Assembly: GCA_040954595.2 (NCBI GenBank)
Contig: CM082592.2
Location: 10,093,677-10,157,676 of the forward strand
Reading direction: 5' to 3'
Source: Balanoglossus misakiensis
Lineage: Eukaryota > Animalia > Hemichordata
Length of the DNA stretch: 64,000 bases
The translations under genes and the position numbers were made by a program. The first letter of the stretch is position 1; the number at the start of each line of letters is the position of its first letter. Under the pieces are notes generated by a model, which saw only the letters and a list, made by a program, of their open reading frames with translations, did not search any database and was not told where the DNA came from. Positions 1 through 64,000 of the stretch are shown here, one piece after another.

Positions 1-2749
1 CCCTCAGTTTTCTGCTGCGACATGCACTGCAGGTTTGTGAGAGAGTTGGATTTGATGCCACTCACTTCAATTTTATTTGTTGAGGAAAGCCAGATGATGT
101 TTGGATAAGGAAAGAATCTTTACAGACTGAGATTGTGTTCAGGGTCCCTATAAAATGTATGTTTCCTCAAGATGTTGTCTTTGGAAACTCAACAGTTATG
201 TAGAGTATCATCTTTGATCTGAACATTTCTTTTTTTAGAGTATCTCTTGACAAGATTTGGATCGGTTGAAGAGTCACTGAACTCAGTCAGAGCAAGTTAC
301 GATGGCTTTGCTGATGACAATTCAGGTGAGTTGATGGTCAGAGTGATGCTTGAATATGGTGGTCAGGAGTTGAGATGGTGGTTCAAGTATGGAGCAGATG
401 GTCAAGGTCCAAGGGGGTAGGGACTGTAAGTGTCTCTGTATACAAGAGGCAGTTGTCCATGATGATTGCCAAGTTTTGAACAGCTGGTTCGAGTCTGAGC
501 CTGTGGCTAGTAGTGACTGTTTGTATATTTTCTCTGAGTATTTTTTCTCCTTTTTCTGTTACAGTTGTATCTACCCTTGTGAGGAGTGTGGCAGGATTCT
601 CGCATACACTTAGTGACTTCATACTGCATGGCAAAGCCACGTCACATATGGCACCCATAGACCAAGGACAGAGTAAGTGATTGCTGTGAATGTTGCTATG
701 CAAATGTTCCTGTTTATTGTCACAAAGTCACAAATCAACAAGTTTCACTTCACAATCAGTTCTTTACCCAGTTGTTTTGCTTCACACACAGATTTGTCAG
801 ATAACTGTAAGTCTAGTGGTGAGAAGGCATTGGCATTGTTGGCAGAGGTCAAACAGAAAAACAACAAAGACAACGTCTCGGATAGAAAGATGCAAGTACA
901 ACTCATTCTGAAACAGATCCAGTCAATTGCTGAGGTGGGTACGCTAGTCTACATCAACACAGTAATGTTGCATAGTTTGAAATTACGAGTGTTAATTCAG
1001 CATTGCTTGCAATCGTATGCAGAAAGACTGAGTCATGCTACTAAGTTGTGTGTTACATTGAAGTCATTATTTGTCCAATAGGGGTTGATGCTCAAAGAAG
1101 CAGATGTTGGAAAGGAGAAATTGGGTATCACTGTGGAAGACGAGATGCAAACAACAGCCGCTTGCGTGGATGAAGCTGTAACAAGAATAGAGGTGAGTTG
1201 TGTGGCGCCATCTTGAGGCTATCTTTCTCAATACACTTGTTTTACTTCTATGCCTGTAGCGTCTTGTGCATTGCTATTTCATTTCTAGCACATCTGTGTT
1301 AATTGTTTTCTGTTCGTGCCAATAACAGGAAATGCTGAACAAATCCAGGGAGGAAAGTAGCGGCGTACGACTAGAAGTGAACGAGAGAATTCTGGATGCT
1401 TGCACGCAACTGATGAAGGACATTAGAGTGTTGATCAACAGATCCAAAGTGTTGCAGAGTGAAATTGTTGAACATGGCAGGGTGAGTGAAATATATTACA
1501 TTCAGATATTTGTAAAGATCTTTACTGATTTAGTTTAAAAGCTCAACACTGAACACTTGTGAATCTTGAAAGTTGAATCTTGTGGTAAAAATGGGTCGGT
1601 CGGTCTGTCTGTCTGTTTGTCTTTCTTCTCTGACCAGTCCTGTTTTGATTCTCCTCCAGGGAACATTGACATCAAAGGATTTCTACGTCAGGCACAGTCG
1701 ATGGACGGAGGGGCTGATATCTGCATCCAAAGCGGTCGGATGGGGTGCCAGTGTTTTAGTGTAAGCCGCACAGGATAGTCAGCAGTTTCGTGATGAATCT
1801 ACAGATTCTGTCGGTTGCTGAATAAACTGTTGACCACTTTTGACTAACATATTCATGAGACACTATGCTGATAACACTCTGTGTACATTTATGTTCCAGT
1901 GACTCTGCAGACAAATTACTTCAAGGCAACGGTAAATTTGAGGAACTGATCGCGTGTTCACACGAGATTGCGGCTAGTACTGCTCAGTTGGTGGCCGCAA
2001 GTCGCGTCAAGGCCGAGACCGACAGCAAGAGTTTACCCCCTCTGCAGACCGCATCGAGAAAGGTAGCTGAGTCAACAGCCAATGTGGTAGCCACAACAAA
2101 GACTGGCGCTCGCATGATTGAAGAACAAGGTAAGATCATTGATATATCAGAGAGAGAGATAGAGAAAGATTCTCCCATCTCCAATGTACAGAAACAGATA
2201 AATAGACAAATAAATAAAATGATGCATTTCTTCTGCAGATACTATGGATTTCAGCAAAATGTCGCTGATGGAAACCAAGAGATTTGAGATGGAGTCCCAG
2301 GTCAAAGTCTTGGAACTGGAGAGCAAACTGGAGAAAGAGAGGAGACAGCTAGCTAATCTCAGAAAACAGCATTATCAGCTGGCAGGGGAGAGTGAAGGCT
2401 GGGACGAGGAGGTTAGCACTTAGAGACTACCCATCAACTGCATGCTGTTCTCCATGTCACACCATTCACTCTACCCTTCTCACCCCTACTCTCAACATGG
2501 TATCAACCTCATTCTGTGTGATGCTCAGCTGTGGTGTGTTGTGGTCCGTGTATTTGTGACTGCAACAGATACCATCAGCTGAGCAATGTGTTTTCCACTG
2601 TAGTGTACATTTCAGACTGTCGTCTCTTTCTATCAGATGTTCATTTCACATAGAGAGTCACTTTGATACATCACTTAAAACGTTGAATGTTTTTATATTT
2701 GTTCAATTCACAGGACCAAGAAGCGGCGAATATAGCAGCTCAGAACTAA
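1..2749 (+). CDS. HIP1: Huntingtin-interacting protein 1 / HIP1R (Sla2 family), 3' part with the talin-like I/LWEQ (THATCH) domain; 5' end outside the window
   Basis: Spliced exons approx <1-32, 239-325, 565-673, 792-934, 1082-1192, 1330-1481, 1660-1760, 1899-2128, 2239-2411, 2714-2749, all GT-AG. They translate to LEVNERILDACTQLM...FYVRHSRWTEGLISASKAVGWGA...KFEELIACSHEIAASTAQLVAASRVKA...EMESQVKVLELESKLEKERRQLANLRKQHYQLAG. The last exon is the least certain. Confidence 0.93.
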
Positions 2750-5043
2750 CAGATTGCTATGGCAACCGCTTTTTATGCCAAATCTTTAAGTCTGTCAAAT
2801 ATCCGTTGCGGCTTCAACTGCAGTTTTGTGATTGTACGTACAAAGAATGTGACACTGTTCAGATTTGTAGGAGTGCTTTCCGGAGTTGATCCGGAAATCT
2901 ACAGCATCGGACTTCGGAACTCCAGCATTGACAGAACCATGACAGCATATCTTATTTCTTCAGTGATATTTATTCCATAAAAAATACCGGTGTATGTTTT
3001 TTGTTTTTTTTTCCATGTCAACCATACTGCACTTTTTCCATGACACCACCGTTGCAGCCAAGAATAATCCCACAAAAGGCAACAAATGATTTAAAATATG
3101 CCCTAGCATTTCAGTTTTTGTTTGGAAGTATGTAAATAAGTTATGGAAAGCTTGCATTGAATGGGGCAGCTACGTATCACATGACCTTGCTTGTACACAA
3201 AGAATGCTCAGCAAAATAGCTATGATTTTATTCTTTTTACAAACTTTATCTGTTGAAGTATCTAAGAGCAAAATAAAGAGAAATGTATTTTGTACATGAG
3301 TTGACACCTTTGATGCAACGAAATCAGAAAAAAATTGGAGTCGTCAGTATTACACCTAAGATGCAGAAATTTCATAGAAAAACATCTTGTATTTGTTCAT
3401 AGTTTCATTTTGATAAATTGAGTGAAATTATTATGAAGTTTAGATGGAGTTGGTATATAAAAGCAACCTTTCCTACCTGCAAGCCTTCAAATGATGTGGC
3501 AATCCCAGTGACTTTCTATTTTCACTTTGTAGTATTGGACCACTGGGTCAAGTAGGTTTGTCCATAGTTGATACCTTATCCCACCCAGAGTCTCTCAAAC
3601 TTAATGAAAAAGGAGATTTGTTTGAGAAACTCTCATAGGAATTTATCTACTTAAACTTTTCAGAACACAATGGTGTGTTTGAGCAGAGAAGCAGTGAAAA
3701 AATTTTTTTCTCTAGTCCAAATGTCATCTTGAGAGATGATCCTTAATAACCTCAGTCTGTTTTCATGTTTGATGTTTACTGTACATATGTCGTAGATCAA
3801 TTGCATCAGTCACCTTAATATAGACAGTTTAAAACGGGGAAATCTGCACACTTTGCAATCACCAGATTACCTTGCTTACGTCATTTGGTGTCAGATATCC
3901 TTCTGGGACTGTTTTCCTCATTTTGAAGTCGGAACATTTTTCTTTGTCGATTTGGTCCATTACTTGTATCATGTATGAAAGTGCTGTGTACAGTATTATA
4001 ATTTTAGTGTATGGCATATCTTGAGACTTCATTTATGAATCTTGATTGATACATTTAAGATATTTTGCATGTATGATTCTTGTTTTGTTTTGTTTTGTCA
4101 CAGTTGATTTTCACAGGGCCACCCACTTCTGGTTGTGGTATGCCCAGTAGTGGTCTGTAGCGTATTTATACTGAAATTCTGAAGAAAAAAATAATTACTT
4201 CCTTCATTTATTATCTCTGCTGAAATATTTAATTCCCCTTCCTTATTTTTGCATTAACCATTTCAAACGTTATCACACTTTCTGTCTATTCTGATAGCTG
4301 TCTGGAAACACAGCCGACTTTGACTCACCTTGGCACTGTTGGCATTGGACACATCAAGTGTAAATACATACATTTAGTGTCGTGCATGATTTCAATTTCA
4401 GCGACAGATGGCATGGGATATTGTCATACATTATATAGGTTGCATTTTATCTAGTGTATCACCAGTGAAGAGTCCATCCAACCTTCAGTCAGCAGCATTA
4501 CCACCACATAGACTGATGCATCTGATGCATGCAAGTATATTAAGTATTTTTTAAATTTAAGTTCAAGACTATGTAATCATTGGACTTCTACATGGGTAAT
4601 AAGTTAGCGACAGGTTATACAATATATCAACAAACGCATTCTTTTAAAGTTTATTTCACAAAGATATATCTGAAAGGACAGAAGGGGGAGGGGGCAACTT
4701 ATTATTTACTTGTTGTACCTTTGTATCTGTCACCCTTTTCAAGAAACGGGTTTTAGGAGTGTTTTATTAGTTAGTCGAGGTGACCTGTTGAGTTGAATGA
4801 CATGCCATGTTTAATAGAGAGTAAGAACAGCTTAGAACAAATGCGTGAGAATAACGCCTTAATAAACTTAGGATGAGGCCTTGAGCATAATGTGTATAAA
4901 TTGTTTGTTTCCATGGTAATGTCTGTAGCTCATGTATATGTTAATGTCTTAGTGTGATGTGCATTTCAACTTCATGTTCTCTTTTCCTTGATTTTGAGAA
5001 TGCAACTTAGTGCTACAGTTCTTGTGTTGGAGAGAGGTGTTAA

Positions 5044-5200
5044 CTTGATTTTGAATGGAGGGAATCCATTTGACATGTATCCTTGATTTTGATTGGAGGG
5101 AAAACCACCTGACATGTATCCTTGATTTTGATTGGAGGGAAAACCACCTGACATGATTTATATCCTTGGTTTTGATTGGAGGGAAATCCACTTGACATGT
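5044..5200. repeat. 39-bp tandem minisatellite, about 4 copies, between the convergent HIP1 and TMX2 3' ends
   Basis: Unit CCTTGATTTTGATTGGAGGGAAAACCACCTGACATGTAT at 5081-5119, repeated immediately after, with degenerate flanking copies. It produces the 13-aa periodicity in ORFs 4949..5191 and 4972..5154. Confidence 0.9.
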
Positions 5201-5819
5201 AGCTATGGTTTATCAGAGCTGTACACAGTACATTGTGGATTTATTCCAATAAAGCTGCTGAAATGCCAGCAATCTTATCAGAAACCATGTTATGGTTTGT
5301 GTCGTTGCTACCATCAGATGGACAGTGTTATGCAGCTCTGATATGGCAAAGAAACTAAACAGATTCTTAGAAATGATCACTGTTCTTTATTGTCATGGGA
5401 ACTAATTTGTAACACTGATGCCTAAAAATACACTCTTTTACATCCCTGTATCTGAAACACCACAGAAAATGCAAGCTACAATACAGTTTAGTGAATAAAT
5501 GAAGTGGAAAAATGGGACAAAGTTGTAATCTGTCTCTATTCAAACACTTGGAGAGACTAATAGACAAAGATGATCGTGAGAGTGGAAAACATTCTAAATG
5601 ACAAATAATTCGGGAATTAAGTATACGTTGCCTTTGATGATTACTAGTACTTCCGTTCACCAATCGTTTCATTCTATGAAAAAATAAACTTCAAGTTTCT
5701 ACATCTAGAATGTACATAAATAAACTTGTTATCAGCCAGTTTACTTTTATGCCCTTGTTGAGAAGAAATCCGAAACAAAAATTTACTAGAATGGAGATAC
5801 ATTTCTGTGGTGATTGAGT

Positions 5820-7749
5820 TTAGTCATTTTTCTTCTGTTCTTCGTCTTTCACTGGATTTTCTTCCGACTGGTCATCTTCCTTTTTCTTGGATTTCTTAGA
5901 CTTGCACAGTTTCATCGTTTCTTGGTGCAAATTGTTCAGGTCAAAATCATATACAATATTTTTCTGTAAAACAAAATAAAATAAAGGATATTAAATTCTC
6001 ACAGGAGGTACACTGATTTTGAAACGATGTTTATGTAACGTGTTATCAAGCAATCTGACAATATTACGGTAAGACAATCTTCTTGTCATTCAAACACGGT
6101 TAAAATCAAACATCTCACCTCATTAAAACTGTACTTGATGAGTTTTCCCTTATGATCCCAAATCGGTACCCGTGTTTTCTCTTTACCTTGATGGAAAAGA
6201 ATCACAGTCGGTAGCTGTCTGGAAACTGATGATGTGTCAACTCTATACCTGATAACAGGACAAGAAGTAGATTGGTGAATGGCCTATATGACAAGACACA
6301 AGTGATCACAGCCACAGAGCTTTAATGAGATTATTATTCTATGCTTAATTTAGTACTTACTTTTTAGCCATTTCTGCAGCAGTGCCTACATTTAATTTAC
6401 CAAATCGAAGGAAGTCATTTGAGTACCTGCAATTCAGAAAAAAACATAGTTTTAGTCCCAGTCAAAAACCCAGAATTTCACACAAACCATTTGAATGCAC
6501 CATTTGAATGCTATCAGTTGAGTCTGATATTATTGACTTACTTGACAGAAAGCTCGGCAAATGTTGATGCAAACCTAACGCAGGGCGGAGACCAACCAGT
6601 GTAGAACTCAATCAACCAGTAACCCTTCCTGTCTTTGTCAAGTTCCTCCTAAAAAGTTAAAAACATTAAATAAAAAAAAACGTGTAAACAGTGAATTACA
6701 TCTTGATTCTGACTTCCATGGACAAAGAAAGTTCACCAGAGGCTACAATAGGACAGCAGCATTTATATCGTCCATTGTGTCTTGACCTATACAGGGCGTG
6801 GTTGTTAAATGCTGTGCATTGAAGAGAAGGCTAACAATAGGATTGACAACACAGGTTGCAAACAACATGAATATGATCTCACCATACCTGCAGTGTGTCT
6901 TCACTGAAGTATATAATTTTATCAGGACCAGAAAAGGCTGGCTCTGGAAACACCACAAAGGAGACTGCAAGAGACAACGGGAGTTCCATCAGGTTCTCAA
7001 GAATGAGACAATAGGAAGATGAAAATAATGTCAGTTTGTACAAGTACATGTACACAAGGAATGGCAAACTATTAACCTCCACAAAGTAATGATAGATGTT
7101 TCTCAGAAAGAAAACTTCTGTGTTCAGTGTGTATTGTTCACCTGACCCTTTGACTTACTGAGGCAGGCAATGCCATAAATGGCACCCCATCTTGGATCAG
7201 CCCTGGCAAACAGCACATTGTTGGCAACCTTGAAAAACATAAAAGCTGAACTTAAGTATTGGATCCAGTCATCTGACCTCCTGTTCTTGACGAATAAAAC
7301 ACACAGCAGGAAGAGATATATGTTGGAATCATCCTAAAATAAGAAATGGGAAAGGAAAATGCATTGTGTGGTTTTAATTGTAATGGGAGGGTTTAACATG
7401 TTCGAGTGGGAAAATACAAGGGTCTGAAGGCAACTTCTAACTGCGTCTGCAATACATAGATACATAGCTACATGTACATACATACATAGATACATACATG
7501 TACATGTACTTGTACATACACATACATAGACACATGTTATGTACATATCCAAAACTGATCGATCGATAAGGTTTACTTTCACAACGAAATAGAAAGACAT
7601 CTTACCCAATTGAGTTTGCAGTTGTCTTCTGGAAAGGCATGATGACATATCGGTGGCACCAATTTCAGGAAGATATATGAGAAGCAAAGTATTATGTTCG
7701 CAAAATAATGTGGATGTAGCAGACGCTTCAGATCTTTCCTCAGAGCCAT
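5820..7749 (-). CDS. TMX2: Thioredoxin-related transmembrane protein 2 (SxxC motif)
   Basis: Seven minus-strand exons: MALRKDLKRLLHPHYFANIILCFSYIFLKLVPPIC...FLLCVLFVKNRR...WLIEFYTGWSPPCVRFASTFAELSVKYSNDFLRFGKLNVG...SRQLPTVILF...EEQKKND*. Has the SPPC active site and a C-terminal dilysine-like tail. Confidence 0.92.
7455..7548. repeat. Degenerate (TACA)n/(TACATG)n microsatellite in TMX2 intron 1
   Basis: tacatagatacatagctacatgtacatacatacatagatacatacatgtacatgtac... Confidence 0.75.
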
Positions 7750-8147
7750 TTAACAGATTTGCTTATAGATCTGGCACTGGGAAAAAGAGTCACGCGTTGT
7801 TGCAAAGGAAAAAGGTTCTCAGCTCTGTAATGGAAACGTCAAAACATGTGCGACTGAACATCCGAGCGTATAAAACGCGTTTGATTTCGCAGTGAACAGC
7901 AGTGTACGTTTGAAGCAGACTTCTATTTCCGGGTTAAAGGTCACAGCTATGAAAAAAGAAAGGAAGACGAAGATGGTTGTCATGTGGCCACTGAGGGCGT
8001 TATCATGTCAATATCCTAAGCTGCTCAACGTGGGCGGGAGTAAATAGAGAAGTCTCGTTGTGCTGTGAAGCAAATTTCGACTCTGCTCATGATGACCACT
8101 TCGTAATATCGTCTGCTGCACACCACATCTTCAAGGAACATGTCAGA
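7750..8147. promoter_or_regulatory. Putative bidirectional promoter TMX2/RSKR
   Basis: Start codons diverge about 400 bp apart. The interval is locally CpG-richer, with an ETS-like TTCCGG (about 7927) and a GC box GGGCGGG (about 8032). Confidence 0.55.
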
Positions 8148-11100
8148 ATGGGTAATAAGCAAAGTCATCGACGTCTCGGATACCCAGAGCGAAGGAAGGT
8201 GAGTACATCGTCTGCTATAAGTGACGTTTCCTTGTCGCTAACAGAGCGCGGAGAAGGTCGGCCAGCAGCATGCACTGTATAATGCGCGAATCTAGCATGC
8301 CGAACCATATAGTGTAGTACGTATCTAGGTGTACATCCATCCGTATTTATTGGGTTATAATAATTAAATGAAGAGTTATATAAAATAATAATTTTACTAC
8401 TACTAATTATTATAATAATTTTAGTGTATAAGTTGAGTAAGATAGGGTGTCATACAATGTATATTTCAACAGTTTTACTTTTAGAGTCCAGAAAATATAC
8501 ATTGTATGGAAAGAAATACAAAAATAAAATCTCAAATGATACTTGATATAACTCTGTGAAAACAGATACAGGACACGGCATGCCATCCCTGCCAATACGC
8601 AATTCCATGGATGCTGCACTTGCACAGAAAGTTTGATGAAAATATTTTCATCAGATTCATGCCAAACTATATTGAACGAGAAACCGTAGCAACAGAGGCT
8701 TCAGATTTTGCATCATTTCTGATTTGATGCAGTAAAGAGTTCTTCATTTGGATGAGGTGGCGTTGAGAGTTAGAGTCTGGATTGATTAGCCTGATTTAGA
8801 TTTGAAAATCACAGCCTTTCGTATTTCTTTTTTGGTGTCTGGACTATCACGAGGTCATGAAATATCATTTGCAGGAATGCAAAATGGAATTTTTAATTAT
8901 CCTGTGGCTGTTAACTGCACTTTTGAGATTTCATATGATGTGCTTGAAGGCAGACAAGCATATCACTTGCCAAAATATTAATATTTTTTACAATTGTACA
9001 GTGATCACTCAAGCTTGGAAGAAGCTTCCTATACATGTTTTGCAATAAAATCTAAAAATGTTGGTATTTTTTTTCTTTCCAAGATCTTTTACCTCAATCT
9101 GATTTTTCCTGTATTAATTTTTTAATCTCATTTTTCAAGTTAGCGTTATCTCTTGACGTTAAAAAAAAAAAACGGTTTATTTTTGTGAAGTGAAAGAAGA
9201 AAAAATGTATGTAATATCAAGTGTTTTTGTTCCTTTCGGACCGTCATCCTGTAGGACTTGTGTGTCTAGCTTGTGTGTGTTTTCTAACCCTGAGCCCGTT
9301 AATTAAATCATGTAGCCTTCCCCTTTGAGAATTGTACGGCTGGCCGTGATGATAAACTTGATAAGAAAGGTGACGTAGGCACAGGCGCTGCAAAGGAGAC
9401 CGTTGTTATTCAAACAAGTGTGAAAGTGTAAGAAAAACAACACGTCACTGGCGCGTGGAATTGTGTTAATCACCTACGTCACTTGTAATCACAAGAGAGT
9501 GACTTCTGTTTGCAGTGTCTTGGTGTGGTAACCATGGGGTTGTCGTGGTAGAGAATAAATTGTATCAAGAACAAGAGAAGTATGTCCCTGTATGGGGATA
9601 TTATGACCGTTATTACACAATAAAGGTGAAATATATGTCTTGGCTCACTGATATAGGTATTAAGGTATCACCACTCCCTGAAGGACACACAAACGCATCG
9701 GCACTTGCATCAGCAACATCCGTTCAGATGTTAATTTCAGATAAAGTTCTTATCTGGGATGAAGTCTATGCACAATTACAGCTACATGGAAATGATATAT
9801 TTGTGTTCAGATATCGTTGCTTTTATGAATACGTACTTTACTTTGTGGCTACAATATCATCTGTGTAATACATCCTGCATGCACCAATGTTTCAAGTTTC
9901 ATCTGCAATGATTTTATTCATGAGCAAAGTATCTTTGCCAGTAGATAGCAGAACAAGCTTGCATGCCCATCTGAGTCAGAAGGAAGTATATGAGTTGCAA
10001 GCAAGCTAGTTATATCGGGGCTGTAGTTGTAAGAGATCCGAGTCTATCACCATGGAGTCAACTTAGAAATCAGTCTCCATCAGAGTTTGGCTGTAACTTT
10101 ATATACAGCGGTGAGTGTGTTTGTTTTTCTGCATCAAACCGACAGATACCTATCTTGGCAGAAATTAAGGTTTATTTGCGGATACACACAATGAGAGGAT
10201 TAGTTGCACATCACTCAGTGAGATGATGAAGATGGTAGAGTGTTTGTCATGATATCTTCAGGACTGATTTCAAAGGGCAATCAGGCTTTAGTATTTGAAT
10301 TTATGTTTATTTCTATGATTGTAAGGTTTTATCTTTGGTGAGAGACTATCAGTATCATTGAAGAAATATAAAAAAATATTGCACAAAGTTATAGTACATC
10401 GTTCCATGGATTAGATCAGAATTTATGCTGGAATTTAAGTGTTGCATCATGAAATAGGATCTGTACAAAATCGACACCAGTGTGTGGCTAAGGAAAGTGA
10501 TCGCTAGGCAACCGCAGAGAACACCCCAGGGGAGTTCATTGCTCTTTGACCTCTGACCTTGAAATTGAAACTCCTACAGGGTCGGCTTTAATGAATCTGT
10601 TCTGGTTGATATGAATAAATAAGTGAAACCCTACAACTGTTGCATTACGATATGAACATTTTCTTACCCAGCGAGGTGATCCTGTTTTGTTTAAAAAAAT
10701 TTAGAATCTATGCCACCATGCACTGAGCAGGTCAAATGAACACTTAGGCTACGTCAATGAGATGACATGAATCTGCCCATTTGGCAAGAACCGATTGCAA
10801 GGATTCTGCGCTGTGCGTGCAGTTCTGTTGCCATGACAACAGACTCATTTACAGTGGGAACATGCAGCTTGCAATCCTTGTGTGATCACAGTATTATTTT
10901 CTGACTTCCACTCTTTTTATTTCTGTGTGAAAAAAAACAGCAGCAGAGAAAGAACTGGTTGCCCTGTCTCTGTTTAGATAATTGACTGGTTCCAGTCAGA
11001 CTACGCTGTAATACAACAGTGCAGGCAGGATGACAGATAAAGTCTTTAATCTGGCACAGGTTGCTGGTTCATTCAGTTATTGTCCTTGACTGCGTTATCA

Positions 11101-14100
11101 CAACACACCTGTTTGTGATGAAAAGAATCTTCCTTTTTGAAATCGTGTCACAAGTTGATACCAAATGGCAGTGTAATTTGGCTGCTATTAAAACCCAAGT
11201 TTACCTGTCAGGTTTGACATGTTGTCGTTTGCAAATGGTTTGAGTTCCCAATCTCTCCCATCCCATTCACATAGAATGTACTTTTCAGATCAAAATAACA
11301 GAAAAACACATGTTTTAATGTTTATGTTGTATTTCATGGACAGAAATGGGCGTAGGCAAATGAGTGTAAGTTTCCAAGTGCAATGTTTCATGAATTATTG
11401 ATTTTTTTCCCCTTCACATCAGAATGTTTGTACAGGAAATTAATCACTCTGACCTTTTTCCGTCTGTTGGTGTCATTTGTCACCTAAATATCGACATTGA
11501 ATAAATCTCCACATTTTGGTTAATTTCTCAATCGTCTAGGTAATGTGTTGTGAGCCAGATTTGTCCATAGCACAACACAGGCAGAAGAGAGATCTTTTGA
11601 AATTGTCCAATTTTTCCTGAGAAATATATATTATTGTGTACATTTGAAGTCATAACATTTAATGTAAAAATATTGAGTCATTTTAATTTCATGCTCTTGT
11701 TTATGTTATACGTATGTTCAGCCACGGTTGATAACGTTTGAATTGCAGCAAAGTGGTCAGTAACAGTTGATAAGGAGATAAAATTTTACAGTCACCGACA
11801 GAAACCAAATTACTGCCCGAGAAAGTTACTACCCAGTAGATGTAAAAAATAAATCTGACAAAGAGGGATTTATTACGAGACTGTGAGTATGGCTCTTGAA
11901 AGACCACAAGACACAGATGCCTGTGGTGTGTGTTAAGGTTTCGCCGACTTTATTTGTCAATTAGGTTCTCCAGCCTTTTATTATTAGGTTACAGATGCTG
12001 GAATTGGGTCAGCATTATACGACTAGAAGGTGTGGGAAATTGGGTTTTTCTGTGAGTTGTTCATGAAAACCGCACAATTGGTTTGTAACCTTATCCTGTG
12101 TCATTTGCCAGTCAATCATACAAATGATATATATAATTGAAGTCTCAGTTTGAATTTCTATAACTGAGCAAAGAGTGAATGAAAAATTCAACTCGAGTCT
12201 AATTTTTCGAACGTTTTCCTCTTTTCAAGATGCAGTCTATTCAAATTTAATGACTTAAGTCACTAAAATGCCTGTTGCTTTGGAAAATCTACTAATTGGA
12301 TTGGTAACCAGGGAAAAACCTAAGCAGTTCAGAAATAGTCAACTATTAATTCATTCGTAGCCCATCAATAAAAAACTGACATTCTGTGCAATTTCTAAAA
12401 ACTGTCTGCACAACAATCTCAATATGTCACGACTAACGTATTACTATTAACTTATTGATGACCTTTAACCCCATGAGTGATGTTCAGCAAATAATATCGT
12501 CAAACCGACAGCAATCAATCTGGCCAAATGTGATAGATGACAGCTATTTATCAACTTCGCTAAGTTTACCACTGACTTAGAAATAATGGCATTGCAGATA
12601 CTTGGAGATGCCAGGCGAAGTTTGTTTTCCAATGAGAACCTTTAGTCCAGCATCATATCGGTATTGTTCAACTCTGATGCGGAGGATCCGTTGACATTCC
12701 ATGTTATTCATTTTGTAATACAATTTATTATTGATGTTATTTTGAATTAACAATCTTCCAGGATCAGTTCTCACCCTGTGCTTCCAGACATGTCGGATTT
12801 ATAAGTAAATCCATGGATAACTTGATGCACTCCGGCAATATGGCATCTCACACATGTCATGCTCACAGGGCAAGGATTAATTTGAGATCTCTGCTATTGA
12901 TCTGCACTCATTTGATTTCTTAGCTTTTGCCAAGGCTGGTTATAATCTTCCAGCATCACTGGCAATACTGTGCAGTTCCATCACTGCCTTGGCATGAAAA
13001 TAAGAATTTGATATGACGATAATTCAAACATCACAGCCAACACGATATATATTCCACTGCCTTGACATTTAAGGTTCACAGTAATACCTTTCACTCTGTG
13101 GTAAATTAATTGACAATGCAAAAGCTGAATATAATGCGGGCAATACATTCTAATAAACTTTGAAATGAAGAAATTTGCAGCCCCATAAAATGTCTGGGTA
13201 TGTTTCATGGGTTAGGGGGAATGTCTACATGCCTTGTCTAATAATTTTTACAACAGTAACAGATCTGGACAGCTCAATCAGGCTGTTCTAACTCTTCCTT
13301 GGGCTATTGACCCTGTTTCTATGGTTACTTGTCAAGTATTTTCTTTCTAAGCATGAACTCGTGGAGAAAGCGGTATTTTGAAAGTATTTTTCCCCTAGTA
13401 ACTGAGCTTATAACCACATCACTGAAATAATGATTTGATGTTTCATTGTACGTATCTGCAACTATTAATCAGATATGCTGATATTAGCCTTCTGTCAAAT
13501 TTTAATAGAATAAGAACAATGTATTGCATTATGACTTTCTTCTCATTTCATACACATATGTATTTCACAGTATAATTACTTCTGATTACTGCGCACAGAA
13601 AACATAAATCATTTTGAATGATCTGTTTTACAGGAGAGTAGTTTCTGTGTGAGGTCAAATATGCACCTTTTATGAACTTATTGCCATTATTTACATGATG
13701 ACAAACACTGCCTGCAATAAATTAAATGTGTATCATCAACAAACTTCTATTTGATGGATTGGATGACTTTCTGAAAGGTGCATATACAACACCAGTGCTT
13801 AGGTGAATATATGAATGGAAATTTTGCAAAGAGATTTGATTTTTGAAATTTCTTTTGCAAATATTCAGATATATTTGCGCTTGTTGACCTTTCTTGAAGG
13901 TAAAATATTAATGAATCATTTTCTATTAAAAGACATATTCAAATGTAAATAACTCAGTGAAAATAAACAGAGATCAAAGACTTTATTGAAACATAGTTGA
14001 AATATTTTGGAAGGGGAATATTTGTATGACCTTCAAGGCACAAATTTATATGACATCCATTAAGGAAAAAGCACTGTAGTCTGGGCACTTTATATTGCAA

Positions 14101-17100
14101 GTGTGCTGTAAAGCCAGAATGAGATATCCATTTTATATTTCACGCCAAATTTATCACTGCTAGCTCTTAATTGGTTTTGATATAATTAGATTAAGAAAAA
14201 TCAATCAGTGAAACTGAGATCATTTCTGTTTCATTAAACTGGTGGTGATGGTAAAAAGGGTTTGCGATATTTATGGCTGATTGAATTGTGATTGATGGAT
14301 GGAGAGATGGTAGCTGTCACGTGTAAGTCCATGTGACGGTAAAACTCAGATGCACACACACACACACACATGCACATCATGCATACAAGCCTGCACACAC
14401 ACATTGTGACTTTAATACTAATGTTAGCTGTCATTTCTTTTCCAGTTATCTCGAAGTGTCAGTGAACCAGAAGCATTTGCACGGTCGTGGTCGAGGACAT
14501 CAAGACGTCGCCCTCGCTCATCCACTTTGGCCAATCCGTATGCAGCTTCGCTGACCAGGTGGCCCGTACCACAGGTGGAAGCTGTCTTCTTACCAGAATA
14601 TGAGGTCAAACATTACATGGCTCAAACAGATTTCGAGGTGATTGTAAAGTTAGGAATATTTGTCTGTATATAGATCACACTGTCAATGTTACTACGGCTG
14701 CGCAGTCAAGTTAAAGTGTATCACCCACTTAAAAATATTTATGTTTCCTCAAGCAGGTTCTTCATCCTCTTTCCAAGGGTGCCTTCGGACAAGTTCTGAA
14801 AGTACAGAGAGTTGAAGACAAGAAATATTACGCAATGAAGGTAAAATCCCTGCTTCCTCTTTCTTTCCGTATCACCATGGCAACTGTATGTTTGCTGTCT
14901 GCTTTTTCATTATCGTTTCCTGCAGATGGCAGTGTTACTAAGGATGTTTCTAATTAATCTGGCGAGACAGACAGGTATAGCCTTTTGTGTCATGAAGATT
15001 GTCATTTGATAGGGAGATTTGGATGTCCTTGGCCTAATATCTATTTTGCATATAGCCAGACTCTGCCAAGAGACAGAGCTAAGAATCAGAATACCTGCCA
15101 GATGGGATTAGATGTCTCCGGATTTTTATATTACATCTTTACAGTATTTCAGATATTATAGCACCTTCCAAGGCTTGCTTTCTTGTAAATATTTTAAGAT
15201 TTGTCAAGGTCCAGGGCTGCCTAGTGGGGTCACAAAGAACTGTTGATGTCAAACTCAAAGGTCATGACTTGTACAACTTTCCCTCCATCTCTAGATCATA
15301 TCCAAGTCTGAAGTGATCAAGACTGAGATTGTTAAGCAGTGTAAGCAAGAAGCGCTCTTACAGGTAAAAATTCTTTCTGTGTTGGGTTTCCCATAACTTC
15401 GCAAATTACTTGTCTGCAGGTACATGTTGTGTGCGATGGTACCATGCTGACTGACTGAATCTTAAGTCTGTTCTCTTTCTGATGTTTTTCAGTCGGTACT
15501 GTGCAGTCATCCTTTTCTGGTGAAGGCACACTCCACCTGGCAAACCAGAACACACCTGTATTTGGGTAAGTAAAAATCGACACAGACATGCTCATTATAA
15601 TCACACACAAAAAACGTGTAATTTTGATTGAGCTAGACCAGCTAATGAATCTTACAGACAATGTACAGCACTCCGTGTCTCAGGACACATTTCACTTTTT
15701 TTCCTGTTTTCAACAGTCTTCGATTATCTAGACCACGGCGACCTTTACACACTGTGGACCATAGAGGGCCAGTTTAATGAAGACTGTGTCAGAATTTATG
15801 CAGCAGAGTTGGCACTGGCGTTAAATTTCCTTCACTCATCAGGGTGTGTGTATCGGGATCTCAAGGTATAAAGTTAGGAGATTCCAGTGAACCGTTGTAA
15901 GAAAGTTAAACTTAAGATTTTTGTGATTAATGTGAGTTTGCATCATATTTTCCCTCATTTTGTTTTTGATAATGACATCCTCTGATAATTAAAACTGTTG
16001 TTATTGATCACAGATGGAGAACATTTTATTGGATGATGAAGGACACATTAAATTGACAGATTTTGGTTTGGCGCGTTGGTTGTCACAGGGATACAAAGCA
16101 CGGACTATCTGCGGTACTATGCAATACATGGGTAAGGAAAAATCTCCCACCATTTTGCAATGTTCACCAAAGCTAATTTTTCATGCACAAATTCACATCT
16201 TTCCTTTCTGTTCTGATTTGTCAAATGCTCTCAGCTCCAGAAGTACTGAACCCAGAAGAGCCCTATAGTTACCCAGTCGATTGGTGGTCACTAGGCGTGG
16301 TCATGTACGCCTTAATAACAGGTGCCTTTCCTGTACCAGCCACAGACAGTCATCTGTCTATGTACAAAGACATCATGGCTTGCAATTACGAGATGCCGAA
16401 TTACGTCAGTATCGGTGCAAAGAATGTCATCAAGGCAGTAAGTTACACATTACATTCTTCATTGCTTGTCTCATAATTTGTCTTCCCTAAGTGTACGGTA
16501 CACAGCCATTTATATAGAGATTGTGTAATTATCCTTTCAATCTCTCTTTGTCTTCAGCTCCTAACCAAGGAGCCCAGTCGAAGACTACAGAGTCTATCTG
16601 TCTTCAAAAGACAAGACTTCTTCCAGAGACTCTCCTTTGATGATGTGCTGGACAGAAGCATCTCACCCAAGTCAAAGATGGCGCCGAAGAAAGGCGACAG
16701 GAGGAAGTACAAGTCCATGCCGAACATAGTCAAACATGCTGCGGACAAGAAAGAGTTGAATAGACACTCAGCTATAGACATAGAGGAAAGTATGGTGAGT
16801 TGTTTCCCTGTGGTTTGGTCCACATCCATTGCTTTCTATGGTACGGTTGGCCTCTACAGTGAGGCAGGGGGATGTAAAGATTAAACCATGTTGGTGTGTA
16901 ATAACTCTCAAGGAATAGATTTTGCTCCCAGATACTTGTGAATAATAACTGGAAAAACTTCTGGTAAGCCCTGGAATGGTGAGAGTGATTTGACTGTAGT
17001 TTGACTATAATCTTATACGAATTTGAAATCTTTTCACTATATGTTTGCTTCCTTCATCAACCAACAGTTGCACAACTTTGATTGGGTGAATCCATCCTTT

Positions 17101-17112
17101 ACTGATATGTGA
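8148..17112 (+). CDS. RSKR: Ribosomal protein S6 kinase-related AGC kinase (SGK494-like)
   Basis: Exon 1 8148-8198 ([17 protein letters not shown]) joins in phase 0 across a 6.2-kb intron to 14446 (...[16 protein letters not shown]...). Kinase motifs follow: [55 protein letters not shown]. Final exon 17068-17112 is [14 protein letters not shown]. Confidence 0.85.
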
Positions 17113-18453
17113 CCATCCTGTGGCATGGTGTCATGTGACAATCACCTGACAGACTTAACCAATGAGAAGACCTGCACCAAGCAAGAAATTTGCTGCTCAT
17201 GATGTTATCATGAGAAGGTCAATGACCGAGATCTGTGTATCGAACCTGATCATCTCTTCTCCATTTGTGCCTGCATGACAGCAGATTTACCATTGTACCA
17301 GGTTGTACAAACCGGATTTGTTTACAGAATAGAAGTGAAAGCAGAAATGCATGAAGGACTTCAACTTCTTTTTCCTTTGAGAAGATGGTTGAATGAGGAG
17401 AACAAACTAGAGACTGTGTATACTGCCGATATCTTTATAAAACTCCACAGCATGTCATAGAATTCTGTAGAGCAACTCATATCTGGTCTTAGTTTGTAAA
17501 AATGTGAATTGCTTCTCACCAAATTTTAGTCAAATTCTGACAAAAATCAAGAGATGTACGCTCAGAACTTATGGGGGACGTTTTCATGAATCCAGTTTCC
17601 TTTTGTTCTCCTGAACTTCAGAATGTCCATCGAGTTCTTTTGACTGACTGAGACAATTTCTTATCCAAGAGAATATAGAACGCAAAGCTGCAAGAGTTAC
17701 CGTAGATCTACTGGTATTTGCCAACAAAATTGTACATGTACATGTATTCCAGGAGCATTGGTATCTTGTCAAGTACCATAACAACAGGGTCGTCAACAGC
17801 CTTGGCTGACATATAAGAAAAGACAACTGTTTTACCATTTACGTCCAGGTTTTCTTCATGATGTTATTATTACATCTTATGCTTATTTGTATTCTGAAAA
17901 ACGTGTTATTAATATCTTTTTTCATCCGACAGATTTATATGTGCACGGGGAATCAATGTCATTCCTCGTGTGATAGCATATTTAAAAATGAAGATATAAT
18001 TGTAAGTTTTCGTGAAATATCCCAGAGAGGTAATTATCAATCATCCTTGTTTTCCTTGTAAATTGTGTAAAGTTTGAGTAAATATTTGTTTTATAAATTG
18101 ATTAGTTCATGTAAAATATCTATTCCATACTGCCAGCAAAGTTTATAAGAAATAAGGTAAAGCTGTTGTGAATTACTGATTTGAAAGTGATGTTTGTAGA
18201 ATCAGCAATTCTTACATCAGGTGTAAAGTGAAGATGTTGACTTTATCATAACCCACCATGACAATTTTGTCGATTTAGAACTATACTTCTTTCACAGTAC
18301 TAGAGGTCATGTATTGTCGAAACAGATTCTGTGCTGCCTTGACCAAAAAAATTAGGTTAGCTTGTGGACTTTTTCACTCTGAAACGTTGGCTCTGAATGC
18401 TAGTTCAGTCATTCAGACTTATCTTCATCAGAGGCCTTTCTTTTTCAGTTTGC

Positions 18454-18546
18454 TCAACCCTTTCACCACCATGGTTTGGTCCAAATCAATTGTTTGCTAT
18501 GGTAAAGTTGGACCTCTAAAGAGGAAAATGGGTGTGAAAGGATTGA
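18454..18546. mobile_element. Short MITE-like element, family copy 1 (piggyBac-like AACCC..GGGTT termini)
   Basis: Imperfect terminal inverted repeat TCAACCCTTTCAC / GTGAAAGGATTGA. The internal sequence is similar to the copies at 42131 and 50896. Confidence 0.65.
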
Positions 18547-19798
18547 AATGCACTTTCACCTCTATTGTATAAGCTATAAATTAAATTGTGTTTAGCGCTG
18601 TATTCTTCAAGGAGATACAAAACCTCAAATTTCAAACAGTCAAACTGTTTTTGTCACCATGGCAAATATGCTGTACTTCAACTATTTTTGTTACCACAGG
18701 ATGAAGATAAGCTCTCACCATGAGGATCATTGTGATGCATGTTACCATGGTAATGAAGCTGAAATTATGTGCTGTACAATATAGTCAGCACAAGATGTAT
18801 AAATTAATGTTTGTATATGTTTTGCAGTCATACTGGTTGGTACATGTATGTCTATTCCAAAATGACTTTGTATCTGTTTGTATCTGCAGATAACTGATAT
18901 GTTTTGTCATTTTCCATTTACCTTAATCAGATTATTTTGTCAGTGTGTTTTCAGGAAGCAGTTCTTTTCTAATAATTTATTTATTTATTTTAAAACCCTT
19001 CTGTTGCTGTTGCATTTTGTTCCCTGTAGAAATTTTATTTCAAGTCCAGTTTAAATGAATATTTCAATCTGGATATAAAATTCAACTCTGACTAAGCAGA
19101 GGTAGTGCTCAGTCACCAAAGATTCATGCCATTATATCCATAGGTATGGTGAAAAGGGGAGGTACTATGCTACCCCCTAATGCCGGCTTTACCATGACCT
19201 AACAATCTGCTCAAAGTACCATTTGTGCTTAGTGCCTGTGACTGTACATTAATGTTGTACACATCACTCATATCATTTTTGTACTTTAGTAAATAAACTG
19301 GTGTCCACCCCATAAAATGCGATTTGTACATTGTCCATGTAATTATGTGCAAGCGCTTTTTCCGGGAGCCAGTCTGAGGAATCGTGGACAGCGCCCGCAA
19401 ACGACGAATCTTCATAATAGAACATTTTGGATTATTGGTGGTACCCATAACTCAGTTTGCAGCTTTTGTTAAGCTTTTGCTTAGATCATCATGGTATTTA
19501 GTTTATAAAAATACAATGCCACTTCACAACAATAGATATGTTAATACGAGTTTATTGCATTAACTCAAAAAACATTTCACAACACACAATACCTGGGGGA
19601 AAACAGAACGATCTGGTTGCTTTTCATTAAATTATCAAACTCATTTACCGTTGATGTTGGCTTCCAAGTCAGAAATAGTGTTTTATTATATGTTCACCAA
19701 AATGGGACTCTTTACACATTTGTTTTTACAATCAAAATCCAGTTTAGTACACACTATCAACTATGCAAATAACAAAAGGGTGACTATCAGTTCTGCAT

Positions 19799-20834
19799 TT
19801 ATTCTTCGATATCTTCATATCCATCCGGCAAAGGATTGCACACGGCGTTATGAAACATTGAGTGGTTTCCATCTCCCCATGGGTATGGCTGTGGGAGAAA
19901 ATATAGTGGTGAAAAACTTCTGTTTGAAACATCAAAAACCCCTGTACCCTCCCCACTGGACCTAAGTCAATATGTACTTCAATAATGAGTTGATGTATTA
20001 TGACGCTAGCCTAAGAACTGAGAAACTTTCCAATTCTGTAGCATACACTGACCAATCATCAAGTTTGCCAGGCCAATTACCATGGTCTGGTCCCTCTTGA
20101 TTTGACTGTCACGATGCAGACATCTGTTCATAGAGTGGTAAAATCAGTAATGATATGCGAAGTAAGTGACCTACCTTGGTTCTCATACGCAGATGTGAGT
20201 AGGGTATAAAGTCTGGCCGGTGCTCCTTCATGTGGGCCATGTGTTCAGTTTCCTTGAGATAGGCATTTACCATGCACACTCCTACAGCAGGCAAGGCCAC
20301 TAGAAAACTCAACATCTTCCACTGTTTGGCGCCAGCTTTACAGCAAGTGAAAGGTAGAGATAAAAGTTTAAAATAAATGCTAGACTTAGTAATACTTTGA
20401 AGTTTCATGTTAAATTTGCTAACACTTGAAAGTCTAGCGCCCTCTCTCGTTGACAGAAGTTTTCTTGTACTACAGATCTATTTAATCCGTGCAAAGATCG
20501 TAGGTTGGTCATACTATAATTTCTTTTAACCAAATCGGTTATGTCTGATAAGTTACCGGTATTAAACGATGTCGCGTCAAGGAAATTACCGAAACATGGA
20601 CAGAAACGGTGCTGTAGATGTGTACGTGCGCTCGTACTTGCACAGTGAAGGTGAAACGAGGTCACAAAATATTTCAGCGTCACGCCAACGAGATCGTTCT
20701 GATGTTGTCGGCTGGAAAGTAAACGATTTACCTGCGTGGTCTCCTGCTTGTGCTGACTGTGAATATTCACTTGCGCTTCGCCTGAGCGAAGTTGAGAAGG
20801 AACGACGTAAAATAGTAACTGCTCGTGACGCCAT
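19799..20834 (-). CDS. COX6A: Cytochrome c oxidase subunit 6A, mitochondrial
   Basis: Three exons: presequence MASRAVTILRRSFSTSLRRS..., then AKQWKMLSFLVALPAVGVCMVNAYL...RPDFIPYSHLRMRTK, then PYPWGDGNHSMFHNAVCNPLPDGYEDIEE*. Confidence 0.96.
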
Positions 20835-21170
20835 TTTGCCGGTGGTGGAAATAAAGATGGCGAATATACGAATATCCCGGATGGAGATGACTCTCCAGCT
20901 TGGTGGACATTTACACTTTTTATTTTTATGCGATGATAAACTCACAAAACGGCTATTTTAGGTCTTCATTTCACTTCATGACGTATTATAATACAATTAC
21001 TACAGAATAAGTTACTTTAATGTAAATTTCTTCTGATTTTTCTGATTTGATACTTGCCAAGTTTTCACAACTTGGGGCGTTCACAATATCATAACCTTTG
21101 ACCTCAGAAATCGCTCACTCCCATCATTAATGATCAAGTGGGACTGAGCTGCATTATTTTGCTTCATTGG
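20829..21170. promoter_or_regulatory. Putative bidirectional promoter COX6A/AIFM3 with opposed YY1-like motifs and a probable non-coding AIFM3 first exon
   Basis: AAAATGGCG on the minus strand (20829-20837, spanning the COX6A ATG) and AAGATGGCG on the plus strand (20854-20862). Strong donor G|GTAAGT at 21170. Confidence 0.5.
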
Positions 21171-22331
21171 TAAGTACATGTGTACCATGCATGATGCTTA
21201 CTTTGTGAAAGAGGTGTATTAACATTGTAACTCAAAGAGCAGAAGGTGCAGTGAAATGTTTCACGACCGCATCCTTTTCAGCAGTTCATATGCTTGAACA
21301 GTTATATTCATGACATTACGTCACCCATGACAATAGCGTAAATATTTACCTACTTGAAGCTATGCGGATAAAATCATTAGTGACCAGATAATTAACTAGT
21401 GAACAAAACGAAAATATTCCGATTTATCTTATTCTATAATAAAAGTCGTCAACTTATTTACTACGATACTTGGTGTACATAACAGCTGGACACCAACAAA
21501 CTTCGCTGTGGACAACTTGTCAACAATAACAATGGCCCCACACTTGTACTGAGTATATCAGCATGATGTTTGGAGTAGAACAAGAAATTGCATGTGGTAC
21601 ACAAAAAGAAAATAAAGTCAAATGTTACAGCTAATGTCAACCCCTCTTTCTTTATATTATTTTCACCCAAAGATATTTTACAGTTACACTACTGAGGATG
21701 TTTCTAGTGTGTAAATTGATAACACTAGTCATATGATGTACTGTGCATGACTTGGCAGCTTGTTATCAAAATGCTACCATAGCAACAAAGCTGGCAAACA
21801 GTACAGTACTTGACCTATCTTAATAGTCAGAAGATAACATTTCCCCCAAAGTTGACGCTTAAATGTACATTACAATAATTTGCAGATGAACTGCAGGTTA
21901 GTGTCAACACTAATTTATTGATGAATTTTCTTAATTCACAGGTGCTGTTATTCAAGATGTGAATTATAAATGTCCAAAGGTTAAAATTTGCATTCCGGAG
22001 TTAGTTATCTTAACAGTCGTTTGGAACCGGAACTCTTGTTTGACCCATGAGGTGTAACGCTTTTTCTCAAATCCCACTGGTTTTCAAGATCAGCCGAAAC
22101 ACTCAGCCAGGACAACTTTTTTCCAAAGTTGTTACGTACTCCTCAAAGTGTTGCCAATCAAGGAAGGCTTTCTACCACACGCTAGGGAGTCATCAATCAT
22201 TCCAACCAAACAGAAGGTTCAGAGTTCTCTCATTACAGTCAGGGGTTAACGTTACTACCGGTAACCAGTCAGCAGTTTTCACAGGAAAACACTGGCGTGC
22301 CCTTCCATACGTTGGACATACTTTCAGTGCA

Positions 22332-25300
22332 ATGGGGATATGCAGCTCCAAGGATGGTAAGCATATGGGTTGTTAATTTTTTTTTGATCTGTAAACAAGT
22401 GCCGCGTTTCATTGCTGTGATGTTACTATAGTGGTTTCGTGGGATATCAAACTGGTACGATAGTTCTGCCACCAACTGTAAGATAACCCCTTGGTGCCAG
22501 TGTATACCTTTTAGTGTCTTACTAGGAACAGTTCAACACTGTTTTATTATCAAGAAGTATGCTCTTTCATTTCATTGACGAATGATAACCATTCTGTGGC
22601 TTCTCTACCCGCTGTAGCTAACAACACCCTCGCTCACACAAATGGCAACGCAGCTTCCACGGCAAGCAATGGCAAAGGTAACATGAAAAAGTCTGCTTTC
22701 AATCACGACCACCCCCCCCCCCCTAAATGTTGAGTTGCATGTTGCATAACACACATACTACACTGTCTGTCCCTTTCTCTCTATGCTTCCAGCCAGGAAG
22801 TGAAACCAGTGCATGGAACATTTAACCTCTTATGCAATAAACTTGATATCTGATTGGTTAACCCACTTAATGTATTCATTAACCTTTGAATCTTATTGGC
22901 CAGTCACTTTAATGTGGTTAAGATATTTATATACACATACAGTAATACACTGTCCAGGGTGCTGGTACTGGTTACTGGATGCATGTTGATGACTCGGGGC
23001 TAACAGTGGTCTGATATATCGTACATAACTTTTCAAATTTAAAAGGATTGCTTTTTGTGTGCCTGTGATCTCAACTGTAAGTTAACTGTGGTAGGTTGTC
23101 AGCCCATTGTTGTGTGTTTTTGATGTGTTCATTTGCCTGTCTGGTAACAAATTTATTCTTTTTTATTTTTACAACATAATCAGTATTATATGCATGTCTG
23201 CTTTAATAGAAAGTGTTATATAATGCACATTTTGTTATCGTGCTGTTCATGTTATTGTGTGTGTTTGTCGGCCAAAATGTCTTGTAAAAAAGAACTAGGA
23301 TCCATGGAACAAGACCAGAAAAACAATCACTTCAGGCAATCAATACACACGTAGTTAGAGTGTGATAAAAAGTAATAGCACGTTGTTTGCATTGGTGCAT
23401 TGTAACAGTTACATTTAATGTCTATTTTGACTTCCAAATCATTGTTTATAAGTCAAAAAAGTTGAATTAATTACCAATGTCGTTCTGACCTTGTAGCCAT
23501 GTGCTGAAATGTGCCAGACATAGAAACAGCAATTTCTTGTATATTGATGTCGTTTGGCCTTTAGTGTTACTTTGGTCCATAAGCTGCCAGAATGTATATT
23601 TAGCTATTTAATTAATGCAAATCCCTTTTAATGGAATGTAGCCATATGTGGTGTTTGTGGTAGAATTTCTCTAAGGAAAATATTTTGTATTTTCTGGGCG
23701 CCAGCATTTTTAATTCCAAGGAATCTTACATACAGGAATCAGGAATGTGAAGTTCCACCTCATTTTAAAAACCCCATGGATTGAATTAATGGATATTGTA
23801 ACATGTGGAGTGACCGTGTGAAAACCTTATACATGTAGCTGTAATTTTAGATTTGTCATATTCATAATATAATGCATGATATCTTCATTCCATCATGGTG
23901 TCTGCAATTTTCCCACTAATAACTGGTCACACTCATTGCTCCATAGAGCACGGCATTGCAGCCATGCCGAAACCAGAGAAGGTGGTCCCAGTAGAAGCAG
24001 TGGTCTGTAAAGTAAATGATATGAAGGATGGCGAGTAAGTAACTCTGTATGCAATCATTGAAACCAAACAGTCATAACTGTGACAACACAAAGAAAAATT
24101 GTCGGGAATGTTTCTTGTATAGTGTTGAACTTTTTCTATGAGTGTCCATGTGTTCATGTCTGTGCGTGTGTATATATACAAAACATAGAATTCATTGTTT
24201 GCAAGTACTGATTGATAGTGATACTGAAGGAAAGGAAGTTTCAAATTCCAACATTACTACACGATGTAACTTACACAGGAAATGTGTAACAGAAGAAGAC
24301 TAAAAATAAAGAACAAACCTGAGTAATTTCCTGACATCAGTAAGAAATGGATTACTAGTACTCTCATATGTTGGTACCCCAAAAAATTTATTAAAAATAT
24401 GGCAATACATTTACTTTCATTTCTTCCGAACGTATTTCTGTTAAAATTTGTTGTACTTATCCGTAGGATGCGAGAAGTTGACGTTGGTCCTGGCAAAGCT
24501 CTTTTAATCAAAGACATGGGAGCCTACAGTGCAATTGGTCACAAATGTACACACTATGGTGCACCACTTGTCAAAGGTATTGTCATTTATCATTGGTTTC
24601 AGATATAAGACTTCCCAGTTTAAAATTAGCATATGGGGCGGGGGATGGTTGGTATACTCACAGAGTGAAGCAAATGTGCTGAGTTGATGACATTGTCATT
24701 TTTTTGCAGGTGTACTCTGCAATGGAAGAGTGCGTTGTCCATGGCATGGTGCATGCTTCAACACACAGACTGGTGACATAGAGGACTTCCCTGGCTTAGA
24801 TGGTGTACAGAAGTTTGAGGTGGGTGTCAGTATTTACACGAAGGTACCAGTGACATGGTATTGACTTCCTTTCTGAATAACGGTACAGATTTCACACCAC
24901 TGAATCATTTGGCAAGTTTGAATTCAAACTCAGAAAATTGACGTGACATTTTCATGGATTTTGAATGTTACAGGTGGACATCAAAGATGATAATGTCATT
25001 GTGAAAACTCACAAGAAGGTAAGTTTATCATCATCTTAGAAAGAGAAATTGTGGCTTTTTGTAACTTGTAAATCTTATTTATTCATTTATGGAATCAAAG
25101 TAAGTTTTGTTTATGACAATGCAACCAGTGACTTCTGAAAGTTCATTTTTGTGATGAAATTTTCATTTTGATAACTTTTTTTCGCCAGGCATTGGAGAAG
25201 ACCAGAAGGATCAAAGAAATGGGCAGCAGATCTCCTGATGAGGATGCCAATGTTGTTCTTGTTGGTGGAGGTAATAATAAAAACAGTTCTGAGTTTTGTT

Positions 25301-28300
25301 TCATGTGATCATGGCCATGCAGTGAAAGTTTTGGTTGTTATATTGTAACAGTGTCATGTCATGTTATGTTCTGTCATGTTTTATTTGTTGTGCCAGGTGC
25401 TGCTTCCACTGTTTGTGCTGAAACACTGCGACAGGAAGGATTCAAAGGAAGGATTGTCATAGCAACCAAGGAAAAACATCTCCCCTATGATAGACCTAAA
25501 CTTAGTAAGGTAAGGAACCAAAATTGGTGAGACTGTGAGATGTACATGGTACCGGTAGGTGATGATGATGATGATGATGATGTCGGCTTTGACCACCTTT
25601 ATTTAGGCATTGGACAGTTCAGCTGCCGATATCGCACTCAGAGACCAGAACTTCTACTCCGTTTATGACATCGAAGTGTTGACAGAAAGAGAAGCTGTCT
25701 CCGTGGATACTGTACTGAATGCTGTCACCTTCCAAAATGGAGAAAGCATCAACTATGACCATCTTCTCATTGCTACAGGTGGAAGGTAATGTTATGTATT
25801 TGATGAAATTAGAAAGCAATATCATTAGGTAAAAGTTCACTTAGGTTTTGCTGACGCCCTTGTATGCTTATTTTTTCCAATCTCCATTCATGTTGGTATC
25901 CACAATTCCGATAAATCTGATTCTGAATCCATGTCTGTCTTGACCTCTTCTCATTTGCATACCACACGCAGACCCAGAGTACTTCCTATCCCAGGTCACG
26001 ATCTTCAGAATGTCTGCCTTCTGCGAACCCCTGATGATGCCAATGCCATTGCGTCAAATGCAAAGGGCAAACAGGTTGTCATTGTCGGCACGTCATTCAT
26101 AGGTAAGACTAGACAGTTCAAGAAGAAGATGTTGAGCGTAAAGTGTAGTTTGTATTTCCAAGACAACAAATATCGCTAAACATTGTTGCGCTTCTGAAAT
26201 CATGGTAATGCTATCACGAGAAGTGATGTACGCGTACAACCCTGTCATGTGAAGAATTCATTGCATGGTTTTGACGTTTCTCGACTGTTACAGGAATGGA
26301 AGTTGGGGCGTACCTCTCTGATAAGGCTGCTAGCATTTCTGCGATAGGTTTAGAAAAGACTCCCTTTGAACTTGCAGTTGGCCCACAAGTTGGAGGCGCC
26401 CTCCAGAGGGTACTGAACATTTACTTTTGTTTTATAGATATAAATTGTGCAAGAATATACATGTAGTGATTGAATTTCTGTGTATTGTGTGACTTAGGCA
26501 TGGAAGTGGCCAGCTATCTAGTTGACAAAGCCAATCATGTCACAGCCATTGGTCGCGGTAACACCGCATTTCAAGCATCTTTAGGAGAAAATGTAGGACT
26601 AGTACTTCAGAGGGTGAGGCTGTTTTCACTGTCGTGTCATGTCACCTCATGTCATGCATGGCCTGCCTGCTTGAACTGGTTGTCGTTTTATTATTTGCTG
26701 ATGTGTAGATTGCTTGCAATATACAGTTTTGGCTAACAAAGTTTTATTTTTACCTTCATTCTAACATTCATTTTACAATAGATCTAACTCTTCTTGCAAC
26801 TTCCGGGTTGAATGCTGTAACCAACGAATTCATTTTCTTTATAAAGGCGTTTTTGCTATCACTAATGCATTGCATGCTAGGTGTCTGCTATCTCAGACTA
26901 CAATATCTCTTGAACTGAAGCACTTGTGCCTCACCAAGTCGAATAAATCAGGGTATCTCACTAAATCAAGCTGTGTACTACATAGCCTTGACTTGGGTGA
27001 CAACCCTTATAGACAATAATCTCTATCCATGAATGCTGTCATCGATGTCATTTAGACTTAGGTATCTGCCGCTAATGCCTGGATACTAGAACATTTACAT
27101 TTTATCTTTAGGACACCTGCCTGCATGTTCTTGCTGTTTTAGTGTGCATATTTGCACCGATCTTTTCCTCGTGCTTTACTTGTTGGCATGATTAAAGCCA
27201 GGCACTACACAATGCATCAGCATGTTACAGTATCTGCATTTCTGTTTAGATGCTGGAAGAAAAGAATGTGAAATTCTTCATGAACAACAGTGCTAAGGCA
27301 TTCCATGGAGAAAACGGCAAACTCAAATCCGTGGAATTGGCGTCTGGAGAGACTCTGCCAGCTGACCTTTGTGTTGTCGGTGCTGGGGTCATTCCCACCA
27401 CAGAGTTCCTGAAAGAGAGTGGCCTCACCATGAATGCAAGAAACCAACTCTCAGTTGATAAGGTAACATTTGCATTTATAGCAAGGAAACAAACTAACCA
27501 TCCCTGTTTTAGGTACATGTATTGCATGCACAAATGCTCCAAAAATTTCAGGATAATATTGGTATACTAAGTTGGTAGAATACTTGACTGAAACAGTGTC
27601 CACACAAGAAATGAAAGTTAAAAATTTATTTCTGCCTTTTTGCAGTTCATGAGGACAAGTAAGTCCAACGTGTATGCAGCAGGTGACATCGTTGAGTTTC
27701 CTCTGACAATGCTGAACGATGAAAGAGTTAATATTCAACATTGGCAGATTGCTCATATGCATGGTAAGTACAGTGCACCTGTCTGAGACAGACACCAGTG
27801 GACTGAGAAAGTTTGTTTGTTTGCTGGTTGCTCATTAAGTGTATACACATTTACCTCCCTTCCCCTTTCTCTCTCTCAGGTCGTATTGCCGCTCTGAATA
27901 TGCTGGGTCAAGACACAGAAGTGAACACAGTTCCATATTTCTGGACAATGATGTTGGGCAAGAGTCTCCGATTTACAGGTTTGTTCAGGTTCTCATTAGA
28001 TTGTCGATGTTTCACTTCATCCAACTGTAGATTTTTAGTTGTTGTCTGCTACTTGTGAATTCATTCAGAAAGGCTTTGTCATTTATTTACAGGATACAAT
28101 GTTGGCTATGATGATGTTGTCATTGAAGGAAACCCAGAAGAATTACAGTTTGTTGCGTATTACACCAGGTCAGTAGTTGAAACATCTGTTATTGTTTTAG
28201 TCTGCAAGATGATGCTAGAACAAATCTAATCTAATAAGCGATACATCTATATATCTGAATTTCAATGTCAAAGGATCAAAGCTAATGAAAGTCATGTGTT

Positions 28301-28566
28301 TTGCAGGGGAGACAATGTGGTGGCTGTGGCTAGTATGAATTCTGATCCAGCAGTCTCTCAAGCTGCAGAGATGTTCCAAGCAGGAAAGGAAATCAGAAAA
28401 TCTGAGCTGCAGTAAGTCATATACTTTATGGAATTCACTAGTACCTCATTGTATACAACTTTTGAATTTACGTTTCTAGTAAATGTATATTGTGTGAATA
28501 ACTCTCAAAACGTTCTCCTTTCTGTCCCACAGGGGTGACAAGAATTACTGGAAGAGCCTTCTGTAG
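22332..28566 (+). CDS. AIFM3: Apoptosis-inducing factor 3 (Rieske 2Fe-2S plus FAD/NAD(P)H oxidoreductase); an in-frame upstream ATG at 22047 would add 95 aa
   Basis: MGICSSK start; Rieske motifs CTHYGAPL and CPWHGACF; FAD motif VLVGGGAAS; [10 protein letters not shown]; LIATGG; NAD(P)H motif [11 protein letters not shown]; VYAAGD; [15 protein letters not shown]; VPYFWT; ends [10 protein letters not shown] at 28566. All junctions read are GT-AG and in frame. Confidence 0.95.
26294..26409 (+). other. AIFM3: AIFM3 mutually exclusive exon A ([39 protein letters not shown])
   Basis: 116 nt, from acag| to |gtactg. Phase 1 in, phase 0 out; in frame with the flanking exons ending at 26102 and starting at 27250. 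Confidence 0.88.
26498..26613 (+). other. AIFM3: AIFM3 mutually exclusive exon B ([39 protein letters not shown])
   Basis: 116 nt, from ttag| to |gtgagg. Same phases as exon A and aligns to it without gaps. Confidence 0.88.
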
Positions 28567-29234
28567 TCATCCATTCCTGACGCAGCATTGGAGGAAACAT
28601 TTTGGCAGAAGCACTTGCAAAAGATATATTTACCTTTGGAGAGATTTTATAATTTCACATTGTTCTATATTCGATATATAAACTCAGTAACTTCAATACT
28701 TTGTACATATTTCTACTCTGTCTTCCTTAATTCAATTGTCATGTAAGAATTGAAGAAAATTGTTTTCTTGGGTGCAATTATGCAAAGAAATGAATTGGAC
28801 AATAGGATAGTGGAAATGAATTATATCATTTTATATCAATCAATTCTTAAGTTTGCAATTTCAGTTATTTACAGTATTTCCTTGGGACGTTGATCATAGC
28901 CATTATGAAAGTCACAGAAATATCAATCCATATATTTGTTTTGCATATTTTTTTTATTTTCGCAATCAGTAAATCACAATACATGTATACCATATTCAAG
29001 TAAATCTCTGTGTTCATGAGAAATCGCATAATTTCACAATAAAATGACTATTGGGCATCTGGTGATGTCCATTAAGTATGCAAATCATATCTTGTTGTCT
29101 CTGTGCTCAGATTTAATGAAATAAGTTCATGCATGTAACGTCACACACATACACAAACACACAAACAAAATCATGACAGAACTGCCTTGAATCGCTTCAC
29201 TGTAAAAAAAAATATAGTGCATATTTTCACTGTT

Positions 29235-30090
29235 CTAATAATCTCCCCATCTCTTTGTAATATTCAAATGTTCAAAATGTTTGTCCATAGTTTTATGTTC
29301 CGGCAGTGAGTGAATCCTGGCTGCTCTCAATTTGGCCTCTTCTGCATCTTTTCTGACACCTTCAATTTGGTGGTCTTCAATCTGTTCTGCCTGGAAATGG
29401 AGAAATAACAGAGATTGTATAGACAATTGTATCACAATGAAAACTGACTGGGACTTTTACACTTGAGGCAATAATAGTAGACTTACATGACTCAGGAACG
29501 GTCGACTCAACAGCCTATCATTCTCAGCTTCTCTTTCCAGTCTATTTTGTAAATTTCTCAACATAAATGTGGTGATAATACGGGGCCTACGGTGTTTTCT
29601 GCAAAGAGATGAAGACTTCTGTTAATCCAATGTCCATCTACTTCATATAATTCCTCCGAACCGTCTGCTAACAACCCCCCCCCTAAAAATCCTCCACCCT
29701 CCCCGGAAATCAATGGTTCTCCCTAGCCCTACCACCCCGCCCCCTTCATACCCAACAGCATGCTAGAGAGAGAGTACAGTGGTAGGACTACAGACTCGCA
29801 GCAAACGCACTGCAAGATATTGGACACGCGAAATTGCCAAGGCTATATAATAGAGTAATGATTCCAATGTGTTTTTGTCCTGTGTATAATACACAGAACC
29901 ATCAGTCACAGTCATGTTCAGAAAATGCATTATCCTCTCTTGGAATTTAGGATGTGGATGGTGGCCATCTTCAGCAACAGCATAACACCCATGGTAAGTA
30001 ATGAACCCGTGATGCTTACCCTGTCCACTGCAGACCTGGTACTTTGCGACCCCGTGGCCTGTGTGCCAATAACACTCTTGTCAACCACAT
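29235..30090 (-). CDS. MRPL57: Mitochondrial large ribosomal subunit protein mL63
   Basis: Three exons: MWLTRVLLAHRPRGRKVPGLQWTG-KHRRPRIITTFMLRNLQNRLEREAENDRLLSRPFLSH-AEQ...LPEHKTMDKHFEHLNITKRWGDY*. Matches the mL63 motifs PGxQWxGKHRRPR, ExEN and HLNxTKxW. Confidence 0.92.
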
Positions 30091-30762
30091 GACTTTATGT
30101 TATTGCTGCTACACTGAAGTCTTCAAACAATCACCTCTTGATTCACAAATCAAAGCATGCCTTCTGCTGTGTACGACGAACAGACATGTGACGTGTCTGA
30201 GCGCCATCAGTGGTCAATAATAAGCGGGGCTTTCGTTTTTCTCTCTATAAGAGACATATCTGTTTTTGATAGTTTATTCGTAAACATGAACGCACTTAAA
30301 CTTGCACATACATGTACTAGTAAACTATCAGCTAAATAATTCGATCAGGCGTACCTGGCCGGATCATAATCATGATAATTGTTAGCACTATGCGAGATTC
30401 ATTGGGCGTGGCACCGTCAGCGTCGCATCGACACGTCGCGCGTCGTTCCCGGTAGGAATGGAACTTCGAGCTTCGGAGCAGCTAGTCACGTGGTTCACCG
30501 TGCAAAATAGAACAAGAACAAGCTAAGGCGACGCGTTGTAAACTAAAGAGTACGTATACGACGAAAGGCATTGATGGAAACCTTGTGATATAAAAGTTAT
30601 ATCACTTTTGAAAGTGATGAAATTATTCGGGGTTGGACGACATCACATCAGAGTGAAGTATCTGTCGGGATAAGCCGAAGAAACTGACTGCGGATCGGAA
30701 GATTACAGGAGATACATGTACCAAGTTTTCTTATATGGTATTTGTTGAGAATTAACACAGCT

Positions 30763-33700
30763 ATGACCAGACGAACAACGTATACCTACGAAGAAAAACA
30801 TTTTCCGTACGCGTCTACGGAGGTGGAGGAGTGTCGACGCCACGGGTACGTGCTGTCGGACAGGAATTTGGGAAGTGGAGCCTACGCGAAAGTAAAACTA
30901 GCACACGTCATGGAAAACAAGTTGGACAAAAATGCAAAGTTAGCGTTTGATTTGAAAAAGAAAGAACATAACATGGTAAGTAAGAGTCTTGTATTTTTAA
31001 TAACATCTGACTTTTGTTTTTATATAGAAAAAGCACAATCTGACAACACAGAGCATGGGCACCAGTCTTGAAGTTTTATACTCTGGAACTTTTAGGCCCT
31101 AACTTTTTTTAAATGTATGTGTTGATTTTGTTTTTCTTAAAGGTCGCCGTCAAAATCATTTCAAAGAAAGAAGCGCCTTCAGAATACATACACAAATTTC
31201 TACCCAGAGAAATAGATGCGATGAAGATCACACACAGGCATGGAAATTTGGTAAGAGAAAATGTTCAGTGAAGATTTCTGCATTTGTAAAGATTATATGC
31301 TTATCCTCCATACAGTTTTGCCAATGCATCTGTAATACAATATTATTAATGATTTCATTTTTAATCTCTCTAGATCCAGCTGTATGACACTTTCTATAGC
31401 GACCTCAGGGTCTACCTTGTGTTGGAGTTTGCAGCTGGGGGAGACCTGTTGGAATTTATCAACAACACCTCACTGAAGAATGGACTTGGAGGAATTGGTG
31501 AAGAGATGTCCAGAAGACTCTTCAAGCAGTTGGTGTCCGGAATTGCTCACTGTCATCAGCTCAATGTGGTTCATAGGTGAGAGACTGTGATGTCATCATG
31601 TTATTGTGGGTCAAATGTGATTTGCTGGGTAAAGGTTCTTAGGTCAGGGTGCAGTGTGTTGTCAGTTTCTTTCAAAGCAAGTATATTTAGAATGTTTCAT
31701 ACATCACTTACACTTCATAAGTTTATATCTTCTTTTTAATTTCCAGGGATTTGAAATGTGAAAATATCTTATTGGATGAGTACAATAATGTTAAAATAAC
31801 AGGTAAGTGACTATGTTTCTTCTTGTCCAAGTTTTGAACTATAGTTTGAAAAATAAAACCATGAAAACCATGTGAACCAGGGTTAAGACTCAGGAATGAA
31901 CTTCATCATAGTGGATTGACATGAGATGTATCTTTTTGTGGTTCTCTCGACAGATTTTGGATTTGCCGCAAAAGTTCCTAACAACAACAAATCACATCTT
32001 ATGAAAACATTTTGTGGATCCTATGCCTATGCAGCGCCAGAAATATTAAATGCTACACATTATGATGGGAAACTTGCTGACATTTGGAGCCTGTAAGTCC
32101 TATATCTATATATTTAATATGTATTATTGGATTTTGATAACACGAAGGAGGACCTACAAATTCACAATCCAATGAAATTATTTCATTTTCATCTATAATG
32201 ATCTTGCATCCTGAATATATATGCTTCACAGACATTGAAATTCTATCTCATTTTTTTTTACAGAGGTGTGATTCTGTTTGCAATGGTGAATGGCAAACTT
32301 CCATTCAATGACAACAACCTGAAGACCTTGTTGGAACAGACGAAGCAAAAACTTGACTTCAAGCCGTGGATAACACAAGGTGAGTTTGTCGGTTCCCATT
32401 CGGTAATGCTGTTGGTTTGAAACCCAGACTGAACCATTTATAGGCAAGAGCAGGAGTACATTTTCGACATTTTTATTTCTGATTTCTTTCAGAGTGTCAA
32501 GAACTTATACGCAAGTTGCTCCGGGTAAAGCCACTGGCAAGGCCAAAAATCAATGACATCTTACGACATTCTTGGATTACTCGAGGCGCTCCTAAGAGTC
32601 CAAGACTCAGGGTATGAAAGTGTATTCATTTTCCGATGCTTTAGTTTGAATGATAGGCCCATATTTGATGATGAGGGAGTTTATATGAAGAATCATTTTT
32701 CATGGGATGTTCATGATGTCTTTGTTTGTCATTTCCACAGAGATTCCTTGAGTGTGCCGATGTGTGCAGCATATCCCGGGAGGATATGAGTATAGAGGAC
32801 ATTGAAGATGAGATAGAGGAATTTCAGTCCATTCCGAATGCTGTGATCTCCAGGAAAACACCATCTTTGAGAATGTACAAGGCACCAGGAGCCAGTCGGA
32901 GAATTACACTATCATCAGGTAGGGGCGGCAGGCAAATTTACACATTCAGAGATTTTAGAGTCATGGCTTTCCAAGTGTTATGATTTTTAAGACAGCCATG
33001 TTACATAAATGTCTGCCATGTAACCTCATCAGCTATTTTTCTTGTTCCACCAGTCAAGCGGCCAAACACTGGCGCACACTGCCAAGATCTTGTGTTGAAT
33101 GGCGAAAATGCTCTGAGAAATGCACCAAACTCAAGTTCAACTGCAGAGGGCGCTCCAGCACAGGCTGGGGCCACAGTGGCACAGCCAAAGCAAAAACCGA
33201 GGTACACCGCGTCGAAGCTACTTCAGCAGAAGAAAAAGAAAGCCAATGAAATCCGTGAGAAGAAACTTCTGGATGCCCATGCGGCTGGTGAGAGCTTGAC
33301 TGCCAAGAATGTTTACAAGCAAACAAAAGTGACATCCACAGCCACACAGGGCAGCAGCAAAGAAAAGAGGAAGGAGAAAAAGCGACAAGAAATGCGACGA
33401 AGGCTTCTTGGAATACCAATGTTGTATGGAGATTACAAAGACTACGTGAAACCAAGGAGTTACGAGAAGCCCTCACTGTTCCTGGGACCGTTGCAGGGAC
33501 TCGGAGCCTTGTCACAGAAGGGGAACCTAGACCACGCGGAGGCTCGTCTGGACATGCCAAACATCGGCGCAGGCGTACCACTACCTGCACTGCCGCCTGC
33601 CCTGAAGGAGAAATTGAAGGATGAGGCTGTTACCATGTCATTCCGGTACAAATATTCCAAAGAAAGGAAGCTGGAGACCTCCAAGGATGCGACGGCAAAG

Positions 33701-33985
33701 CCGAAATATCAGAAGTTGAAGGATGAAAATAAAAAGAGTAAATCGCATCCGGATACGTTTATGCAGCGCCGAGCCAAACAGGCTCTGGAAAATCACGTCA
33801 AGAGTCTAACCGACAACTCCTTGTCGTACACTCACAGGAAAACCCCAACCAGTGATTCTAAGTGGTTGAGTGTTCCGTTTGCACCGAAGGACAGTAGATA
33901 TCTCTCTCCGTACATAGCATCGAAGTTCAAGGGACAGAAGTTTCCCAGTCTCAACAACAAGGCCGCCAAGGTGGTGGTGAATTAG
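30763..33985 (+). CDS. TSSK5: Testis-specific serine/threonine kinase, TSSK5-like, with a long basic C-terminal tail
   Basis: Nine exons. Motifs: LGSGAYAKVK, a TSSK5-type insert (KNAKLAFDLKKKEHNMVAVK), KFLPREI, HRDLKCENILLD, DFGFA, KTFCGSYAYAAPE, YDGKLADIWSLG. The last exon 33054-33985 is K/R-rich. Confidence 0.85.
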
Positions 33986-34716
33986 ATTTTTGCAAATGTC
34001 ATTATTGCAAAAATGAAGATTATTCTCAAAAGAAAATTTCCTAGAGACGTCACTCTTGGGAATGTGGCACTAAAGTGTGCCATTCAGAGTGGAGTAATCT
34101 AGCCATGTTTTTTTCCGACTTTCAAATTTTCAAAGAAGTGGTTCGAGAAGTATCAGTACAGCTTCATGAAGCAGACACCAACATTATACACAAGAAGCAG
34201 TAAGCCAAAAAATAAATTCAACTTGTGTTACTGAGGACTTCAAACAAAACAGAAACAAATTATCGTTGAAATTCCAAATCTGAATTTTTATTGCATGATA
34301 CTTGTACATGTACTTATATACACATGAAAAAGATACATTAATAAAAATCTGATTTCACATTTTACGTTAAGTATATTGCAGGTTTATCAGTGCTACAAAC
34401 ATACACATACTTGGAAATATTAAAAAGACTTCATAATTCACTACATGTTTTGTGCCAGAAATGACATTTGTTGTAAGCATTTGATCAGTCTGTTGCCTTT
34501 CTCAATTCATGATAAATCCTTTCTGTCAAAACATGTCCGTCGGTAATAGTACATACCATAATGTGACTAGTGATTTAAACTGTACACATGTCAGTATCTC
34601 TTGATCTAGAACTCAAAATCTTTCCACAATGATGTATACAAGTAAATCCACAAATGGCTTGTTTTTCCCAAAGCTTCCCATAATTTTCTACATCTCCGAC
34701 ATCAACAAGTCCAACA

Positions 34717-37700
34717 CTACCATGCACTGAAGTTTCCAAATCCTCCAGAGCTTTTTGCTTTCTTCTTTGATACGTATGATGACGATGATGATGAAGTGGA
34801 TTCCTCTTCTGTAGACCTTTTTGATGAGCTGTTGGACAAAAGATTGTGCGGGAAAGGTTATAACTACTGTCCTCTCAGTGAAACTAACTTTATGCATGAA
34901 ACATTGCAAGACATCCAAAAATAGTTCCATATATATTTCAACACATTTCTCTTCTGTGAATTTCCCATAAAATCCCTGCATTCTTTACTCTGTCGTAGTA
35001 CCACTTCCTTAACCATTACAACTTGCATACTGGAAATTCCAAGAATCGTTTCCTCATTACCTTGCTGCTGGCGATATGTATTTGCCGACACCAGCTTTGT
35101 AGACTTTGGGAGCTTCTTCAGTCTTGGGTACCACTGCTACGCTGGATGAAGCCTCTTCTGCTTTTTCCCTAGCATCTTTCTCTCTTCGCTTCTTCAGCTA
35201 CAAAAGATGACAAAAAAACACTTAATAATGCTACTCTTTGTTTGAGTCATTATAATCAGAAAGTGTGGGTTATGGGAACCAGATGATTATATGGAGGGAG
35301 CTTCATGCAATTCTTGTGAATGTAGCAGTGACTAGCTGTGTCAAATATTATTTTACCTTTTCATCAGCTTCTTCAAAGGGATTGACAAACACTTTGATGG
35401 TTTCTATGGTGATATCTTCCTTGGGTTTGTCTTTTTTGTCGGTTTCCACGGCTTCCATGGCAGTCAGTATGTCCAATCCACCCACAACCCTGTAACGACA
35501 AACACAGAGCAGTGTCTAACAGCAGATTTCAAAATCATCAGTTAATCGGTTTGAGAACATGGTATGATGAGACCACATGCAATGCTGATAGCCTTGTGAT
35601 GTCATCTTCATAATTTGATGAATTCTTTGTGTATTTTGTACAACATGGCATATGACAATACCAAGCATTACATTCAAATCAATTTTTTGCTGGAAAAAAA
35701 ATCACAAATAATCCACTAAGCAAAAACCATTATACAGCAAATGTCAACTGTCAAAACCAGATGTCCAGACCACTAAAATACATTGAAAACACCCTAGAAA
35801 TTATGCGATTGATTTTGTAGACTATACAAATGGGCAGAAAAGGCGACTTTCCGTCTAAACTAAATCAACCATTGATAAAATGTTTGTTTGAATCTTGCGC
35901 AATCTTTGAGGTAAATTACTGCACAGAATTCATTGTTGCATCGCGGAAAGGATTTTCCAGGATCTATGTTGAATCTGTTGATAGTCGGTCAAATTTCAGA
36001 TATTGCTAATACTCACCTTCCAAAGACAGAGTGCTTGTTATCCAAATGTCTGCATGATCTGTATGTGATAAAACTGAAAACAAAACAGAAGACGGAAAAT
36101 AATCTCCAGAAAGACTGATTTGTCAGTTTAGAAAAAGATTAGCTATTATCTCAGACTGCAAAACAAATTGAGATGTGTTTACACAGTGCAATACATACAT
36201 GTCTGACCATTCAACTCAATCAATAGTTGTCTGGGTGAGGCATCATGCTATATTTAGGATTCCCCTCTGAACCCATAAGACTGGTAAATTTGCATAATAA
36301 TACAGCAAGAGGTCACTAGTTGCATGACCTATGACCTGCGGGGTCAAGATGTCTTTCTACAACAATGAGTAGTATAAAACAGGACATCATGAGACCACCT
36401 CATTATGTTTTATTGCCTGTTTGCCTCATTCACCTGTATTTAATGTCACTTGTTATTACAGGCATTGATTGGGTAGGGTATTAAAGCCAAGTATTTGTGT
36501 CATTATTTGGTTCACATTTGACAACAGCCACTGTGAACACACAAAGGCCGAATGATAACCTATCATTAGGTTAATCAGTCCTTGTACACATTGACACTGA
36601 AATTTTTCCTGCAATCAGTGGTGTGCAAGCGAGAGTGGAAGACTTACAACTGGGATTTGTTGGTATTTGTTCCAGAGTTGGCCATACTGAGAATGCCTCG
36701 ACCAGAATGGGTCAGATTTGGTTTAAACTCGTCTCTGAATGCGCCGCCCCAGGCTGACTCACCACCTGTGGAACAGAAAAAAGTACACATAATTTAAACA
36801 ATTCTATCACATCAAACTCTGAATTCTCTTGCTACACAGATGAGATAGATTATTTTTTTTTCCAATCCATACCTTTCCCTGTACCTGTTGGATCACCTCC
36901 TTGGATCTGAGGAAGAAAATCCAAAATGATCATGTTAAAATGTATAGCCATTGCATAAGCAGAATAGGGGCAGTGCTTGGTTTTCATTTGTTATATTGAT
37001 AGCAAGTTTGATGCAGCAAAATTCTGTCATGACTGCGTGACATTTTACTTCTCCTCTGTGAGACACTATCCTCTCCATCTTACCATAAAGTTTCTGATCG
37101 ATCTGTGGAACACCATATCGTTGTAATATCCTCTGGAACTCAGTAGAATAAAATTTTCACATGTCTTGGGCACCTGTGGAGAGAAAAAATATATATTCCT
37201 CTTGTTACTCCAGCAACTACACCATAAGTATATTAAATATAATTGGTGTTGTAATTTTTCCACCTTTAAGTTAATATATGGACTATTTACAAAACTGGTC
37301 TTACTTTTCAGACTTACCATGTCACAGTGGAGTTCCACATTTAAATGTCCTTTATTTGTCATGATTCTTGCATATCCCTTTGATTTGACCAGTTGGTATC
37401 TGACAATATCTTCATCAATGACGGCTGTAATCAATCAGCAACATAGAAACATCAACTGAATATTTTCTAATAGTACAACTGCATGTTTAGTGATAGTGGT
37501 CCTCGACTGTTTAATGTAAATCTTGAGAGAAGAACACTTTCTGTGAGGGCGCTATACCTACCAGCTTCATGTTCTGTTACTGGTGCTGATGCCGTTGATG
37601 TAAAACCCGCAGCCACCGCTCCTGTGCTGTAGTGAGCCTGAAAGGATGATTTAATGAAAGAATAAAAAACATGTCAGTAATTCTTGATATCTTACAAATG

Positions 37701-39694
37701 AGACTTAAACAGGATACTGCACCATATAAAGGAAATTGGGCATGTAATGATGATGTTGTGTCCAAAATAATCATTGTTATGGTCATGATATTATATTATA
37801 AACTCAATTCACGATTTCTCAAATTTAAAATGTCTACTTACAGCATTTGTACTGTCAGCTTTCTTTGCATCTGCCTTCTTCTCATCCTGCAAATAATGCA
37901 CACAAATAGAGATGCAAATAACAAGAACAAGGGAACTGGCCAGTGGCCTGTATTTTCAATTACAATGCAAAATCATTAAACATCTAGTCATCCATGCAAA
38001 CTGGACTGATTGCACATACCTTTGGTTTGTAATCCCTGTACAGTTCATCTAAAATGTCTCGAGTTTCTGATGAGGTTGTCTTTAAATGGTATGAAGGGTC
38101 TTCTCTAGCTTTTCTATCCTCTGAAAACAACATCACAGTAAAATTACCACAAATACTCTACCCACATGTTACAAAGGATGACAGCAGACAAGACTGAAGT
38201 AACCACTTACCTTCATCGTCAACTTTCAGACTGTTCTTGACGTGATGAAACATGGAAATATTGAATTTATCCAGATTATGAGGATCTTGTAATGTGATGA
38301 TGTCTTTTCTGGCAAATGGTTCGTCAGACAACAGATCTTTGAAATGCTTTGGTTTAATGTTCAGTGTTTCAACAGCCTGAAAATGCACAGATGTGAAAAA
38401 AATGGGAAAGGTGAAATATCGTAAAATCCAGTGATTAATAGTACCAGACTATTAGCGCTGCTTGACATGTTTCTGGTCTAGACAGAGTACAGTTTTAGAC
38501 GTGTTTCAGTAGTAAGCCTTACCTCATTGGTATACACGTTCCCACTTGGTTTGATGGCCACAAGGTGTGAATTCTTGGTGAATACTTTGTACGTTACAGG
38601 GCAGTGGTACTTTCCTGTTGCAAATAAATCAGTGACATTTTTAGCTGTTACTCCAGACATTTTGTTGTCCTCACGTCAAAGAAGTCTTCTGAGAGATGAC
38701 AAGAACCAAGTACAGACACTTAACCATAAGCAAATCAACTGATCAGTCTATGAATTTACCAAAACTGGTTTTATGGGAAATATGGGCTTGTGGATGATGA
38801 ATACACTCACCTTCTGCATTCTTGTGAAAATGGAGTTTTGTCAATGCCTTTGCCTCCATTGGCTGAGAACAAAATCAGACATATCGAGGTCATTTCTAAC
38901 TACATGTATATTAAAACGTTACTAGTATATCAGTGATAATACAGTCCGTGAACGGTTTTGATGAATTTTGTCAGAATGCACATAACCTCACCTCTCCAGT
39001 AATTGGATTAGTTCCATATTTCTTCAAGTATGGTATGATGCTTGTCAGGTCATATATTGTACCATCTGGAGTGCAGTATGGATGTTCAAATGGTTGCAAC
39101 GACAAACTGAAAAATGAGAATTTACAATGAAGTAAGCTCCTCTGTGCTAGACTGATTTTGATAGAGACACTAAATGACCAAAGTATGGGATAACTTGTTG
39201 ATATATTTTACTAACCTGCAATGATCAAATGGTAGCCTTCTGAAAGCTGCTTTCTCACCAATGTTTGATCCTAGAATAAAAAGGTGTATACGTTGGTAAA
39301 TGAGTGGCAAAAATCAATCTAATTTAAATACATCTGATTTGCCCAAAAGATTTGCTTCTCAAGAACATTCATCCTGGTACCCCCCCCCCCCCCCCCTCTC
39401 TCATAGCAGATCTGGTCTACATACCTGCCTGCTTTCCTCCATACTGAGAGGTCCATTCACTGTACGTGATATACCTGACAAAAAAAGAAAACGACTGTAA
39501 TTCAAATATTGATGTCTGTAGAAGAAAAAGGTCTTCTGTACCAGAGGAAAGTGCAACGAACTTTTAAAAGGGATGTCATTTTCCAATGATCAGTAATAAA
39601 CCACTGCTATCAGAGCAGAGAATGATGGCAGAAAACTGATCAAGCGATCAAAACACACTCACATTTTGTCTTTTTGATGCTGTCTTTTCCCCAT
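34717..39694 (-). CDS. PPIL2: Peptidyl-prolyl isomerase-like 2 / U-box E3 ligase (Cyp60)
   Basis: [18 protein letters not shown]...[18 protein letters not shown]...[12 protein letters not shown]...[19 protein letters not shown]...AHYSTG...[24 protein letters not shown]...[38 protein letters not shown]...GFGNFSAW*. Confidence 0.96.
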
Positions 39695-40309
39695 CTTGAT
39701 ACTCGGTGAATTCTGCCCCTTTGAATGAAAGAATAACTGACAAGTACAGTATAATCAGACGATCGAGTCAACGTCGTGCGTTTGTTTTCAGCCAAGTTTG
39801 TTTTCCTGATGAACAGGAAGTCATTACGGCTGATCTAACTTGGTCCGTGAGAGGGGATGCATTGGAAGAAAACAATGTTGACAGATTGATTGAAGTTCGT
39901 GGGTGTTAGACATACAGTTTATTATTCTATATATAGCCACAGTATTTCATTTGGATAAATTTTCTTTTCTCTACCACAATGTTGGCATCCCAAATGATGG
40001 ATATCGGTGCCCTTCCCTTCGCAATAGTGGAACGGCTTTGATGAAACCCGTTCTGAAATTATTGGAAATTTGTTGTTAAATTATACGAGTTTTCCGTGTC
40101 TTTGGTTCCTTTATAAATTATTTTATTTGAATATATTTAACTGTTTTTATATTCATCGTATTTTATCAGTACTTTCTTACGTATCACAACGGTTTATGTT
40201 TGATACGAACCCACAGATTGAATATATTGGATAGTTTCAGTGTCAGCGAGGGCTTCTCTCAAAACGTACTCTAGCTTCCGGATGTGTGTCTACGTGTATC
40301 GCAAAAAAC

Positions 40310-42134
40310 ATGAAACGTTGGTCCTTAGTTTTGACAGGTATAGTTATAACGATTCTCTGGCATGTTGGAGTTCACAGCAAACCCATAGATTCAACGGACA
40401 GGCGAAATGTTGCTCTTGACGACAAAAACGGACGGCTGTGGACTTTGTTCAAGTCACGGAAAAAAGTAAACGACATCGGTGACTATTTAGTCTTGAAGGT
40501 GGGTACTTCTCCTCCAACTCATCATAGTGTATCAAGTTAGGCGTATATGTCGTGATTTAGTTATTGAACATTATCCGACTGTTTGCTTTAATTCTGAAGA
40601 ATAGAATGCTGCTATGAGTTTAGTGCGTAGAAGTATTTGGAAGTGGATTTCACAAGATCATAGGTGAAATGGACAAGGTGTATGTGATAAGTAGGTCGGG
40701 AGTGGTGATAACATTTGGCATGTACCGGGCCAAGCAAACATGATTTGATCTGGTACTTCTGCATACAACAGGTGTCAGAGTCCAGTTATTTGATTACTTT
40801 AATTTATGAATGATTGATATATTTAATATTGTTTTATTTTCAAAGGGTCAAAAACTGCAATCTGAGGCTATCCATCCACAGAAGCAGCAATTGGCCAGGT
40901 TTAGGAGATCACTGAGTGATTTAGACCAAGCATATAAATCAGTGAAGGAAAGAAGAGCAGGGAATGATGAAACGACGACTGGCAACCCTGAACCTGTTGT
41001 TGGGATTCATGAAGCTAATGTTCAGTCCACTGCTAAAGGTGATGGTCAAGGTCGACCTGGTGTAAATGAAGGTCAAGCAAAAGTTGACCCTGTAGAACCA
41101 TTGGTTCAGGGGCACCAGACTGTTAAACCTGTGACAGAAACACCTGGAGAAAAAGATGATCAGCATCAAAGTCCGGGTCCCAATAACCCTGAGCAAGTTC
41201 AGGACCCAGGTCACGATTACCAAACAACAGTCAAACCAAATGTAGCAATATATTCCACTGTAAAGAAGACCACAGAAAAACCTGTTCCAAGAACAATTCA
41301 CATACAACAGACTGTTAAACCAACTGTGAAATCAACCAAAGCGAAACCCATTCCAGAAAAAGTGGATGATGGTTTAAAACCAGAACAATTAAAGCCAACA
41401 TCCAAGTCAAATCCCAATAAAGTAAGCAAAGTTCCCGGTGGTGTACAGCCGACTGTGAAATTAACAAGTCATTCACCCACTCCAAAGAAAGTGGCTGCTA
41501 TTGATACACAAGCAAGTGATGAGGATACTACAGTCAAAACAACATGCGAAGGCAGTGACTGCATACAGGTACGACTCCCAGGGGCAACCAGCAAGGATGC
41601 CGTGTGGGCTCTGGGAAGCCTTACATTTCTGCTACTGCTGTTGACTGGGGCTGTGTTGTATACTGGACTCTGGAAGAAGAGACACGGGAAACTGAAAAAG
41701 TGGCACAAACATGACAAGAGGGACTCTCTCAGTGTTGCAGGTGTGTGTTTCATCCCATCCCTCTGTAATGTATTTAGCACTAGTAGTACCACGTGTCAGT
41801 AGTTTAGTTAATCACCCAACACTTGTGTATCATGTAGCAGATGGTGAGTGAATGACAAAATGCACATTGCGTCATTCCCACCACTTTCTATACAATTATT
41901 CAAACCTTGGTTGCGGGCTTCTATACAGAAGAGGCGCACATCATGATCGGAACCTATATCATTTCATTGAGTATAGCATTAATCCTTCAATTCCTTTTAT
42001 CCTCACCATCAGCGCTTCTGAAGAAATCCTCCAAGTCTTCAGGCAACGGCTATCATCACGATGGTTCAAGAAAAGAACAACAGAATCTAACAAGAATCAG
42101 AGAAGAAGACACCTCTGATGATGATTTTGTGTAA
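40310..42134 (+). CDS. Uncharacterised type-I membrane protein: signal peptide, furin-like site, P/T/K-rich mucin-like stalk, one TM helix, acidic cytoplasmic tail
   Basis: Exons 40310-40498, 40846-41740 and 42012-42134 join in frame. Signal MKRWSLVLTGIVITILWHVGVHS; RFRR; CEGSDC; TM AVWALGSLTFLLLLLTGAVLYTGLW followed by KKRHGKLKK; ends EEDTSDDDFV*. Confidence 0.8.
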
Positions 42135-42238
42135 CTCTTTCACCACCCCCTTACGTAACAACAGTTTGGTTCAGTCCTATTGTTTTCAATGGTGTGGTTA
42201 GACAGGTCTATAAGGAAATAGGGGTGTGAAGGGGTAAA
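42131..42238. mobile_element. Short MITE-like element, family copy 2, starting at the stop codon of the membrane-protein gene
   Basis: GTAACTCTTTCACCACC...GTTTGGTTCAGTCCTATTGTTTTCAATGG...GGGGTGTGAAGGGGTAAA, similar to the copies at 18454 and 50896. Confidence 0.6.
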
Positions 42239-43526
42239 CATGTCAGTAGAATCTGTGCATATCCCTACTGTCACTATTCACGTGTTTGTATCATTGCAAC
42301 TACTAGTAAATTCACCTTGATAGAAATTGAAGTACCAGACACTGACTGCAGTGTTTTCTATGCATTAAGTGGCTTATAATATAGTGGAAGAAGGTATCAC
42401 TAAATTTTCAAAATTGTGTCTATAATTATAAATCTATAAGATATGTTTAGTATGATAGGAAACCATTCTTATCAGAAAATGTAAGATTTAACAAGCAAAT
42501 TGTATATTATCACTTCTAATAATTTCTTTCTTCAGCAAAACAGCTGATTCTATCATTATATCCACTGGGGGTCTGATATTTGAAAAATTATATCAAATAA
42601 CTTAATATAAAATATTTTTATAATAAAGAAATTTGCCTTAAATATAATATTGTATGTATATCCAAAGATCATTCATTGATCTACTTAAAGAATTGTTTAT
42701 ATAAGTTTTTGTGCATGTGGATGTGAATAATCTCTTTGTTCAAAGTGTAGGGTATGCATTTTTTTCAAAATCCTGTAGGGTTGAGTCTGCCTAAGATATC
42801 GTAGATATAATTTAAATGATCTATCATTTGCAATGCAACAATTTAGTTAAAAAACATTATGCTGCTTTCATGAAGTTTGCAGTGAATATTGCCATTTATT
42901 GAATTTCACAGTTGCAGTATTGTTTCTTCAGCTCAGCTGATTATGTGATATTTTGAAATAGTGTAAAGTAAATTTATTTCTTGCCATTCTAGGTGTCAGG
43001 AATGAATATTAAGTGCAATCTAATTATGTTAAGACTACTGGTATTTTCACCAGGAAATATTGCTGCATCAGTTGAGTTTGTGATTTATCTCCAGGAACAG
43101 CTGAGTTGCATAAAGGAATCACCATTTACCATTTTTCAAATGAGTGAATATTTTTATCACAAAAGGTGAAATAAAAGAGCATATTGTTCTAATGAAATAT
43201 CATTCTAATGAAATATTTTATTCCAAATGCTACAGCTACCATTTCTCAAAGTTGGCAGTGATAGATATATACATTTACAGTATTAAGGTGAAACTATCCA
43301 TATTTGAATGATAAAAGTAAATTTTGCAGGCTAGGAAAGTATATACAGAGTCATACAAGAGAAAAATTTCTTCCATGCACTGCTTGTATATTCAAAACCA
43401 CTTGGGTAAATGTTCAGTGCCACAAGTGATAGTACAATGCACACAGTGAATGTTCACCAGGAAAAGTTTGTGAAGTCTCCTCTGATCTGATCTCATAGCG
43501 AAACTAGTGGATCAATTCGGATCTTT

Positions 43527-45499
43527 TCAGCGTGCCGTCAAAGCGCTGGCCACTGCAGCTACATTTTCCACGTACTCGGTCAGTTCATCTGCAGCACTGG
43601 AACTTTGTAAATCTGTCAGTCTATGCAGTAATCTGGACTGCTGGGCGTTCAAATCATCATCGACCTGTAAGTAGAGGAAGTGGTTAGTTGATGTTGATTA
43701 TTACAGAGGGCTGTCTATACTTTCTAGTAATCACACACCATTGACTGGTGGATGATTGCTGACGTAACTTACCTCGCACAGTGGGATTTTTAAACTCTCT
43801 TCTGGCAGTGGGGGTAAATCCAACTCCTCCTCATAGTCTTCTCTAAGTAAAGGATGTAACTGTGGAATACAGCAAAGCAAAGTTTTAAAATCATTTCACT
43901 GTTGTTGAAAAGATTTCATTTCATTACTCTATGATTTCCCTTGTGATAGGTTGGGGTAGGCTTGTAGTAGTACACTCTAGTATACTGACAGCAGCTACAA
44001 CAGTCTGTGAATCAACTCTCCCAATCACAACAGTACACATCAGATCTCCATACCTTTTTCTTCCAGTTGGCATGGCTGCTATCAAACGTGTCGATATTTC
44101 CTTGAAGTTCTTCAAGTTCATCTTGTTTTGTCTCAACAGCTCTTTCAAAAGAAAATGGATACATGATTAGCAACGTATATTTGTATCTATACTTGAATAG
44201 TATCATGTTGAATGGTTTGAGATGATGAACATACTTATCCAGTTGTTCAGCTTGATCTTCCATCAAATCAATCTGTGTAGAACTTTGAACTAAAACTTCT
44301 TCAAGTAGTTTCTGTCAGAAAAGCAAGAAATACTTCAATACCCTCCATGTAAATATACAATTAATCTGTCATACGGTACCACTCTTTTGATTTCAAATTA
44401 CATCAATTAAAGGCAATGGAAACAATGGTCTCACTCTCTACTCACACAGTGACTGTCCATTTTCTTATAATTGACATATTTTGCGGCTGGTGCTTTTACT
44501 TTTCTCATCTTGGTAGAAATCCTGAAACAGACAAGGGATGTTGCCAATGATGAAATCTGGCATTTTTATTCACATAATCAGTTTCAGCTGAGAACTTTGG
44601 GGTCTGATTGAGGAAAATTGAGGACAAATTACCTATCCTTCAAATTGTTGAGATGATCTTGGACATCATTGTAGCTGACAGCACTGCTATGGCTCAGAGA
44701 GTGCCTTTGGAATAGAAAAAGAGAAGCAACTTGTAATTAGTGAAATCACACAAAACACTGTAAATATGATCAGAGTATTTTGGTAAAACAATTTGGTGAA
44801 TTTCAGACACATCATAGTGACTGTAAGCACTACAGATGATCACTGATCAGGAGATCTTACATTTGAATTAACACAGATGTATAGGACTCACATGATGGCT
44901 TGATCAAGCAAGTTACTGACAAGATCTTGGGATGACTTTTGTATTGGTTTCCATTTCGACAAAGCTTTCGAGGAGACCGTCTTCTCTTTGAATTCATCGT
45001 CCTGAACTAAATATTGGAAACAAATTAAGTGAGTGATTAATGTACAAAATTAACATCAATGAAATTTGTTAAAGTGTTTGTGTTGTATGTCTTCATCAAT
45101 ACAGAGATTATTGGAAGATCTGTTAGGTAGTTTTCCATGTCAAGTGTCTGAAATATTTCTGACCTTTTTGCTTGACTGTTTTCTTGCTCACTCTCTGTTT
45201 TGGCTCTGTCTTCTTTTTCTGTATTTTGGGGTAAAGAGTAGAAAAGATGATCAGAAATTCTACACACAACAGGTGGCATAGTGTACAACATAAGTATGTG
45301 AATACATGTGTACCTTTGCATTTGGTGTTCTGGTTGCAGGACTTGCTCGTTTTCTGTTTGATGTCAATGACTGAACTGCTGCTGACTGTGATTTTTTGTT
45401 CTGTTTCTTGGACTTGGATGGTCCAGGTTTTGGATTGGCTTGCCTAGATTTGTACTGTCGGCTAGCAGGGGTCTTCTGTTTGTTCTTGCGTGGTGGCAT
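43527..45499 (-). CDS. CENPQ: Centromere protein Q
   Basis: Nine in-frame coding exons: basic N-terminus MPPRKNKQK..., then KWKPIQKSSQDLVSNLLDQAIMHSLS...VQDHLNNLKDRISTKMRKVKAP, a coiled coil, and LHPLLREDYEEELDLPPLP...ALTAR*. This resembles the CENP-Q pattern WxPL...HLNxLKxRL...LKVP...LxLP. Confidence 0.75.
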
Positions 45500-45669
45500 T
45501 GTAAAACTGCAAATGTAGTCTACTGAAGAATAGGACTGAAATAAACACAAGATGTTACTGATGATGATGATCATGATGTTATGAGGTGATCAAGTACACA
45601 GGTTGAGTTGTAGAAGAAAGCCACGTAGTGTAGCTCCATTACAACTGCACATAGGATATAATCTTACCC

Positions 45670-45935
45670 GCACCTCGGAAAAAAGTTGCTCATTTTGCTT
45701 CAGTACACCACAATCTGTTTGCGAGTGAACTTGTAAACATTTCGAAAATTGCGCTGTCAAGTTATTGTCATTGTGCGCATGAGTGAAGACCCCTGGATGA
45801 CCTTAATGATATTGAAAAGTGCACTATTCAACACTTCTCAGGATTGGCTATCTGGGTGACATCTTGCGTAAACTGTCCAATAGCTGTATACCTAACATTC
45901 ATGCTATCATGTTCGTATCACATGGCGGGAAAGAG
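45670..45935. promoter_or_regulatory. Putative bidirectional cell-cycle promoter CENPQ/RFC2 (two CCAAT boxes plus an E2F site)
   Basis: ATTGG 45843-45847, CCAAT 45877-45881, and TGGCGGGAAA (reverse of TTTCCCGCCA) 45923-45932. Confidence 0.6.
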
Positions 45936-48176
45936 CAGAAATCTACAAAACAACATGGAGGAGAAGAAAGGTGAGGCGATGGAAGTTGACGATGGTGCAA
46001 GTACCAGTAAACAGAAATCAAAGCCAACATATAAGTCTGCCAAAACGTCGTCAGGCTACGAACTTCCATGGTGAGTGCTTGCTAAGCTGGCTACACGCAA
46101 CTTTGATACATACTACTTGGATACACTGTTACTAGGATACTGGAGGTAGAACTTCTACAGAGTAGAAGATTAAGAGATAATTACTATTGAACATAAAACT
46201 TCTTTGTCAACAGGGTGGAGAAGTATCGGCCAGTGACATTAGCAGAAGTGGTTGGGAATGAAGAAACTGTAAGCAGGCTTGAAGTATTTGCCAAAGAGGG
46301 CAATGTTCCAAATATTATTATAGCTGTAAGTTTGTTTGTTTGTTTGTTTATGTATGTATGTAAGTTTTGGTCACATGAGCTAATCAGGTGGGCCACTAGG
46401 TTACATACCCATCCAACTTTCAGTAGTAGTTGTCAAATTTGTTGTTTCAGCATTTTAATTATTCAAATATTCTTCAATCAGTAATAATAATTACTACAAA
46501 CAACTCTTCTTTTTTGTCCAGGGTCCACCAGGTACTGGCAAGACAACCAGTATTCTGTGTTTAGCAAGGACATTACTTGGATCAGCTTTTAAAGATGCTG
46601 TGTTAGAACTGAATGCATCCAATGACAGGTAAGCTTTAAGTGTCTTGATTTGATTTGATTATGAAAAGCATCACCAGCAGGTATTTGTGAGTTAAACAAA
46701 AACGTATTTTATTTTTCAGAGGAATTGATGTGGTGAGGAATAAGATCAAAATGTTTGCACAACAGAAGGTGACTTTGCCGAAAGGGAGACACAAGATTAT
46801 CATACTGGATGAAGCAGACAGGTATATATTTTTTTAAAATTATGTTGTATATACATTTCTGTGATGGTTGCATTTGTAAGTATATAAACTTTCCTCCATT
46901 TTAAATTATTTTCAGTATGACAGACGGAGCACAGCAAGCTCTCAGAAGAACCATGGAAATTTACTCCAAAACCACCAGATTTGCATTGGCTTGCAATACA
47001 TCAGATAAAATTATTGGTAAGTGTTGTCATGGCTCTGGTGAAATCTCATGGTATTTAATGTCTGTAGCAGTTGACGGGAGTGTATTAACATTAGTGAAGT
47101 GTACACAGCTTAACATTTTTGGTGATGACATTTTCAGAGCCGATTCAGTCGCGTTGTGCCGTGCTGCGGTACTCCAAGCTGACAGATGCTCAGGTGTTGA
47201 ATCGTTTGATGACCGTCATTGAAAAGGAGCAAGTGACGGCTGATGACAGTGGCTTGGAAGCGATTATATTTACATCACAGGGGGATATGAGACAGGTGAG
47301 GGTCAAATTAGATTGGGTTAGCTCTTCCATTGAACATTCCCAAACTTGACACTCTATATCAAACACCAGCACAGTGAAATTTTCGAATGACAATACCCTG
47401 TTTTGTTTCTTGGTACAGGCACTCAACAACGTACAGTCAACATGGCAAGGTTTTGGTGATGTCACAGGTGAAAATGTATTCAAGGTAAGATCGCAAACTG
47501 TGACTAGTTTCTCCCCATGGCATTGATTGTTGGTGATGAACTATTGTCTGACCAATCATTTGTTGTCACGTAACAGGTCTGTGATGAGCCTCATCCATTG
47601 GTCGTTAAAAACATGTTGCAGTTTTGTGCAGATGCCAACATAGATGAAGCGTACAAACTGATGAAGCATCTGTGGATGATGGGGTATTCCTCGGAAGACA
47701 TCATCAACAACATGTTTAGAGTCTGCAAGAATGCACAGCTGCCTGAGTTTATCAAACTTGAATTTATCAAGGTGGGTCAGTGGAAGTCTGCACGCTGCTG
47801 AAGTTACCCTTAAATTCACTTTTTTATTGAAATCACCAACAGAGTGGCTAGCTCTATCGTGCTTGCTGAACTTGAAGTGCGCCCTCTGGTGTTGGCATTG
47901 TGACTGTGCCGCCAGACCTATTGCCTTGTACATACATACTCCAGTACATACTTGTTAATCACCTAGGCTTCTCTTCCCAACCATGGCAGGATTGTCAGCC
48001 TATAATCAGATGTTTACAAATAACTGTGTCCGTCCTCAGTGATCATTCTTTCTTTTTATTTTTTTCCACAGGAGATCGGCTACACTCATCTCAGGATTGC
48101 GGAGGGTGTACAGTCGTTACTTCAGATGTCAGGATTGCTGGCCAGGTTATGTCAAAAAACGGAAACACCAGATTAA
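45922..48176 (+). CDS. RFC2: Replication factor C subunit 2
   Basis: [94 protein letters not shown]; ends [12 protein letters not shown]. The start may instead be the ATG at 45955. Confidence 0.97.
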
Positions 48177-50895
48177 TCTTGACCCTATGGCCTTCTATCA
48201 CTCATCTATAAAGACTTTGGCAGAGGTCAATATTGTGAAAATAATCAACATATCATTGGCTGACTACTACGACAAGATATCACGAATGTGTTTGCTAACC
48301 ATATAGCAAGGAAATACTGCAATGTTAAACAATATCCCTAGAAATCTCTGTTTCATCGTGTACTCTACAGTATCACTCATAGTTTTCCTTTTTAACTCCC
48401 TTTCCCTGAACGTCCTAATCTTTGAATTGCTCCAAACATACTTTGCGAGAAAGAAGTTGCATGCGTCATATTAAAGGGAGCCCTCAATGGCTGAAGTGAG
48501 AAATGCATAAATTATGACAAATGCAAAGCGAGGTGATACTAGTATGTTGCACATGGTGAAGTGATCAGTCATGATGAATGAGCAGGGGACAGGTTCATTG
48601 TGAATATTGATCTGATGGGGAGTGATGTTTGCCCAACACCTGTGACAGTCTGTCACAAGTGAATGACCTTTGACATTGTCGGGTCACTTTGAAATTGTAT
48701 CAGCATGTATATTACCTCCACAGAAAGTGAGGTTTTATATTACGAAAAGGGCTGGGAGCATGCAGGGGTGATGATTTCAGATAGATTTCAGATATGTATT
48801 GTGAGAAAGATATACTTTTTGTCTGTATATTGCAATAAATGTACATGGCATGTTATTCAAACGCTTCACATCTCAAGACATAGTGACTTGCAGGTCTAAA
48901 TCCACTGTTCCTGTCGAACAACTTACCATACTGGCACTTCGCATTTCTGTGAGAAACTGGATGCTTTATGATCAAGATGACCTCAATTCCAAAGCCTTAG
49001 CTTTAAATCAAAGCAGTGTCGCAGATGCGTTGATTGAGACAAGTTTATTGAACTTGACTGATAGGTAAGAAATATCAATATCATCCAGCCTGAGACTTGT
49101 TCAGTCACACTGAACTTAATACAAGTTTAATGTCATAATGGATCGTCGAACAGCATGACTTATAGTTTGTGACTGTGTTTTGTTTGCACATATTACAGCA
49201 ATGCATTGTGGGAAGTGTCACAGCAACACACTGACAAAATGATGTAGTATACTGCAATTAACATTTATTACCTAAATTTGTTTTTTTTTTAGGGAAAAAG
49301 CAAGTATCTACAATCAAATACCAACTCTTGTGTGACAAAAACGAAGACTGTAAAATTGCACCTCTGTTGAAGCAGAAATGAAGTTCATGATCTTGACAAA
49401 TTTTGCTCTGAACTTCAACGATGATTAATTATGGTAAGTATGTGTTATTACCCAATTTCCTGTGGTTAATTGGCCCACTTCCTGTGTTGGGTCAGTCCAC
49501 TGTTGTGGGGGGAAGTTTGCAAGGGTTGTGAGGGGATCAAGCTGGGTTCATTATTGTGTTCTTGGAAAATGACAAAATGGATTGTACCATCCTTCAGAAA
49601 GGAGATTGATTTGTCTCAATCGGTTGAGAGAAAAATGTTTGTGATAGACGGACTTGGTGTAGTGAGATGGTAATCATGAGCACCATAATTATTTTCTGAA
49701 ACATCTCGCCTTGCTAAATTTGCAAGGCTAGTAGAGATAAAGTGAGGGTGAGGGGGTAACTACCACAGCACAAAGACAAACCAACATCCACAACAACCAC
49801 TAGTATATATTACTAATCTTTTCTAGAACTCAAGCACTTCTACAACTTACAAACTTTCGTTTGTCTTTGAACTGAACTCTTTTCAAGATATCGATTTCTG
49901 AAAACCACTGTTGAGTGACATGCAGACAAGTTCATGGCCTCATGGAAATTTATAGTCAAAGTCACCTTGGTGCAACTATAAAAAATACCTGGTCTGTGAT
50001 GGCGTTATACCACATGTACAGAAGCAAATCTTTTTAACATGATCATTTCAAAAAAAAGAAAAAAATAATACCAAATATTTCATATTTTTTACAATCCTAT
50101 AGCATCTACTCGTATCATTGTACTCTTGATAGCTTTCATAAAAATTACAGAAATAAATAGACATTCACAGGAACAACACCACAGTAGCTATACATGCATG
50201 GTGGTAGAACAGTCTGTACACATTTTACAACAGCTGAAAAATAGAAAAAAACCCACCACACACACCAAATGATTTTGAATAGTACTGATGCAGAAGACAG
50301 AACAAGCAGGGGGTGCCACTCCAAGTCTGGAAAGAATGACCAAAAAATCTCCATTTCTACAAGCTTCATATTTATGTCACTCTATCAACAAGCAACCCAA
50401 AACAGCACACCCCTATAAAATGTCTTTTTTTTCAATTTCTTTCATAGATTCTTTCGGAGTCCATGTGTACTTCCAGATCACTCCATTTCATGACAGAAGT
50501 TTTAGGTCTATACCAGGTGGGTGACAAATTCTTTGTAAATAAACATGTACTGTATCCACTATTTTCCATACTGAGGTTCCAACCAGTATCATATTGTTTA
50601 GCTATTCACCCTGTCAAAAACTTTGGCTAGTACGTAACATTGTAAAAAGAAAATTTCACACATGAAATTTTTTTTCCCAAAAATCAATTTGGCATTAAAA
50701 TTCAACCTGAGCTGCGGAATACAATAAACCTCACCAAATAATTCTTGGGTGAAAAAAATGCTTTGCTACAAAACAAGAATTGAACGCTGAACAAAATCAA
50801 TTAAGTTTATCAAATTTGGGCTATATTCCACGGGACATCTTGCAGATCTGAACTGGATAATCACCTTGCTTCCTGAGGCATTGTGTTCTTGAGGT

Positions 50896-50985
50896 TTTAC
50901 CCTTTTGCCACCAAGGTTCAGTCCTCTTCCATTGTTTTCAATGGAAAGTTGGACCGCTACATTGAAACATGGGGGTGAAAGGGCC
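50896..50985. mobile_element. Short MITE-like element, family copy 3
   Basis: TTTACCCTTTTGCCACCAAGGTTCAGTCC...CCATTGTTTTCAATGGAAAGTTGGACC...ATGGGGGTGAAAGGG. Shares its core with copies 1 and 2. Confidence 0.6.
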
Positions 50986-51498
50986 AGTGTTATAATCAAG
51001 GCAGGCATCATCCAAATAAAACACTAGTGACCCACTGATCAACTTTGACCTGTGACCCTTACATTTTCTGTGATAGGACTACAAATGCACTGAAATAACT
51101 GCCACTGTGGGCTTTGTCTAGGGCTGAAAAATGAAGACATATTCTGAAAGTTCCTAGGAATGAAGTATCTCTCAAAAACATTCGAATAATTTCAAAATGA
51201 GAGTATAATTAAAGCAATTTGATGACGTTGCTGGCCATTTCTGGTCATTGTCAATACACCGATTATGACAAATTGACCACGGGGGATTTGAGGGTTGCCA
51301 TAGGGATGAAGGGTTCATGAAATGTAAAACACTTGAAAGTCATGGGTTTGGTGGGTTGACAACGGTTTATGTGGTAGATTAAAAAGCATGTCTGGATTTT
51401 GGTGGGATCCTCCACACAGAGAATATCACCTGACAGCCAGACGAAATATATACAACAACTATGAAAGATGGAACATGCAAGCCTGAAAGCATACACAT

Positions 51499-54400
51499 CT
51501 ACAAAACAACTTCGTTGCGTTGTCTTTGCTTTTTCAGTCCATCCATTCGCTTCTTTCTCTCCACCACTTTGTTGCCCATGGTCTGTTTGAGAGCCGGCAG
51601 ACTGACGTGTTCCCTGGCTTGGAAGGCCGCTTCCGGCAGTTTCCGTGATTGGCCCTTCAGAGCAATTTTTGGCAATTTTCCAGACCTGAAAAACAATGAT
51701 ACAATGTTACATAATGACATATATCATCAGTCTTTGTGTTTTTTTCACCCAAGAGACAGATAATCTTTAATAACATGTACATCTTGTCAACAAGGTGTTC
51801 ATAGACCTAGCTTCAGAATCAGATTGGTCATGGAGATACATGGATATGATTAGGATTGTCAACACACAACATGATTAGATTTCATGTCTCTGAACTCCTG
51901 CCTAGTTGCCATGACAACTTACCCGTGAGGATTTTCTCCTTCTTCTGCGACATAGGCTTTCGCCAATAAATACGCATCAGGCGTCCATTTGTGTGAATAT
52001 AGCACATCTTTCAGGTCAGCTTTGAGTCTCATTAGCTGTTGGGGCAGAAACAAAATGACGATGTCAATTTCTAGATTCCATCGGAAGCACAATCAAGTTC
52101 TGAACACAGAAAGCACGCTGTCTTCACGCATTAGAGTTTGTCACCAAACGGAAATCTGTTACAAAAAGCTGCGATTAATCTTCGCACCCTGACGAACCAA
52201 GCGATGACACACTTACCTCGTGTGATTGCTTGTCGTTCTGCCTCTGTAAATGCCTAATAATCAATTCGCATTCTTCTAACGTAGGTGGTCTGGGCATTCC
52301 CGCTTTGGGCCTGACTTGCAGGGGGTCCATGCTGGGGTTCAGTGCCTCCACTGCTATCTGCAGCTGTGACTGAGGACTGGTCTGTTGTGATACTTCAGTA
52401 CTGGGAGGTCTGAGGCATCAAACACATGAAGTGCGTTTGTGAGAACACAGTTTTAATTGATTTGGTGCCTGGCTTTTGAAGCCTGGAAGCACCAAATAAA
52501 TTCCAAGCATGGATATTCATACAGAGATGAGGAAATGGTGTAACTTGATGAGAATATAATTTGATTTTTTCTCCTTTCAGAGAGAATGAGGCATTGGTTC
52601 ATTTTATCTCATCTGCTGCAAAATAATCCATGCTCGGCATAACCAGAATCCTGTACAGTTTGTTAGTGTTCACTATAAAGACCGCAAACACAGACACTGG
52701 TGTTAGGTGTTATATGACAAGACTAGCTCTTGTTGCTACAGGCAATGTTTCCAAGGGAATTAGTGAGGTGAGTCTGCTGGAATCAAAACTAATGACCTTA
52801 TTTTCCCACAGGCTAGCACCTGCATTCAGCTACCTTAAATAATTGACACCCGATTGTTAGTGATATCAAATTAACAGAGCATTGATCCCATTCAATTGGA
52901 AAGACTACACAGTACAGGTGTTAGATGAGATGGCTATGGGGACTGTCAACCATAATAATGAAAACACAAATTATAATTTAGGAGGGCCTCAGAAAAAGAA
53001 ATGGATGATGATATGAGACACCAGGGAACTAGGGGCATGCATGAGCAAGTCACCAACACAAAGACAAACCTTTGAAAAACCCAAACAGAACAAAAAAACA
53101 ATTAAAAACAGTTGCAGGTTCAAGCATACCACAATGGAGGCACAAAGCTACCAGCTGAGACGATAGTGATAGTAACCACGACGGCGGTGACACACAATCT
53201 GGTTACCACGGTGATGTGATGAGACACAAGGGGGGTGGTGTTCCATACAGCAGCCTTGTCTAATCCACACATTGTGCATGCTTACCTCTTGTTTAAAGTT
53301 TGTTCAACTAGTTGTTGAAGGTAGGCATTTCTACTTCGGGCGTCCCGCAGTGCATACCTCAAATTTTCCACTTCCTCTTCCAAAAACATTTTCTTCAGTT
53401 CGTCTAATTTTTGAGCTGGTTAATAAGAAAAAAAAATGGTGACGAGAAGTTGAAGGGAGGGTGTGACATGTTTTCTAAAAAGCTATCAGTGCACTGTGAA
53501 GTACAACATCTCAAAACAGTAATCATTAGTGGATGACCTGTTTTGATTATTTGGAACGAACTCTTGCAAAATCAGATGTTAATGTCTATAGTTTATAGTG
53601 GTTATGATACAAAGAGGTTGTAGACACTAGACAGCCTTGGTATCTATGTCAGAAACCTTCCTATGAACTGTCAAGTGATGACTATTTGGCCATTTAGACT
53701 GTTCAAGGCAGCCTCCAGTTGTTTATTTAAGCAATAAAACACCCCCAGCCATGGTATACCACGAGATTTTCACCAGTTAACGACATATACGCACGAGCGA
53801 TAGCGAGTGCGTATATGGAGTTGAACTGGTCAAAATCGAGTGGTATACCATGGCTGGGGGTGTTTTATTGCTATTATATTATGCCAGTATATTGAAACTT
53901 TGCATAAAACATTTTAAAAAGGCATTTTCTTTGACTATGATATATGACTGTGGTATATGGCTAATATATCACGGTCACGTGTCGTGTCTCGACCAATCAA
54001 ATAGCGTGATTTACACCATCAATATACTGGTATAATATAATTGTCAATAGCGCCTGTGATCTATTGATCCCTGCATAGCAATACACAATCACCCCCTCGC
54101 AGCTGGATAAATGACTATTTGATGATGCCCACAAATAAAACTGTCAAATGTATAGCACCCTGGTGATCAATCTTCAATGCTCACAATTCTCTGTGGGTTC
54201 AAACACCCACAGGTTATGGCAGCCTCCCAGGATTCAAGCTTTCAAATCACTTTGACCTTCGACCTCACTATGTCAACTGACACGAAAAGCAATGACTTCC
54301 CGCCTAAACATGCCAGCTGTATGCAAGAATTCAGGTTTGCCTGGATAAAAAGCTTCATAGTCAAATGTTATCTAGCTGTCATTGTCAGATTTTGAAGCCC

Positions 54401-57400
54401 TGATAAAACTGACTACAAATACAGCCAATCAGTTACGATCTGAGCCATAACGTTCCAGTAGCAAGGTTATCATGGTTACACTTATGTCATAAGGTCACAT
54501 GTTAGTGGACCGTTTACTAATTGTTTTGGCAGGCCTGGGTACAGATTACAGAGCAGCTAAAAAATGCAGCACTGTGTATTGATTTTCCACTTTGAGAACA
54601 TAAAACTAGTGAACTTTTGTTAAAACCCTGGCGTACTGTGAGTAGCGAACAAACATAAAACTGAAATGAGAGATTTTCTCTCAGAAGTCTGACATCTGAT
54701 TGTTTGAGATTCAAATAGCGTTGCACCTTTAATGTCAAAGGCTCAGACAGTGAATTTGTCAATTTACCCATCATGCCCTGGGAATACTCAAAGAGAATAC
54801 TGGTCTTACTTTCACCCAAAGACAATTGGGTCTTTTTCAGTTTGGGCAGCGCTTTCACACAAACGCTGACAAATCTGTCATGTCACTCGTGTTTAAGTTA
54901 TGACTGGGAGCATTGAGTGTGAAAATTCAACACAGTAGCGTGAAAAGGCATGTGAAAACCTGTTCTATAGAATTCTAGGCTCTCACGCAACGCAGGGCTT
55001 CCTGTGGTAAAACGAAAACCTTCCAGATATGCCAACTCTTCGATGAGCATGAAAGCTGCATAATGTCAACCACCGGATGCACACATGGTCGGGCTTTTAA
55101 CCACAAAATAAACAGTAATTACATCTGTGGTTTACCCACATTCAGGGAATTACAAGAGGCCAATGTTACCCCCCCCCCCCCCTCTGGCATACACTCCACT
55201 CTATAAATGGTGCTGTGAACAGAGTCAGATATAGAACAGTCAAATAACAAATCATTTTGTCAACACTTTGCAACTTCAAATAGCACACTGTTGTGTTTAC
55301 ACAGTCAATATCCACTCAGACAGTATGTGCCCCCCCACTGGGAGTGAAAACTTTCCTTAATGACCAAGGCAAATATCTACTAACAAGGGTCTGCCTTTTG
55401 ATCCAGTGCACATACCATTCTACGGTATATGGTAGTTGACCACAAATGCAACTTACCTTGTGAATTATGACTACTGCTACTGCTGCTGTCTGCCTCTCTA
55501 GATAACATGGAAACGTCGCTTAATTCTGAGGAAGAAAGATGGAAAATACAAACCATTTGGTTTATTGATTTACATATGAAATATTCCACTATGTACATTT
55601 CTTGAAAAGGTCGATAAGGACTATAAGCTGAAAGATCGCTTAGCACATAGCGCCAACCAAGTCATGCATGCTGGCATGACTATCTCTCGTATATCACCAG
55701 TTTACACTGCTCACAGTACTGTAAACTTTCAACACTTTACAAGGTTGATAAGATAATGTACTGAACAGAGAATGAATACATGTCTGAATGCAGGCCTTTG
55801 AAAGTTATGCTAAGCTGTGGTACAATGTTCCCTATACAAAAAAAACATGGTGAGCCCCAGGCGATATTTTCAAAATGGCTGTGAATCTGTTCTTTGGACA
55901 ACCTGACCTGGTTTTATTTAAATCAAACTCACCTTTCTTAGGGCTCAATCCTTTTGCCATTACCAGCTTGAAATGTAAATCTACATGGGGGAAAAAATCA
56001 GAAAAATAAATTGTAAAGATTAATTTACACTTAAGTTTGGCAGGTAGCACGTCCACTATTTATTGCTCAGAAAAACTGGTATCCTTCCTAGGAGGTAGGG
56101 GCTAAACTTTTACTGTAAATATTTGTGTAGCAGGACTGTTGGTAGTACAGCTCAAACAAAACTTTGAAAAGTAGACTAAATCTAGACACTGTACCAACAA
56201 AGTTAGTCAAATATTACTGAAAAGTGTGTATGTTTGTTTCAACTGTTATGTAGTGTATTGCGTTCTGTCAAAGTAATGTTTGTACAAGTATATGGATTCA
56301 TGATTTTTCACATTTTTTCATCCTGCTCTGAGACTTATTTTACCAAATTTACAAACATAGATTTGTATCCCATTAATGAAATGAAGGAAAATTTCCTGGC
56401 ATTGCACAGTAATCAGCTTAACCAAACAGGTTCATTGAAAACATGCCTAATCTTGCCCACTGAAAAGCGTAATGTTCTGTTCAGTACTATATATGTAAAA
56501 CTTCCATCATGCACAAAGAGTTGGCTTATTAAGAGGCAGTGACACAGAAAGCTACCCCCACTAGCATATTGAGAGGGACAGCAAAAAATACCTATTCACT
56601 GATTGTCGAGACTGTCATCACCATGCAGTGTGCTCATAGCAATTTCCACTCTGTTCAGACAGAGCCACAAAAGAGAAAACCACGCTACTCTACCCTGCAG
56701 CGCAAAGCATCTCTTATTAAACACGGGATGTTTCTGACAAAGTGGAATAGCATCTGTCAGGTCTAATCTCAGGGTTTGATGGGAGTCTGAGAGAAGGTTC
56801 AAAATTTACATACACTGCTGATTAGATTGTAATTAGTATTGTTCCATAACAAAACAATAACACACAAACAGTTTCACACCTAAAGTCTTAGATTATGTGC
56901 TAAATAAATTGTCTAAATTAATTCATTCCAGAAGTAGGTGTTAAAACCTATATTTTGATAAAATGTAAATGACTCAAAATCAACAATTACATTCTTGACT
57001 GAGTTGATTGTTCAACATTGCTAATACAGTTATTATATTTCTGAAAGTTAATTTAGATAAACCTGCCTCTTTTGTATTTTCTACTTTCTTGACCTAGAAA
57101 AGTCTGATTTATGTGAGTTTTGTATTTCAAATAATTCCTACCCAGTGACACACAAAAGGGCAACACTTGAATATTTTATGAGTGGTGTTCAGGTAATAAA
57201 TCATAAATACCAATATTAAATTCTATCCATGCGTGAATGGTCGTGCCTTTGGGCTTTGTCGAGGACTTGGTGTTAACAGAGTTAGGCTATAGCCTTTAGT
57301 ATATAATAATTTTTTATCTGCTTTTATTTTGAAAATTGGCAAGATAATTTACCAAATGGACAAGCTACTTTTAAAACCATCATCACTATCCATAGCTTTT

Positions 57401-57795
57401 GTCATATATTAACAATTATTCTTCAATCTCACTATGAAGGGAATAGTAGAAGATCTTCTGGATTTCAGTCAGATGAGCTATACTGTACCTTTGTTTTCTC
57501 TTTTTAGAATATCTATTTCTTCGTGAAGACTTCGGAGGACATCTTGGTGTTGCATCTTTAGAAACTCCAGGCTCTTTTCGAGATGATGCATTTTTTGCAT
57601 CGGGTCCATATCGCCTGTGTCCTGCAGGTCGAAGTCGTCGTATAAACCACCTTCCTTCTTTCCCGATGGTCCCGGCAGAACTTGCAGGCGATCTTTCATG
57701 AACGGTCGAGGGTACCTGGCTTTGTCCAGGGTTGCTATCCGCGACCAATGCGGCATATTCTGCATGGGAGGCAGCGAGTAGCTTGAGGATGACAT
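51499..57795 (-). CDS. CCDC74: Coiled-coil domain-containing protein 74-like (CCDC92/74 N-terminal domain)
   Basis: MSSSSYSLPPMQNMPHWSR...[39 protein letters not shown]...PRPPTLEECELIIRHLQRQNDKQSHELMRLKADLKDVL...VSLPALKQTMGNKVVERKKR...*. Exons near 57488-57795, 55934-55980, 55458-55525, 53287-53415, 52217-52409, 51923-52035, 51499-51686. Confidence 0.82.
53730..54040. mobile_element. Non-autonomous palindromic element (143-bp hairpin followed by a second 22-bp inverted repeat) in a CCDC74 intron
   Basis: Perfect 33-bp arms 53730-53762 / 53840-53872, with pairing continuing to a GATA loop at 53799-53802. Second inverted repeat TTATATTATGCCAGTATATTGA (53874-53895) / TCAATATACTGGTATAATATAA (54019-54040) has one mismatch. 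Confidence 0.75.
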
Positions 57796-59908
57796 CGTAT
57801 TTCGCGAGTAACACAAGACGTGTAACACTAGTAGCTTATTGCAGATCGAAATACTTCACAGTGTTTTGATAATATTTATCGCTATAGGGCCATCTGGTAC
57901 CCATATATAAGTTATAGTCAACGTCCAGGACGGGTGAATAACGCCTCACCTATGAATAAGAGATGGAGATTTCCCTAGGAAAAGCGACGAACGAAATTGA
58001 CGATGGTATCACTTTACTCGTCGGTTTCTGTGTTGACAAAGGTGTGCTACAGTGTAGCAGAATATTATTGTGACAGTGACTAGTGTTACGGTCTTCAATG
58101 CAGTAACTTGAAAATCTATGGAACAACGAAACCTTTCCTGTTACTTTCACTTCTGAATCGCGATCGCGAATGGCGTGTGTGCGTGTTTAGTTTTTAAGTC
58201 TGGAAACCCATAGTTGGCACTGCAAACACTCGACAAGATGGCTTCCTTCATGTATCCACAACAAACCTAATACGATGTACTCAGTCTCGGGTCAGGACGT
58301 CCTGGTACGCAAGTGGACTCTCCGAAGTGGTCAGCAGATACAACAATGAAGGCAAAGTTAAACCCTGTCCTACAAATAACGTCCGATTTGAGATCGCTGC
58401 CGTAATATCACAGGAATGGACCGGTACCCAGATAGCTCTTTCCTGAGGTTACATACTCTTTCACTGCAGCGTCTATGGTATGTGTCCACATATGCTAATG
58501 ATATGTTGCCATGTGACGATATTTGCATATTCTACGCCAAAAGTCACAGTTAACCGTAGAGGGCGGCATAAACTCTCCATGAAGAGATCGATTTCGATGC
58601 CATGGCCACAGTACAAAACATGTTTCCCGATGTTTTGTTTTGTTCCCGATGTTTTATTTTGTTGGGTCTGATATGGCAATGGAGAACAATACTAGTATAT
58701 TGGAACTGTAATGTAAATGAACCTACTGCACACTGCCCATTTAAAACTTCATCCAGAATACAAAGATAATTATCACCAGCAAACAACACATTTCCACATA
58801 GCCAGTTTACTAGTAATACTTTTCGATTTACCCTGTAAGTTGTACACATTAATGAATTAAGCCAACATCTTACAGACTAAAACAGCAACTGAAAAAGTGA
58901 AACAGCAAGTTGTCCCTGTCATAGCTGCTGTACTGATAGCATCTCTAATGAAATGGCATAACTCCATCATTTTCCTGTCTAAATGTTCACATCATCATCA
59001 CCACCATCTGTGGTCCACACCTTATGATCTTTTTGCATGTAGGTTTACCTTTAAAACAAAATATTTCAATGACAACTTGCAGTATTCTAAAATAAGGTCC
59101 TTTTAGATTGTGTATCCATAGTAACTTGAACTGAGTTCGGTCGGCGTCGCAAGAGTCACGTGAGACTTTTGTCATGTGACCAAATATTCAATATGGCGGA
59201 CTGTTTGAAAGAGTACATTGCACCGAGAACGTGATATTTTCTGCCGTATCTGGTTTTAGGGGCTAGTGCTGGCTTTACTAAATGTCAAGTAAGTAAAATG
59301 CATGTATTAGCAGGCACTGAAAAAGTTATACGCGTTAGCTGTGGCAAATAATTGATAATTTCACCATAATCACCTGTGTGGACCGACCGTAAATTTATGT
59401 GAAGTCTGAAGAAGTCATTGAGGACATGTCCCTGCACGTATCTTGTTGTGAGTCGTCGCCACACGAGCCTTGCAAATGGATTTATTCGATAATGAACCAT
59501 TGGGACCCAACCAGTGGCCATGAATCAGGTTTATCTTAGCAGTAACTATCATCAACGAGGATTTCATACGTCAGGACATGTAAAGAGTTGACGATACCGT
59601 TACATTATAATCGTCAGAATAACGTATGGACTGTCACTGTAACATGGTATGAACTTCTCATAAAACAACATGTTCAGACGAAGATCTTCAGTTATGCTTC
59701 GGTTTAGTTCCGATGCGTGTAACCAAATAATGAATATGTGCTAGAAAAACACGAAAGCCAATTTTTCAGCTGAAATTGTCAAACTTGCAATTTAAAACTT
59801 TTTTAGGATATAAATCGCCTGAGTATATTTCAGCATGTTTATCAGTAAACTGTTGTTTTTAAATAATTGAAAAATAAGTTAATTGGAAGGACTTTTTTTC
59901 TTTCAGAG

Positions 59909-62900
59909 ATGGCTGGGGAATTTTTCTTGTCGCAAAATCAACTTGACTTTGGTGTTCCAAAACCAAACATGTATAAATCATATCAACAAGGTCCAATACA
60001 AAAATCACAAGGCATGGCCATGGATGATATCATTACTAAGCGAGCTGAGTATCGACAGAATCAGTTACAGTTCAACCTGGATGCTCCTTCAGACCCTACA
60101 AACCTCGCAACAAGATACCTCAAGCCTGGGCCAATCACTGTGGAAAAATTGACCTCGCCACATAAGAGGAGGGTGGAAAAACCAAGGTTTAACCCGATGC
60201 AGTTTTCTGTCGTCTCAGAAGATAAGTTGTCTCTTGCCATGAGACTTGCTAAAAGGGACGTTAAGAGGAAATTGTTGAATCAGGGCTTCACCATATCTCA
60301 ACCTCAAGAAACGGAAGTGCCAAAAAAGACAAAAGTGACATACAGCAAAGAATATAAACAAAAGTTGAAACAGAGGAAAGAACGTGAGAACCTTAAAAAC
60401 GCAGGAATGAGAATTGAAGAACGATACAGATCAGACGATGTGAAGTCGTCGGAAACACAGACCTCAAGGCCGAGGGTCAAGGGGCGCCATTTGACATCAA
60501 GTATTGTTCAGGACAAGGCCTCAGAAGGAACTGTTCTTGTGCATATGAGGCACCCAGAAAATCAAGACATGGCAACCCCATCTAAGGATACTGACAGTCC
60601 TGCAACGAAACAAGCCAAAGAAATCCGAAGACTTAGAAAAGAATTGAGATACTACATTGAAAGAATTGAACATCTTTCAAAAACAGGTAAAATGTACTTC
60701 CTTACAGTCTTACTCAGAATGGTATGGTGCCCATATGATTTAATTCATTCATTGAATTTAATGTAGTTTGACTAAGCTGTATACAAAATTGCATGAAAAT
60801 GAATTTTTTCCATCTTCAATTCAGATAAGTCAGAAGTGGACCGAAAATATAAATCTGAAAATCTCAAAACTGATGAGGAGGACAAGAGGAAGGAAGCTAG
60901 AGAACTGGAACAAGCCAGTAGAAATTCAAGGTTACTGTACGCTCTCCAACAACAAGTAAGAATTTGACCAATTTTATTTCACTTTTACAAGTGTCTCTGA
61001 TGATCTCCAAATATTATTACTGAGAGAATAATTACCAAGATTTGCAGCTTTGAAAACTGAAGCAGTGTACATTGTGTGTTTAGTCATCTGTTACTGACTC
61101 ATCCTTTCACACTCCACAGGTCCGTGACATTCAAGGAGAATTAGAGAACGCTGGTTCAGAGGGCACAAAGCATTCCAAGAAGGTAAGATATAGTCTACAT
61201 TTCTTATGTCATGACATCTTTGGTCCAAGTGCCAGAGAAAGATATCTGACTCACTCCAGTTGCCTGTCTGACTATGGACAAAGAAAACTAACACAGAGAT
61301 CAAACAGGCACTAACTTTTGTACTGTAGAAACTGCATGTACTCCAACTAGCAGATATTTCACTCCACAATTTGACACACTCTATTTTTCAGAGTCAGACG
61401 TTAACAAGACTGGCAGCAGCTCACAGGGGAGCCGTCAGAGCACTCCAGATGTTCATTCAACACATGCCTGACCAACCAGACAGCAGGACAGGGTTGCCCA
61501 AAGTCTACAATGAACTGGCCACTTTGATTAAACAATTATCCATGGTGTGCGCCCAGCTTGAGATTGGCGAGAGCGGGGTTCCTGATATGGTGCTCAGGCT
61601 ACCAAATGCAAAGGTGTGAATGTTTGCAGGAATTCACTGTTTTTTGCTCAATCGTTTGAAAAATGTCAAATTCTAATTCTGGATCTTTGATCTTGTACCT
61701 GGCATTAAAGGTTCTTGTGGATGCTCTCATCTTTCAGAAACAACATGAATTATTCAGTAAACAACTGAGGTCCCCACCAAGGAAGAAGGAGCTAATTCCG
61801 ATGCTCTCAGCTCCACATCCCAAACATGGCTCCTCGAGACGGCAACTCCTGGGTGATTTCCAACACAGTGGCTTGGAAAGGAAACCTGAATTTGAGCCTT
61901 GGGACGATCGAAGAGAATGGGCACCAGAGAACGTAGGAGCTGCAAAGAAAACTAGAAGTAAGACATTTCTCTTCTGTATTTCATAATCTGCTAGCATTTA
62001 TTTACATGCAGCTCATGCACAAGTCAACCATAACTCACTTCAGCCAGTCATCAACATCAAAACATACATGGGCAAACCATATAGACATAAACACATCTGT
62101 AATCACAGAAAAATTGTTACACATTTTCTCCAGTGAAGGAAGCTGTTGTTTTTTTTTTGAGGGGCAGCAAAATTGTTGTAACCCACGTGTGACAGACTAC
62201 TTCTTGTTTTCTATAGAGAAAAGCAAGAGATCTAAATCAGTTCCTGCTGTCAGGCAGAACACTATGCTGTATTCCACACCAGCTTACATGGCAAGTCATA
62301 GAGATGTGGAGAGGTTAAGGCAAACTACCAAACATAGAGGTTGGCATACTTCTACTCTGATATTGTACAGGGAAATAATTCAACACTTCTGCGAATGCAT
62401 TCATGAGTCTCACGGTTCAGTCGCATCTCCATAAATCACAAAATCGTGGCTTTTCTCATTTTTCATCACACTTCAGAAATCTACAAATCATTGCAAGCTG
62501 TTCACCTTCAGCTCATTGTCACTAATGGTAGTGTGATAAACAGCTGAATCACCATGCTGTGTTGCTCACTCAAATAGTACCACAGTTAATTTTGCTATTT
62601 ACTCAGTAACTAAAAATGTTCCCTCCCCCACCCACCCGTGTCCCCCCCCCTTCCCCAACCCACCCGTGTACAATTGCAGGTGATTCTCTGAACAGTCCAG
62701 AGAGGGAATCAGCTCTCAGAGCCGGTATAGTGGCATTGTTAAAAGCAGCTGAAGACTCGGAAAGAAAACCACCACCACCTCACACAAAACCAAGACAGAC
62801 ACACCCTAAACACGTCACATATCAAACACAGCCTCCCGTCAAATCTTCGAGACCAGTGCCACTTTTTCCAACTCATCCAGAGAAGACGAGTGTTTTGCTT

Positions 62901-63860
62901 CCATCTAAACTGAAGGTAAGATATTACAGAATTTGTTTTTATACTAATTGTCTGAAGTGTGATCAACAATGATGGCATCACCAGTATACATGTAGTTATG
63001 GTTGCACTGCAAGTTGAATGTCAATGGATGGTTAACTTTAACTTTCTTTCTGTGACAGAATCAACGTGAGAGACTCGCCAAAGTCACGGTGCCAGAAATC
63101 GATCACCCGCACTTTGCTGATGCCACAGTTTCGTCCAGCATGAAAGAGCGCCCTGCAGTTATTCCGGAACCCGTAAGATCCCCGGATGGCAAACCAGTGT
63201 GGTCCCCACCAGGGAGTCCCCACACAAAGAAGAGGCTTGCACAGACCGCTGGGGAGATGAGTCTGCTGGGAGATCTAGAAATGAGCCCACGGATACGAAG
63301 TCCAAGACGTGCCTGGACTGAATCAGATCTGCATAGACCAGTAAGATTTCATTCACTCTAATGTTGCCAGTAAAATAATTTTTGTAAATACCTGTATTAA
63401 AAATGAATATAAAACCTGGTCCTGTCAGATGATGCAATAACGCTTGTCTCTAGAGGGCGTTATACCACAACTCGTGTTCAAAGCGAAATTGAAGTGAATG
63501 TTTTTGTTCTGTACTTTGAAGTATATGCAGACTTCATACCAGAATTCATTTTCCTATCACCAGGTGCGCAGACATGGAGATGATAAATTAACTGCAGCAG
63601 AAGAGGCTGTTGTTTCCAAGCTACAACCTTTATTGGACCAAGCAGAGGTCAGTGTAGCTGTACAACAATTTAGAAAACAAAGGAAACTGTATTACAAAGT
63701 TCTTTAATACGTCAATGAGGAATTGTTGCTAGTTTTCTCAGTTTTCTAATCTCCGGTTTGTTTTTTCGCCTGACAGGAGATTGCTGACAAATACAAGGAA
63801 CTACAACGCAGCACTCAACAGTCACTCAGATACAAGCTGTCAGAGAGGTCATCAGAGGTG
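59909..63860 (+). CDS. KIAA0753: Protein moonraker (centriolar satellite protein); continues past the window end
   Basis: QNQLQFNLDAPSDPTNLATRYLKPGPITVEKL; FSVVSEDKLSLAMRLAKRDVKR; EIRRLRKELRYYIERIE; EQASRNSRLLYALQQQVRDIQGEL; SQTLTRLAAAHRGAVRALQMF. Further in-frame exons run to 63860. Confidence 0.88.
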
Positions 63861-64000
63861 GTAAGTGACCTTTGAACTCTTCAAGTGTGCTTTTTGAACC
63901 TTTCCACCACTGTACATGTACAGTATGTGCTTGAGTTGAGCCTATGTATTTTCTGCTGTGACTACAATACACATGTAGGCAGTTTCTGTAGTAGGAGATA

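Follow-up and report, generated by a model that had tools for sequence, protein, structure and literature searches.

An AIFM3-like gene of the acorn worm Balanoglossus misakiensis carries a pair of tandem-duplicated, mutually exclusive exons, A and B, an arrangement confirmed here at the level of the genomic sequence. The pair swaps a helix-strand-loop-helix segment of the NAD(P)H-binding fold, and splicing probably sets the cofactor preference of the enzyme, the A isoform being predicted to favour NADH and the B isoform to accept or prefer NADPH. This reading is based on the homology of the swapped loop to known NAD(P)H determinants. The gene lies in a window of 64,000 nucleotides (contig CM082592.2 of assembly GCA_040954595.2), the whole stretch of DNA that was analysed. 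All positions are counted from the first letter of the window (Table 1).

Judged by both its domains and its orthology, the gene is an AIFM3-like Rieske flavoreductase. Pfam domain calls, made on the Ptychodera flava orthologue and on two exons of the window gene, gave Rieske, Pyr_redox_2 and Reductase_C. Outside the swapped segment, the protein is 92% identical to the AIFM3-like protein of P. flava, 85% identical to that of Glandiceps and 75% identical to that of Saccoglossus. A tree built without the swapped segment places the window protein as sister to P. flava, inside the acorn-worm clade.

Table 1. Features of the AIFM3-like gene of B. misakiensis (positions in the window).
Feature	Position	Strand	Description
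In-frame N-terminal extension	22047..22331	+	95 codons, 12 Arg/Lys, zero Asp/Glu; aligns with the N-terminus of P. flava X1-X4
AIFM3-like coding region	22332..28566	+	protein of 567 aa from 17 exons per mRNA; domains: Rieske, FAD/NAD(P)H-binding, reductase C-terminal
Upstream exon	25972..26102	+	3' end encodes the GTSFI(G) motif of the NAD(P)H Rossmann fold
Introns flanking and between the exons	26103..27249	+	TGCATG at 26262, 26655, 26871 and 27122
Exon A	26294..26409	+	acidic loop G-L-E, codons 26347-26355; second Glu codon 26368-26370
Intron separating exons A and B	26410..26497	+	88 nt, shortest of 17 modelled introns
Exon B	26498..26613	+	basic loop G-R-G, codons 26551-26559
Downstream exon	27250..27462	+	Pyr_redox_2

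The first-pass annotation had described two gap-free homologous exons of 116 nt, 88 nt apart and with GT-AG sites, of which only one can be used per mRNA. Both points held. An AG precedes and a GT trails each exon. The two exons have equal length and phase; in a gap-free alignment they are identical at 62 of 116 bases and at 20 of 39 residues. Their mismatches are distributed 15/11/27 over the three codon positions, third positions being the richest. Within the window, tblastn matches exon A to exon B with an E value of 1.8e-9, the next-best match being at 1.9 or worse. No third copy of the exons was found in the window, and neither were comparable duplicates of the 14 other exons of testable length, for which one weak match was obtained (E 0.035). 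In an 18-exon model, inclusion of A alone or of B alone gives a protein of 567 residues. Joining both exons leads to A-W-K-W-P-A-I followed by a stop (360 aa), and skipping both leads to a TAA after 329 aa.

Conservation of the homologous pair in other acorn worms is borne out by P. flava and Glandiceps, which have both exon types. We examined 21 clusters of relatives, in which the isoforms are annotation models and absence from an annotation is not absence from the genome. Isoforms that swap exactly the 39-residue segment occur in seven clusters, two from acorn worms and five from molluscs. The acorn worms are P. flava (6 A and 5 B, n=11), retrieved with exon B alone (isoform X2), and Glandiceps (2 A and 1 B, n=3). 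The molluscs are Littorina (4 and 4, n=8), Ruditapes (7 and 1, n=8), Crassostrea virginica (3 and 1, n=4 full-length models, ten short members without the motif being left out), Pecten maximus (1 and 1, n=2) and Dreissena (6 and 1, n=7). Exon A is identical to P. flava X1 at 37/39 residues, to Glandiceps at 32/39 and to Saccoglossus at 25/39. Exon B is identical to P. flava X2 at 33/39 residues and to Glandiceps X2 at 29/39. The P. flava annotation contains two almost identical AIFM3-like loci, and both have A and B isoforms; these twin loci are either haplotypes or the result of a recent gene duplication.

A GenBank model of Dreissena passes from the acidic exon to the Arg exon, which it reads in a wrong frame. 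All 38 residues that could be compared are compatible with this read-through (38/38), a level matched in at most 5 of 1000 shuffles. The out-of-frame model thus indicates that the Dreissena exons are arranged in tandem, in the same order and phase as in the window. A single form was found in 14 of the 21 clusters, including two of Saccoglossus with one A-type model each, three of echinoderms, Lingula, Priapulus, Lineus, Daphnia, portunid crabs and Ciona. One form only was seen in amphioxus (15 of 25 members listed) and in Acropora (15 of 28 listed), and no swapped segment was seen among the 15 members listed of the 57 from sharks and rays. A scan of 80 metagenome loci, 75 of which have the segment and most of which are transcripts and microbial or fungal-type genes, gave no tandem pair. 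When representatives were searched with exon B by HMMER, three repetitive proteins devoid of AIFM3 domains were obtained and set aside.

It is most improbable that the second exon reflects chance similarity or an error of assembly or annotation. This explanation is refuted by the orthologous A and B isoforms of P. flava and Glandiceps. In a tree of the 39 columns of the segment, the A exons and the B exons of acorn worms each form a starred clade, so that A and B each have an orthologue of their own in two further genera. It follows from these clades that the duplication predates the Ptychodera/Glandiceps split. The limited base identity between the two exons also shows that exon B is not a collapsed allele.

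The swapped segment had been assigned to the helix and the second strand that follow the GxxxxG motif, with the cofactor loop after the strand. The motif is GTSFIG in this gene, and the predicted structure of the P. flava A isoform agrees with the assignment. The model (pLDDT 95.6) contains a helix (279-288), a strand (294-298), a loop (299-305) and a second helix (306-322). The closest folds are those of putidaredoxin reductase, MDHAR, BphA4 and AIF. The register of the loop was examined through the bit-score differences between A- and B-type P. flava sequences against six BphA4 loop mutants, whose identities were taken from PDB titles. With G-L-E and G-R-G placed at BphA4 175-177 (Glu175-Thr176-Gln177), the rms deviation is 0.18 bits; it is 2.7 bits or more for the 54 other registers. 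On these scores, the register is fixed and the swapped segment holds the loop equal to BphA4 175-177. By the same fit, exon B carries the Arg-Gly of the BphA4 T176R/Q177G mutants. BphA4 mutants with x-R-G loops, C-R-G among them, were reportedly made NADPH-specific by Nishizawa in 2014. Querying the PDB with single exons gave no useful match, and a plasmid tblastn for a BphA4 relative gave none.

In FdR9, Glu164 is the equivalent of BphA4 Glu175; it binds the adenosine ribose and is proposed to repel the NADP phosphate (PMC7397466, available excerpt). FdR9 Glu164 aligns with loop position 1, which is the Gly after the strand in exons A and B. The canonical NAD-type acid, where the second strand ends (position 1), is therefore missing from the window pair, both exons having Gly there. 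Among the exon pairs, an Asp or Glu at position 1 is found only in the mollusc Asp exon. The proposed opposition of an acidic exon A to an Arg-bearing exon B thus stands at the discriminating loop, with G-L-E against G-R-G, but it does not extend to the canonical acidic position. The acid claimed for exon A does exist, although it is found two residues after the canonical site, which is Gly. The Arg claimed for exon B is present in the window, where G-R-G has the NADP-type pattern of no acid and Arg at position 2, but it does not generalize to the S-G-S of Glandiceps exon B.

The position of the exon A acid can be compared with that of Glu196 in rice MDHAR. This residue hydrogen-bonds the NAD ribose, and the wild-type enzyme binds NAD 20-fold better than NADP; in the E196A mutant, the affinity for NADP is increased 16-fold and NAD is still favoured about 3-fold (PMC5031999, available excerpt). 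Between wild-type MDHAR and E196A, the observed A/B score shift is 2.8 bits. The shift predicted at the exon A Glu is 3.7 bits, the largest of all, and that at the next-best site (Pro/Ala) is 2.3 bits, which is similar; this register is obtained from scores and is indirect. The Glu of exon A, at loop position 3, likely equals MDHAR Glu196, a demonstrated NAD determinant. The conversion of E. coli glutathione reductase to NAD includes V197E and R198M (PMC5817062, available excerpt), at sites that would correspond to loop positions 1 and 2. The second acid of exon A sits at the position of Pdr Glu186. An acid at this position does not track the exon type, as three mollusc Arg exons have Glu there too.

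The same contrast recurs in every pair. In the window and in the seven clusters (8/8 pairs), an acid occupies loop position 1 or 3 in one exon and is absent from these positions in its partner. The acid is at position 3 in acorn worms (G-L-E, 4/4 species) and at position 1 in molluscs (D-[IL]-[IV]). Six of the eight non-acidic exons have Arg at position 2, the exceptions being Glandiceps B and the second exon of Littorina (S-T-S). In the whole AIFM3 family, the loop is not binary: of 169 distinct segments in a census, 61 lack acid and base alike and 21 combine the two (two are mis-registered). Distant metagenome homologues commonly have G-[MLI]-E and A-P-E/D loops. G-R-S or G-R-G loops are found in cnidarians, echinoderms, Lingula, Owenia and Daphnia. 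AIFM3 of sharks and fish mostly has G-[IV]-E, one ray AIFM3 has G-S-G, and fish AIFM4 is non-acidic. Vertebrates, with an acidic AIFM3 and a non-acidic fish AIFM4, thus keep both loop types as separate genes.

These data bear on another explanation, which we regard as unlikely though deserving of attention, in which the pair is genuine and under selection, yet the cofactor is the same for both isoforms. The exons would then tune NADH affinity or turnover, charge-transfer stability, oligomer state or partner binding. A and B differ at 19 of 39 residues, many of them outside the loop, so that selection may keep other properties. The heterogeneity of the loop across the family and the two pairs out of eight that have no Arg also point in this direction. 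Against it, the acorn-worm and mollusc pairs share the acid/no-acid contrast at known NAD determinants, reached at different positions, and exon B matches the engineered x-R-G loop of BphA4. We favour a difference in cofactor preference.

The origin of the mollusc pairs was considered using the same 39 columns. In the free tree, exon A joins vertebrate AIFM3 (94/80) and exon B joins echinoderms (90/77). AU tests rejected none of the groupings of acorn-worm A with B (p 0.29), of the mollusc pair (p 0.14) or of acorn-worm A with the mollusc Asp exon (p 0.17). Because the position of the acid differs and sister groups have a single form, we lean towards independent origins of the acorn-worm and mollusc duplications.

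Several observations could suggest that exon A alone works and that exon B, a minor duplicate or one under relaxed constraint, is heading for loss. The B isoform type is in the minority in most clusters, both single models of Saccoglossus (2/2) are A-type and the Arg is lost from Glandiceps B. Compared with P. flava, exon B differs at 6/39 residues and the rest of the protein at 41/526. However, Fisher tests of this excess in rate did not reach significance (p 0.12 and 0.11), and exon B is open, gap-free and well matched by its Glandiceps counterpart. Its C-terminal half is nearer to the sea-urchin segment than is that of exon A (Lytechinus, 13 vs 9 of 23 residues). Moreover, full-length proteins of the Arg type are encoded on contigs of about 2 kb that group with molluscs (P0024 and P0195). 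Decay of exon B is accordingly improbable in our view.

Under the favoured explanation, two isoforms with distinct cofactor sites would be produced. The Glu of exon A would bind the 2'-OH of the adenosine ribose and repel a 2'-phosphate, as does MDHAR Glu196. In exon B, the loss of the acid together with the gain of Arg would make room for the 2'-phosphate and allow its binding. The B isoform may be dual-specific rather than strictly NADPH-specific. Exclusivity would likely be ensured by the reading frame and nonsense-mediated decay, possibly aided by the 88-nt intron. After double inclusion, the premature stop would lie several introns before the end of the gene and would expose the mRNA to nonsense-mediated decay.

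Exclusion of the Dscam type relies on pairing between docking-site and selector RNAs, with conserved competing intronic helices. Fifteen short inverted pairs were found at the introns of the exon pair, in the window sequence alone, and no stable fold was detected in the 88-nt intron (z +1.41). In steric exclusion of the OGDH type, the branch point is no more than about 50 nt away from the upstream donor (PMC7969005, available excerpt), and a zone free of AG comes after it. Candidate branch adenines of the 88-nt intron are near this limit, at 7-34 nt and 60-64 nt from the donor. The one at 14 nt has a U-rich tract after it, but three AGs precede the acceptor. A 23-nt repeat, 78% identical, is found just after exon A (26415-26437) and in the intron after exon B (27089-27111). 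It resembles a strong splice acceptor, and use of the first copy would lead to a stop; the resemblance is possibly due to chance.

The introns around the pair are also rich in TGCATG, which we take to be the RBFOX motif. Four copies occur in 915 nt (Poisson p 0.003 relative to the window rate, in a post hoc comparison). Nine of the ten TGCATG elements of the gene are in introns adjoining alternative exons (p 0.025 given intron lengths), five of them in the intron after a 60-nt exon (22618-22677). This enrichment hints at tissue control of the RBFOX type. The 60-nt exon matches an 18-residue segment that is absent from P. flava X3/X4 and from Glandiceps, and is therefore likely a cassette exon.

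Three candidate starts are found at 22047-22356 and 23947-24034. They correspond to the basic, acid-free 95-aa extension, to M-G-I-C-S-S and to M-P-K-P. We infer that the 95-codon extension resembles a mitochondrial presequence; the M-G-I-C-S-S start is presumably a myristoylation-like motif. P. flava models pair the first and third starts with both loop exons, so that compartment and cofactor loop may be combined. A wider proposal, which is possible but on balance doubtful, is that splicing in the AIFM3 family is a true NADH-versus-NADPH switch. Both forms would have been gained three times, as acorn-worm exons, as mollusc exons and as the vertebrate AIFM3/AIFM4 genes, and, through alternative N-termini, the redox pools of different compartments would be served by a single gene.

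Two other genes were noted downstream in the window. A short coding exon on the minus strand (29235-29400) has the C-terminal sequence H-L-N-I-T-K-R-W-G-D-Y, in which we see a resemblance to the C-terminus of the mitoribosomal protein MRPL57. A multi-exon protein kinase gene (Pkinase) is on the plus strand (30760-33000) and is, we assume, like testis-specific serine kinases.

Energy production draws on the NADH pool, biosynthesis and antioxidant defence on the NADPH pool, and the enzymes that use the two are usually distinct in a cell. If true, a natural NADH/NADPH splice switch would put mutually exclusive exons to a new use and would be nature's version of a classic exercise in protein engineering. 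AIFM3 is an enzyme conserved in animals, and a pair of isoforms with 19 residue differences would also offer a way into its function; the favoured explanation predicts that vertebrate AIFM3 and AIFM4 differ in cofactor use. In a literature search, with subscription journals outside its coverage, neither the AIFM3 exon pair nor any switch between NAD and NADP based on exons was found to be described. The search also found no enzyme assay of any AIFM3 isoform and no AIFM3 cofactor or substrate data. In the available excerpts of PMC8431184 and PMC9420475, AIFM3 is the subject of general oxidoreductase and localisation statements only.

Among metabolic enzymes, tandem-duplicated mutually exclusive exons have been described in PKM (bioRxiv 10.1101/292813, available excerpt) and in OGDH, with exons 4a/4b (PMC7969005, available excerpt). 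As in the window, neighbouring homologous exons of equal length are used one per mRNA and alter a functional site. KHK, ACOX1 and CYP4F3 are further metabolic enzymes with such exons and share these features. Unlike the window pair, the exons of these five enzymes change allostery, calcium sensitivity or substrate range. We know of no exon pair of a metabolic enzyme that exchanges an NAD/NADP-discriminating loop. The duplicated exon 10 of oyster alternative oxidase also belongs to an invertebrate redox enzyme, and its choice is stress-regulated; it is, however, a terminal exon of a quinol oxidase in which, as far as the available excerpt describes, pyridine nucleotide is not involved (PMC5589949).

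The closest parallels for the loop itself are BphA4 mutants, rice MDHAR and the vertebrate AIFM3/AIFM4 paralogues. The BphA4 E175X/T176R/Q177G mutants (PDB 4H4V, 4H4X, 4H4Z) have the same fold (TM 0.87-0.88 by target length) and are changed at the same three positions. They are engineered bacterial proteins, and wild-type BphA4 has an acid at position 1, where the window exons have Gly. Rice MDHAR resembles exon A in that Glu196, likely at position 3, binds the ribose 2'-O of NAD and disfavours NADP. It is, in contrast to the window protein, a plant enzyme without a Rieske domain, and removal of the acid relaxed its preference without reversing it (PMC5031999, available excerpt). Within the AIFM3 family, fish AIFM3/AIFM4 provide a counterpart of the exon pair, in that loops of both kinds occur in fish, acidic (G-I-E, E-L-E) as well as non-acidic (G-S-S, G-K-S). 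The difference is that vertebrates carry the two loops on separate genes, AIFM3 and AIFM4, instead of on alternative exons.
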